A stretch of 55,383 bases of DNA, from NCBI GenBank assembly GCA_046861645.1, contig JBHHUM010000006.1:1-55383 (forward strand), in the 5' to 3' direction. The first letter of the stretch is position 1, and the number at the start of each line of letters is the position of its first letter. This document shows, one piece after another, positions 1 to 55,383 of this stretch. The notes under the pieces were generated by a model that worked only from the letters and a program-made list of their open reading frames with translations, was not told the DNA's origin and made no database searches. Position numbers and translations under genes: made by a program. This stretch comes from Fidelibacterota bacterium. Its GTDB lineage: Bacteria; Fidelibacterota; Marinisomatia; Marinisomatales; UBA2128.

Positions 1-57
1 TGGCAACATTGTGCGTAGGTGTTGGTCAAGGAGTATCTACAATTGTGGAGTGGATAG

Positions 58-1281
58 ATGAGTGAGATTAACCGACCATTGGAGGGTGTTCGTGTGGTAG
101 CACTGGAACAGTATATGAGTGGGCCTTACTGTACAATGCTGCTGGCGGATGCCGGTGCGGAAGTAATTAAGATTGAACGTCCAAGGGTGGGGGATCCGAG
201 GCGATCAATTCCACCGTTTGCAGAAAAAGGTGGAAGGAAAAAGGCCGGTGGGTTTATGGCATATAATCGTAATAAGAAAAGCCTGTGTCTCAACATCAGG
301 ACGGAAAAAGGGAAGAAAATCTATATTGATTTAGTGAAAAGCTCTGACGTGGTTGTTGAAAACCTTAGACCCGGCTCTACTGATAGGATGGGTATTGGCT
401 TTGAGAACCTGATTAAGGTCAATTCCAGGCTGGTTTATGCAGCTATTTCGGGTTTTGGAAGGATGGAGGGTTATCAGGGTCCCTACTCGAATCGACCAGC
501 CTTCGATATTGTAGCAGAGGCTATGGGCGGCATTATGCACCTCGTCGGTTTTGAGGATAAACCACCATCTTGGACGATCTACGGCATGGCTGACATTTAT
601 ACGGGATTGTGTACGGCTTTTGGTATTATGCAGGCACTCTATATGCGCGAGAAAACGGGAAAGGGTCAGTTTGTGGATGGAGCCATGATGGATGCCATGC
701 TCTCCTTAAATGAGAGGATGGTCATGCTTTATTCCCTTACTGGGCAGGAACCACGCCGGGGCCGTCTGACACATCTTTATCCGCGAGGAGCTTTCAGGTG
801 TAAGAATGGGTATATCGCTTTGAATGTTCCCGATGATCTCATCTGGAAGCGGTTATGTAAGGTTATGGACCGTGAGGATCTTATTGATGATGCTCGTAGC
901 AGTAATGGCACATCCCGCGCCGCTCATGCATCTTTTCTTCAACCCATTATTGAGGAATGGCTGGCGGGACTTACCCGCGAAGAAGCTGAAGAAATTATGA
1001 ACACTGGTGGCATTCCTGTAGGCTCAGTTTATACAGCGGAAGATGTTTTTTCATCACCCCAGGTAGAATCTCGACGGATGCTTCTTAATGTAGAGGATGC
1101 TGAGGTAGGTTGTTATAAGTTTTCCCGGGGACCCGTGATGCTTTCTTCTTCTCCCGAGCCACCCAGGAAACCAGCGCCGGCGTTAGGCCAACATACCTTC
1201 GAGATACTCTCCAGAAAGCTGAGCTTAAGTGCTGAAGAAATAAGACATTTGGCAGATTCGGGAATTGTAGAATTAGGCTGA
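58..1281 (+). CDS. Family III CoA-transferase (CaiB/BaiF/Frc family)
   Basis: PLEGVRVV...SGPYCTMLLADAGAEVIKIE, NRNKKSL, DVVVENLRPG, AISGFG, PAFD catalytic Asp region, APALGQHT C-terminus. Confidence 0.93.
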   Translation: MSEINRPLEGVRVVALEQYMSGPYCTMLLADAGAEVIKIERPRVGDPRRSIPPFAEKGGRKKAGGFMAYNRNKKSLCLNIRTEKGKKIYIDLVKSSDVVVENLRPGSTDRMGIGFENLIKVNSRLVYAAISGFGRMEGYQGPYSNRPAFDIVAEAMGGIMHLVGFEDKPPSWTIYGMADIYTGLCTAFGIMQALYMREKTGKGQFVDGAMMDAMLSLNERMVMLYSLTGQEPRRGRLTHLYPRGAFRCKNGYIALNVPDDLIWKRLCKVMDREDLIDDARSSNGTSRAAHASFLQPIIEEWLAGLTREEAEEIMNTGGIPVGSVYTAEDVFSSPQVESRRMLLNVEDAEVGCYKFSRGPVMLSSSPEPPRKPAPALGQHTFEILSRKLSLSAEEIRHLADSGIVELG

Positions 1282-1373
1282 TTATGGAAGCTGAGTGGAT
1301 TTTTAGACCACATTCATATAGATATAAAGACCCCTAACTCCTGTTTAATTAATTGATTATTTAAAAGTTTCTC

Positions 1374-1403
1374 TTGACTTGTATATCATCTAATACGCAA
1401 AAT
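1374..1403 (+). promoter_or_regulatory. Possible sigma70-type promoter for susC/susD
   Basis: TTGACT-18 nt-CAAAAT after an AT-rich upstream tract. Confidence 0.35.
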
Positions 1404-1517
1404 CCCTAAAGTGGCTGTACACGAGATGGGGTTTTTGGTAATATCCCACCCATTCAAATGCTGCCATGACTAAAGTTGATAGATAAAAAAGGCAAGACAA
1501 TGGTAAGGAGGGATAAT

Positions 1518-4500
1518 ATGCGAGCCCTAAGAGTTATCCTCATAGCATTGTGTATAACTACGATGGCTTTTGCCGATGTGGCGGTAGAAGGAACTATCTC
1601 CGATGTGGAAACGGGCGAACCGTTAGTTGGGGCACAGGTCATAGTAAAAGGGACATTTGTTGGCACGACATCAGACCAGAATGGTGTTTTCAGTCTGAGT
1701 GTTGCTGATAATGCTACCCTTATTTTCACCTTTATAGGCTATAAAACCCAGGAGATTACGGTCTCAGCTGGAATGGGTAAGCTCACCATAGATATGGAGC
1801 CCGATGTGCTTAAGGGTTCTGAGGTAGTGGTTACCGGTTTGGCGACTTCTGTCAAGAGAAGGAACTTGGCTAATGCGGTAGCAACAGTTTCTGGGGAGGA
1901 ACTGATTCCAACTCCTACTCAGACATTGGATGATGCATTAAGTGGAAAGTTTGCTGGTGTGAATATCCGCCGTAATACCGGTGCTCCCGGTGGTGGTATT
2001 AATGTAAACTTACGAGGTGTCTCCACCATTCAAGGTGAAACCCAACCTATTTACGTTGTGGATGGTGTAATCGTTAATAACATGGCGAACCAGTCAGGAA
2101 TTGATGTAGTAACCAAGGCTACAGGAGCTGGCAGTGCCCGTCCTCAGGGTCAACCATCCAACCGGATAGGTGATATTAATCCCAATGATGTGGAAAGCAT
2201 CGAGGTGCTGAAAGGTGCCAGTGCTGCTGCCCTGTATGGTGCCAAAGCATCCAATGGTGTAATTATCATCAACACCAAGAAGGGTACTGGTGGGAAGACC
2301 AAGTTCAGCGTTTCCCAAAGATGGGGAAAGAGAGAGCTGGTTGGTAAGATGGGACACCGAGCCTTCGAAACCTATACCGAGGCAAAGAACCAGTATGGAG
2401 AAGACATTGCTGCTCTCGGTTTAAGGAATTCTTCAGATACGACTTCTTGGCTTGGGAGAAATATTGACTATGAAGAGGAGTTGTATGCCAGCGGTGATGG
2501 TAATTTAGTTGAGACCACGGTAAGCGCCGCGGGTGGTAACGCCACGACCCAGTTTTATGCCTCTGGACAACATATGGATGAAGGTGGTAGTATTGTCAAT
2601 ACCGGCTACGAGAAATGGTCGGGTCGTTTGAATGTGAACCATCGTCTGAGCGAGAAGGCCAAAATATCCCTGACATCGAATGTTGTCCGGTCTGAGGCTG
2701 ATCGTGGAGTGACCGGTAACGACAATACGAATATCACTTACGGTTTTTCCATCGGCTTTACACCAAGTTTTGTTGATATTAGAAAAAAGGCAGATGGTAG
2801 TTGGCCTGACCACCCCATGAATCCATCCAATCCCCTCCATACTGCCCGGGTATTTGAGAATAATGAGGTGGTCGATAGAGCTCTCGGTTCAGTGCAGTTT
2901 GAATACAGTTTTATCAAGAATGAAAATATGAACTTGAGTTGGATTACTACCGCCGGGGCAGATTTCTACTCCCAGAAGAATAAGGTCTTTTCACCAGCAG
3001 AATTGCAGTATGAAAAGAGCTCAGATACTCCTGGCCAGTCAGTAAATACCACAACAAACAGCCTGAATACTAACCTCTATACCAACCTGGTGAACCGCAT
3101 GATGTTGGGTGGGAATATCCAATCCACAACCACCATAGGAGCTCAGTACGAAACCTTGGATTGGAGCAGTGTCTTCGTCCACGCCAAGGGTATGGTTGTG
3201 GGTCAAACTAATGTTGATCAGGCCAGTTCTGCGGATGTTTACCACGATCGGAAGTTACAGCAGGATCGCGGCTTCTTTGTACAGGAAGAGGTAAACATTA
3301 ATGATCAGATTAATCTGGCCTTTGGTCTTCGCGGAGATAGGAGTAGCACGTTAGGAGATACAAAAACATGGAATAAGTACCCCAAGTTTTCAGCCTCCTA
3401 TCAGGCAGGAGCTCTGGCGGGTATATTTGATGACTTCAAAGTCCGCCTGGCTTGGGGACAGACGGGTAATCTACCTTCTCCCACGGCGAAGTTCACCTCT
3501 CTTACCCCGGCCAATATTAGTGGACAGGGAGGTTTGATTCCTTCTGGAGTGCTTGGCAACGAGGACATTAAACCGGAAAGGACCACGGAAACAGAATACG
3601 GTGTGGACTTCTCTTTCCTGAGTGGTTTGGGTACAGTGGAATTTACCCAGTATAGCCAGTCCATCGAAGACCTGATTCTTGAAGTGGATCAAGCCTCATC
3701 ATCAGGCGCCACCAGCAAGTGGATGAATGCAGCGGAGATGGAGACGAAAGGGACAGAGTTTTCACTGCTTTTGAACCCTATCAGAAGTAAGACTCTGAAC
3801 CTGATGTCGCGGATTAACTTCTATAAAACCACTTCTGAAATTACCAAGTTAGATGTTGACCCCTTCAACATGGGTGGCTTTGCTACTTTTCTGGGGACCT
3901 ATCGCATTGAAGAAGGATGGTCTCCCACCAGTATTATTGGATCTGATACAACAGCGAGTGGTGGCATAAAGAAGTTAGGCGACGAGACACCAGACTTCCA
4001 GATCTCGTTCAATAACAGCATCAAGTTTGGTCAGTTCAGTTTCCAATTCCTGGTTGATTGGAAGAAAGGCGGGGATATCATCAACCTTGCTAACCTGATT
4101 TACGACTTGGGTGGTACGACCAAGGATTGGGACTTAGGGTTGGTTGATTCTGCTGGTACCTTGGTTCCCAGCCGTTTGGGTGGGGATGTTCCTTCTGGTG
4201 CACTGGACCTAAATGGTGATAGTCTTTATACTGGAAATGGTCCAGAGAGACTAACTGTTTTGGGTGTCCAAACAGCCCCTTACATTGAAGATGGTTCCTA
4301 TGTTAAGCTGCGTGAGGTGAGTGTTTTCTATGACTTCAGCAAAGCACAACTTGAACAGTGGTTCCAGGGTGCCATTTCCAGCTTGCGTGTAGGTGTTTCT
4401 GGACGGAACTTGGCAACTTGGACGGATTACACGGGAATTGATCCAGAAGTAAGTCAGTTCGGAAATGTGGCTATCGGTGGATCGGTGGATACTAACCCGT

Positions 4501-4547
4501 TCCCATCGTCACGAAGTCTCTATTTCGTTCTGTCCTTGGGACTATAA
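1518..4547 (+). CDS. susC: SusC/RagA family TonB-dependent outer-membrane receptor
   Basis: Start moved to ATG 1518 (AAGGAGG SD at 1505). Signal peptide, carboxypeptidase-regulatory-like N-domain, plug motifs QPIYVVDG and DINPNDVESIEVLKGASAAALYG, and SusC-type C-terminus YVKLREVS...YTGIDPE. Confidence 0.93.
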   Translation: MRALRVILIALCITTMAFADVAVEGTISDVETGEPLVGAQVIVKGTFVGTTSDQNGVFSLSVADNATLIFTFIGYKTQEITVSAGMGKLTIDMEPDVLKGSEVVVTGLATSVKRRNLANAVATVSGEELIPTPTQTLDDALSGKFAGVNIRRNTGAPGGGINVNLRGVSTIQGETQPIYVVDGVIVNNMANQSGIDVVTKATGAGSARPQGQPSNRIGDINPNDVESIEVLKGASAAALYGAKASNGVIIINTKKGTGGKTKFSVSQRWGKRELVGKMGHRAFETYTEAKNQYGEDIAALGLRNSSDTTSWLGRNIDYEEELYASGDGNLVETTVSAAGGNATTQFYASGQHMDEGGSIVNTGYEKWSGRLNVNHRLSEKAKISLTSNVVRSEADRGVTGNDNTNITYGFSIGFTPSFVDIRKKADGSWPDHPMNPSNPLHTARVFENNEVVDRALGSVQFEYSFIKNENMNLSWITTAGADFYSQKNKVFSPAELQYEKSSDTPGQSVNTTTNSLNTNLYTNLVNRMMLGGNIQSTTTIGAQYETLDWSSVFVHAKGMVVGQTNVDQASSADVYHDRKLQQDRGFFVQEEVNINDQINLAFGLRGDRSSTLGDTKTWNKYPKFSASYQAGALAGIFDDFKVRLAWGQTGNLPSPTAKFTSLTPANISGQGGLIPSGVLGNEDIKPERTTETEYGVDFSFLSGLGTVEFTQYSQSIEDLILEVDQASSSGATSKWMNAAEMETKGTEFSLLLNPIRSKTLNLMSRINFYKTTSEITKLDVDPFNMGGFATFLGTYRIEEGWSPTSIIGSDTTASGGIKKLGDETPDFQISFNNSIKFGQFSFQFLVDWKKGGDIINLANLIYDLGGTTKDWDLGLVDSAGTLVPSRLGGDVPSGALDLNGDSLYTGNGPERLTVLGVQTAPYIEDGSYVKLREVSVFYDFSKAQLEQWFQGAISSLRVGVSGRNLATWTDYTGIDPEVSQFGNVAIGGSVDTNPFPSSRSLYFVLSLGL

Positions 4548-4566
4548 TTTGAGGAGGAATAGAATC

Positions 4567-5850
4567 ATGATGAAAAAAATGACTTTCACTAAGAAGATCC
4601 TCCCGTTGGTCGCTATTGTCCTTTGGGTAGGATGTGACAGTTTGGATTTTGCTGATCCGAATTCGCCAGTGGTAGAGTCGGCGACATTACAGTCGCTGGT
4701 TACGGGTGCCGAAGCTGGTATGAGAGTGGATCTGGATATTTACCTGCGTGATCTGTGTGTAGTGGGCCGTGAGGTCTATTACCTGGAGCCGGCGGATCCA
4801 CGTTACACGGGAGAGTTGCTTACGGGACCGCTGGATCCGGGCGGTTTCTTGACCACCAGACCGTGGAATGCCCACTATGCGGTCATTAAAAACTGTAACC
4901 TCATTCTGGAGCATGAGGATGCTGATGCGGGTGCTATTGGGTTCGCCAAAACAATCCTGGCCTATAACCTGCTAATGGTTATTAATATGCAGGATGAAAA
5001 TGGGGCACGACTCAACTACGATGGTGATATTACAGTGGATGTGGCTACCAAAGCTGAAGTCTTCGCTGAGATCAATTCTCTGTTGGATGAAGGGCTTACC
5101 AGTTTGCAGAGCACCAGCGAATTTTCATTCTCTTTGAGCTCAGGGTTTGAGGGATTCGACACACCCTCAACCTTTGCCCAGTTCAACCGGGCGATAGCGG
5201 CTCGCGTGGCGGTCTACGATGACCGCTGGCAGGATGCTCTGGATGCCCTCGATGACTCTTTTTTGGACGAGTCCGGGGATTTGGATATGGGCGTATTTCA
5301 TGTCTACAGCTCCAGCTTAAACGATCAAAGCAACGAAATGTATGAGGATCCCCTCTCTACTAATATCAAATTGATGGGGCATCCTACCTTCCAGACGGAT
5401 GCAGATTCTGGAGATACGAGGTATTCATCTAAAGTGCTGGTTCGGTCTGAAACAGACACCTCTCTGGCGGTTTATACCTACGATGAGCTTAGTAGTGACT
5501 TGGGTATAACTATCTGGAGTTCGTCTTACGATCCTGTTCCCATCATCCGGAACGAAGAGTTGATCCTCTTGGAAGCTGAGGCAAATATAGGTCTCGGAAA
5601 CTATAGCGATGCTGAAAGCGCAATGAATATCGTTCGAACTGCTGCGGGGCTGGATGCTTATACTGGTACTGATGCTACCAATGCCCTTGATCGTTTGCTG
5701 TACGAAAAGCGTTATTCCCTGTTTTTGGAAGGGCACCGGTTGATCGATATGCGTCACTACGGGAAAACAGGTGACCTGCCGATTGATCGTCCTTCCCGGG
5801 GTGATAAGATTGTAACCTTCCCCCTACCCGAAACAGAAACTCCTGGATAA
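4567..5850 (+). CDS. susD: SusD/RagB family lipoprotein
   Basis: GAGGAGG SD then ATG 4567. Lipobox LWVGC, motifs PIIRNEELILLEAEA and EKRYSLFLEGHRLIDMRH; directly after SusC. Confidence 0.9.
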   Translation: MMKKMTFTKKILPLVAIVLWVGCDSLDFADPNSPVVESATLQSLVTGAEAGMRVDLDIYLRDLCVVGREVYYLEPADPRYTGELLTGPLDPGGFLTTRPWNAHYAVIKNCNLILEHEDADAGAIGFAKTILAYNLLMVINMQDENGARLNYDGDITVDVATKAEVFAEINSLLDEGLTSLQSTSEFSFSLSSGFEGFDTPSTFAQFNRAIAARVAVYDDRWQDALDALDDSFLDESGDLDMGVFHVYSSSLNDQSNEMYEDPLSTNIKLMGHPTFQTDADSGDTRYSSKVLVRSETDTSLAVYTYDELSSDLGITIWSSSYDPVPIIRNEELILLEAEANIGLGNYSDAESAMNIVRTAAGLDAYTGTDATNALDRLLYEKRYSLFLEGHRLIDMRHYGKTGDLPIDRPSRGDKIVTFPLPETETPG

Positions 5851-5872
5851 GGGATTAGATTATCATCTTAGT

Positions 5873-5910
5873 AAAAGGCCTCTGGACCAGTGTCTGGAGG
5901 CCTTTTATTC
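5873..5910 (+). terminator. Rho-independent terminator after susD
   Basis: AAAAGGCCTC-TGGAC-CAGT-GTCTG-GAGGCCTTTT hairpin followed by T-rich tract. Confidence 0.8.
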
Positions 5911-6084
5911 TTTCAGTCGCATGATCCTTCCTATTAGAAGGAACAGGATTGCACCATTGACAGTAAGTCTATCTATTATCTGAGACTGACTCCAACGCAA
6001 AGGCTTGATAAGGTGTACGATTCGAAAACCCCTCTACAGGATTAAGGATTATTGTGTGTAAATTCTTCCTTAATTGAGAAAGAA

Positions 6085-7044
6085 GTGCGTAAGGTAGTCT
6101 TAGGTAAAACAGGGGTGGAGGTTTCGGCGGTCAGTCTGGGGACATGGTCCTTTGGTAGTGGTAATGTCACTGGTGGACAGTCAGTAGGGTGGTATGGTCA
6201 GGAAGATCAGGATTCCAGAGAGGTGCTTATCCGGGCTTGGGAGTCGGGTATTAATCACTGGGATACCGCAGATGTTTACGGCAATGGACATTCGGAAGAA
6301 GTTATTGGCTCAATGTGGAGTGAGATTCCCCGGGAGGAAATTTTCCTGGCCACCAAGGTAGGATGGGATCGAGGCCCCTACGATCATTGGTATCATCCCC
6401 AGCACATGCGGGAGCAGATGGAAAGATCGTTGCGCAATCTCCACACGGACTGCCTCGACCTCATCTATCTTCACCACTGTAACTTTGGAGGGAATGAAGA
6501 GTATTTTGATGATGCCTTAGCGGAGATTCTGAAGTTTCGGCAAGAGGGAAAGGTGCGTTTCATTGGTCTGTCGGACTGGGATTTGGCTAAGATTATGAAA
6601 TTTGTTGACCGGGTTGGTCCGGATGTGATTCAACCCTACCGCAACGTTATGGACGACACCTACGTTTCCAGTGGATTACAGGCGTGGATAGATAAGCATC
6701 ATGCGGGTGTCTGCTTTTTTTCACCTTTAAAGCACGGCTTGTTAACTGGGAAGTATACAGAGCCGGCGACCTTTCCCAGAGGTGATTTCCGAAGGAATGT
6801 GAAGGACTTTAGCAACCCGGAAGTTATTATCAGAATGCAGGAAAACCGCCAGAAGCTCGAAGAAAAATTCAGGGGTCACCCTCAGCCAGTGCTGCGTGGA
6901 CTGATTGATGCACTTCTTATGGATGCTCCTACGGGCTGTGTGTTGTTGGGACAGCGGAATATTCATCAGGTAGATGCAGCAGCAACATTGGGTGACACTA
7001 TGGATAAAGCTACTGCCGAATGGGTCAAAGCACTTTATGATTAA
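6085..7044 (+). CDS. Aldo/keto reductase
   Basis: RKVVLGKTGVEVSAVSLGTW, GINHWDTADVYGNGHSE, LATK, SLRNLHTDCLDLIYLH, GKVRFIGLS. GTG 6085 preferred over ATG 6052. Confidence 0.9.
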   Translation: MRKVVLGKTGVEVSAVSLGTWSFGSGNVTGGQSVGWYGQEDQDSREVLIRAWESGINHWDTADVYGNGHSEEVIGSMWSEIPREEIFLATKVGWDRGPYDHWYHPQHMREQMERSLRNLHTDCLDLIYLHHCNFGGNEEYFDDALAEILKFRQEGKVRFIGLSDWDLAKIMKFVDRVGPDVIQPYRNVMDDTYVSSGLQAWIDKHHAGVCFFSPLKHGLLTGKYTEPATFPRGDFRRNVKDFSNPEVIIRMQENRQKLEEKFRGHPQPVLRGLIDALLMDAPTGCVLLGQRNIHQVDAAATLGDTMDKATAEWVKALYD

Positions 7045-7254
7045 GAAAATGTGTCTATCCTGTGGAGGGAATCTCTTCAGAACACTTGAAAAATCACTAC
7101 TGTGGGATGCTGTTAAGCTAGGGTAAAAGTAACAGGAAAATAATAAAGGAGAAAACAGGCCCAATTTCGAAACATTACTTGCTGTCTAATTAAACTTATT
7201 TCTTCAGCAACGGGATAGAATGAGCTCAGGTTGAGAACAAAAAACAAATTAGTC

Positions 7255-8445
7255 ATGAAGTACCTTCCGTTCCTTATTTTTATGCAATTGCTATTTTCTG
7301 GTGGACCCAGGCTATCCTCTGAAATAGTGGCCGAAGGATTTTCTAAGCCGGTTTATGTCTGTCAGGCCCCCGGAGACGATGAGAGGCTTTTTGTATTGGA
7401 GCAGAGGGGGGTAATAAGAATAGTTAGGAATGGAAGGAAAATTCCTCAGTTTTTTATAGACCTGCGAGATCGGGTTCACAACCCGGTTATGCCTGGTGAT
7501 GAACGAGGTCTTCTTGGGATGGCTTTTCATCCACGCTACCAATTAAATGGTTACGTCTATCTCAATTATGTAAATAAAGATGATTACACCATAATTTCAA
7601 GATTCACTTTGACTGACCTTCCAGATAAATTGGATGAAAACTCTGAAAAGGTATTGATTAAGCTCAAGCAGCCATTTTCAAACCACAATGGTGGACATTT
7701 GGCTTTTGGTTCAGATGGTTATTTATATATTTCGTTAGGTGACGGCGGAAAGTGGGGTGATCCCTACAATAATGCCCAAAACCTGAATACTTTATTAGGA
7801 AAGATTCTTCGTATCGACGTAGAGAGCGGTGATCCGTATCTCATACCACCGGACAATCCTTTTGCGGATAACCTGGAAGCAAAAGGAGAAATATGGCTGT
7901 ATGGTTTGCGGAATCCCTGGAGATTCTCTTTTGATGGGAAAACTGGAGACATTTATATCGGTGATGTAGGACAGGACATGTGGGAGGAGATCGATTTCAT
8001 TTCTGCTGAGGAAGCTGGGGGTGAAAATCTGGGTTGGCGCGTTATGGAAGGAAGTCACTGTTACCATCCACCAGAGGGTTGTGAGCCTACCGGGATCCCC
8101 CCTATTTACGAATACCCTAACGATGCTAACTATATGAAGGTTCTCACTGGATTGTCCGAACCCAATGTGGATGGCTGTTCGGTAACAGGAGGGTATGTGT
8201 ATCGAGGAAAGAAAATTCCCAGCTTAATAGGAACATACTTTTTTGCCGACTATTGCTCGGGGAATGTCTGGACATTCAAAGTGTCGAATGGAGGGGTGGA
8301 GGACTTTCAAAACCGCACCGCAGAAATCAATCTTGGAGGCGGCGAATTCGTTAATAATATATCTTCCTTTGGGGAAGGCAATGATGGAGAATTGTATTTA
8401 GTGGATTATAATGGAACAATCTTTAAGCTTGTTGAAATAGAATAA
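7255..8445 (+). CDS. PQQ-dependent glucose/sorbosone dehydrogenase family beta-propeller, exported
   Basis: Signal peptide; ERGLLGMAFHP, NHNGGHLAFGSDGYLYISLGDGG, GKILRID, YGLRNPWRFSFD, DVGQ..WEEID, SVTGGYVYRG. Confidence 0.9.
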   Translation: MKYLPFLIFMQLLFSGGPRLSSEIVAEGFSKPVYVCQAPGDDERLFVLEQRGVIRIVRNGRKIPQFFIDLRDRVHNPVMPGDERGLLGMAFHPRYQLNGYVYLNYVNKDDYTIISRFTLTDLPDKLDENSEKVLIKLKQPFSNHNGGHLAFGSDGYLYISLGDGGKWGDPYNNAQNLNTLLGKILRIDVESGDPYLIPPDNPFADNLEAKGEIWLYGLRNPWRFSFDGKTGDIYIGDVGQDMWEEIDFISAEEAGGENLGWRVMEGSHCYHPPEGCEPTGIPPIYEYPNDANYMKVLTGLSEPNVDGCSVTGGYVYRGKKIPSLIGTYFFADYCSGNVWTFKVSNGGVEDFQNRTAEINLGGGEFVNNISSFGEGNDGELYLVDYNGTIFKLVEIE

Positions 8446-8578
8446 GGGCAAAGAAATTGACAAGAGGAAGGAAGGTGGTTGGGTGGCTTTTATCCTCTAA
8501 GTGATAACTTGACCCTTGGATCAATACTAGAAAGAAATCGGGTAACGGTGAAAGATTTAAACTGCTTCTTTTAATTCT

Positions 8579-9772
8579 TCAGATACAAACTATAATTTTG
8601 TCGTTAATCAGTGAGTTAATTTCTGATTTACTATACCCCAGGCCGGATAAGATTTCCTGTGTGTGCTTTCCAATAGTATCCGGGGGATTGAACCTAAGAT
8701 TTAAGTCGCTCTCCCCGTATTCGATGGGAGTTCGTGGCATCTTGGTTGATGTGCCATCGGGAAATATGGTTTTCAGCAGACCCGCTCCTTGGTTGAGCTG
8801 TGGGTCGTCAAAGAGATCTTCTGGTGTAGAGATGGGTGCAAATGGAATTCCTGCTTCCTGGCAGCGGTTAATGATCTCATTTTTAGTGAGACGTGACAGC
8901 ATTTTCTCTAGATCAGGTAATAGCCAATCGCGTTCGGCGATGCGCTGGTTGTTGGTAGTAAGTCGATTATCATTGAGGAGGTCCTCTCTTTCAAACACTC
9001 GACAAAAGCGCTCCCAGTGCTTATCACTGATGAGTCCTATGAAAACCTTCCTGTCATCCTTGGTATCAAAGATGCGATAAACAGACCAGGCACTGATTCT
9101 AGCCGGCATAGGGGGAATGGGTTCATCGGAAAGGGCGGCATAGGCCATGTGTTGACCCATGAGAAAAGCACAGGTCTCAAAGAGGGCGCTTTTGATAAAG
9201 GTTCCCTCTCCGGTCTGCTCCCGTTCGTAAAGGGCAGCAAGAATACCGATCACAGCAAACATACCGCCAGTAATATCGATTATCGATGCCCCCGCTCGTG
9301 TAGGTTGACCGGGTGGCCCGGTCATGTAGGCCAATCCACCCATCATTTGGACCACTTCGTCCATGGCATGACGCTGCTCATAAGGACCCTTAAGGAATCC
9401 CTTCAGCGAGGCATAAATAAGCCGGGGGTTTATTTCCTTCATCAGGCCATAACTGTAACCCAGGCGGTTCATCGTTCCTGGCCCAAAGTTCTCTACAAGC
9501 ACATCCACCTCCTTGATTAATTGATGTACTATTTGTCTTCCCCTTTCTGCTTTAATATCTACGGCAATACATCTCTTATTGCGGTTGTAAAAGGGATAGT
9601 AGCCGATACCAAAACCGCGCAGTCGTCTTGTGGGGTCACCAGTCACCGGCTCTACACGAATTACGTCAGCACCCATATCGGCAAGAATGAGGCCACATGA
9701 AGGCCCCATTACCGCGTGTGAAAACTCGACTACTTTTATAGAGCCCAGTGGAAGTCTGTTAGAATTAGTCAT
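8579..9772 (-). CDS. Family III CoA-transferase (CaiB/BaiF family), divergent from the lyase/LeuCD operon
   Basis: MGPSCGLILADMGADVIRVEP, NRNKRCIAVD, DVLVENFGPG, AMDEVVQMMGG, IGKHTQEIL. Confidence 0.92.
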   Translation of the reverse strand: MTNSNRLPLGSIKVVEFSHAVMGPSCGLILADMGADVIRVEPVTGDPTRRLRGFGIGYYPFYNRNKRCIAVDIKAERGRQIVHQLIKEVDVLVENFGPGTMNRLGYSYGLMKEINPRLIYASLKGFLKGPYEQRHAMDEVVQMMGGLAYMTGPPGQPTRAGASIIDITGGMFAVIGILAALYEREQTGEGTFIKSALFETCAFLMGQHMAYAALSDEPIPPMPARISAWSVYRIFDTKDDRKVFIGLISDKHWERFCRVFEREDLLNDNRLTTNNQRIAERDWLLPDLEKMLSRLTKNEIINRCQEAGIPFAPISTPEDLFDDPQLNQGAGLLKTIFPDGTSTKMPRTPIEYGESDLNLRFNPPDTIGKHTQEILSGLGYSKSEINSLINDKIIVCI

Positions 9773-9923
9773 AAATTTCCTCCGCTAAAGCTATACAGAA
9801 ATTTGGGTGCTTCTCCTACAGAAACCAAGAATCTATTGAAAGGCCTGTAACTCTTTTTTCAAAAACTACCTTTCTATTTGTTCCCGCCGTATATTTGCTA
9901 CTAAATCTTTCCCTGACACACTA

Positions 9924-10820
9924 ATGTACTTACCCAGAAAAGTTGTCCTGACAGAAGTTGGATTACGAGATGGCCTGCAAAGCGTGGCTAAAACCGTGCC
10001 TGTGAAAGTAAAGGTTGAAGCTATCAATCAATTAGTGAGTGCAGGGTTACAACAGATTCAGGTAACTTCATTCGTACATCCTAAGTGGGTGCCCCAAATG
10101 GCGGATGCTGAGGATGTCTGTGCTAATTTACCTGAGGTTGATGGAGTGATTTTTAGTGGATTGGTACTGAATACCAGAGGTGTTACCCGGGCGGCGGATG
10201 TTGGGCTGAATAGGGTTGATGCCTCTATTTCGACCAGTGATACCCACAGTCGTAAGAATGCTAATATGAGTTTGGATGAAGCCCTGGTTCATTTAGGGAA
10301 AATGGTAAAACAAGCCCGTGCTGTTGGATTGGAGGTAAGAGGCGGTCTTCAGAGTGTTTGGGGGTGCGTGTATGAAGGTTATCCTCCAGATGAAAGAATC
10401 AGTGAGATGGTAGCAGCGGTCATCGATATGGGTGTAGTTGCCCTCTCTTTAGCAGACTCCACAGGTATGGCTAATCCGCATTCTATTAAAAGGATCCTTG
10501 AGAAGATATTACCGCAATGTACTGGTACTCCCGTTATTCTTCATCTCCACGATACACGGGGGTTGGGTTTGGCAAATACCATTGCTGCTATGGAACTGGG
10601 CATAAACCAGTTTGACACAGCATTTGGTGGCTTGGGAGGATGTCCTTTTATCAAGGGAGCAACGGGAAATATTGCTACCGAAGATACGGTGCATATGATG
10701 AATGAATTGGGTGTAGCAACCGACGTAGATATCAGTAGGGTTGCCCAGGTATCAAGGAAAATAAGGGAGATAATCCCGGAAAATTATTTTACCGGCAAAT
10801 TATACAGGATAGTAGCATGA
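9924..10820 (+). CDS. HMG-CoA lyase-like (DRE-TIM) acyl-CoA lyase
   Basis: EVGLRDGLQ, TSFVHPKWVPQMADA, LADSTGMANP, LHLHDTRGLGLAN, GGLGGCPF..GATGNIATED. Confidence 0.9.
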   Translation: MYLPRKVVLTEVGLRDGLQSVAKTVPVKVKVEAINQLVSAGLQQIQVTSFVHPKWVPQMADAEDVCANLPEVDGVIFSGLVLNTRGVTRAADVGLNRVDASISTSDTHSRKNANMSLDEALVHLGKMVKQARAVGLEVRGGLQSVWGCVYEGYPPDERISEMVAAVIDMGVVALSLADSTGMANPHSIKRILEKILPQCTGTPVILHLHDTRGLGLANTIAAMELGINQFDTAFGGLGGCPFIKGATGNIATEDTVHMMNELGVATDVDISRVAQVSRKIREIIPENYFTGKLYRIVA

Positions 10821-12067
10821 CGAGAAAAACCATTGTGGAGAAGATACTTTCTCGTCATGCGGGAAAGGAGGTGTCGGCAGGCGAGTTAGCAATCGTCAAT
10901 GTGGATGCCGCCATGGCCACCGATGCCACGGCCCCCTTTGCCATTAAAGCCTTCCGGGAGATGAAAGGGACTAAGCCGTGGAATCCTGATAAAATGACAT
11001 TTGTTATTGATCATGGGGCTCCAGCCCCTAACGAGCGAATTGCTAATCTCCATAAAATTATCCGCGAGTTTGCTACGGAGACAGGAAGCAATCTCTATGA
11101 TGCCGGCTCCGGTATTTGCCATCAGATTATGATTGATGAGGGACACGTACATCCTGGAGACCTTGTTATAGGCGCTGACTCTCACTCAGTGACATATGGT
11201 GCCATTGGTGCCTTTTCCACTGGCGTAGGGGCTACAGACTTGGCCGCCGTAATGCTTACGGGCAAGACTTGGCTGAAAGTGCCACCTACTATCAGAATAG
11301 AACTGAGCGGGAAGCCGAACCCGGGTGTACAGTCTAAGGATATCATTTTAGCTGTGATTGGTGAGCTGGGGATGGATGGAGCCACATATAAAGCACTGGA
11401 ATATACAGGCTCTTTCTTGGAGCACTTGTCTTTGGGTGGACGAATGACTATTGCCAATATGGCCGTTGAGATGGGAGGAAAAGCCGGTGTAATTGAGACA
11501 ACTGGCTTGGAGCTTCCTTTTGAGTTTGAACAGATCCTGCCCGATCCCGATGCGCACTATTCAGCACATTTCTCCTTTGATGTTACTGCCCTAAGGCCGA
11601 AGGTCAGCACACCCCATTCGCCGGCAAATGTCGTGGATATTGATGAAGTGTTGGGAACCAAGATTGATCTTGTTTTTTTGGGAACGTGTACAAACGGCCG
11701 CCTAGAAGATCTTCATACTGCGGCTTCAATTTTAAAAGGGAGAAAATTGGCACCCGGTGTTCGGATGATCGTTACACCTGCATCACGTAAAGTATTGAAC
11801 GCCGCCATGGCCGATGGTACTTTAAACGTACTTTCTGAAGCGGGTGCCCTGTTTATTCCCCCGGGGTGTGGACCGTGTGTAGGCACCCATTTGGGAGTAC
11901 CGGGAGATTCAGAGACCATCCTGTCCACAGCCAACCGGAATTTCCCCGGACGGATGGGAAACCGCAGTGCCAGAGTCTTCCTTTCATCACCAGCAACAGT
12001 GGCAGCCTCTGCCCTGAAAGGTGTGATTACTGATCCTGCAGATGTTATGGAGGGGGTAATGTCATGA
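10817..12067 (+). CDS. leuC: 3-isopropylmalate dehydratase / homoaconitase family large subunit (type 2 LeuC/HacA)
   Basis: KTIVEKIL, DH, GICHQ, GADSH, [4Fe-4S] ligands GTCTNGR and PGCGPC, STANRNFPGRMG, SPATVAASA. Physiological substrate uncertain. Confidence 0.88.
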   Translation: MTRKTIVEKILSRHAGKEVSAGELAIVNVDAAMATDATAPFAIKAFREMKGTKPWNPDKMTFVIDHGAPAPNERIANLHKIIREFATETGSNLYDAGSGICHQIMIDEGHVHPGDLVIGADSHSVTYGAIGAFSTGVGATDLAAVMLTGKTWLKVPPTIRIELSGKPNPGVQSKDIILAVIGELGMDGATYKALEYTGSFLEHLSLGGRMTIANMAVEMGGKAGVIETTGLELPFEFEQILPDPDAHYSAHFSFDVTALRPKVSTPHSPANVVDIDEVLGTKIDLVFLGTCTNGRLEDLHTAASILKGRKLAPGVRMIVTPASRKVLNAAMADGTLNVLSEAGALFIPPGCGPCVGTHLGVPGDSETILSTANRNFPGRMGNRSARVFLSSPATVAASALKGVITDPADVMEGVMS

Positions 12068-12570
12068 CGGGGAAAGCTCATGTATATGATGTAGATAACA
12101 TCGATACCGATAGAATTATTCCCGGGAAGTACACCAAGACGCTTGATACCTCAGAGTTAGCAAAGCACTGTCTTGAAGACTTGGATGAGAAATTCAGCAG
12201 TAAGGTGAACCAGGGAGATATCCTGGTGGCTGGTGAAAACTTTGGGTGCGGTTCATCCCGGGAGCAGGCCCCTGTTGCCATAAAAGTGTCAGGAATTTCT
12301 GCTGTGATTGCCAAGTCTTTCGCCCGTATTTTCTATCGCAATGCTATAAATGTTGGACTTCCTATTTTAGAGATTGCTGATCATAAAATTATTAATGAGG
12401 CCGAGCTTGACATTGACCTCCAGTCCGGAGTGGTTAAGGATATAACGGATGGGAAAGAGTACCAATCAGCAAAAATGCCACAGGTCATGATTGATATTTT
12501 AAACGAGGGAGGTCTGGTGAAATACTTAGCTCTTCACGGAGATTATGAACTCCGATTGTGGAGGATTTGA
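12064..12570 (+). CDS. leuD: 3-isopropylmalate dehydratase / homoaconitase family small subunit (LeuD/HacB)
   Basis: DNIDTDRIIPGKY, AGENFGCGSSREQAP, AKSFARIFYRNAINVGLP. Confidence 0.88.
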   Translation: MTGKAHVYDVDNIDTDRIIPGKYTKTLDTSELAKHCLEDLDEKFSSKVNQGDILVAGENFGCGSSREQAPVAIKVSGISAVIAKSFARIFYRNAINVGLPILEIADHKIINEAELDIDLQSGVVKDITDGKEYQSAKMPQVMIDILNEGGLVKYLALHGDYELRLWRI

Positions 12571-15167
12571 TGTACAAAATTTCCCATCTCTTTAGGATTG
12601 CGCTTCTTCCACTTCTTAGGGTTACACTTTTTTCTATTTTACTGATTGCAGGTCTTATCGCCCAGGCATCACTACCACCGGGCACTTCTATTCATCTGCT
12701 TGATAACGGATTACAAGTTCTTCTGATCGAAAATCAGGCGCTGCCCATGGTAGGCGTTAATGTGGTTGTAAGAACTGGCTCAGCCTATGAGACCTTTGCC
12801 ACCAGCGGAATGAGTCATATGCTGGAACACCTGCTTTACAATGGTACTACCACTCGCTCGCAGAAAGAACTTTACGATGCCACCGATCTCATTGGTGCTT
12901 ACAACAATGCTAATACAGGTGAGTACTATACCAATTACATGATAGTGACTCCTGCGGAAAATATCCGAGAGGGGATGGAAATCCAAGCCGATATGCTATT
13001 CAACTCCACTTTACCAGAGGAAAAATACGAGAAGGAGAAGGGTATCGTTCTGGAAGAGATTGCACGTAGTCTTTCTAATTCAGAGGCCCAGGTAGAAAGA
13101 GATTTGCAAAGTATTCTCTTTACCGGGCACGCCCTTGCCCTGCCCACACTGGGTACCTATGCTACTATTGAGTCTCTTCAACTGCAGAAAGTGCGGGAGT
13201 ACTATGCGGGTACCTACATTCCTAACAACATGATTCTCAGTGCCGTGGGACGTTTTGACTCTCAGGAGATGCTGACGGCTATTAAAGAAATATATGGTAA
13301 AGCAAAGCCGGGGGCTGTATTTCGACCAGTAGATGAAACCTTGATAACCGGGTTCGATTCAGTGTCAGGTCCCAAGGAAGGCACCATCTATCACCGTTCA
13401 TATGAAGGAGATAAAACCATTCTACATTTTATTTACAGATTGCCAAGAGATGAAGACGAATCTATCCTGGAACTGATGGGAGAAGCGCTCACGGAAAAAA
13501 TTCCACAATGGACAGAGGAAATACAGAAAGAATATCCTGATATATCTGTTTCCTTAACTCATGAGTTTCATTATGCCCCTTACAACAAATTTTTAGAAGT
13601 TCGACTTCGTTTAAGCGACGATGCCAAAGTCAATGCCATTCTTGAATTACTTCCTCAAAAGGTGACGTCTTTAAGTATGCGCTGGAGAGAGGATGAAATA
13701 GAGGCCCTGGTAGCCAGGATGAAGACTGAGTTCTACAAGAGCTTGGAGAAACCCCATATGTTTGGTATCTATAATGCTCGTACCTTTTCAGTATCTGGAA
13801 TCGATGGATGGTTACAGAGTCTTGATTTTAATAATTATTTCCAGTCTGCCGAGAAGCTGCGTCACTACCGACTGAATGGGGATCCTATTGTGGTGATTCA
13901 CCACCCACAAGATAGAATTCGACAGAGGGGGAGTGATAATGATGGCTCCCCAGAATTGTTTGAGCATGAGGAGTCTGGATTGAAATTAATTGCCCGGCAA
14001 AATAGCGCCAGCCAGCTTCTGGCAATTCATTTTCTGTTCAAACATAAGGCCAGGTTGGAGTCAACATATGGTCAGGATGCGGCCAGAATTTTTCACGATT
14101 GCTTCGGCCAGCGGATGAACTCACAAAAATTACAGAGGGAGTCCAGGGGCTTTGGGCTTTCATTTAAGGTAAATGATAATCCCTATATTCCCATGGATGA
14201 TATTTATCTGCATACTGACTTCGGTTATATCCGGGTGGAAGGTCTGGCCGATGATCTTGATGGTGTTGTAAAATTTTTAAGCGGACAGATGATTCAATTT
14301 ACTCCTACAGAAATGGAATTCCGTCGTGCGGTACAGGCTGGCAGGGAAGCCTACAGTTCACCAGGGCAAAATAAGGCACGGGATCGCTTTGAAGATCTTT
14401 ACAACGAAACCATCTATGAAGCAATCCGGTATCCTGCTGACTCTACGGGTTTGACGTATGATAAACTATTAACCTTCGGGGAGAAATATTTTCAACCAGG
14501 TAATATGATTGTTTCCGTTGTTTCACCCTTTACGCCTGAACAGGTGAATGATATCTTTAGTTATTTTTGGGAAACGGAGAAAACGACCCCAGATGACGAG
14601 TTAGCTTATGAAAGGTCTTTTAAACTGCCTGAAGAACCTTTTAGCATTGTGGAAGAAAGTGAAGGGGCACAGTCTTATCTCTTCTGGGGCTATATGAAGC
14701 ACATAGAACAGGAAGATAAAGCTGCTCTGAAGGCACTCTCTCTTTTGTTGCAGGATAAGATCGTGTTTGAAGTTAGGGAAAAACAAGGATTGGCCTACCG
14801 CATACATGCTGGGATTGAGGTGATCAAGGATGTGGCCTTGTTTTCAATCAACTTTGGAACACGCCCAGAAAATGTAGACGTACTGGTACCGCAATTTCCC
14901 GGTTTCTTTGCTAAGACCATGTTGGATGATATCAATGAGAAGACGCTGGAGAAGTCGGTAAACATGTACTTGGGGAGGATGATGTTTCGTCGTTTGTCCA
15001 GTATCAATCAGGCGTATTATTTGGGGCGTTCTTATTATTTTTATGGAGATATGAGAGCCGATGCTGAATTTCTGGAAGAACTACAGGAGGTTACCCTCCA
15101 GGATGTACGCGAGGTAGCAGAAAAATATATGGAAGGTGAAACCCCCATATCTATTGTGGTGCAATGA
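12570..15167 (+). CDS. M16 (insulinase/pitrilysin) family zinc peptidase, exported
   Basis: ATG 12570 overlaps the leuD stop (TGATG). Signal peptide, LDNGL, inverted zinc motif HMLEH, EKEKGIVLEE, C-terminal VREKQGLAY. Confidence 0.9.
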   Translation: MYKISHLFRIALLPLLRVTLFSILLIAGLIAQASLPPGTSIHLLDNGLQVLLIENQALPMVGVNVVVRTGSAYETFATSGMSHMLEHLLYNGTTTRSQKELYDATDLIGAYNNANTGEYYTNYMIVTPAENIREGMEIQADMLFNSTLPEEKYEKEKGIVLEEIARSLSNSEAQVERDLQSILFTGHALALPTLGTYATIESLQLQKVREYYAGTYIPNNMILSAVGRFDSQEMLTAIKEIYGKAKPGAVFRPVDETLITGFDSVSGPKEGTIYHRSYEGDKTILHFIYRLPRDEDESILELMGEALTEKIPQWTEEIQKEYPDISVSLTHEFHYAPYNKFLEVRLRLSDDAKVNAILELLPQKVTSLSMRWREDEIEALVARMKTEFYKSLEKPHMFGIYNARTFSVSGIDGWLQSLDFNNYFQSAEKLRHYRLNGDPIVVIHHPQDRIRQRGSDNDGSPELFEHEESGLKLIARQNSASQLLAIHFLFKHKARLESTYGQDAARIFHDCFGQRMNSQKLQRESRGFGLSFKVNDNPYIPMDDIYLHTDFGYIRVEGLADDLDGVVKFLSGQMIQFTPTEMEFRRAVQAGREAYSSPGQNKARDRFEDLYNETIYEAIRYPADSTGLTYDKLLTFGEKYFQPGNMIVSVVSPFTPEQVNDIFSYFWETEKTTPDDELAYERSFKLPEEPFSIVEESEGAQSYLFWGYMKHIEQEDKAALKALSLLLQDKIVFEVREKQGLAYRIHAGIEVIKDVALFSINFGTRPENVDVLVPQFPGFFAKTMLDDINEKTLEKSVNMYLGRMMFRRLSSINQAYYLGRSYYFYGDMRADAEFLEELQEVTLQDVREVAEKYMEGETPISIVVQ

Positions 15168-17347
15168 TCTATCCTTCCAGTGACACGCAGAGGGAAAGTT
15201 GGTATAAGGTTCAAAGTCGTCGTCTGTGGGTGGCTGTAAGATTTCCGATCGCTTTATCATTATTAATAGCCTTATTATGTGTGGAAGGTTTATCAGGCGT
15301 TGAAATCTTGGCTCATGATATTCAGTTGACCATAGATGTGGATAATCGCCGCGCAGAGATTACTGACCGTGGGCGAATGAGCGTAAACAGAGGATGGAAT
15401 CTGTTTTATTTGAATAAAGATGTCATAATAAAATCCTTCTTAATTGATGACCAACTGGTAGAGTATCAATCTTACCTTTCCAGCGATTCATTGTCCCTTC
15501 CTGCCTACCTTAAAGAAGAAGTTACCACTCGCGACAGCCAAGAGCCTCTCCAAATAATTACTTTTCAAGCTAATATTGGAGATGAGGCTAAATATGTTGT
15601 CACATATTCAGGAGAATTTTATGAGGATGTGGAAGGGGTACAATTTTCAAATGAAAAAGTAGGCCGGGAAGTGGCTGCTACCATTTCTGAGGTAGGAGCT
15701 TATTTTAGTCCCTCTGCGAATTACTATCCAACGGGTGATGAAACCATGGCCAGGTTTACACTAACAGCTGACATTCCTGTCAACTGGGAATCCATTAGTG
15801 ACGGAAATCGCCTGTCAAGTAAAATCATAGCTAACCGAAGGATACAATCTTGGGGCAATCCCTATCAGAGTGATGGGCTCATGTTCATGGCAGCTCCTTT
15901 TGTTACAAAATCCACTTGGGTGGATAGTGTGGAAATAGCGTGTTATTTTTTTCCAGAAGACACGGCTCTTTTCGATAGTTATTTACCAGCAACTGCACGG
16001 TACATTCAGATGTATTCGGAACTGATCGGACCCTATCCCTACGGGCGGTTTACAGTAGCGGAAAATTTCTTTCCCACCGGGTATGGCATGCCGGCCTGGA
16101 CCCTTTTGGGAAAGCAGGTGATTCGACTCCCATTTATCGTTTATACTTCTCTTGGTCATGAAGTACTCCACAACTGGTGGGGGAACAGTGTCTACGTTGA
16201 TTATGAACGTGGTAACTGGTGTGAAGCGGCTACGGTATATGGTGCTGACTATCGCTATAAATTGATGCGCTCGGATGAAGATGCTCGTAACTACCGCAAA
16301 GATATCTTGAAACAATATGATAGCTATATCAGCAAGGAGAATGATTTCCCTATCAGGGAGTTTCGGTCGCGCACTAGTCCTGGCACACGTACTATCGGCT
16401 ACAACAAAGCTATGATGGTGTTTCATATGATAGAGGAAGAGATAGGGACAGAATCCTTTTTCAGCGCTTGGCAAGAAATAAATGCTCGTTTTCGGGGTGT
16501 GCCAATTTCCTGGGAGGAGTGGGTCACGGTTTTGGAAGAAGTATCAGGCAAGTCTTTGGAGTACATTATTCCGGAGTGGATTGATCGTCCCGGGGCACCA
16601 GTGCTAGCAGTAGAACTGCAGCGGGTTGAGGAAACCAGAAAAGGCCATCGTGTGAAGTTATTACTGAAGGAAACGAGTGGGCAGGGATATCATCTCCGGG
16701 TACCATTACGGTATTTTGGTAAAGATAGTAGTCTGGACACCGTAATTGTATTAGACAAGAAAGAGAGAGAGTACACTTTGACTTCACCATTTAAGGTGGA
16801 GTCCTTAGAAGTGGATCCTGACTACCACCTCTTTCGCCGTCTCTATCCGGAGGAAATAGAACCTATCATATCGGCAGTGCTGGGGGGATCGTCCAAGAAA
16901 TTTATTACTGATGTTGAAAGAGAGGAGGCACTCTCTAAGTTTGCTGAGTTTGGCAGCAATATGACAGAAGAACAGATTACTGTGGTCAGTAATAGTGAAT
17001 TGGCTGGAGGTGATTACAGTTATGTTCCTGTACTACTCAATCCTTCTGAACTCCCCGAATATCTGCAGAAAATGGTAACTTGGCAAGATGACTCAGTAGA
17101 ATTGTTAGGGCAAAAGTACCCTCAAGGGGGACGAACATTGATTTTAGCGGTAAAGGACTGGATGGGCTTTAGTAAAGTGATGGTTATCCTGACGCAGGAT
17201 TATGAATCTCTGCCGAGGATAGGCGAACTGATACCCCATTACGGGAAGTACTCCTATCTGGTCTTTGAGGGAACGAGAAATATAAGTAAAGGACAGTGGC
17301 CAACAGGAAAATCACCTTTGCGTCTCCAGTTACTTATGAAACAATAA
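15164..17347 (+). CDS. M1/gluzincin family aminopeptidase, exported
   Basis: GPYPY, ENFFPTGYGMP, HEVLHNWWGN with a downstream Glu (GNWCE), YNKAMMVFHM, WIDRPGAP, VDPDYHLFRRL. Confidence 0.87.
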   Translation: MIYPSSDTQRESWYKVQSRRLWVAVRFPIALSLLIALLCVEGLSGVEILAHDIQLTIDVDNRRAEITDRGRMSVNRGWNLFYLNKDVIIKSFLIDDQLVEYQSYLSSDSLSLPAYLKEEVTTRDSQEPLQIITFQANIGDEAKYVVTYSGEFYEDVEGVQFSNEKVGREVAATISEVGAYFSPSANYYPTGDETMARFTLTADIPVNWESISDGNRLSSKIIANRRIQSWGNPYQSDGLMFMAAPFVTKSTWVDSVEIACYFFPEDTALFDSYLPATARYIQMYSELIGPYPYGRFTVAENFFPTGYGMPAWTLLGKQVIRLPFIVYTSLGHEVLHNWWGNSVYVDYERGNWCEAATVYGADYRYKLMRSDEDARNYRKDILKQYDSYISKENDFPIREFRSRTSPGTRTIGYNKAMMVFHMIEEEIGTESFFSAWQEINARFRGVPISWEEWVTVLEEVSGKSLEYIIPEWIDRPGAPVLAVELQRVEETRKGHRVKLLLKETSGQGYHLRVPLRYFGKDSSLDTVIVLDKKEREYTLTSPFKVESLEVDPDYHLFRRLYPEEIEPIISAVLGGSSKKFITDVEREEALSKFAEFGSNMTEEQITVVSNSELAGGDYSYVPVLLNPSELPEYLQKMVTWQDDSVELLGQKYPQGGRTLILAVKDWMGFSKVMVILTQDYESLPRIGELIPHYGKYSYLVFEGTRNISKGQWPTGKSPLRLQLLMKQ

Positions 17348-17528
17348 TATGGGTGTCAGTTGGATTAGGAGAAAGGTAAAATTACTGCAAAATGGTTCAG
17401 AAATATATTGCTTCGAGGTAGAACAACTGACTACTTTTCACGGAGGGTAATATGATCAAACCTTTATGGTGTCCACAAATATTGCTTTCCATAGGTTTGA
17501 TTAAAGGGTAAAAAGAGGAGGAGAGATT

Positions 17529-18554
17529 ATGAGAAGAACGTTATCAATTCCATTAATAGCAGTCTTTTGCATCGCTCCGGTATTGGCACAGACCGTGATA
17601 TTTACTGAGGATTTCGAGTCAGGTGCACCTAGTTCGGACTGGGAGCTTTTTCGAGTTGGTGAAGAGCCCATTCAGGCGGTGGCTATGGCGGATGCACCCG
17701 CTGCACTGGATGATGGCGGGAATTACGTAGGAATGATCTGGGATGAGGATGTTTCTTATGCTGGATCGGCTAATGCCATTGCCGGGGATGTAACTCTGCA
17801 GAACTACACGATTGAGGCAGATGTCTATTGCTACAACAATCATCCTAATGGTTCTGCCTATACCGGCATCGTTGTTTACGCTGACTCCTCGCACGATGGT
17901 AGCGCGAGTAACGGGTTCTTTTACAAATTAGTAGCTGATTTCGACGCCAACAACCGATTTCGACTGTACAATAATCAGATTTCCGGGTTCAGCTACACGT
18001 TCCAGGTGAGTATTGATGCCTCCGGCTATGATACTGCCGAAGGGTGGCACCATATGAAAATGCAAGTAGAAACAGTGGGGAACGAAACCCATTTCACCTG
18101 CTGGTACGACGGCTTGGAACTTGGTCAATATGTTGATGATGGTGATGATCAATACGGTCAGGGAAAGTTTGGCTTGTGGTCCTTCCAAAACAGCTATGGG
18201 ATTCCGGGCTACTTTGACAATATCGTGGTAACCCTGAACGAGACATCTGTTGACGATCACGATAATACGTTACCGGGAGCGTTCAGCTTGAGTCAAAACT
18301 ACCCTAATCCCTTTAACGCCCGCACGACCATTACCTTTAATTTGAATGAACAGGCTCAGGTTGCCCTTACGGTTTACAACGTAAGTGGTCAAGTTGTCCG
18401 AAATTTGGTACGAGGACAGCTGGACATTGGGAGCCACTCGTTCATTTGGGATGGCAAGGATGAGCGTGGTCAGTTAGTTCCTACAGGTGTGTACACTTAT
18501 GCTGTTTACAACGGCGATCAAAAGATCAGTAAGAAGATGATTCTCCTCAAATGA
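17529..18554 (+). CDS. Secreted protein with a concanavalin-like (DUF1080-like) domain and FlgD-Ig/T9SS-like C-terminal domain
   Basis: Strong SD GAGGAGG, signal peptide, WHHMKM..GKFGLW..FDNI beta-sandwich motifs, C-terminus SLSQNYPNPFN...WDGKDERGQLVPTGVY...KKMILLK. Confidence 0.8.
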   Translation: MRRTLSIPLIAVFCIAPVLAQTVIFTEDFESGAPSSDWELFRVGEEPIQAVAMADAPAALDDGGNYVGMIWDEDVSYAGSANAIAGDVTLQNYTIEADVYCYNNHPNGSAYTGIVVYADSSHDGSASNGFFYKLVADFDANNRFRLYNNQISGFSYTFQVSIDASGYDTAEGWHHMKMQVETVGNETHFTCWYDGLELGQYVDDGDDQYGQGKFGLWSFQNSYGIPGYFDNIVVTLNETSVDDHDNTLPGAFSLSQNYPNPFNARTTITFNLNEQAQVALTVYNVSGQVVRNLVRGQLDIGSHSFIWDGKDERGQLVPTGVYTYAVYNGDQKISKKMILLK

Positions 18555-18562
18555 TGGAATTG

Positions 18563-18590
18563 GGGGCGAGATCGCTCATATCTCGCCCTC
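18563..18590 (+). terminator. GC-rich intergenic hairpin (weak terminator or mRNA stabiliser)
   Basis: GGGCGAGAT-CGCTCAT-ATCTCGCCC; no strong T-tract. Confidence 0.5.
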
Positions 18591-18605
18591 TTCCTCTGCA
18601 AATTC

Positions 18606-21227
18606 ATGCCTAAAATCCGGTATCTACTTCTTCTTCAGGTTGTTTGTAGCTCGGTATTGCTGGGTGGTATTGGCGGTAAATTAGCTGGTACCGTAGTTTC
18701 CGCTGAGGGAGATCCGCTCCCGGGAGTGAATATCCTTATTGATGATACGGAGTTTGGTACTGCATCTGGTGAGACTGGCGAGTACTTCATTCTGAATATT
18801 CCCCCCGGGCACTATTCCATTCGCTATATGATGATTGGTCGCAGAACCCATGTTCAACAGGACGTGGTAATCATGGCAGATTTTACCACAACGGTTAATG
18901 TGACGCTGGAACAGGTATCCCTGGAAGCGGGAGAGGAAGTTGTGGTTACAGCGGAACGTCCCCTAATACAAAAAGATGTCACTTCCACGGTGAAAGTTGT
19001 GGATGCCGAGGCCATTGTTGATATGCCCGTGGTAGACTTCAAGGATGTTCTGGTGACTCAGGCAGGATTTACCACAGACGCTTCAGGTGGTATTCATGTC
19101 CGTGGGGGGCGCACCAGGGAAATTCTCTACATGATTGATGGAATAGTGGTTAAAGACCCCCTCCAAGGTGACTTTTCTGGTTCAGTAAATCAAAACGCTA
19201 TCCAGCAGATGACGGTTATCAGCGGTACCTTTAATGCCGAGTATGGACAGGCTATGTCAAGTGTTGTGAATATTGTTACCAAGGAAGGCGGTAGTGAATT
19301 TCATGGTAAATTTGAGCATATTACCGATCGACTGAATGAATCATCGTTTCATTCCTCAGGAGCATTTGACCGTGTATCTGATACAAATTATGTCTGGCAA
19401 GATTTGAACCCTTTTTTGCATGAATATCTGGCAGAAAATCTCTTGGCATCAGCACACAGTCCTCTGTTGCCACTGGGCAACATGAACGTGAGTGGTTCGA
19501 TGAGTTTAAATATGGGAGGACAGATCCCGGCCATTAATACTAACTATTTTCTATCGGGTTATTATAGCTCAAATGACAGTTACCTGCCTCACGGCAGCGA
19601 TGTTAATCAGGACGTGCAGATTAAATTGACTCAACGGTTATCACCGAAGATAAAACTTTCCGGCCATTTACATAGTTCTAACAGGCTTTATCAGCGTTAT
19701 TCCCACAAATGGAAGTATTATCCTTTACACCAGAGTCATACGTTCAAGACCAATGATCGTTGGGCTTTGGCACTCACTCACACCCTCAGTCATGGACTGT
19801 TTTATTCTCTTTCTCTATCCAAGCAGGCAGTTACCACGCTCACTGCTGTTATGGATAAGGAACCAGAGGAATACGTGCGGCCCCAGACAGGTAGTGATGT
19901 CTATTTTTACAGTGAAGGAGATGAAGGTATCTTTACTAACAACAGTACTAACAGCCTCTATACCCAATTCGATATAACCTACCAGCTTAATCACCGGCAT
20001 CTCCTGAAATCTGGTTTTACTATTACAAAACATAACATGGACCTGTACACAGAGCAGGAACCATGGCAGGGAGGTACCAATTTCAAGGATGATACTACCT
20101 TCACTCCTCTTGAAGGAACTTTTTACATCCAAGATAAGATAGAGTATGACTTTCTTATTCTGAACCTGGGCCTACGTTACGATTATGTTGATCCGAATGC
20201 AGCCATGTGGAGTGACATCCAGGAATTTGTTATCTGGGATTCTACAGAGAATGTCTGGATACCGGCGCCCTTGGTCGAGGTCACACCCAAGTCTCAGTGG
20301 AGTCCCCGGATTGGCCTGGCTTATCCAGTTACAGACCGTACGGTCTTCCATTTTTCATATGGTCACTTCTTCCAGACACCGACGTTTGATGCCATGACTT
20401 ATAACGCAGCCAAGGATATAACCGCTACGCTGCCACTCGTTGGCAATCCGAGAGTAAAACCACAGAAAACCGTTGCCTTTGAAACAGGTTTGAAGCAGGC
20501 TCTTTCTCAAGACGTGGCCTTGGAACTGACACTCTGGTCGAAGGACATTCGCGACCTTCTATCCACGCAGCAGATTCGTTATCTCTCTAATCAGTATGTG
20601 GTTTATACAAACACCGATTATGCCAGTGTGCGGGGCCTGGATTTTTCCGTGGACAAACGTTTTACCAGTGGCTTCGGAGGTTCACTGAGTTACTCACTTT
20701 CCGTAGCAAAAGGGAATAACTCCCAGCCGTTAGGAGGCTTCTTTTCTGCTTATGAACAGGAGGAAGTACCACACCAGGAATTCTTTCTTGATTTTGACCA
20801 GCGGCACGACGTTTCAGTAAATCTCTATGTACGCACGACCCCCCAATCTGGCCCCGTTTTTATGGGTAGGCATCCATTGGCTAACGTGAATGCTAACTTG
20901 CTGGTAAATGCTGGGAGTGGTCTGCCGTATACCCCTTTCGTGGATCCGACCATACGCGTGGAGATTAATTCGGCCCGAATGCCGTGGACGTATTCTGTTG
21001 ACCTGCGAGTTAAGAAGCGGTTTAATATCGGGCCAGCTGCTCTGACAGGATTTTTTGAAGTGACCAATCTTACCGATCATCAGAATGTTCTGGTTGTATA
21101 CTCTCGGACTGGCAAACCGTTTGATCCTGGATTTGCCGGGGTGGGGACTTCACTGGATGCCAATCACAATCCTGCCCATGTGGGCCCGGGGCGTGAACTA
21201 AGATTAGGGGTGAGTGTTGACTGGTAG
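18606..21227 (+). CDS. TonB-dependent receptor with carboxypeptidase-regulatory-like N-domain
   Basis: PLPGVNI...GEYFILNIPPG, IHVRGGR..EILYMIDG, SGTFNAEYGQAMSSVVNIVTKEG, NLGLRYD, SPRIGLAYP, FDQRH, aromatic C-terminal W. Confidence 0.9.
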   Translation: MPKIRYLLLLQVVCSSVLLGGIGGKLAGTVVSAEGDPLPGVNILIDDTEFGTASGETGEYFILNIPPGHYSIRYMMIGRRTHVQQDVVIMADFTTTVNVTLEQVSLEAGEEVVVTAERPLIQKDVTSTVKVVDAEAIVDMPVVDFKDVLVTQAGFTTDASGGIHVRGGRTREILYMIDGIVVKDPLQGDFSGSVNQNAIQQMTVISGTFNAEYGQAMSSVVNIVTKEGGSEFHGKFEHITDRLNESSFHSSGAFDRVSDTNYVWQDLNPFLHEYLAENLLASAHSPLLPLGNMNVSGSMSLNMGGQIPAINTNYFLSGYYSSNDSYLPHGSDVNQDVQIKLTQRLSPKIKLSGHLHSSNRLYQRYSHKWKYYPLHQSHTFKTNDRWALALTHTLSHGLFYSLSLSKQAVTTLTAVMDKEPEEYVRPQTGSDVYFYSEGDEGIFTNNSTNSLYTQFDITYQLNHRHLLKSGFTITKHNMDLYTEQEPWQGGTNFKDDTTFTPLEGTFYIQDKIEYDFLILNLGLRYDYVDPNAAMWSDIQEFVIWDSTENVWIPAPLVEVTPKSQWSPRIGLAYPVTDRTVFHFSYGHFFQTPTFDAMTYNAAKDITATLPLVGNPRVKPQKTVAFETGLKQALSQDVALELTLWSKDIRDLLSTQQIRYLSNQYVVYTNTDYASVRGLDFSVDKRFTSGFGGSLSYSLSVAKGNNSQPLGGFFSAYEQEEVPHQEFFLDFDQRHDVSVNLYVRTTPQSGPVFMGRHPLANVNANLLVNAGSGLPYTPFVDPTIRVEINSARMPWTYSVDLRVKKRFNIGPAALTGFFEVTNLTDHQNVLVVYSRTGKPFDPGFAGVGTSLDANHNPAHVGPGRELRLGVSVDW

Positions 21228-24200
21228 GATAACAGGTATAAGAGCCAGGGTCCAATGGGTCAAGAGACAAGAGCCAATTGGCCAAGGGTTAAGAATCAAG
21301 AAGGGATTATGTCGAAGCGGAATAAAAAGTCTTAGGGTTAGGATTTCTTTATGTTCATGGTTATTGGTTCTTTCTTCTTGGAACTTGATCCAGGCCCAGG
21401 ACTGCAACCGCTGTCATGCTGACCAGTCTGTCCTTCCTCTCCTCAAGAGTATGGGTACCAGCGAAAAGGCTGTGGGTGTCATGGACAAGGGACAACTGCA
21501 GAACAATACCAGTAACGTCGGTGATCTGGCTAATTTTCATCTCTGGTTTACTAACGCAGGACATTGGCCCCGGTCGGCCGATTATGACCGCCAGTACCTG
21601 TTTGGAATGGGGTTGGTAGTTGCTGTGGATGAGCACAATGTTGTAGAGACAGTATCACAGGCGATGACTAAAATTACGGATTGGTTACCTCCGGATGATG
21701 CTGCCGGACGGCACTACTCTGGCGACATCCGGGCCGAATCAGATCAGACCCCTTTCCAGGCTTCAAGTGATTTTCTAGAGACATGGCCGTACGGGTATTA
21801 TGATGAAAATGGAGTCTGGACCTCCTCCGAGGATCGGATGTGGCCTGGCTATTTTCGAGTGGATGTAAACAATACCGATCCCGATACACTGGAAATGCAT
21901 CCTCCAGCCGTTACCCTGCGCGACCGGGTGAATGAGTTTACTTCTGACCGGGATATTTTCTGTATCTATAACGATGATGGTAATCCACAGGGTGTTGTGG
22001 GACTGGAAGTGGAACAGACCGCTTACAGCTACGGCCGGCCTTATGCCGAGGATTTCGTTTTCTGGGACCTGAAAATCTATAACGATAGTGGCCATGATCT
22101 GGAAGATATTTTTGTCGGTTTCTACGCCAAGTTCCGCCCTGATTATGATATGCACGATTATATCAACTTTGTTGACTCCGATAACGATGGACAGCGAGAC
22201 TTTATTTATGTGTATGATCTGAACAATGTTCTTAACAAAACCTGGGCGAATTATGACGACCCTTTGGGAATAGTGGGTCTGCGGGTGTATGATACACCAG
22301 GCCAACTGGGCATTACTAACTTCCACCACTTTGCCCGGGGGGTTTCTCCTGATACGGACGAGAAGATGTGGGCGCTCATGACCAGTCTAAAGGAGGATAG
22401 TATCCTGGGAACATCGTCGTGGTACTTCCATGGTGAAGATGAGCGCATCGATTATACAGGTGAAGATTCGCTTGCTGTGTTTTATCCCCAGTGGTACGAC
22501 GAGGAGAGTGGTGTTGACCTGGAAGGAGATGGCATCAATTTCATCTTATCCAGCGGACCCTTTACCCTTCAGGCTGACTCCATGGTGACCCTCTCCCTGG
22601 GACTGGTGATGGGTGATGCCGGCGAGCTACCCAATGAACCCGATACCACGGATCTGATGACTAATGTCCGCATGGCTAATGATATGTACAGGCTTTACTT
22701 TCAGGGATCGGGTCCTCCTGATCCACCGGTGGTGGAGGCGGTAGCAGGAGATGAGCGGGTGACCCTTTACTGGACCTCCGAGCCCTCTGAGAGTGCAACA
22801 GATGTCCTTACTGGAGAGATGGATTTTGAGGGTTATAAGGTTTTTCGTAGCACGGATCAGGGAGTCACATGGGGTGATGTGGTGACCAACGCCCATGGTA
22901 TTCCTGTGGGATGGGAGCCGATAGCTACATTTGACTACTCGCTTAGTGAAGATTTACTTCGTTATGGAGTAGACGTCTCTGGTCTCGATCCGGCTTTCCC
23001 GCAATTCTTGGGGACCAACTCTGGTTTAGCGCATACCTTTGTCGATTCCAATCTTATCAACGGATTGGAGTACTGGTATTGTGTAAGCGCTTACGACCGG
23101 GGTAATCAGGATACAGACAGCTTGGAGCAATCGTATCTTTATCCTCTCGGCTCTTCTGATCTTGAACCTCATACAGTGTCTGTGGTGCCAGGAGTTCCCC
23201 CCACCAATTTTACCCGACCTGCTGTTCCGGAAGATCAATTGGAACCTATAGGAGGGTTGTCTGGAGGTATCGTCAAAGTGGAGTTGGTTGATCCCGCAGC
23301 CATTACTGGGCACGGTTATAAAGTGACTTTTGGGGATAGTATTGAGTATGTAACGGAATCGGGAGAAACGATTCTCGATATCAGTTTTACTCTGGTGGAT
23401 ACTACTGAGAATGACACCCTGTTTCACAATCACCAGCTTTCGGATGATTCCGGGGATAACCTGCCCGTGGTCGATGGCTTCCGGTTGACAGTTCAGAATA
23501 CACCCACAGGAGTAGAATTCATTGGTTGGACCAAGGTGTCAGGGGATACGTCTACTTTTGACTGGCGCACGGAAAGTAAGCGCCCCGATCTTGTACCCAG
23601 TGGTCAGGCCTATGGAGATTTAATAGAGTCTATTGATGATTTCCGTATCACCATTGACACTACAGTCTCCGGTGGTTTGGAGGCTGGCTGGTATGACCTG
23701 TATCAGGGAGTGTGGGCTAACGAATTAGATGTAGGGTTAGATTCCACTATTCACTTGCCACTAAAGGTTGAGATTGTCACCGACACACTTAATCCTGTAG
23801 ATATCTCGGATCATACCATTTTAGGTGAATTTTACCTGAATGCCCCCTGGGAAGATTACCGGAGAGATTACTATAGCCCGATAGGGTGGGATCTGATACC
23901 CGGTGGGGCAGGCTTTACTCCTGCCAGTCCGGGCTGGTACGAGCTGCATGTTGATGTACTCATCTTTTCAGATGAGGACAGTAGTAACAATTATCTCTAT
24001 CTCCTGACCAACAATGCACCCGATACCTTCATCAACGCCAACAATGACTCGGTATTCCAGGAAGCCCGCCCGCCGTCACACGGAGATCAGTTCACCATCA
24101 GGACTTATAAGCCCTTCCGGCAGGAGATATCATATACTTTCGGTACTACCGCAATTGAGAAGGTTGCTGGTGTCGGAAGTCCATTTGATAGTCTTAAAGT

Positions 24201-24474
24201 AGTTCCAGATCCGTATGTAGTGACTAATTTATGGGAGACAGGGGAATTCGGTAAAAAACTCAAGTTCAACAATCTTCCCGATCTGTGTACCATCAGAATC
24301 TATACTCTGGTGGGGGAACATATTGCTACTATTAAGCACGATTCCGACGTGGGTTATGAGTTTTGGGATATGCGTACGAGGAACGACCAGTTTATAGCAC
24401 CAGGTGTTTATCTCTTCCATGCAGAGACACCTGCTGGTGAAGAAAAACTGGGACGATTTCTGGTGATCAAATGA
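21214..24474 (+). CDS. Large secreted Fn3-containing protein of TBDR-PorV loci; start codon uncertain
   Basis: 1086-aa ORF; signal-like h-region ending IQA-QD; Fn3 motifs (AVAGDERVTLYW, FEGYKVFRS, LINGLEYWYCVSAYD); C-terminus VVPDPY...FNNLP..CTIRIYTL.GE...GVYLFH...GRFLVIK. Confidence 0.8.
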   Translation: MLTGRITGIRARVQWVKRQEPIGQGLRIKKGLCRSGIKSLRVRISLCSWLLVLSSWNLIQAQDCNRCHADQSVLPLLKSMGTSEKAVGVMDKGQLQNNTSNVGDLANFHLWFTNAGHWPRSADYDRQYLFGMGLVVAVDEHNVVETVSQAMTKITDWLPPDDAAGRHYSGDIRAESDQTPFQASSDFLETWPYGYYDENGVWTSSEDRMWPGYFRVDVNNTDPDTLEMHPPAVTLRDRVNEFTSDRDIFCIYNDDGNPQGVVGLEVEQTAYSYGRPYAEDFVFWDLKIYNDSGHDLEDIFVGFYAKFRPDYDMHDYINFVDSDNDGQRDFIYVYDLNNVLNKTWANYDDPLGIVGLRVYDTPGQLGITNFHHFARGVSPDTDEKMWALMTSLKEDSILGTSSWYFHGEDERIDYTGEDSLAVFYPQWYDEESGVDLEGDGINFILSSGPFTLQADSMVTLSLGLVMGDAGELPNEPDTTDLMTNVRMANDMYRLYFQGSGPPDPPVVEAVAGDERVTLYWTSEPSESATDVLTGEMDFEGYKVFRSTDQGVTWGDVVTNAHGIPVGWEPIATFDYSLSEDLLRYGVDVSGLDPAFPQFLGTNSGLAHTFVDSNLINGLEYWYCVSAYDRGNQDTDSLEQSYLYPLGSSDLEPHTVSVVPGVPPTNFTRPAVPEDQLEPIGGLSGGIVKVELVDPAAITGHGYKVTFGDSIEYVTESGETILDISFTLVDTTENDTLFHNHQLSDDSGDNLPVVDGFRLTVQNTPTGVEFIGWTKVSGDTSTFDWRTESKRPDLVPSGQAYGDLIESIDDFRITIDTTVSGGLEAGWYDLYQGVWANELDVGLDSTIHLPLKVEIVTDTLNPVDISDHTILGEFYLNAPWEDYRRDYYSPIGWDLIPGGAGFTPASPGWYELHVDVLIFSDEDSSNNYLYLLTNNAPDTFINANNDSVFQEARPPSHGDQFTIRTYKPFRQEISYTFGTTAIEKVAGVGSPFDSLKVVPDPYVVTNLWETGEFGKKLKFNNLPDLCTIRIYTLVGEHIATIKHDSDVGYEFWDMRTRNDQFIAPGVYLFHAETPAGEEKLGRFLVIK

Positions 24475-25484
24475 AACGCTTTCTGATCTTGGCTCTGATA
24501 TTATCTGCGGTGGTTCACGCGGAGTTTGATAAAGTGGGAACCACTACGGCTCAATTTTTAAAGATGGGTGTGGGTGCGCGAGCAAAAGCCATGGGTGGTA
24601 GCTTTGTTGCCCTGTCTGATGATGGTACTGCCCACTACTGGAACCCGGCCGGTATGGTAGTAGCCCAGGGAATTTCTACGACGTTCAGTCATACAGATTG
24701 GGCCCTTGATATTACACATGAATTTGTCAGCGTAACCGTCCCGCGAGGTCCAGTAGGAGTGTTTGGTCTATCCATCTCAGCCCTGACCATGGATGAGAAG
24801 GAAGTTACTACGGTTATTGAACAGGATGGATCTGGTCTCTATTACAGTGTCATGGATATGGCTCTGGCAGCGAGCTATGCCCGACGCATGAGTGACCGTC
24901 TTGCCTACGGGGTTACGCTCAAATACATTCATCTGGCAGCCTATAACGAGATTGCCCAGACGTTTGCCATTGACATAGGTTCTATTCTCCAGACTGATTT
25001 CTACGGGATGAAGATTGGGATGGCCCTATCAAATTTTGGTGGGGAACCCAGGTATTCGGGAAGGGACCTCCTGCAAAAAGCCGATGTAGAAAAAGATGTG
25101 GAAGGGAATGTGTTGACAGAAGCTGAATTGAAGACGGAGCCGTGGCCTTTGCCGCTGATGATTCGTATCGGTGTTGCCATGGATGTGCTGGGACAGGAAG
25201 AGGCTATCCTGTCCAGGAGTGCCCACAGATTGACACTGACCCTTGATGCTGAGCATCCCAACGATGCCCCCGAACATCTGAACTTTGGCCTTGAGTTCGC
25301 TTTCCGGGAGCTGTTTTACCTCCGGGGGGGTTATCGATTGAACTATGATCTGGATAAGTTTTCGGTGGGCGCGGGCTTTAGACTACCGTTGGCTAACTTG
25401 ACCACCACTATTGATTATGCCGTCATGCCTTTTGGTCCTTTCGGGACAACGGCGTTTATCTCCATTGGGGTTTTTCTGAAATAG
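24471..25484 (+). CDS. PorV/PorQ (UPF0164) family outer-membrane beta-barrel
   Basis: KVGTTTAQFLKMGVGARAKAMGG...YWNPAG, HTDW, GMALSNFG, PLPLMIRIG, HPND, GLEF...LRGGY. Confidence 0.85.
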   Translation: MKRFLILALILSAVVHAEFDKVGTTTAQFLKMGVGARAKAMGGSFVALSDDGTAHYWNPAGMVVAQGISTTFSHTDWALDITHEFVSVTVPRGPVGVFGLSISALTMDEKEVTTVIEQDGSGLYYSVMDMALAASYARRMSDRLAYGVTLKYIHLAAYNEIAQTFAIDIGSILQTDFYGMKIGMALSNFGGEPRYSGRDLLQKADVEKDVEGNVLTEAELKTEPWPLPLMIRIGVAMDVLGQEEAILSRSAHRLTLTLDAEHPNDAPEHLNFGLEFAFRELFYLRGGYRLNYDLDKFSVGAGFRLPLANLTTTIDYAVMPFGPFGTTAFISIGVFLK

Positions 25485-25526
25485 GGTCGATGGGAAGAAG
25501 AATTTGAATTACAGGAGGGTAAAACA

Positions 25527-26507
25527 GTGATAAAAGCGCCATTGATCTTGTATAAGATATTGTTGATAATCTGGTGTTTACCCCTGTGGGCTGAGTCTGG
25601 AGAAAAGGAGCTTCCTGTTACACCAGTGCCCGGATTACCGGTAGCTGCTGAGGCCTACTTTTCCCCCGATGGCAGGAGCTTAATCTGTAATGCCAGAGTC
25701 CAGGAGGACGATGAAGTACACCATGTCTATGTGGCCAACGTTGACGGTACCAATATCCGTCGTATTAATGATCAAGGAGAGGACGCCTGCTCGTACTTTT
25801 TTCCTTCGGGAGATAAGATTATCTGGACTTCTACCCGGGACTATCCCGACATTCCCGTTGGCGATTGGTCTGTTCCCACGATTTACCCCCAGGGAGCGGA
25901 ATTGTATGTAAGCGACCCTGATGGCGCTAACATCCAGCGCTTGACCCACAACCAGTATTATGATGCCGAGGTATCTGTCTCCCCGGATGGTAACTGGATA
26001 CTCTTCACTCGTCAGATTGACGGTAAGCTGGACCTCTGGCGCATGCGTCCTGATGGTACCGGGGAATTCCAGATCACCCATACAGACGATTGGCAGGAAG
26101 GGGGTTCCTTCTACATGCCGGATAGTGAGACTATTCTGTACCGGGCGTGGAAGCGGGAATTTGATGATAAGCGAGCCAAACCTATGACGATCTTCACCAT
26201 CAAACATGATGGTACGGATCGAAAGCAGATCACTTTCGATGATGGCACCAATTGGGCTCCTCATCCTGGTCCTGATGGGAAGCATTTCGTATTTGTGAAA
26301 GTGCTACCACCCCACAATTTTGAAATATATATGATGAATATCGAGACGGGTGAACAGACTCGCCTGACCTACAGTGACGCTTTTGACGGTTTTCCGGTCA
26401 TGTCCCCAGACGGCAGGAGTGTCCTGTTCAGTTCCAGCCGCGATGCCGCTCCCGGTGAACGTAAACTGAGTCTATTCATCATGGATATCAGTTCATTGAT
26501 GGAGTAG
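25527..26507 (+). CDS. TolB-like PD40 beta-propeller protein, exported
   Basis: SD GGAGG; signal peptide; repeats AEAYFSPDG, YDAEVSVSPDG, RLTY..AFDGFPVMSPDG. Confidence 0.85.
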   Translation: MIKAPLILYKILLIIWCLPLWAESGEKELPVTPVPGLPVAAEAYFSPDGRSLICNARVQEDDEVHHVYVANVDGTNIRRINDQGEDACSYFFPSGDKIIWTSTRDYPDIPVGDWSVPTIYPQGAELYVSDPDGANIQRLTHNQYYDAEVSVSPDGNWILFTRQIDGKLDLWRMRPDGTGEFQITHTDDWQEGGSFYMPDSETILYRAWKREFDDKRAKPMTIFTIKHDGTDRKQITFDDGTNWAPHPGPDGKHFVFVKVLPPHNFEIYMMNIETGEQTRLTYSDAFDGFPVMSPDGRSVLFSSSRDAAPGERKLSLFIMDISSLME

Positions 26508-26533
26508 TTGCTGGTCAGTCTACCTGTAGTGAT

Positions 26534-26556
26534 ACTCCCTTTCATGGGAGTTTATT
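26534..26556 (+). terminator. Possible terminator hairpin after the TolB-like gene
   Basis: ACTCCC-TTTCAT-GGGAGT-TTATT. Confidence 0.45.
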
Positions 26557-26591
26557 CGCCTGTCCCGTAGTGAGGTACGAACGTATCGGGG
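26557..26591 (+). repeat. 35-bp dispersed repeat, copy 1
   Basis: CGCCTGTCCCGTAGTGAGGTACGAACGTATCGGGG; 28/35 ungapped identity to 31940-31974. Confidence 0.7.
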
Positions 26592-26648
26592 ATTAAGCGC
26601 AGGGGTTCACCCCCTCGCTTGCATATTATTCTGTAAATTCCCACTGTC

Positions 26649-26714
26649 ATGAACGTCTTCGTCACCGACGGCACCAGATTCGTGGGGGGCTACGTTCTGG
26701 AAGTCCTTCTTGAG
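26649..26714 (+). pseudogene. Degenerate copy of the 5' end of the NAD-dependent epimerase gene at 28512
   Basis: MNVFVTDGTRFVGGYVLEVLLE vs MRIFVTGGTGFVGGYVLEALQE; 53/66 nt identical; Rossmann glycines mutated; both copies preceded by TGTAAATTC. Confidence 0.85.
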
Positions 26715-26750
26715 GTCGTTAATTTCCCTATACCCATTGTGCTATAAAAG

Positions 26751-26779
26751 GTAGCCCCCGCAGGCGCGGGGATGAACCG
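26751..26779 (+). CRISPR. Solitary type I-E-like CRISPR repeat (not an array)
   Basis: GTAGCCCCCGCAGGCGCGGGGATGAACCG: 29 nt, CCCCGC/GCGGGG stem, 4-nt loop, ATGAACCG handle; 21/29 identical to the E. coli I-E repeat GTGTTCCCCGCGCCAGCGGGGATAAACCG. Confidence 0.7.
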
Positions 26780-26900
26780 GCAGGAGAAATGTCAGTCGTG
26801 GTGTAGCATGGTATACTGGACTCAACGGTCCAGCTTCGGCAAAAGAAGCTCCTTCTTATTCATCACAGCCCTGATAAAATTAACAGAGGTATGTGATTAA

Positions 26901-26944
26901 ATACTGGTATATTTGTATAGGATGATATACATTTATACCAGTAT
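26901..26944. promoter_or_regulatory. Long inverted repeat (putative operator) upstream of the AAA ATPase
   Basis: ATACTGGTATATTTGTATA-GGATGA-TATACATTTATACCAGTAT; arms 17/19 complementary. Confidence 0.6.
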
Positions 26945-26965
26945 AAAGGTATAGGATGTCTGAAA

Positions 26966-28234
26966 ATGCTTTACCCAAGAGATATTGAAAAAGAAATACT
27001 AAATGAATTAGACAGTCCACGGGCACTATTTATTTTGGGCGCCCGCAGAACCGGAAAGACATCGTTGTTACAACGAATTCGCGAACAACTTCCTTCTGGC
27101 AGTAAATCCCTGTACATTGATTTTGAAGATCCGGATGCGCTGTCTATTGTCAAAACAGGCTACAAGAGCTTTTTGGCTTACATTGACGGGCTGGGTTTTT
27201 CTCCCGGACAGAAAGTATATGTTTTTTTGGATGAAATTCAGTACTTGAGAGATTTTGCCTCATTTATTAAGCTGCTGGTAGATCACCATTCCAAACGTGT
27301 CAAACTAATCTTGAGCGGTTCATCGGCGGCACAGATCAAATTCCAGTTCAAAGATTCATTAGTTGGGCGGAAATTTATTTATGAACTGTTTCCGCTTACA
27401 TTCCGGGAATTTGTCGTTTTTAAAGAGGAACAGAATTTGGTGCGTCTATTAGGCGCCAACAGACAGCAGGCGGATACTGACGGTCTCGGATTTTTTGTTA
27501 AAGATTTACTCCGTTATTACTATGAATATATGAATTACGGCGGGTATCCTGAAGTTGTTCTTGCGCCCGAATATGCAAAAAAACAAAAGCTGCTAAAGGA
27601 AATCTCTCATGCCTACATCTTAAAAGACATCCACAATATATTCCAGGTAGAAAGACTTGATTCATTTAATAATCTGGTGAAAATCCTGGCTTTACAGGTC
27701 GGTCAGCTTCTTAATGTCTCCTCTTTGTCACGGGATAGTAAAACTACCAGACCTACAGCAGAGAAGTATATTAATATCTTGGAAGACACGTTTATTGTCC
27801 GGCGTGTTCCGCCGTTATTCACCAATAAGAAAAAAGAATTGAGAAGAATGCCTAAAATATTTTTCCTTGATACGGGTCTTAGAAACTATTTAATAAATAA
27901 CTTTTCTGAATTTTCATTTAGAACAGACAGGGGACAATTACTTGAAAACACAGTTTTCTCCGCAATGTGGAAAAACCGTGAAATAATGGATAAGTTATTT
28001 TTCTGGCATACGGCGGACGGTAAAGAAGTTGATTTTATTCTGCAGAAGGGAGTTGATTATATCCCCTTTGAAGTAAAGGTAAAACGAACAGCTGTCAATC
28101 ATCTGAAAATATTCGCTGAACTGTATAACAGTCCTGAAATGAATCTTGTGCGATTGGACCCGGGCGCTATATCCGAAGGATCCTATGGACAAACAAGTGC
28201 AAACATTCAGGTGATACCTCCCTGGGTCATTTAG
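26966..28234 (+). CDS. AAA_14 ATPase with wHTH/DUF4143 C-terminal domain
   Basis: Walker A GARRTGKT, Walker B VFLDEIQ, LSGSS, SLVGRK, PLTFREF, YGGYPE, PKIFFLDTGL, LLEN, EVDF...FEVK; visibly AT-richer than flanking genes. Confidence 0.92.
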   Translation: MLYPRDIEKEILNELDSPRALFILGARRTGKTSLLQRIREQLPSGSKSLYIDFEDPDALSIVKTGYKSFLAYIDGLGFSPGQKVYVFLDEIQYLRDFASFIKLLVDHHSKRVKLILSGSSAAQIKFQFKDSLVGRKFIYELFPLTFREFVVFKEEQNLVRLLGANRQQADTDGLGFFVKDLLRYYYEYMNYGGYPEVVLAPEYAKKQKLLKEISHAYILKDIHNIFQVERLDSFNNLVKILALQVGQLLNVSSLSRDSKTTRPTAEKYINILEDTFIVRRVPPLFTNKKKELRRMPKIFFLDTGLRNYLINNFSEFSFRTDRGQLLENTVFSAMWKNREIMDKLFFWHTADGKEVDFILQKGVDYIPFEVKVKRTAVNHLKIFAELYNSPEMNLVRLDPGAISEGSYGQTSANIQVIPPWVI

Positions 28235-28511
28235 GACAAAAATCTATGCAGCTAATCCTCAACAGCTTCGGTGCCTATCTCTACAAGTCAGGGGATATTG
28301 TTAAGATCAAGGTGCAAAAATAAATCGTCTAAATGAACGCACCCTGTCTACATTACCTGCCCGACTGGCGGGCGATGGGCAGGTACTAAAACAAGGATTG
28401 AAAATCCGATAGTTAACTAACATTAAGCCAATGCCAACTGGAGTGGATGGATCGTGTATTGGTTTAAGCGGCTGATACTTTTGACTTAGAATGATGTAAA
28501 TTCTCTTCACC

Positions 28512-29441
28512 ATGAGAATTTTTGTCACCGGCGGCACCGGATTCGTAGGGGGCTACGTTTTGGAAGCCCTCCAAGAGACTGGTCATCAAATCATAGCATT
28601 AGTACGATCCGGGAGTGAGCACAAACTCTCTGCTGATTTTTCTGGTGAGACCGTTCCTGGTGATGTATTCAACTTTATGTTCCCTTCAGAGTGCGATGTT
28701 GTGATTCACCTTATCGGTATCCTTCGTTCTAACCTCTGGCGGGGGGAGACCTTTGAGAAGCTTCACTTTCGGGCCGCTAAGGTCGTTGTGGATAAGGCCG
28801 CAGCTGCTGGTGTCAAGAGATTCCTGCTGGTGAGTGCCAATGGTGTGAAATCTGATGGAACCGCGTATCAAAGAACAAAGTATATGGCTGAGCAATACCT
28901 CCGCAACAGCAGTTTGGAGTGGATCATCTTTCGTCCGTCAGTGCTGTTTGGCGATCCGGCCCATCCCAGTGGAGATGTGGGTAAGCCCGAGTTCAGCTCC
29001 CTTCTCTACAGACAGATGGTGAAACCACCAATTCCAGCGCCCATGTTTCATCCAGGGTTAAAAATCAGGCAGTCAGGTGAGTTTAAGCTACAGCCAGCTT
29101 ATGTTGGAGACTTGGCAAAGGGTATGGTGAAGGCTCTTACTAATGACTTGTCAGCTGGGAAAATATATCATGTGGGCGGTTCTGCTAAGCTGACGTGGCG
29201 GGAAACTATTGATACGGTTGCTGCAGCTGTGGAGAAACCCCGTAAATGGAAGCTCCCCGTGCCTGCCTGGGGGATTGGAGCTGCAGCGGCTGTGCTGGGA
29301 TGGCTGCCTTTTTTTCCCATCACCCGGGACCAGATCACCATGCTGATGGAGGGAAATACGTGCGATGGGAGTGGCTTCTACCGTGATTTCGACATCCAAC
29401 CAACAGCTTTCACTCCTGAGAATCTGGGATATCTTCGATAA
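28512..29441 (+). CDS. NAD-dependent epimerase/dehydratase, NDUFA9-like atypical SDR
   Basis: IFVTGGTGFVG Rossmann motif, VIHLIGI, GVKRFLLVSA, YQRTK, IFRPSVLFG, PITRDQITML. Confidence 0.9.
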   Translation: MRIFVTGGTGFVGGYVLEALQETGHQIIALVRSGSEHKLSADFSGETVPGDVFNFMFPSECDVVIHLIGILRSNLWRGETFEKLHFRAAKVVVDKAAAAGVKRFLLVSANGVKSDGTAYQRTKYMAEQYLRNSSLEWIIFRPSVLFGDPAHPSGDVGKPEFSSLLYRQMVKPPIPAPMFHPGLKIRQSGEFKLQPAYVGDLAKGMVKALTNDLSAGKIYHVGGSAKLTWRETIDTVAAAVEKPRKWKLPVPAWGIGAAAAVLGWLPFFPITRDQITMLMEGNTCDGSGFYRDFDIQPTAFTPENLGYLR

Positions 29442-29624
29442 AAAGCTCGGTTCTTCACCTATACACCGGAACCTACAAAGCAGAGGTTCGATTTTCCAAC
29501 CTTCTCTTCCTGAATGTCTGCCTGACGGATGGACTATAGGCTATTATGGCGGATTTACAGCTAAGCCTTCTCCTCTTTCATACCATCGTTAAGTGTCCTG
29601 CGACCCAAAGGGTCTCCTGTTATG

Positions 29625-29686
29625 TTTCCCCCCTCTGCTTTATAAGAGAGGGGGTGGACACCGAAGGTGGACGGGGGTGAGTTAGA
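29625..29686. repeat. REP-like GC-rich palindromic element
   Basis: CCCCCCTCTGCTTTATAAGAGAGGGGG hairpin followed by TGGACACCGAAGGTGGACGGGGGTGAG. Confidence 0.45.
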
Positions 29687-29756
29687 GGGATTATGTTAAA
29701 AATAACTTTTCACTATTCATTTACACTGGAACTCACAAAGCGGGGATAATAGTTTT

Positions 29757-29950
29757 ATTTCTCGCCATTTTCTTTGGCGCAAAGAAAACGGCTGCAAAAG
29801 AAACAGCCGCTGTAGAAAAACCAAGGAGTTTTGTTGTCGCTCGAGGGATTATTCAAATTCTTCCTGTCATTTATGACGGGATTCAAACAGTGAATAATCC
29901 TAATCTCTTACTCCAACTCAACTTTTATCCCCTGGTTTTTCTAATGCGGC
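29757..29950. other. Nested multi-hairpin non-coding element (MITE-like or structured RNA)
   Basis: Stems TTTTCTTTG/CAAAGAAAA; GCCGC..TAGAAAAACCA/TGGTTTTTCTA..GCGGC; GGATTATTCA/TGAATAATCC; GTCAT/ATGAC. Confidence 0.55.
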
Positions 29951-30273
29951 ATATTAAAGGGGGAAACCGTCGTTCACATAAGCTGAGGTTGTAGATATCA
30001 GGGAGAAAAATTTCTTGGGAATGAGTCCTGTCTTTACCAGTTGCCTGTCCACCATCTGTCTGTCGTCTGTCTACATTCTTACTACGGACAAGTAGCGATA
30101 GCGCTGACGGGTATGTATTTAGGCAAAGCGAGAGAGAAAGCGACCATTGTTCAGACTTATGATTTAAATAACTTTCAAATTATCTGTCCGCGTAATTGTA
30201 TAATCAACCGAAAGATTGAAGTGATTTGATATTACCAAAATAGCAGAAATTTCGTTATTATCTAAATGTTATC

Positions 30274-31905
30274 ATGAGATTGATTTTATTTATAAAGAGG
30301 ATTACAGTTCTTACGCTGTTTTTCTGCATATCCAGCGCCGCGGATAAAGATATCGTCATCCATGGATTGGAGATGCTGGATGAAGACAGCGAAATAATCC
30401 TCCTTCTGGATCGGTTATATGTGAGTTCCGGCCAATTACCACCTTCTGTCGGCAGCTTTACCACCTATGCTGATGTCAGGGAGAGCTTCGAACAGTGGTT
30501 AGAGAAGAACCAGGAAAACAGTGCTAACCTGCAAATGATTATCGTAAAAATCACAAAGATTCTTGAGCGGGTCGTTGATAGAGATTTTGATTTATCATTA
30601 AAGTCCTTTCAACCTACTATTGAGGGTACTGTCGGAATTGATTATCTTTTTCATCAAAACCTGTACGACGCGGATTCAGTCTCAAATTTTTTCAATGTAT
30701 TCAAGGATAGAGATTTTATCACCAAATATGACCAACGAGAGAACTTCATTGATGTTAGAATCAAATCCTCCTATTGGAACTATTTTTTCTTCTCGTCCAG
30801 GTTTGGTCTAAAGGAGGATTGGTCAAATCTTGATATCAGAGAAAGTCATTACCCACGGGATTTTCACGAGTTAGATGCCAATTTCAACCAGAAATCCGTT
30901 TTCACATTCCGCTTCAATCCTATTACCATAATCTCCGGCAGAGACAGAGTGACAATGGGACTGGGTGAACACGGGAAATTGTTGATTTCACACGAACTCC
31001 CTCCTTTGGATGTTTTCCGGTTTTCGGTAAAGTTCGGGAAACACATTCGTTTCTACGATTTCATCACGCCTTTGAACAATATTTCCACGAGGTTGCTGAC
31101 AGAGGAAATGAGGCCTAAATACCTGCTTGCTCATCGGATGGAGTTTGATTTTACCCGAAGATTGCGAATTGCGGTGAATGAAATGTTAATCCTGAACAGC
31201 TACCTGAAATGGAATTACTTGAACCCCTTTTTGGTTTTTCACAATGTAACCAACGCCAATAACACGAATATTTTTACAGCGATAGATTTCGAATACCTGT
31301 TTTCCAACGCAGTGAAATCATACTTAACTGTTGCCATTGATGAAATCGATTTCTTTGCTGTTGAGCCTACTCTTTCTCGTGAAAGCCGGTTAGCCATGGG
31401 GTATCATTTTGGCACGAAATGGTATAATCCTCTTAATCTGCCGAACAGCTTTCTTCTGCTTGAGCTGGTGAAACTGGATAAGTGGCTATATAATTATGAT
31501 GAAACGGGTAATCAGGATTTGACCTACACTTACATAGAGACTATAGATTACCCGGAAGAGAGAACATTTTACAGGTTTATTGGGCACTATCTTGGTTCCA
31601 ATGCATGGGCCGCTTTTATAGATTTTGGCATTAACAGGCTCACGTTGAGTTACCAGCACATTGAACAGGGGGAGGTCCTGTTACTCGAACCGGCATGGAG
31701 TGAACATGGGGGTGTACCGGTTGAGATCAAGGATATCCTGGGCCTTCAGTATGAAAATACACTGCTTGATGGAAAGATCAGCTTAACGTCCCGACTGTTC
31801 CTGACTCATGTAGAGAATTTTCATCATAGCGGTGGAATTACGAAGACCTATCCCGAGTTTTGGATTAGTTTGGGCTACCGGATACTGTATTTGGACAGGT
31901 TCTAG
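30274..31905 (+). CDS. Outer-membrane beta-barrel, capsule assembly Wzi-like
   Basis: Signal peptide; ISGRDRVTMGLG...LLIS, KYLLAHRMEF, NYLNPF, IGHYLGSNA, C-terminal F; AT-richer than neighbours. Confidence 0.6.
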   Translation: MRLILFIKRITVLTLFFCISSAADKDIVIHGLEMLDEDSEIILLLDRLYVSSGQLPPSVGSFTTYADVRESFEQWLEKNQENSANLQMIIVKITKILERVVDRDFDLSLKSFQPTIEGTVGIDYLFHQNLYDADSVSNFFNVFKDRDFITKYDQRENFIDVRIKSSYWNYFFFSSRFGLKEDWSNLDIRESHYPRDFHELDANFNQKSVFTFRFNPITIISGRDRVTMGLGEHGKLLISHELPPLDVFRFSVKFGKHIRFYDFITPLNNISTRLLTEEMRPKYLLAHRMEFDFTRRLRIAVNEMLILNSYLKWNYLNPFLVFHNVTNANNTNIFTAIDFEYLFSNAVKSYLTVAIDEIDFFAVEPTLSRESRLAMGYHFGTKWYNPLNLPNSFLLLELVKLDKWLYNYDETGNQDLTYTYIETIDYPEERTFYRFIGHYLGSNAWAAFIDFGINRLTLSYQHIEQGEVLLLEPAWSEHGGVPVEIKDILGLQYENTLLDGKISLTSRLFLTHVENFHHSGGITKTYPEFWISLGYRILYLDRF

Positions 31906-31939
31906 CGGCAGTTGTTCTGCAATACTCTCCGTGGTTCTC

Positions 31940-31974
31940 CGCCAGCCCAGTAGGGAGGTGTGACCGTATCGGGG
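31940..31974 (+). repeat. 35-bp dispersed repeat, copy 2
   Basis: CGCCAGCCCAGTAGGGAGGTGTGACCGTATCGGGG; 28/35 identity to 26557-26591. Confidence 0.7.
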
Positions 31975-32011
31975 TGAACTCTGTGTACAAAGCAAAGGGA
32001 TTTAGGCTGAG

Positions 32012-32614
32012 CTACATTTCGCCAGCACCGATAGTGCCGTGTTCATCATCAATCCAGCTCCCCACAAAGTCGTGGACCTTCTGTAGATTTTCCAGGGAAC
32101 AGGTCAAAATGACCATATCCTGCTCCTTACCCGTGCGATCTACCACGTAATCCGGGAGGATGCCTTCTATCTTAAAACCGAGATGTTCGTACATTTCGAT
32201 CACATCCTTCTGAGGTCGCATTAACTTAGTGATGATGTGCTTCAATTTACGTCCTTTGGCCACTTCATAAAAATCGGATAGCAGAACAGCACCCACATCA
32301 CTGTGCCGGTATGCTTCAGGAATAAGGAGGCGTAAATGACCCGTTCCTCCTTTCCACTCCTCCGTATAAATCTCCAGGGAACCGTCACCTACCACCTCGT
32401 TTTTAATGAAGGCGATGCGACGGATGATGTTTCCAGTTTGAGTTGCCTCAATCCTCTCCCGGACGTGCTTAATATTAGTTACATCACTGCGGAGATAACG
32501 CCGTTCCTGGTCTGTTAAGGAGAGGAAAAATTGATGAGACAGATCCACATCGTCCAGGGTCAGGTTACGGACTGTCATCTCGGCGCCATCACGTAGGGTA
32601 TACTTGTGTTCCAT
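32012..32614 (-). CDS. GNAT family N-acetyltransferase
   Basis: TLRDG..VRNL, FFLSL...RRYL, VVGDGSL, YRHSDVG, MYEHLGFKIEGILPDYV..DMVI. Confidence 0.8.
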   Translation of the reverse strand: MEHKYTLRDGAEMTVRNLTLDDVDLSHQFFLSLTDQERRYLRSDVTNIKHVRERIEATQTGNIIRRIAFIKNEVVGDGSLEIYTEEWKGGTGHLRLLIPEAYRHSDVGAVLLSDFYEVAKGRKLKHIITKLMRPQKDVIEMYEHLGFKIEGILPDYVVDRTGKEQDMVILTCSLENLQKVHDFVGSWIDDEHGTIGAGEM

Positions 32615-32631
32615 AGCTTCTCCTTCAGGCT

Positions 32632-34188
32632 TTATCCAATGATCAGGTTTACCAGTACCACGATATCAAATACGTCAATTATACCATCTTGATTCAAATC
32701 AGCCAGATGACTTTGCTGGGGGGACAAAGATTCACTGTCCAGTATATGGTTAACAATGGCGATAATGTCAAAGACATTCAGGACGCCATCCATGTTCACA
32801 TCCCCGGAAGCGAAGCCGGCAATGTTGAATGAGAAATAACCGGCGAGGGGCAGTGTCTCCTCCCGGCCAGAAGAGTCGGCTGCGTAAATATAATAACGTA
32901 CCTCCCCATCTGTAATGGGTCCCCCGATGACTGCGGTATATTCATCAGGATTCCCAGTAGAGACCAACAAGGTAGCGGTGTACTCTTCCATCACCTCGGA
33001 TTTCCAATAAACCAACAACTCTTCTGGAATAAGCCCCGCTTCACTTAAATCGTCTATGACAACAGTAATGGTGTACTGCAGAAGGGGCTGATCCTGATCA
33101 TCCAGGGGATTGTGAAAGATCTGCAGCATCTCCAGATCGGGAATACCTTTAGCCCGGCAGTGAATAGCATCGGTAGCAAGCCAGTCACCTGTAACCGGCA
33201 GGATTTCATAACCCGGCATTGCTTCCTGATAAACTGCTACCGCCTCGTCGTCCCAGGAACTGCCCATGATGGGGACAAAAACCTTTTCATTAAGAATCAG
33301 TGAGTTTGTGTAGGGCTGATTGTTGGGGGTGTAGACCCGGTAGATCTGCCACGGCTCCCCAAAGAGGTTCTGCTGATTGGAAAAATAGGAGACCACGGCT
33401 TCGATTTCATCATACTGTTCATGGTTCTCTGGGACTTCCCGGATGAGCAGTGTGGTGGGCGAGAGATACTTTCCCCAGCAATCGATATGCTGGATGTAGT
33501 CATTATTAGGGTCATCCACTACGTGGTAGATTTCCACGCCCCAGTATTGAAACATGATATCGTTAATTTCTGTGGTGCTTATATCGTTTTCGGCATAAAC
33601 CAGGGAACTGGAGGCAGAGACGTTGTAACCATCCGTCATGTAGTTACCCCCGGTGTGGATAATGTCACTGGCGTAATAGGGTGTACCAAGATAGTCAGAC
33701 ATCTTCAGCGGTGCTTCATTATCGTTAGGTCGGGGCCGGTTGTAAGTAAAGTCCACAACAGTCATTTCCCGGTCGCCAGACACAACCCACCATGGACCAT
33801 AATCCCGGGTCCAGTAGCTATCGGTGGGACCGAGGACGAATTCCACATTATCCATATTAACACCGGCGCTGGCAAACGAAGCAGCTGCGGTGTTCTGCAA
33901 GCTGGAGCTTACCAGGCAGTAGACAGTAACGTCCTCCGCCATCTCCTTTACGATAGTTGTTGAGATCCCCAGAGGATAGCGGATCAGAACACCTTGCATC
34001 CGTTCGTATTCGGCCACGTTGCGGATGGGCGCCGGGGGAGGATCGGTCTCCCGGGCGTATTCCTTGATGAGATAACGGTGTTCCCACTCCCATTCCGTGA
34101 AGCCGATAGGAAGCTCTTTAGTCACCTGGGCAAATGTAATGGTAGACAATGAAAGCAGAAGGTAAAGAGTGGGTACGATAGTCTTCAC
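32632..34188 (-). CDS. Secreted agmatine/peptidylarginine deiminase family protein with C-terminal type I dockerin
   Basis: Signal peptide; AEYE, WTRDYGP, GGN, HIDCW, YTNSLILN, AIHC catalytic Cys; duplicated dockerin GDVNMDGVLNVFDI...ADLNQDGIIDVFDI. Confidence 0.88.
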   Translation of the reverse strand: MKTIVPTLYLLLSLSTITFAQVTKELPIGFTEWEWEHRYLIKEYARETDPPPAPIRNVAEYERMQGVLIRYPLGISTTIVKEMAEDVTVYCLVSSSLQNTAAASFASAGVNMDNVEFVLGPTDSYWTRDYGPWWVVSGDREMTVVDFTYNRPRPNDNEAPLKMSDYLGTPYYASDIIHTGGNYMTDGYNVSASSSLVYAENDISTTEINDIMFQYWGVEIYHVVDDPNNDYIQHIDCWGKYLSPTTLLIREVPENHEQYDEIEAVVSYFSNQQNLFGEPWQIYRVYTPNNQPYTNSLILNEKVFVPIMGSSWDDEAVAVYQEAMPGYEILPVTGDWLATDAIHCRAKGIPDLEMLQIFHNPLDDQDQPLLQYTITVVIDDLSEAGLIPEELLVYWKSEVMEEYTATLLVSTGNPDEYTAVIGGPITDGEVRYYIYAADSSGREETLPLAGYFSFNIAGFASGDVNMDGVLNVFDIIAIVNHILDSESLSPQQSHLADLNQDGIIDVFDIVVLVNLIIG

Positions 34189-34255
34189 GAAGAAAACTTA
34201 AACACTACAGCGGTAGGAGCCAAGATTCTATCGAGAGATGTGACCCCCGGCAAAC

Positions 34256-34930
34256 TTACGATTCTTTTTCCCTGAAACCGATCATATCGAAGGGGTTGAC
34301 CACACTGGAAATCATATTATTAAGGTGTGCGCTGATTCGTTTGAGATAACGGGCATACAGGGCCAGGGCAGCAGAATCACGAGGGGAAATTCCCGCGATT
34401 GTGCCCTGCACCAAGTCGTCATCAATCTGGTCACAGATACTGCTAATCTCCTTTTTGAATGTAGCCATCATGATGCTGGCTTTTTCTTCGTCCTGATTTT
34501 TTAATACATCAATCGTGTTGTTAAAACGTTGTTTTATTTCCTCTTCGATTCCCGTCAGCGACTCTTCGTAACCTTCTACTGAGAGGTGTTGAGGGTGGAC
34601 TTCAGCCAAGTCGAGAATGTTTTTGCAGTAGTCACCAATACGCTCGATATCTATTACGATACTCACGAGTACCATACCACTGGGTAGCACCGTGGGACCG
34701 TGCAGAGAACAGTGGGTCATGACCTTTCGTCTCACATTGCGTTCGTAGGCGTTAACCTTTTTGTCTTTCTGTCTAATATCCTGGTTGACCTCGGTGTCGT
34801 CACTTTCGCGCAGGATGCGGACAGCCTCGAGAAACATTTCCTGGGCAATCTCCAGCATTTCATAAGATTCAGCCCATGCTTCGACCAGCAGGTTATCAGA
34901 TTTCCACAAGTTAGTTAATTCTTTCCACAT
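34256..34930 (-). CDS. PhoU-domain protein
   Basis: DKKVNAYER, IVIDIERIGDYCKNI, ARYLKRISAH; downstream of the Na/Pi transporter. Confidence 0.82.
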   Translation of the reverse strand: MWKELTNLWKSDNLLVEAWAESYEMLEIAQEMFLEAVRILRESDDTEVNQDIRQKDKKVNAYERNVRRKVMTHCSLHGPTVLPSGMVLVSIVIDIERIGDYCKNILDLAEVHPQHLSVEGYEESLTGIEEEIKQRFNNTIDVLKNQDEEKASIMMATFKKEISSICDQIDDDLVQGTIAGISPRDSAALALYARYLKRISAHLNNMISSVVNPFDMIGFREKES

Positions 34931-34989
34931 GTTTTGTCTCCCGTTCTGAAGTTAGTACTAAAGGTTGTAGAAATAAAGTTTCTCATGGT

Positions 34990-36087
34990 CTAAGTGAGGA
35001 ATATCAGTACAATGGGTATAAAGTGGAGCAATAGGTAGACAACGACGAAAACCACCAGATTTTTTGTCGATTTACTGGCTTTTTCGCCCACATATTCAGC
35101 TAGCCAGATGGGAATAAACTTTAATGGGTAGAAGATCATAATCCCGAAAATATTAAAGACAAGATGCGAGAAAGCTACTGTAATGGCTACTTCATTTTGG
35201 GTTGCCATGGCAGCTAAAATGGCGGTCATGGTCGTGCCGATATTTGCCCCCAGGGTATAGGGAAAGATTTTTCTGATGGTAACGAGACCTGCTCCGGCCA
35301 GAGGGATGATAAGTGATGTAGTGACCGAGCTGCTCTGCACGACAGCTGTCATAATAATACCCAACACGAAACCTAACACATCGTTACGGAACAGGTAGCG
35401 GTCGATGATAACCTCTATTCGGGTCAGGACTAAAGACCTTATGGTTTTGATCAGGAAGGTAAGCGCCGCGAACATCAGTAGTACCGAGAAAACCGTTAGA
35501 AATATTTCTTCATGTGGAAAAAGCGCGAAAATTTTGTCAACGAACTTGATGGCAGGGTTCAGAATAAATTTAAGGGGATTAAACAATTTTAGTCCGCCTG
35601 CTCCGGAAAACCCGTGGCTCAGCCAGGCTGCTGTCTTTTCAATAGGGTGGAATTTGAGTTCCAGGGGGAATAGAATAATCACCACGCATACGTTGAAAAG
35701 GTCATGAACAATACTGGCTGAAAAGGCTCGTTTGAATTCAATACGGTTTGATATATGCCCCAGGGATACCAGTGTGTTGGTGATGGTTGTCCCGATATTG
35801 GCGCCCATGATTATAGGGATGGCACCGCTCAGTTCCAGGGCGCCTCCAGCTACCATACCGACTACAATGGAAGTGGTCGTGGAAGAACTCTGAATCAAGC
35901 TGGTGGCTACAATACCAATCATGAGTCCGGCAAAGGGATTGGCAGTCATTTCCAACATGGCCTCGGCAAAATCCTTGCCGAACAGCTTAAAGGAATGACC
36001 GAGTAATTTAATGCTTAATAGAAAAAGGTAAGTTGCCGCAATGATGGTAATTGCCTTGAGTAGCTTGGATTGGGTACTTTCAGTCAT
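34990..36087 (-). CDS. Na+/phosphate cotransporter (SLC34/NptA family)
   Basis: Duplicated QSSS motifs (IQSSSTTTS, VQSSSVTTS) and two GANIGTT motifs. Confidence 0.92.
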   Translation of the reverse strand: MTESTQSKLLKAITIIAATYLFLLSIKLLGHSFKLFGKDFAEAMLEMTANPFAGLMIGIVATSLIQSSSTTTSIVVGMVAGGALELSGAIPIIMGANIGTTITNTLVSLGHISNRIEFKRAFSASIVHDLFNVCVVIILFPLELKFHPIEKTAAWLSHGFSGAGGLKLFNPLKFILNPAIKFVDKIFALFPHEEIFLTVFSVLLMFAALTFLIKTIRSLVLTRIEVIIDRYLFRNDVLGFVLGIIMTAVVQSSSVTTSLIIPLAGAGLVTIRKIFPYTLGANIGTTMTAILAAMATQNEVAITVAFSHLVFNIFGIMIFYPLKFIPIWLAEYVGEKASKSTKNLVVFVVVYLLLHFIPIVLIFLT

Positions 36088-36378
36088 CTTGGGGTGCGAA
36101 ATGAATCAGTCACTGTTGTCCAACAGTGAAATAAAGATTAATAAACCGAGGTATTTCTGAGGCACTTTTTGTGTCGCGTGTTAATCAGTACAGTATGTTA
36201 TTCAAAGGTGGATGTTAAGCTATTTTGCCACAAAACTCAAAGAACAAAACCGTGCCGGGTTTTAACGTAAAAGAGAAAATCAGGTAGCCGGGTTAGTTTC
36301 CTACCTCTTTACTTTTGTCTAAACTGAGTGGGTGACGGAATTGTATGAAGGAGTCCATTCCACTGACTAAATTCCCCC

Positions 36379-37011
36379 ATGGACTTAACCCCAATTCCCT
36401 CTATTCTTAAAAAACGATTTAAGGAGTCCTTACCCGGTTTGCAGTCCCAGGTCAGGATGTCACCCTCGAGGCGTTTTGCCAGAGAGGAGCCCCTAACGCC
36501 ACCATTGCCGGCGGCGGTACTCATTCTGCTCTTCCCAGAAGAGGATGATTGGCGCTTCTTCCTGACTGAACGAACCCAGGGTGTTGAGCACCACCGGGGA
36601 CAAATATCACTTCCCGGAGGTACCTTGGAGAGAGGTGAATCTCCCTTGGATACCGCCATTAGAGAGACTCAGGAAGAATTGGGGATTCAAGAAAAACCAG
36701 AGATTATTGGACAACTGTCAGCTCTACACATCCCGGTTAGCGGTTTTGAGGTATCTCCCTTTGTAGGGTGGCTTGGTGAACGACCTGTGCTAAAGCCGCA
36801 CCTGGCAGAAGTAGCCCGGGTTCACGAGACCACACTTGTGGAATTCCTGGACCCGGAATGTCGTAAGTGGGAGCAACGTACCTTCCGTGGGGTTGACTTT
36901 GATGTGCCGTATTTTATGCTGGATGGAGTTAAGGTTTGGGGTGCTACCGCCATGATTCTCAGTGAGTTCCGGCAGATGCTGCAGGAAGCACTGTTCCAAC
37001 TTGGAAAATAG
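36379..37011 (+). CDS. Nudix CoA pyrophosphatase (NudL/CoAse family)
   Basis: AAVLILL, LTER...HRGQISLPGG...AIRETQEELGI Nudix box, VWGATAMIL. Confidence 0.9.
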   Translation: MDLTPIPSILKKRFKESLPGLQSQVRMSPSRRFAREEPLTPPLPAAVLILLFPEEDDWRFFLTERTQGVEHHRGQISLPGGTLERGESPLDTAIRETQEELGIQEKPEIIGQLSALHIPVSGFEVSPFVGWLGERPVLKPHLAEVARVHETTLVEFLDPECRKWEQRTFRGVDFDVPYFMLDGVKVWGATAMILSEFRQMLQEALFQLGK

Positions 37012-37080
37012 GTTAAGCTATTCTCTGTCTCGATCTTCTGGCGGCTGTATATTCAAGTCCTTATAATTAAGGAGAAATAG

Positions 37081-37365
37081 ATGGGAAAGTTGACCGCAGA
37101 AAAGATCACCAGTGAATTAAAAAGATTACCTGGTTGGAAATTCATGAACAATTGTATTGTAAAGGAGTTTACCTTTGCAAGTTACATGGCGGGTATTGCC
37201 TTTGTGAATCAAGTTGCTACTCTGGCCGAGACGCACAATCATCATCCCGATTTAGGGGTGGGGTGGTGTCGCGTAAAAGTTTCTTTTACCAGCCACGACA
37301 CGGGAGGTGTGACGGAGAGGGACATCCACATGGCACAGGAGGTTTCTCATTTAGTGGAGAGTTAG
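37081..37365 (+). CDS. phhB: Pterin-4a-carbinolamine dehydratase
   Basis: LPGW, FVNQVATLAETHNHHPD, TSHDTGGVTERDI. Confidence 0.9.
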   Translation: MGKLTAEKITSELKRLPGWKFMNNCIVKEFTFASYMAGIAFVNQVATLAETHNHHPDLGVGWCRVKVSFTSHDTGGVTERDIHMAQEVSHLVES

Positions 37366-37908
37366 ATGAAAAGGAATAAACGAGTCTTGGTCGGACTGTG
37401 TTTGATGGGAGTGACAATGTTATTTTCGAGGGGGATTGATTTGCGGCGGGGTGATATCGCTCCTGATTTTGTGTTACCTGATGAAGCCGGTCGAGAGCAT
37501 CGCCTCAGCGATTTCCGGGGACAGCCAGTGGTGGTCTACTTTTATCCTAAGGACGATACACCGGGATGCACGAAAGAGGCGTGTGCTTTCCGGGATGACT
37601 ACCCACGATTCGAGGAATTAGGCGTCCGTGTCTTCGGCATCAGCTACGACACGCCTGAATCCCACAGCCGCTTCAAGGCCAAGTACGATATCCCCTTCAC
37701 ACTCCTGAGCGATACAGACAAGTCAGTAGCCAAAAGCTACGGGGCAGCCGGTCTTGTCTTTCCCAAGCGCGTGACATTTATCATAGATGGAACGGGTAAA
37801 ATCAGTAAGGTATACGAAAAGGTAAGCGTGACAACACACAGCAGTGAGATACTTGAATTCTTAAGGGGTGAACAACTGGCTAGGCAGGGAGAGAAGCTGG
37901 GGAAATGA
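37366..37908 (+). CDS. bcp: Peroxiredoxin, BCP/PrxQ family
   Basis: GDIAPDFVLPD, VVYFYPKDDTPGCTKEAC, GISYD, RVTFIID. Confidence 0.92.
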   Translation: MKRNKRVLVGLCLMGVTMLFSRGIDLRRGDIAPDFVLPDEAGREHRLSDFRGQPVVVYFYPKDDTPGCTKEACAFRDDYPRFEELGVRVFGISYDTPESHSRFKAKYDIPFTLLSDTDKSVAKSYGAAGLVFPKRVTFIIDGTGKISKVYEKVSVTTHSSEILEFLRGEQLARQGEKLGK

Positions 37909-40175
37909 AGAAAACATTGTTCTTCCTGCTCTTGGTTAATCTCTTATTAGGTCAGGAGTCGCCGGACGGCGGTACTATCTCCGGGTTTGTGCTCGATGGC
38001 AAATCTCGTGAGGGACTCCCTGGAGCCAATGTGATTCTAGCCGGTACGCAGATGGGAGCAGCCACAGACATTGACGGCTATTTTGTAGTAACCGGTGTCT
38101 CACCAGGCAGTTATGAATTGAAAATATCGTATATAGGTTTCGAGCCGCTGAGCCAGAGGGTGACTATCAGGAGGGGTGAGCGCCTGCGCCGGGATTTCGA
38201 GCTTGAACCCCGGAATGTGGAATTGCAGGAAATCGAAGTGACAGAAGAGAGAGTGGAGCGGAAAGTGAACATTCAGGCGAGTCGGGTTAAGCTGAATCTG
38301 CGGCAGATGAAGGGAGTGCCCCAAATTGGTGAGGCAGATCTCTTTAGGGCCCTCCATGCCTTACCGGGTGTGTTAACAGAGACCGAGTTCAGTACGGGAC
38401 TGATCATTCGTGGCGGCAATTCAGACCAGAACCTGATCTTACTGGACGGTATTACTGTTTACAATCCCTCCCACCTGGGGGGTTTCTTTTCCAATTTTAT
38501 CCTTGATGCTGTCAAGGAAGCAGATCTCCTGAAAGGAGGTTTTAATGCCGAGTATGGAGGCCGTTTGTCAGCTGTTTTGAACGTTCGGAGCAGGGAAGGA
38601 AACCAGAAGGAATTTGAAGGGAAGTCATCCATTTCCCTCATCTCGGCACAGACGACCTTGGAAGGACCTGCTGGTAAAAAGGGGGCCTGGCTTATATCCG
38701 GACGTCGGACATACTTCGACAAGGTATTCAAAGGAACGAAACTATTCTTCCCGTATTATTTCTATGATGTCCAGGGGCATATTTTCCAGGATCTTTCGAA
38801 GAATGACCGCATTTCTCTCAGTTGGTACACGGGTCGTGATGACCTTTCCTGGGAAGATTTTCTCCTCAAGGGTCGCTGGGAAAATAATACCCTGAGTCTG
38901 AATTACCGGAAGCTGTTCAGCGAAACATTGGTTTCCCGTTGGCTGTTGGCAAAGAGCCGCTTTGATATCCTGTTTGATTTGGGAGGTGGCTCTGGTATTA
39001 ACGAAGTAGACTATATTAACGACTTTACTTTCCGCTCAGATTGGACCTGGTTCGCTTCACAGGAAAATCAGTATCGTTTTGGTGCGGAGATTAAGGGTCT
39101 CAGTTTTCAATACAGTGCTTCCTACCTGGATAGTGCCCTCTACGTATCCAGGCAATCCCCTATTGAAGCAGCCGCTTACGCCAAAATGAAGTGGTGGCTA
39201 TTACCTCTTTTCATGCTGGAACCAGGGTTACGTATTGGATATTATGATAACCATCCTGAGAAGTGGTATTTCGACCCTCGCTTAGGGATGAAGTACTTGT
39301 TGACCGAAGATCGTTACCTCAATTTCTCTGTGGGTGTCTATCATCAGTTTATGGAGACCATTCAGGATGACTTTTATCCCAAGATCATGGATGCCTGGTT
39401 TGCAGTAGACTATTCTGTGACTCCGGCTTCGGCGTTTCAGGTAACAGCAGGTTACGAGGAGTATTTCGGTGCTGCCTGGCGAGTACAGGTGGAAACATAC
39501 TTCAAAACCATGAACCATTTGTTAACCTTTGTAGAAACCCGGTCTACCGTGGATGAGGTTATCTCTGATGAATCACTTACAGATCTGGTTGACGAAGGTG
39601 ATGGCTATGCTTATGGAGCGGAGCTATTTGCCCACAAGGAAGTAGGTCGATTAAACGGCTGGTTGGCCTATTCCTATTCCATCTCCCGGAAGAAGTTTGG
39701 TGGTAAGGAATACTACACCAATTGGGACCGTCGCCACGCCTTTAATATCTTGGGGAACTACCGCATCAACCGGAAATGGGATGCGAATATGAAATGGACT
39801 TACCAGACCGGCCAGCCTTTTACGCCAATTCTCGGTTACTACATTGAAGTATTGCCCGGGGACCCCGAACCGTTTTACCGCCCGATTCCCGGAGGTAGAA
39901 ATTCTGCCCGCTATGAACCTTTCCACAGATTGGATATTGGTTTTGTGAGGCACTTCAGGCTTTTTGGTGTTCCCGGTGAACTCTTCATCCAGGTGGTGAA
40001 CGCCTACTGGAGGAAGAACATCTTCCGCTATATTTATCAGTGGGGCAACACTTACAATGGCATCGATGATGATGGTGATGAACTGATTGATGAATCTGAC
40101 GAAGGTACTCCCAAACGAGTGAGGATTAACGGATTGCCTATTCTGCCGACTATTGGAGTCTCTTTTGCGTTTTAA
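37905..40175 (+). CDS. TonB-dependent receptor
   Basis: LPGANV, GEADLFRALHALPGV, IRGGNSDQNLILLDG, KGGFNAEYGGRLSAV, DPRLG, WDRRH, C-terminal F. Confidence 0.9.
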   Translation: MKKTLFFLLLVNLLLGQESPDGGTISGFVLDGKSREGLPGANVILAGTQMGAATDIDGYFVVTGVSPGSYELKISYIGFEPLSQRVTIRRGERLRRDFELEPRNVELQEIEVTEERVERKVNIQASRVKLNLRQMKGVPQIGEADLFRALHALPGVLTETEFSTGLIIRGGNSDQNLILLDGITVYNPSHLGGFFSNFILDAVKEADLLKGGFNAEYGGRLSAVLNVRSREGNQKEFEGKSSISLISAQTTLEGPAGKKGAWLISGRRTYFDKVFKGTKLFFPYYFYDVQGHIFQDLSKNDRISLSWYTGRDDLSWEDFLLKGRWENNTLSLNYRKLFSETLVSRWLLAKSRFDILFDLGGGSGINEVDYINDFTFRSDWTWFASQENQYRFGAEIKGLSFQYSASYLDSALYVSRQSPIEAAAYAKMKWWLLPLFMLEPGLRIGYYDNHPEKWYFDPRLGMKYLLTEDRYLNFSVGVYHQFMETIQDDFYPKIMDAWFAVDYSVTPASAFQVTAGYEEYFGAAWRVQVETYFKTMNHLLTFVETRSTVDEVISDESLTDLVDEGDGYAYGAELFAHKEVGRLNGWLAYSYSISRKKFGGKEYYTNWDRRHAFNILGNYRINRKWDANMKWTYQTGQPFTPILGYYIEVLPGDPEPFYRPIPGGRNSARYEPFHRLDIGFVRHFRLFGVPGELFIQVVNAYWRKNIFRYIYQWGNTYNGIDDDGDELIDESDEGTPKRVRINGLPILPTIGVSFAF

Positions 40176-41178
40176 TAGTCACAAGACGACACTGGCCCCG
40201 TTGGCTACAATCCTGTTATTCGTTTTCGGTTGCGAACAGTCAGTAGAGGTTCTGGACTATGAGGAAAAGCTGGTCGTATTTGCTAATCTTGAAGCGGGTC
40301 TACCAATGATAGATACGGTGTATGTCTCCTATACTTATGAGATAGAAGAGCCTCACGAAACTACTGAGAAGTGGGTTTCAGATGCGGAAGTGTGGGTAGT
40401 TGGAGCTGGTGATACCTTGGAGTTTTTACCTGTGGAAGGGCACCCCGGGCGGTACTTAACAGTAACTTTTGAATTAATTGAGTCAGGGGAAGTGTATACC
40501 TTGACTGTGGAACATGATGGAGAGTCAGTCACCGCCACCACTACTGTTCCCGACTCTTTCTCGGTGACCAGCGTTGGGTCTGATCTGTGGGAATGTGAAG
40601 GTGAGCCCCTGTACATTGATTCCATAGATCTTCATCTGGAGGAGAACTCCATGTTGGATATCCAAATGGCCTTGATGACCGGCAATTACAGTTTACTTGT
40701 CATGGACACCGTTATATACCACGAAGGTCCCTGTTATACCACTTCTTTTGCCTCTGCCCCGCTGTTCCTTACGGAATGGGAAGCGGAAGAAGAACCGGGA
40801 ATGATGCGTGTGGTCTCCATTGCCTTGGACGATACAGCGACGAACGCCATCGTAGATACTTCCTTTGCTGCGAACGCTTTCAAAGGGAACATGTGGGTGG
40901 ACGAAGACGGCAATTACTACCGTCCCAACCCGACAGTAGTAAATCTCAGCCAGAATATTATCGATTTTTCGTGGCTCCATTTCAATTACTACGGCCCTCA
41001 TCTGATTGCCCTGCAGGCTACAGACCACGCTTTCAGTGATTACTTTTATGGTGACCCTTTCCGACAGAACCAATGGATTTTGCCGGATAATAATATTGAG
41101 GGGGGTTATGGTCTTTTCTCATCTGTGGCGAGTCAGTATTTTCTGGTTTACGTGGCCCCGGACACCTCTGGCTCTTAG
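40153..41178 (+). CDS. DUF4249-like lipoprotein, partner of the TBDR
   Basis: Lipobox VFGC; EEKLVV, YTLTV...ATTTVP, C-terminal NIEGGYGLF. Confidence 0.7.
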   Translation: MESLLRFNSHKTTLAPLATILLFVFGCEQSVEVLDYEEKLVVFANLEAGLPMIDTVYVSYTYEIEEPHETTEKWVSDAEVWVVGAGDTLEFLPVEGHPGRYLTVTFELIESGEVYTLTVEHDGESVTATTTVPDSFSVTSVGSDLWECEGEPLYIDSIDLHLEENSMLDIQMALMTGNYSLLVMDTVIYHEGPCYTTSFASAPLFLTEWEAEEEPGMMRVVSIALDDTATNAIVDTSFAANAFKGNMWVDEDGNYYRPNPTVVNLSQNIIDFSWLHFNYYGPHLIALQATDHAFSDYFYGDPFRQNQWILPDNNIEGGYGLFSSVASQYFLVYVAPDTSGS

Positions 41179-41298
41179 ATAACTTAAATCATCGTGGACA
41201 ACCCCCTCTGGCGAGATCGGGGTGTACAAATTACACGACCGGGGAATTAGCGATTTCCTGTTTTCCAAACCCATAACCCGTTCTAACTTCTACCTGTA

Positions 41299-41778
41299 AT
41301 GTCCTATGCGCGAATTTTTGGAGTGGGTCCTACAGGGCTGGCCGGCACTTTTCTGATTTGGGTTGGCGTCCGGTTTGTGGAATTAAAGCTGGGAGTTCCG
41401 ACTATCGGGATGGAGCCCACTTTTCGTCTGCTCCTGCTATGGTTTTTCTTGGTGGATTTCGCTGTGACGGTTATCTGGTCACAGTTCGCTTTACCCCCGT
41501 TAAAGCGGGGGAAAAATTTAGTCGTTACTGGTCCTTTCCGGTTAATGAGGCATCCCCTCTACGCTGCTTTTATTTGGAGTGGAACCGGGGCCGTTGCCAT
41601 GTGGTTTCAATCGTGGTTACTGATTTTTTCTGTTATTCCCATTCACATCTTCTGGGTCTGGCACATCCGTAGGGAGGAACAATTCATGCTGGATAAATTT
41701 GGTGATGAGTACCGAATATATATGGAAACAACAGGGCAGTTTTTTCCAATCTTAAAAAAAAAGAGTGATACTCCTTAG
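41299..41778 (+). CDS. Isoprenylcysteine carboxyl methyltransferase / PEMT family membrane protein
   Basis: LVVTGPFRLMRHPLY, EEQFM..KFGDEYRIY...FFP. Confidence 0.88.
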   Translation: MSYARIFGVGPTGLAGTFLIWVGVRFVELKLGVPTIGMEPTFRLLLLWFFLVDFAVTVIWSQFALPPLKRGKNLVVTGPFRLMRHPLYAAFIWSGTGAVAMWFQSWLLIFSVIPIHIFWVWHIRREEQFMLDKFGDEYRIYMETTGQFFPILKKKSDTP

Positions 41779-41906
41779 GGGGTTCGGGATGGGGTAAGGC
41801 CACTTATTCAGTGGTGTTGGGGTAACGTCTTTCTCCCGTACGACTATTTCAATAGCAATAGTCGAGATGATAATTATTTCATAGGGAAGAAACAGGTGTT
41901 TATATA

Positions 41907-42545
41907 GTGATTTCTATCAGAGAACTTGGTCGGCCTCTTATCTTTGGGGTTGCCTTTGGTTTGGTGGAAGCTGCTGTGGTCATCTATCTCCGGGCCCAGT
42001 TCACTCTCAATGGGGATCTATTCTCCCTGGAAACATTGCCAGGAGATATTATCCGTTTGGAAATGATTCGGGAGGGGGCAACCCTGGTTCTTTTAGGAGT
42101 AGTGGGAGTTTTAGCGGGCAGGAGACCTCTATCCCGGTTTGGAGCTTTTATGATGACATTTGCCACGTGGGATATTTTCTACTATGTCTGGTTGAAACTC
42201 TTTATCGACTGGCCGGGCTCACTTTTAGAAATGGATGTACTCTTTCTCCTTCCTGTGGTGTGGATAGGGCCTGTTCTGGCACCGTTAATGGTGAGTACAG
42301 CCATGATTATCTGTGGCAGCTGGATCTACCTGAGAGAAGAGAAAGGACCGCCCCTGCAGGTAACAGTCGTGGACTGGCTGGTGGAGATAGGCGCTGCAGT
42401 ACTGATTGTTGCCTCGTTTATGCGTTGTGGTCAGCAAGATCAACCGGAAAAATTCCCGTGGATGCTTTTCCTTGTGGGATTAGTAGGGGGAGTGATCTAT
42501 TTTGTCTGGAGTGCGACCACTGACAATCGTGCATCGGGCAAATGA
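41907..42545 (+). CDS. Hypothetical integral membrane protein
   Basis: Multiple hydrophobic helices; motifs EAAVVIYLR, REGATL, WDIFYYVWL, DVLFLLP.VW.GPVLAP. Confidence 0.75.
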   Translation: MISIRELGRPLIFGVAFGLVEAAVVIYLRAQFTLNGDLFSLETLPGDIIRLEMIREGATLVLLGVVGVLAGRRPLSRFGAFMMTFATWDIFYYVWLKLFIDWPGSLLEMDVLFLLPVVWIGPVLAPLMVSTAMIICGSWIYLREEKGPPLQVTVVDWLVEIGAAVLIVASFMRCGQQDQPEKFPWMLFLVGLVGGVIYFVWSATTDNRASGK

Positions 42546-43975
42546 ATTTTAGGGCTAAGCATATCATTGTTCCTGTTGATCAAATGATCTTTCGCCGAAT
42601 TTTTTATCTTGCTCTACCGGTCATTCTCGGCAATTTAAGTCGTGTGCTGATGAATCTTGTCGATGTAGCCCTGGTGGGTCGTCTGGGTAAGGAAGCATTG
42701 GCGGCAGTGGGTATGGGAGGCATTCTTATCTGGACTGTAGTGGGCTTTGCTTTGGCCATGCGGACAGGTGTGCAGACGGTGGCTTCACGTCGCTTAGGAC
42801 AAGGTGAGTATAAAGGGTGTGGATTAGCCCTGAACAATGGTCTTCTCTTTGCGGCTGTTACGGGTGTGGTTTTATCAGGCGCTGGCTATTTTTCAACCGA
42901 AAATATAATTCCCTTTTTGTTAAATGATCCCGCCGTCATTCCCTTAACAGAAGTGTATACTAAATGGGGTTTTCTGAGTGTCTTTTTCATTTCTCTAGGG
43001 TTTGCTTTCCAGGGTTTTTTCAATGGAGTGGAGAGGACAAGGATACATATGCAGGTTACCATTGTGGCGAATCTGTTAAATGTATATCTGGATGTAGGAT
43101 TGATCTTCGGTAGTGAAAATCTGCCCCACCTTCTTTCCAATACTCCTCTTGGAAACATCTCAATTTTCGCCGGTCTGTGGACGCCATTTAACTTCCCAGC
43201 TCTCGGTGTTAAAGGCGCTGCTATTGCCACGTTTATCGCTTCTGTCTGGTTGACTATTCACTACTTGCTGAATGCATTGATGCCAACATTTCGCAGGGAG
43301 TTTGGGGCCCTACGGGGAGGTTTCGACCTGCAGATTTTCCGACGGGTGGTAAAAATAGCAACCCCTCAGGGATTGCAGGAGGTTGGGGTTATGATTGTCT
43401 TCGTACTTTTCTTTAAAATTATAGCCATGGTAGGTACCTTGGAATTGGCTGTCACGCAAATTGCCTTTGTGATTATGCAAGCCTCTTTTCTACCGGCAGC
43501 TGGATTTGGTACAGCCTGTGCAACCTTGGTGGGAAAGTATCTTGGTGAAGATAATCCAACCAGGGCTGAAATGAGCATTGTTGAGGGTATTCGCTGGGCG
43601 ATTATCTTTATGGGAAGTATGGGTATCCTGTTTATTCTCTATCCCAGGACCATTTTGTCCTTCTTTACCGATGATGCTGAAATGATTGCGGGGGGGGTGT
43701 TCGCTTTACAGGTGTTGGGGCTGATCCAATTTTTGGATGCTGTGGCGATGACGCTCTGGAATGCCCTTTCTGGGGCGGGTGAGACAAAATTCCCTGCCGT
43801 TGTGGAGATGATTATTGCCTGGGTATTTTTCCTGCCCCTCTGTTACTTATTAGCGGTTGTGTGGGGTTATGGCATTGCGGGGGCATGGTACTGTTTTGCT
43901 GGATATATCGGTGTGTACGCTATAGCGGTGGTTTGGAAAACCATGGAAGGAAAATGGAAACATATTGAGGTGTAG
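42542..43975 (+). CDS. MATE family efflux transporter
   Basis: LALPVIL, VD...VGRLGKEALAAVG, NLLNVYLD, LGVKGAAIAT, GFGTACATLVGKYLG, GAGET. Confidence 0.92.
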   Translation: MNFRAKHIIVPVDQMIFRRIFYLALPVILGNLSRVLMNLVDVALVGRLGKEALAAVGMGGILIWTVVGFALAMRTGVQTVASRRLGQGEYKGCGLALNNGLLFAAVTGVVLSGAGYFSTENIIPFLLNDPAVIPLTEVYTKWGFLSVFFISLGFAFQGFFNGVERTRIHMQVTIVANLLNVYLDVGLIFGSENLPHLLSNTPLGNISIFAGLWTPFNFPALGVKGAAIATFIASVWLTIHYLLNALMPTFRREFGALRGGFDLQIFRRVVKIATPQGLQEVGVMIVFVLFFKIIAMVGTLELAVTQIAFVIMQASFLPAAGFGTACATLVGKYLGEDNPTRAEMSIVEGIRWAIIFMGSMGILFILYPRTILSFFTDDAEMIAGGVFALQVLGLIQFLDAVAMTLWNALSGAGETKFPAVVEMIIAWVFFLPLCYLLAVVWGYGIAGAWYCFAGYIGVYAIAVVWKTMEGKWKHIEV

Positions 43976-44113
43976 AAGTATAGGACAGACTTTCCGGTTC
44001 GTTCCATGTAGTTATAGATTGTAAAAAGTTTGTATTATGGGAGTTGGTAGAGGGGCAATCTGGAAAGATTGTCCTAAGTTATGTGACCAGTATCAAAAAA
44101 TATTTTCAATTTC

Positions 44114-44142
44114 TTGACTCGGTAGAATCCTACTCGTATATT
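44114..44142 (+). promoter_or_regulatory. Sigma70-type promoter of the giant secreted protein gene
   Basis: TTGACT-17 nt-TATATT. Confidence 0.65.
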
Positions 44143-44284
44143 CCAAGCAAAGCTTGAGGCAAAGCATATTTCCAATTCTGGCAAGCGGTGGGTGAATCCC
44201 ACTACATTAGTAACAAGAGATTTTCCACCCACTAAGGGTGCGGGATCTTATGTTTTAACATCATACTGCCTATAGGAGGGAGCC

Positions 44285-47200
44285 ATGTATAGAAGGATAT
44301 TAACTACCACAACAATGATGTTCCTGATGCTTGGTGTTCTTTGGGCCGGCACGGCCCAGGATGCACAGGTAACTGAAGCAGATAAAGGGGCTGAGTACGA
44401 ACGTAATGTTTTCCTGCAAAATCTCTACATCTATACCAAAGCTGATCTTAAGGAATTTGGCGTCAATAAACTAGACCAGTTACTCCAAATTGCCGAACAG
44501 GAAGGGGTGGATGTAGCTATTCCACTACTCAAAGATGTGATCCGTGACAAAGTTCCTGCCTTAAGTCATTCTGTTTCGCAGAGCTCCAGCGAAATGCTTT
44601 TTTCTCGCACAGAACTGCTGAACGAAAACTTCGATGCCGGTATCCCAGGTACATGGACGGTAGTTGATGGAAGTAGTGATGGTTTTACTTGGCAGGGTGT
44701 CACTGACGACGGGGGCAGTACGCTTGATGGTACACCATTTGTATTTGTAGATAGCGATGCTGCTGGCTCAGGGATTACTATGGATGAAGAACTTGTTTCA
44801 CCTGCCGTGGATGCTTCGGGTTATTCCAGCTTATATATTGAATTTGATCAGTATTACAACCATCTATCTTCGGACTCAGCTGAATTAGATGTTTGGAATG
44901 GATCTGCCTGGATCAATGTGGCTGGGTATTATAGCGATATTGGATCTTGGTCTACTCCTGACTTCCAATCCATTGATATATCCGCTTATGCAAATGCTTC
45001 TTTACAAGTCCGTTTCCGCTATATGGATAATGGGTCCTGGGCATGGTACTGGGCAGTGGACAATGTGGTAATTACCGATACACCTACAACCAGTGATCCA
45101 TGTGAAGATTATCCTGATGCCAACGAGCCGAATGACGACATGACAACAGCAACGTCTATTTTAACAGACAGCACAGTGATTGTCGCCTCAATTTGTGATG
45201 CCGATGATATAGATTATTATTCCTTTACACTTTCTTCTCAAATGGACGTATTCATAAATACCGACAGCATCTCTTTTGATACATACGATACAGATACGTA
45301 TTTGACATTATATGATGATGCTGGGGCATCAATAGAGACAGATGATGATGGAGGTCCTGGTTATCTCTCAGAAATTTCCATTACCCTTGATGCTGGAACA
45401 TACTATGTTGAGGTAGACCAGTCTTCCTATGCCACAGGAGATATTTTTGATTACGAGGTAGCAGTAATGGCAACGGCACCAGCTGCCCCATCACCTTATG
45501 ATGGCGTGATAGTCATCAACGAAATCATGCAAAATCCTTCCGCTGTGAGCGATTCATATGGCGAGTATGTTGAATTGGTCAATCTTAGTGGCGCAGATGT
45601 TGATATCGAAGGGTGGACTTTTGGGGATAATGATTATGAGAGTTTCGTAATTTATGCTGATACTACTGGGCACGGTTACGAAGGTGGCGGTGGAACCACG
45701 GTTGTTCCCGCTGGTGGTTTCCTTGTGCTCGGAGCCAGCGCGGATACAAGCATCAATGGTGGGACGCCTGTTGATTTTGAGTACGGTGGTTATGGGGAGC
45801 TCGATGGTATAACCCTATCCAACAGTTCCGATGAAGTAATACTTTCGGACGCCGATGGTCTATTAGTGGATGAAGTCTGGTACGACAATGGGGCTACATT
45901 TCCTGATCCAAGTGGTGCTTCTATGGAATTTCACCCTGATTCCTTAGCTGCTGGGGCTGATAATGATGATGGTTATGCCTGGCACGCAGCTACGGACCCG
46001 TTTGGTGATGGTGACTTTGGTACACCAGGAGATGCAAATGGTACCGGGGAAGTCGATTGTGATGCCATGGGTTTCACGGATAACAACGAACCTAACGACG
46101 ACGGTACCTCTGCTACCGTGGTATATGATGGTGACTCACTGGGTGCTGCGATCTGTCCCGCAGAGGATGTGGATTGGTATACGATCACGGTTGCAGATTC
46201 TGGAACCTTAATCTCGGAAACATTTCCCGGTTCAGGTGGAGCGTATGGTACGGATACGTATCTCTGGCTTATTGATGCCACTACGGGCGATACACTGGAT
46301 GAGGACGATGATGCCGGCGAAGGCTGGCTTTCAGAGGTGTCTGCTGATGTGGCAGCAGGAACATACTATATCGTGGCGGACCAATCACCGGCGTATGCTG
46401 CTGAGGACTTGTTTGATTACGGCATTAGTTTCAGTTTCGTTACGGATATTTGCGCAGACATTCCGGATGATAATGAACCTAACGATGATATGACAACGGC
46501 AACACCTATCGCAACAGATGGCAATTATATGTTAGCGGCTATTTGCCCAGAAAATGATATGGATTTCTATACCTTTTCAATAAGCGATGGCTGGTGGGAG
46601 GTTTGTATTGATTTAGACAATATAGATGGAAATCCCTATGATACTGACACGGAACTAGAACTGTATGATGCCGATGGGAATTCAATAGATTTTAATGATG
46701 ACGGGTATGATTGTTCGGATACGTCATATAGTTATCAATCCACGATTTTTGCGAACCTGGGACCTGGGGATTATTTTGTCCGTGCGGACAATTCCAGTTA
46801 CTGGGCCCCAGAGGATGTTTTTGGTTACGAAATTGCGGTTACGTTATTGGGTCCCGGTCAAGACCCCTGGGCTCCTCAGAATCTAACGGCAGAAGCCGGT
46901 GATGGAGAAATTTTCCTTTGGTGGGATGATCCGGAAGCGGCTAGTGACAGCGGCTTTGCGGCCTCTAAAAATGTAGTGGATCAAAGGCAAATCGCTATCG
47001 CCAAAGAGCATATAGCCAAAAAGATAGAGCAAGCTGAAAACAGGAAGCGCGCCAAGTCTCTCAATAAAGCTGATAAGGATAAGGCTCGGTATGGAAAGGT
47101 TCAGCCTGCTCCACAGGGATTTGAACAATCTATCGATCGAACCACCTGTGAGAACTGGAATACATTTAATTACTATGGATGGGGATATTTAGGGGGTGAT

Positions 47201-50200
47201 GAGGGCGTTGCTTCGCTATTCTGGTTTGATACTGGATCGGTGGATCTTGAATCGACAACTATTTTCGGATATAATCCCATTCCAGATTCTACTGTGATAG
47301 GATATGTGGAGGTCTCTGAAGCCGATTCCAACGGTACCACACTATCTGTTATTGCTTCTGGAGATGTTGTGGTCGATGAAGCAGGAGCACTCACTTTGGA
47401 TATAACAGGTAATACCTTTACCTCTACAGGTGATAACTTCCTGAAAGTGAAGATGATCCCTCAAACTGTGGTAATCGAGGACAGTATCATGGCGCCTTAT
47501 CCTCTTTCCGACGATGGGACAGTTCCTACATATATGTCTGGATTCGACAGTGCTGGCGTCTTCTTTGCCAGTGAGTATAATTTCGACATCGAATTATGCT
47601 TGGTAAGTGCTGAAGGGGAGTGTGATTCCTTCCCCGATGTCTACGAGCCTAATGATGACATGACTACAGCAACATCCGTTAGTATTGGAGATACCTTAGA
47701 GGCAGCGCTCTGTCCATATGGCGAACATGATTTCTATGTAGTCGAAGTCCTGAGCACAGGTACTTTAATTGCTGAGATTCATCCGGGCTCTTTGGGGGAG
47801 TATGGTACGGATACAATTCTGGAGATCTTGGATTCTGATGGAAACGAGATTGCCTATGATGACGACGGTGGACCTGGATGGACTTCGTTTGCATGGGTTG
47901 ATGTGGAGCCAGGTACTTATTATGTACATTGCTTTACTTTATGGGGCTTTAAGGGCGACTACGGTATTTCCTTTGATTTTGTGGAACCTCTTACGTTTAA
48001 CATCTACTATGAAGATGGAACGTTGATTGCTGACAGCCTTCAGGGGAATGAATACAATGTTGCAGGTCTTACAAATGATGTGGAATACTGCTTCTATGCC
48101 ACCACAAATATTCCTGATAGTGTTGAGTCTGCATCGTCCAATGTTGCTTGTGCAACACCAATACCTCCTGAACTTTGCCCACCGAATGATCTGATAGTAG
48201 AAGCTGGAGATGGCGAGGTTTTTCTGGCCTGGGCTCCGCCTACCGGAGGAGGTGGTTCCATGGCTGTATATCCTGATGATGGTGCTTACAATACTGGTTC
48301 TATTGATTCAAGTTTAATATTGACCGACACCAGTCTTGTAAAAGCATGTAATCCGGTTACTGGATCTACGCAGGGATGGATTATGTTCGATGTTTCTGAT
48401 TTGGCAGGGTTAGGGTTTATATCACAGATAGACTTTAATTTTTACGTCAATGATACAAACTGGCCGTGGTGGAGTGCAACACCTATGAGTAGTAATCCAG
48501 TTACTGCATCTCCTGATGTTTTGTGGAGCGATATTGAAGCAGAGGCTAATGATGGCTATTACCTCTACCAGAATGAAAGCAGCTCCTATACTACAGGTTT
48601 TTACAGTCTAACACTTGAGGGGGATGCTGTTGCTGATCTGGAAGCGGCTATAGCTCAGGGTTGGTTTGCCATGGGAATCTATGATCGTGATTACCCATCA
48701 ACGAGCTATTACATTATCATGGATGGTTGGGCAGAAGATAATCCACCATTCCTGACGATATTCTATGATGGTGGTCAGGTGGCGAAAGCTCCAGCGATAG
48801 ATCCAAGGAATGCCGGTACTCAACTTGCCGACTATAAGCAGAATACTGATGAGGAATCATTGGCAGGTGTGAGCCGAAATAGACAAGCAATAACTACTCC
48901 AACCAGTGCGCCATTGCCATCGGACTTTGATATTGCTGGATATAAAGAGGTGATTCTGAACAGTAATCCGATACCTTCGAATAACCAGAATCGGATTGAA
49001 CTTCCCGGGAATGTAGGGCCTTCAAGAAGTACCGATTGTTGGAATTACAATGATTTCTGGACATATTTGTGGTATGGTGATGTAGACGTGGCGAAGGCAT
49101 CTTTGTTCCCAATGAGTCCGGGTACATGGAGATTTGAATCGGTATCCATTCCAGATTACTCCAATACTTGGATTGGTCTCGACAGTGCTGAGGCGTGGGT
49201 CAGAGTGGATCTTACGGACGACATGGGGAATACTGTTACCACCCTTGTTGAGGACGTCTTAGTTACCGATGGTTCGTGGGGAGACCTTGACCTTGGTGGG
49301 GTTGTATTTGACCTTGATGGTTCAGGGTTTGTTAAAGTATCCGTTCTTGGTACGACGTACATTGACAGCTTGGATAACTATGCACCATATCTTTTGTCCG
49401 ATGATGGTAGTGTACCTACGTATCTTACCGGCTGGGATAGCTCAGGAGTTTTTGTGGCAGATGTTTACAATTGGGATATTGAGTTGTGTGCCAATTTTGA
49501 AGGAACACCTGAGGAATGTGGTTCATTGGCAGGCTATAACGTCTATCAAGATGGAGGTTTTCTTGATTACACGACGGAAACCACCTACCTTGCCACCGGC
49601 TTGACTAATGGTACTGAATACTGCTATGAAGTGTCTGCGGTGTATGATGAGGGTGAATCCGTTCCAATAGGACCTGAGTGTGCAACACCGACCACTATTG
49701 AACCGGATTTCCTAACTCACGTTACGGGTCCTCTTCAGGCAACAATTACTAATGAAGGTAATATTGGATTCCTGGATTTCGATGGAAGCCCCGGAGATGG
49801 TTTCGTATTTAATGGTGATAACTTCCTCTATGAGGGTGGATTGATGATGGGTATAAGCGCCGAGCAGGTGTCTGATTGTATCCGTGGGGTTTCTTCGGAT
49901 CAAGATGATGATTTTATAGCCATCTCAACTTTGGAAATCTGGTCGCCAGGAGATATTACTAGCGAAGAAGGATTTGTTGCCCTGGAGGACTCTGGGGCAG
50001 CTAACCCCATTGGCTTAGAAATAGAACAGTCTACTTTTGCGGATACAGGTGACAGTTATATAATTTTCACCTATGAAATTACAAATCTCAATGAAACTGC
50101 TGTCATGGATTTGTATGTAGGACTGTTCTTCGATTGGGATGTCATCAATTATGGTGATAACTCCGCTCGTTACGATGCATCCAGAAGATTAGGTTATGCA

Positions 50201-50860
50201 CAGAGTGAGCAATTCAATCCAACAGCATTCGCCGGAACTAAATTGCTAAATAGATACTCTGGTATTTCCTATCGTGCCATCGATAACCCAGGGGAATTGT
50301 ATGATGGTTTTACGAATGGTGAAAAATGGAGCTTCCTAAGCGGTGGTATTCAGACCGAATCTCTAAATACTGTGGATGTCGCGACATTGTTGTCAGCGGG
50401 ACCATTTGTTATTGATCCTGATAGTAGCATCATTGTTGGTTTTGCAGTTATTGGCGCTGGTAGTTTGGAAGATATGGAAACAAGCGCTGATGCTGCTCAG
50501 GAATTGTGGGACCTTTATTTTGAGGAAGTGGGCATCGGTGATGAAGTTGCAGTAATTCCAGATGTCTTTGCTCTGCATCAAAACTTCCCCAACCCGTTCA
50601 ACCCGCTGACAGCGGTACCGTACGATGTTCCTGAGATTGCCGATGTTAAGATTGACATCTACAATATCCTGGGTCAGAAGGTACGGACACTGGTAACGGG
50701 TGAGCACGAGCCGGGCTTCTACAGGGCTATCTGGAACGGGAAAAACGATCAGGGTGCGCTGGTGACTACGGGCGTGTATATCTACAGGGTTACCGCCCTG
50801 AGCAAGGCTTCCGGAGAGGTCGCCTTCACCAAGACCCGCAAACTGGTGTTGATGAAGTAG
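44285..50860 (+). CDS. Giant (2191 aa) modular secreted protein: cleaved-adhesin/MAM-like, 4 PPC-like repeats, lamin-tail domain, Fn3 domains, FlgD-Ig/T9SS-like C-terminal domain
   Basis: SD AGGAGG; signal peptide; ENFD..IPGTWTV...WAVDNV; four EPNDD repeats; VINEIMQNP..EYVELVN; Fn3 GLTN..EYC; C-terminus ALHQNFPNPFNP...TRKLVLMK. Confidence 0.88.
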   Translation: MYRRILTTTTMMFLMLGVLWAGTAQDAQVTEADKGAEYERNVFLQNLYIYTKADLKEFGVNKLDQLLQIAEQEGVDVAIPLLKDVIRDKVPALSHSVSQSSSEMLFSRTELLNENFDAGIPGTWTVVDGSSDGFTWQGVTDDGGSTLDGTPFVFVDSDAAGSGITMDEELVSPAVDASGYSSLYIEFDQYYNHLSSDSAELDVWNGSAWINVAGYYSDIGSWSTPDFQSIDISAYANASLQVRFRYMDNGSWAWYWAVDNVVITDTPTTSDPCEDYPDANEPNDDMTTATSILTDSTVIVASICDADDIDYYSFTLSSQMDVFINTDSISFDTYDTDTYLTLYDDAGASIETDDDGGPGYLSEISITLDAGTYYVEVDQSSYATGDIFDYEVAVMATAPAAPSPYDGVIVINEIMQNPSAVSDSYGEYVELVNLSGADVDIEGWTFGDNDYESFVIYADTTGHGYEGGGGTTVVPAGGFLVLGASADTSINGGTPVDFEYGGYGELDGITLSNSSDEVILSDADGLLVDEVWYDNGATFPDPSGASMEFHPDSLAAGADNDDGYAWHAATDPFGDGDFGTPGDANGTGEVDCDAMGFTDNNEPNDDGTSATVVYDGDSLGAAICPAEDVDWYTITVADSGTLISETFPGSGGAYGTDTYLWLIDATTGDTLDEDDDAGEGWLSEVSADVAAGTYYIVADQSPAYAAEDLFDYGISFSFVTDICADIPDDNEPNDDMTTATPIATDGNYMLAAICPENDMDFYTFSISDGWWEVCIDLDNIDGNPYDTDTELELYDADGNSIDFNDDGYDCSDTSYSYQSTIFANLGPGDYFVRADNSSYWAPEDVFGYEIAVTLLGPGQDPWAPQNLTAEAGDGEIFLWWDDPEAASDSGFAASKNVVDQRQIAIAKEHIAKKIEQAENRKRAKSLNKADKDKARYGKVQPAPQGFEQSIDRTTCENWNTFNYYGWGYLGGDEGVASLFWFDTGSVDLESTTIFGYNPIPDSTVIGYVEVSEADSNGTTLSVIASGDVVVDEAGALTLDITGNTFTSTGDNFLKVKMIPQTVVIEDSIMAPYPLSDDGTVPTYMSGFDSAGVFFASEYNFDIELCLVSAEGECDSFPDVYEPNDDMTTATSVSIGDTLEAALCPYGEHDFYVVEVLSTGTLIAEIHPGSLGEYGTDTILEILDSDGNEIAYDDDGGPGWTSFAWVDVEPGTYYVHCFTLWGFKGDYGISFDFVEPLTFNIYYEDGTLIADSLQGNEYNVAGLTNDVEYCFYATTNIPDSVESASSNVACATPIPPELCPPNDLIVEAGDGEVFLAWAPPTGGGGSMAVYPDDGAYNTGSIDSSLILTDTSLVKACNPVTGSTQGWIMFDVSDLAGLGFISQIDFNFYVNDTNWPWWSATPMSSNPVTASPDVLWSDIEAEANDGYYLYQNESSSYTTGFYSLTLEGDAVADLEAAIAQGWFAMGIYDRDYPSTSYYIIMDGWAEDNPPFLTIFYDGGQVAKAPAIDPRNAGTQLADYKQNTDEESLAGVSRNRQAITTPTSAPLPSDFDIAGYKEVILNSNPIPSNNQNRIELPGNVGPSRSTDCWNYNDFWTYLWYGDVDVAKASLFPMSPGTWRFESVSIPDYSNTWIGLDSAEAWVRVDLTDDMGNTVTTLVEDVLVTDGSWGDLDLGGVVFDLDGSGFVKVSVLGTTYIDSLDNYAPYLLSDDGSVPTYLTGWDSSGVFVADVYNWDIELCANFEGTPEECGSLAGYNVYQDGGFLDYTTETTYLATGLTNGTEYCYEVSAVYDEGESVPIGPECATPTTIEPDFLTHVTGPLQATITNEGNIGFLDFDGSPGDGFVFNGDNFLYEGGLMMGISAEQVSDCIRGVSSDQDDDFIAISTLEIWSPGDITSEEGFVALEDSGAANPIGLEIEQSTFADTGDSYIIFTYEITNLNETAVMDLYVGLFFDWDVINYGDNSARYDASRRLGYAQSEQFNPTAFAGTKLLNRYSGISYRAIDNPGELYDGFTNGEKWSFLSGGIQTESLNTVDVATLLSAGPFVIDPDSSIIVGFAVIGAGSLEDMETSADAAQELWDLYFEEVGIGDEVAVIPDVFALHQNFPNPFNPLTAVPYDVPEIADVKIDIYNILGQKVRTLVTGEHEPGFYRAIWNGKNDQGALVTTGVYIYRVTALSKASGEVAFTKTRKLVLMK

Positions 50861-50884
50861 ACACCCTTAACAAAGGATAAAATG

Positions 50885-50930
50885 GAAATGGGGACGACTC
50901 TTCGTGAGAGTTGCCCCCATTTCTATATTT
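50885..50930 (+). terminator. Rho-independent terminator
   Basis: GAAATGGGGACGACTCT-TCGTG-AGAGTTGCCCCCATTTC then T-rich tail. Confidence 0.75.
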
Positions 50931-51015
50931 CTAAAAGCAGTTAACGGTATATAAAATATGTCCAATACCCCAAAAGATTAACTCCAAGCTTTTTCCGGAC
51001 AGTAGAAGAAAATTC

Positions 51016-51044
51016 TTGACTTCTGGTTTGCCTGAAAGCATATT
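51016..51044 (+). promoter_or_regulatory. Putative ssb promoter
   Basis: TTGACT-17 nt-CATATT. Confidence 0.5.
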
Positions 51045-51093
51045 CTCAAATAACACTACTGTACAATGTAAATAAGTAGAAAGGAGAATCGCT

Positions 51094-51498
51094 ATGGGAA
51101 TGGATCGAGGCAGTGTAAACAAAGCAATCTTGATAGGGCATCTGGGTAATGATCCGGAGAGTCGCTATCTTCCTTCAGGTGATGCCGTACTGAACATCAG
51201 CATCGCTACTAACGAAGGGTGGCGTGATAAAGACGGTGAACAGAAAGATCGCACGGAGTGGCATCGCTGTGTTATATTTGGTAAGCAGGCGGAGACAGCG
51301 GCCAAGTTGTTGTCTAAAGGACAACTGATCTATCTGGATGGCCGCCTGAGAACCCGATCCTGGGAAGATAAGGATGGCATCAAACGCTATCAGACCGAAG
51401 TGGTTGTAAGCAACTTTACCATGTTGGGTGGAAAGAGTAAAAGCAGTGGTGAGACACCATCTGTGTCTGAGGGTGAAGATGATGATTTACCCTTCTAG
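51094..51498 (+). CDS. ssb: Single-stranded DNA-binding protein
   Basis: SVNKAILIGHLGNDPE, TEWHR, GRLRTRSW, acidic C-terminal DDDLPF. Confidence 0.97.
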   Translation: MGMDRGSVNKAILIGHLGNDPESRYLPSGDAVLNISIATNEGWRDKDGEQKDRTEWHRCVIFGKQAETAAKLLSKGQLIYLDGRLRTRSWEDKDGIKRYQTEVVVSNFTMLGGKSKSSGETPSVSEGEDDDLPF

Positions 51499-51513
51499 GT
51501 AAATAAATAGATG

Positions 51514-51543
51514 GGGGTCACCTTTTGGTGACCCCTCTTATTA
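51514..51543 (+). terminator. Terminator after ssb
   Basis: GGGGTCACC-TTTT-GGTGACCCC-TCTTATT. Confidence 0.75.
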
Positions 51544-51724
51544 TATGCTTTAAACGTATCCTCTTTTTGTATTAATAGTTGTGGCATTTTGATTTTTTAA
51601 TCAATTGAGGAGTACAACAATAGTTTAACATTTTCTCATGTATACATAATATAATTATGATATTTATACATATTACCTAATAATATCTTGGATTAAAGCA
51701 ATATATTAAATATTTTTAAGTGGC

Positions 51725-52174
51725 ATGTTAGATGACATTGACAGGAAGCTGCTGGAGCTTCTCCAGGAAGATGGACGTAAAACAGCAAAAGATGCAGCTG
51801 AGCAGGTGGCTATGTCCATTCCGGCAACTGCGGAACGTATCAGACGTTTGGTAGATGGGGGATACATACACGATTTTAGGGCTGTGGTTGATCCTAAAAA
51901 AGTGGGCTATGATGTTACCTCCTTTATATTGGTAGTGATGTCCTCTTCTGCCTATTATGAAGAATTAGTGCGGCACGCCAAAGAGTCCAATGAAATCTTA
52001 GAATGTCACTCCATAACTGGTGAAGGCTCACATTTACTGAAGGTCAGGCTCAAAGATACTTCAGCCCTGGAAGGACTACTCCGGAAAATTCAGTCGTGGG
52101 AAGGGGTCCTTCGTACACACACCATGGTGGTCATGTCCACCTTTAAGGAAGAAACTCACTTAAGTATTTCATGA
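51725..52174 (+). CDS. Lrp/AsnC family transcriptional regulator
   Basis: LDDIDRKLLELLQEDGR, ERIRRL..GG.I, ECHSITGE..LLKV; long AT-rich upstream region. Confidence 0.93.
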   Translation: MLDDIDRKLLELLQEDGRKTAKDAAEQVAMSIPATAERIRRLVDGGYIHDFRAVVDPKKVGYDVTSFILVVMSSSAYYEELVRHAKESNEILECHSITGEGSHLLKVRLKDTSALEGLLRKIQSWEGVLRTHTMVVMSTFKEETHLSIS

Positions 52175-53313
52175 CGGGTTCTACAGCAGACTATGAGGTT
52201 GTGATTATAGGTGCAGGCGTAATAGGTCTTTCCGTGGCGAAGGGTCTGGCAGAACAGGGGGTGCAGGAAGTATTGTTGATTGAAAAGGAAGAAGCTTTTG
52301 GGAGGGGAACCTCCAGTCGTAACAGTGAAGTAATCCACTCTGGGATTTATTATGAACCCAATTCCTTGAAGGCCAGATACTGCTGCTTGGGTCGGGAGCT
52401 GCTCTATCCTTTTTGCCGGGAAAACGATATCTGGCATAGTCGCTGTGGGAAGCTTGTGATAGCCAAAGATGGACAAGAAGATGATCTGCAGGTTCTATAT
52501 GAGAATGCCCAGACCAATGGAGTACCAGAGCTCTCTCTTTTAGATGATGAACAGGTGGCAGTTTTGGAACCGGAGATATCTGTTTCGGCAGCTCTTTTTG
52601 TGGGCTGCACTGGTATTATTTCTGCGCATGAACTCATGGCGGCCTTCTACCGTATTGCCGAGGATGGGGGTCATGATCTTGTGTTGAAAGCACGTACCGT
52701 GGATGTTGAACCCAGAGGAGATATATACACCCTGGAGGTAGAGGGACCTGGGGAGGCGAGATATAAGGTAACGACTGACTGGGTAGTGAACGCAGCGGGC
52801 CTATATAGTGATCGAGTGGCAGAATTGTTGTGGGGGACAGAGGATAAAAATCGACCGGTATTGCATCTATCCAAAGGGTCTTATTTTAAGCTGACACCTA
52901 AGTGGCGTCAGCGTGTTCAGCATCTGGTCTATCCTTTGCCAGATGCAGGTAGTGACTCTCTGGGTATTCATATCAGTTTTGACGCCAACGGTGATTTAAG
53001 ACTCGGACCCAACGTAAGGTGGTTATCAAATCGTAATGAAGATTATGTTGTGCAAGAAGAGGATAGAACCTTTTTTTATCAGGAAGCAAAGCAATATCTG
53101 CCAGCTCTTGAACAGGATGATTTAACACCTGATTTTGCTGGCATTCGACCCAAACTTTCAACACCAAGGGGGAAACCTTCTGATTTCTACATCCAACATG
53201 AGATTGACCGGGGTTACCCGGGATGGATAAACCTGATTGGTATCGATTCACCTGGACTGACTGCGGCCATTGCCATTGGTGAAGAGGTAGCGTCGTGGAT
53301 AAAAGGGAGTTAA
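52171..53313 (+). CDS. FAD-dependent oxidoreductase, L-2-hydroxyglutarate oxidase (LhgO)-like
   Basis: VIIGAGVIG, GTSSRNSEVIHSGIYY..SLKA, CGKLVIA, VNAAGLYSD, LGIH, GIRPKL, GIDSPGLTAA. Confidence 0.88.
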   Translation: MTGSTADYEVVIIGAGVIGLSVAKGLAEQGVQEVLLIEKEEAFGRGTSSRNSEVIHSGIYYEPNSLKARYCCLGRELLYPFCRENDIWHSRCGKLVIAKDGQEDDLQVLYENAQTNGVPELSLLDDEQVAVLEPEISVSAALFVGCTGIISAHELMAAFYRIAEDGGHDLVLKARTVDVEPRGDIYTLEVEGPGEARYKVTTDWVVNAAGLYSDRVAELLWGTEDKNRPVLHLSKGSYFKLTPKWRQRVQHLVYPLPDAGSDSLGIHISFDANGDLRLGPNVRWLSNRNEDYVVQEEDRTFFYQEAKQYLPALEQDDLTPDFAGIRPKLSTPRGKPSDFYIQHEIDRGYPGWINLIGIDSPGLTAAIAIGEEVASWIKGS

Positions 53314-53331
53314 ATAGGGAGAGGAAATAAT

Positions 53332-54345
53332 ATGGGCAAGGTTAAAGCTGAATATATCTGGATGGACGGTCACAAACCAACCCAGAAATTACGTTCTAAA
53401 ACTAAGGTGATTATTGGACCTGTAACAGCGGTTGAAGATATCCCCGTCTGGGGATTTGATGGTTCCAGTACCATGCAGGCTGAAGGACACAACAGTGATT
53501 GTATGCTTCAACCTGTTTACTTTGTTGCAGATCCTATCCGTAATGGTGATAATATCCTAGTGATGTGTGAGGTGTATAATGCCGATGGTACACCACATAA
53601 GACCAATCCACGTGCTCATCTACGGGCGGTGGTGGAGAAGTATACGGAGCACGATCCCTGGTTTGGCATTGAACAAGAATATACTTTTTTCGTTGGTAGA
53701 ACTCCCCTGGGTTGGCCAGACGGAGGGTATCCTGCACCCCAGGGTCCCTTCTATTGTGGTGTCGGGGCTGATGAGGTTTTCGGACGCAATATTGTCGAGG
53801 AACACCTGGATAAGTGTTTGAAAGCTGGAATCAGTATCTCTGGTATTAACGCCGAAGTTATGCCGGGGCAGTGGGAGTTTCAGGTGGGACCTTTAGGACC
53901 TTTAGCAGTAGCGGATGAATTGTGGTTGGCTCGTTGGCTACTTTATCGTATAGCCGAAGGCTACGGCGTTAATGCTACACTTCATCCCAAGCCGGTGAAG
54001 GGAGATTGGAACGGAGCTGGAGCCCATACCAATTTTAGTATCAAATCCATGCGGGAAAACGGTGGAATGGAGATTATTACTGCAGCGTGTGAGAAGTTAG
54101 GGGTAAACCATGAAAAACATATTGCGGTTTATGGGGCGCACAATGAAGAGCGTCTCACAGGATTACACGAAACTTGTGCGATACATGAGTTCCGTTATGC
54201 TGTAAGCGACCGGGGGGCTTCTATCCGGATACCAATGGCTACAGCTAATGCCGGGCGCGGCTACCTCGAGGATCGCCGCCCTGCAGCCAACATGGATCCC
54301 TATCAGGTGTGTGCGGTACTGATAGAGACTGTGTGTGGAGAGTAA
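53332..54345 (+). CDS. glnII: Glutamine synthetase type II
   Basis: 337 aa; AEYIWMDG, LRSKTK, WGFDGSST, WFGIEQEYT, PQGPFYCGVG, GINAEVMPGQWEFQVGP, HPKP..GDWNGAGAH, RLTGLHET, RGASIRIP, YLEDRRPAANMDPY. Confidence 0.95.
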   Translation: MGKVKAEYIWMDGHKPTQKLRSKTKVIIGPVTAVEDIPVWGFDGSSTMQAEGHNSDCMLQPVYFVADPIRNGDNILVMCEVYNADGTPHKTNPRAHLRAVVEKYTEHDPWFGIEQEYTFFVGRTPLGWPDGGYPAPQGPFYCGVGADEVFGRNIVEEHLDKCLKAGISISGINAEVMPGQWEFQVGPLGPLAVADELWLARWLLYRIAEGYGVNATLHPKPVKGDWNGAGAHTNFSIKSMRENGGMEIITAACEKLGVNHEKHIAVYGAHNEERLTGLHETCAIHEFRYAVSDRGASIRIPMATANAGRGYLEDRRPAANMDPYQVCAVLIETVCGE

Positions 54346-54416
54346 TTCAGAATTCAGTATATAACAGAAAATCCTTTACAAGTTTTAACACTTTTCATTA
54401 TTCCAGAAAATTGGTG

Positions 54417-54452
54417 TTGAAAATAGTGGTGTTATGTGTTAAGTTACACCAC
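54417..54452 (+). promoter_or_regulatory. Promoter overlapped by an inverted repeat (putative XRE operator)
   Basis: TTGAAA-17 nt-TAAGTT; GTGGTGTTA(54426)...TTACACCAC(54444), 8/9 complementary. Confidence 0.5.
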
Positions 54453-54505
54453 AACACTTTTTGGTTTTAACCGTATCGAATAAATATCCATCAATAGAAG
54501 CAAAC

Positions 54506-55204
54506 GTGAATCAAGCTACAATAAGCAAAGAAGCCCGAGAGTCATTTGGGGAATTTATCCGTTCCCACCGTCAGAAAAAGGAGTTGGGTATCAGGGAAAT
54601 TGAGCGCATATCTGACGGACTGATCAAGGCGCCGTATCTGAGCCGTATTGAGCACGGACGGGAGAACCCGCCCGGTGAGGGGATACTCTCAAAGCTATCT
54701 GAAATTTTAGAAGTTGATCGGGATGAGATATTTGCCCAGGCAGGGAAGATGCCGCCGGAACTTCAGGAAGCCTATGTTAAAGAAAAAACTGTACGAACCA
54801 CCTATCGTGCGGTAAAAGAGCGTAGTGGGGAGATTAGCGAGCCTGGCACAATGTACCAATCGAGGGGTGAATTGACTGACCGATCGAAATTACTGGCAAA
54901 GGAGCTTAAGCGGTGGACGGATATTCTGGTAAAGCAATACAACCCAGAGAAAATTATTTTATTTGGGTCGTTTGCGAAAGGGAGAGTCCATGGATGGTCA
55001 GATATTGACATCATAATTATTAAAAAAACCGATCTCCCTTTTTTAAAGCGAACAAGAGAAATAATCCGATTGTTGGATCCTATGGTAGGAGCTGACTTTT
55101 TAGTTTATACACCCCAGGAATTTGATGAACTGTGTAAAAACAGAAGATTTTTTAAACAAGAGGTGCTAACAAAAGGAACGGTCATTTTTGAAAGAACCCA
55201 TTAA
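54506..55204 (+). CDS. XRE-family HTH fused to a minimal nucleotidyltransferase (MNT/MntA-like)
   Basis: FGEFIRSHR..LGIRE...YLSRIEHG..PP HTH; then PEKIILFGSFAKG..HGWSDIDII (GS-X10-DXD) and DFLVYTPQEF. Start could be GTG 54506 or TTG 54461. Confidence 0.85.
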   Translation: MNQATISKEARESFGEFIRSHRQKKELGIREIERISDGLIKAPYLSRIEHGRENPPGEGILSKLSEILEVDRDEIFAQAGKMPPELQEAYVKEKTVRTTYRAVKERSGEISEPGTMYQSRGELTDRSKLLAKELKRWTDILVKQYNPEKIILFGSFAKGRVHGWSDIDIIIIKKTDLPFLKRTREIIRLLDPMVGADFLVYTPQEFDELCKNRRFFKQEVLTKGTVIFERTH

Positions 55205-55289
55205 TTACTGGATAAGTTTTGCAGAGGAAGCATTGAAGGTAGCTAGGGAGGTCTTCGAAAGAATTGGACTGGTAAGTGGTGAATGGTAA
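55188..55289 (+). pseudogene. Truncated HEPN-domain gene remnant
   Basis: TTG start overlapping the MNT 3' end; MKEPINYWISFAEEALKVAREVFE resembles the HEPN first helix (W..FAEED L..A); stops after 33 aa. Confidence 0.55.
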
Positions 55290-55383
55290 CTGGTATTATC
55301 GAAAATAAAAGGGAAATCCATTCCAAATGAGGAAACTTAAAATCTCTATCCAAAGGGCTTAATTATTTCATATCTGATTTTGA

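Follow-up and report, generated by a model that had tools for sequence, protein, structure and literature searches.

Does a solitary CRISPR-like repeat just upstream of an ATPase gene encode a guide-like RNA, or is it what remains of an array? The question was raised by a 55,383-bp contig (C145; this entire contig is the window analyzed here), one of the 184 contigs of a MAG (2.51 Mb, 94.5% complete, 43% G+C). The first-pass annotation had described a lone type I-E repeat, a 31-nt spacer and a pseudo-repeat hairpin on an inserted segment. It had favored a crRNA mimic of the Racr or CreA kind and kept a decayed array as its fallback. The features involved are collected in Table 1. Genomes of the order carry G numbers (G000 is the MAG itself) and their contigs C numbers.

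Table 1. Features at and around the solitary repeat (window coordinates).
Feature	Position	Strand	Details
Multi-copy short intergenic (REP-like) element	26513-26599	+	downstream of PD40 gene; 90% copy at G000:C44:8042-8130
Left copy of 83-nt direct repeat	26632-26714	+	77% identical to 28495-28577; 88% to G003 epimerase start
36-nt unique sequence between junction and repeat	26715-26750	+	contains TGCTATAAA
Solitary type I-E-family CRISPR repeat	26751-26779	+	GTAGCCCCCGCAGGCGCGGGGATGAACCG, 29 nt
Fast-diverging trailer	26780-26860	+	"31-nt spacer", CTGGAC/GTCCAG hairpin, second hairpin AGCTTC/GAAGCT
Palindrome, 19-nt arms	26901-26944	+	just upstream of ATPase start; conserved in G003
AAA_14 + DUF4143 ATPase, 422 aa	26966-28234	+	Pfam E 1e-29 and 4.5e-41; PADLOC phage-defence candidate PDC-S01
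Probable cas1 stub, non-I-E, 25 codons	28246-28323	+	starts MQLILNSFGAYLYK; 11 nt past ATPase stop
3' half of 37-nt second-type CRISPR repeat	28385-28403	+	...ACAAGGATTGAAA; 16/19 to G000:C16 array-tail repeat
Right copy of 83-nt direct repeat	28495-28577	+	upstream region and start of live NAD-dependent epimerase gene (28512-29441)

The layout of the 29-nt unit and its similarity to arrays in relatives identify it as a genuine type I-E-family CRISPR repeat. The family is characterized by a length of about 29 nt, a 6-bp GC stem, a 4-nt loop and an 8-nt 3' handle of the form AT(A/G)AACCG, and the unit has all of these (GTAGC, stem CCCCGC, loop AGGC, stem GCGGGG, handle ATGAACCG). The hairpins of the repeat and of the following unit at 26811 were both present in the predicted fold. 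The repeat was identical at 26 of 29 positions to the first repeat of G138:C112, with 24 consecutive identities that include the handle, at 25 of 29 to the first repeat of G003:C70 and, in the same register, at 22 of 29 to the 18 repeats beside the complete I-E operon of G027:C68. The G027 array thus adjoins a I-E operon, and the G138 repeats adjoin remnants of cas7e and cas5e. These comparisons bear out the annotated single I-E repeat with intact stem and 8-nt handle. An Rfam scan of positions 25000-29000 at E values up to 10 gave noise matches only, with no CRISPR-DR family at the repeat.

The repeat is single, in the window and in the genome. The window held one match at three or fewer mismatches, and none of 100 shuffled sequences matched. 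The 2.51-Mb genome held one copy, and allowing up to seven substitutions added one match, with seven mismatches, on C67. An array has at least two regularly spaced repeats; here there was one. Contigs assembled from DNA runs (Logan) spanned 26566-28700 in four runs, with no variant within the repeat and no joints; the four runs are from two samples of one study and are labelled hydrothermal vent metagenome. The single copy is therefore real, and no longer-array variant was seen in the contigs of these four runs.

A chance look-alike or a REP-type palindrome was considered and rejected. In its favor, the hairpin is GC-rich and intergenic, with a multi-copy element 150 nt upstream. The single-copy state, which also disposes of the REP explanation that the first-pass annotation had allowed for, the shuffles, the 24-nt identity with G138 and a reversed-pattern control with no match in any of the 233 genomes of the order leave this explanation a negligible chance. 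The upstream element at 26513-26599 is native intergenic DNA outside the insert described below. Its copies on C28, C53 and C86 are weaker or partial, several genomes of the order contain the 34-nt core at 85-97% identity, and the Logan contigs break there, at about 3x depth.

The divergence of the repeat has spared its stem and handle. Three of the four differences from the G003:C70 repeat are in the 5' flank and one is in the loop; the 12 positions of the stem and the 8 of the handle are all unchanged (uniform decay would give this with P about 0.005; 126/23751). This pattern indicates that the repeat either left a working array recently or has been under constraint. A recent origin fits: G003 does not have the segment 26520-26782, and its unconstrained DNA already differs by about a third.

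Relics of I-E loci are the norm in this order. The core pattern was found in 5 of the 233 genomes, of which one has an intact I-E system and four have only one to three repeats, with no Cas1 or Cas6e found. The intact system, in G027:C68, has 18 repeats (17 with the exact core) beside cas3, cse1, cse2, cas7e, cas5e, cas6e, cas1e and cas2e. G003, which is of the same genus as the MAG, and G005 each retain one good I-E repeat, followed by a spacer and a second, degenerate repeat (on C70 and C36, respectively), with no detectable Cas1, Cas6e or Cas7e. In G138:C112, where decay is in progress, three repeats lie beside a truncated cas7e and a cas5e.

These relic loci have some features of their own. 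The loci in G003:C70 (L012 8045-8200) and G005:C36 (L013 12227-12385), two genomes of different families, share the order good repeat, 32-nt spacer, degenerate repeat and solitary GGTTGCTCC...GGAGAGGATTGAA(A/G)C unit. The 32-nt spacers differ, and both loci are downstream of FAD oxidoreductase and glutamine synthetase genes. The G138:C112 locus (L021 8307-12733) has a C-terminal cas7e fragment, an intact-looking cas5e and a 92-residue N-terminal PDC-S13/S04-like fragment, the frame of which runs into the first of the three repeats. Beyond the repeats come an unknown ORF, a REP-tyrosine-transposase-like gene, a 14-codon cas1 stub and a PDC-S01 ATPase gene. The genome with the intact I-E system also has, at G027:C78 (L018), a Cas9-like gene followed by cas1 and cas2.

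The solitary repeat is at the left edge of an insert. The insert is about 1.8 kb (about 26715-28494) and is bracketed by the two copies of the 83-nt direct repeat, and the congener G002 has the empty site (PD40 gene, 54 nt, epimerase gene). The annotated insertion beside the AAA-DUF4143 gene thus stands. The left copy of the direct repeat, which marks the left edge, reads as a dead duplication of the DNA preceding the epimerase gene together with its first ~21 codons. Twelve nucleotides at 26685-26696 are complementary to the 5' end of the repeat; as junction microhomology this was rejected, since with 7 such pairs in 2.3 kb it cannot be told from chance.

An orthologous cassette is at the same site in G003:C24, with 93% DNA identity. 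It is without the repeat and has other junctions, namely a duplicated PD40 3' end at the left and 2.3 kb of extra DNA at the right. Homology to the window starts 3-10 nt past the end of the repeat (26782-26790), and conservation is high again from around 26860. The PD40-epimerase site behaves as an insertion hot spot.

The rest of the insert also appears to derive from a CRISPR locus. The 25-codon ORF downstream of the ATPase gene translates as MQLILNSFGAYLYKSGDIVKIKVQK. Its best matches outside the genus, within the order, were the N-termini of a 322- and a 324-residue protein in G139 and G004, both of which score E 1e-83 on the Cas1 model TIGR00287. In reverse tblastn, the stub was the best match in the whole MAG of the G139 and G004 Cas1 proteins (52-54% over 23-24 residues from residue 1, E 0.08-0.2). 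Pfam and NCBIfam searches with the 25- and 29-residue cas1 stubs gave no match. The same stub is in G003:C24. The short match gains weight from G138, where the 14-codon stub follows a REP-tyrosine-transposase-like gene, as the intact cas1 does in G139, and it gains support from the adjacent half repeat at 28385-28403. The earlier statement that the window is without cas genes is thus correct for intact genes and misses this probable fragment.

The half repeat has 13 consecutive identities with the C16 repeat within its 16/19 match, and it resembles the array beside cas1 in G004. The homology between the window and G003:C24 ends exactly at its end, 28403. Since one insert combines a I-E repeat, a gene that is a defence candidate, a probable cas1 stub and a second-type half repeat, we take it to be a translocated piece of a composite CRISPR locus in decay.

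The fragment probably came from a CRISPR/defence locus that is now unassembled beyond the window end. C16 of the same genome starts within an array of 37-nt repeats (GTCTAAACGACCAATCCAATACAACAAGGATTGAAAC, ending in ATTGAAAC). Window positions 51642-55244 match the left part of G003:C70 (FAD oxidoreductase, HTH-nucleotidyltransferase), and C16 matches its right part (RpiB and Hyp genes); the right end of the window and C16 thus share synteny with one side each of that contig. This places an unassembled CRISPR/defence locus between C145 and C16, about 27 kb from the repeat. The counterpart locus in G003:C70 has a I-E mini-array, a trailer unit GGTTGCTCC... and a paralogous PDC-S01 ATPase gene. 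The first 170 nt of C16 (G000:C16:1-170; L266) contain one full and one partial 37-nt repeat and then a GTTGCTCCGTCCCTTCGGGGGCGG unit. At the other side of the gap, window positions 54461-55260 contain an HTH and nucleotidyltransferase gene followed at the contig end by an apparently truncated HEPN partner, which is intact in G003.

I-E cas genes were undetectable in the assembled genome. Profile searches of the MAG gave no match for Cas6e (PF08798) or Cas1 (PF01867); the Cas6e search was not very sensitive, its positive control being found in only 1 of 14 control genomes. A tblastn search with the eight I-E Cas proteins of G027 found nothing below E 0.1 in the MAG. By the same searches Cas6e and Cas1 were not found in G001, G002, G003 or G005, and Cas7e was not found in G000, G001, G003 or G005. 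The host I-E system that a mimic would act on was thus not found in the 94.5%-complete MAG, and neither Cas1 nor Cas6e was found in three congeners.

I-E cas genes may lie within the gap between C145 and C16, and the repeat could then be the first repeat of a live, one-unit array served in trans by Cas proteins encoded there. In favor of this, relatives have CRISPR relics at the position of the gap, the start of C16 falls within a second-type array, and the repeat is canonical. We consider such an array very unlikely, given that there is no second repeat, that no MAG contig ends in a I-E repeat, that the four runs gave no array variants and that G003 has only relics at the syntenic locus.

Based on the relics and the insert, we conclude that the repeat is probably a fossil of a decayed CRISPR locus that was moved together with a candidate defence gene. 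The fallback of the first-pass annotation, a decayed array, was essentially right. We infer the following order of events. The repeat would be the last surviving unit of a type I-E array. A piece of ~1.8 kb of the decayed composite locus, with the I-E repeat, the PDC-S01-type ATPase gene, the cas1 stub and half a second-type repeat, would then have been inserted between the PD40 beta-propeller and epimerase genes, duplicating 83 nt of the epimerase start. At most, the repeat would form a stable GC hairpin in transcripts reading toward the ATPase gene. In our judgement the repeat does not work as a guide RNA in this genome, because no Cas6e or Cascade was found, the next "repeat" does not appear to be one, and the downstream DNA drifts like neutral DNA.

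The closest known kind is the orphan CRISPR remnant. In orphan and degenerate arrays that have lost their cas genes (an example is the orphan CRISPR2 of Enterococcus faecalis, PMC4580645), repeats of a recognizable subtype persist without matching cas genes and relatives show stages of decay. The present case differs in that a single repeat is left, relocated with a neighboring gene and accompanied by relics of another CRISPR type. As a fossil, the repeat would have little functional weight. It would be a clear, datable example of the decay of CRISPR-Cas loci in a marine lineage, in which pieces of such loci that carry candidate defence genes relocate with repeats at their edges.

The DNA flanking the repeat gave no evidence of a guide. 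Upstream, the extended -10-like motif TGCTATAAA is readable at 26740-26748, 2 nt before the repeat, as annotated; a promoter scan called no promoter at these positions. The 36 nt at 26715-26750 had no match in relatives, the MAG or phages and may be an old spacer or leader. Downstream, the promoter and terminator scan placed a sigma-70-like site at 26789-26817. It also gave a minus-strand terminator-like call at the repeat hairpin, which we rejected since no convergent gene ends there.

The annotated spacer and pseudo-repeat held up only as to position. A second hairpin unit, GTATA-CTGGAC-TCAACG-GTCCAG, does begin at 26811, 60 nt past the repeat start. Its likeness to the repeat is at the level of chance (9-10 of 29 identities with the repeat or the family consensus, where chance gives about 7), and its stem is not kept in G003. 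The stretch 26782-26837 is about 64% identical to G003:C24 (36 of 56 columns), in contrast to 93% for the cassette, and the CTGGAC/GTCCAG and AGCTTC/GAAGCT stems are both lost there. For the flanks of the repeat (31-33 nt downstream, 32-43 nt upstream), matches in the MAG were only 10-15 nt long. The best of these were 13-15 nt and left spacer positions 1-4 uncovered; the top one, 15 nt on C149 (E 0.036), did not cover the seed. The 31-mer had no seed-plus-PAM target in the genome and the spacer-like parts had no match in the phage collection, so the check that had been proposed for the spacer yielded no target in either.

Viral sequences carry units of the same family. Viral contigs held 62 loci with the CCCCGC-N4-GCGGGGATGAACCG core, of which 9 were truly solitary, and no flank was common to the window and any of the 62. 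One 36-nt viral match (L197) runs 12 nt past the repeat and is of low quality. The one borderline match in the phage collection was to the repeat core itself and not to the spacer-like parts: an unannotated 27-nt sequence in Saccharomonospora phage PIS 136 (JX006077.1 15859-15885; 92.6%, E 0.08), which may be a viral solitary repeat unit.

These data bear on the favored proposal of the first-pass annotation, in which a Racr or CreA-like crRNA mimic is transcribed from TGCTATAAA, bound by Cas6e or Cascade, and poisons or redirects a I-E system. As described by Camara-Wilpert et al. 2023 (PMC10651486), Racr units are solitary CRISPR-like repeats on viruses or plasmids, often directly downstream of a promoter; about 90% of the prophages and viruses that encode them infect CRISPR-Cas hosts, and 83% match the cas subtype of the host. 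The window resembles these units in having a single CRISPR-like repeat without cas genes and a promoter-like motif directly upstream, and it differs in that the repeat is in chromosomal housekeeping DNA with no I-E cas found. There was no phage, plasmid, integrase, transposase or acr-like gene at 10-42 kb in the window and no phage DNA match; the genes there are of housekeeping kinds (aconitase family, M16 peptidase, TonB receptor, PorV-like, PD40, epimerase, PhoU, AhpC). A matching cas subtype was not found in the 94.5%-complete MAG, which has the unassembled locus beyond the window end.

The comparison with CreA came out similarly. CreA-type guides (CreTA type) have two repeat-like elements with a spacer-like guide between them, lie within or beside a cas operon, and have a partial target at a nearby promoter. 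The window shares a repeat and a spacer-sized stretch with them. It differs in that a second repeat-like element (the candidate being at chance similarity, with a stem lost in the congener), a cas operon and a seed-plus-PAM promoter target were not found here. The solitary unit with intact stem and handle, the -10-like motif, the insert setting and the solitary viral units all speak for a mimic. Set against the housekeeping surroundings, the missing I-E cas genes, the pseudo-repeat of chance-level similarity and no conservation, the lack of a self-target or of flanks shared with viral units, and a G003 locus without the unit, they leave it with very low probability. For screens for RNA anti-CRISPRs or crRNA-like regulators, the locus would serve as a warning that a solitary repeat may look canonical, follow a promoter-like motif and still be no more than wreckage.

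The neighboring ATPase gene is a full-length member of its candidate class. Residues 1-396 of the protein align to positions 1-365 of the 375 of profile PDLC04789 (E 4.7e-93). PDC-S01 is a single-gene AAA_14 and DUF4143 candidate that PADLOC names from its genomic neighbourhood, and the paralogs in G003:C70 and G138 match the same profile. No link of PDC-S01 to CRISPR repeats was apparent in the excerpts of publications that pair "DUF4143" with "CRISPR". Positions 26901-26958 contain the palindrome and a 24-nt direct repeat, both conserved in G003:C24 and operator-like, and 26901-26944 is likely the operator/promoter region of the ATPase gene.

I-E repeats are associated with one subfamily of these ATPases. 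The order holds seven genes of the subfamily, each at least 52% identical to the window protein; identity is 51-56% among the three groups compared pairwise, and other paralogs reach at most 37%. A I-E repeat is upstream on the same strand in three of the seven (at 215, 263-324 and 1637-1759 nt) and absent in four. Conversely, three of the five I-E repeat loci in the 233 genomes adjoin one of these seven genes, far beyond chance. Among more distant homologs, the I-E-type core (CCCCGC-loop-GCGGGG-A) was near the gene at 0 of 75 genome loci (24-45% identity, plus the G003 ortholog) and 0 of 80 metagenome loci (33-45%), which confines the link to the 51-56% subfamily of this order. Looser screens of the homologs gave a few unrelated GC hairpins.

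The check that had been proposed for homologous ATPase loci thus had a mixed outcome, and the refutation by lack of conservation there is only half borne out: I-E repeats precede three of the seven subfamily genes, and the ortholog in G003:C24 encodes a 95% identical protein and its locus is without the repeat. All three repeat-bearing ATPase loci lie among relics of the same two CRISPR types. We read the link as descent from one composite locus and not as a functional pair.

The recurrence upstream of three subfamily genes and the untouched stem and handle would also be expected of a working cis element, in which the hairpin is retained for regulating or insulating the PDC-S01 ATPase gene or for recognition by the ATPase. 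Four of the seven genes, including the 95% identical ortholog, and all of the distant loci do without it. The distances vary widely, with genes intervening in G138, and the ATPase gene has its own conserved palindrome and promoter region nearer to its start. We find a cis element improbable. Nonetheless, the link of the repeat to one PDC-S01 ATPase subfamily is the only part of the fossil reading that might repay a wider survey.

The cassette boundaries coincide with CRISPR repeats. The left boundary of the cassette common to the two congeners is within 3-10 nt of the end of the I-E repeat, its right boundary is exactly the end of the second-type repeat, and in G138 another defence-candidate gene ends exactly at the first repeat. 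Conceivably, though we doubt it, CRISPR repeats are break-and-join points that move defence cassettes, the PDC-S01 cassette being an exchangeable module, or the ATPase is a CRISPR-linked accessory gene whose upstream repeat is kept. In the first case, and unless shared wreckage explains the pattern, repeat-flanked PDC-S01 cassettes would be mobile or exchangeable and would recombine through their CRISPR repeats.

The hot spot in G003:C24 (L022 3031-5469, 7536-9302) has taken up other DNA as well. Between the PD40 and epimerase genes it carries an M78-peptidase/HTH pair, a ribbon-helix-helix protein and a 588-residue protein without a Pfam match as extra cargo, and the duplicate of the PD40 3' end there is 249 nt long.
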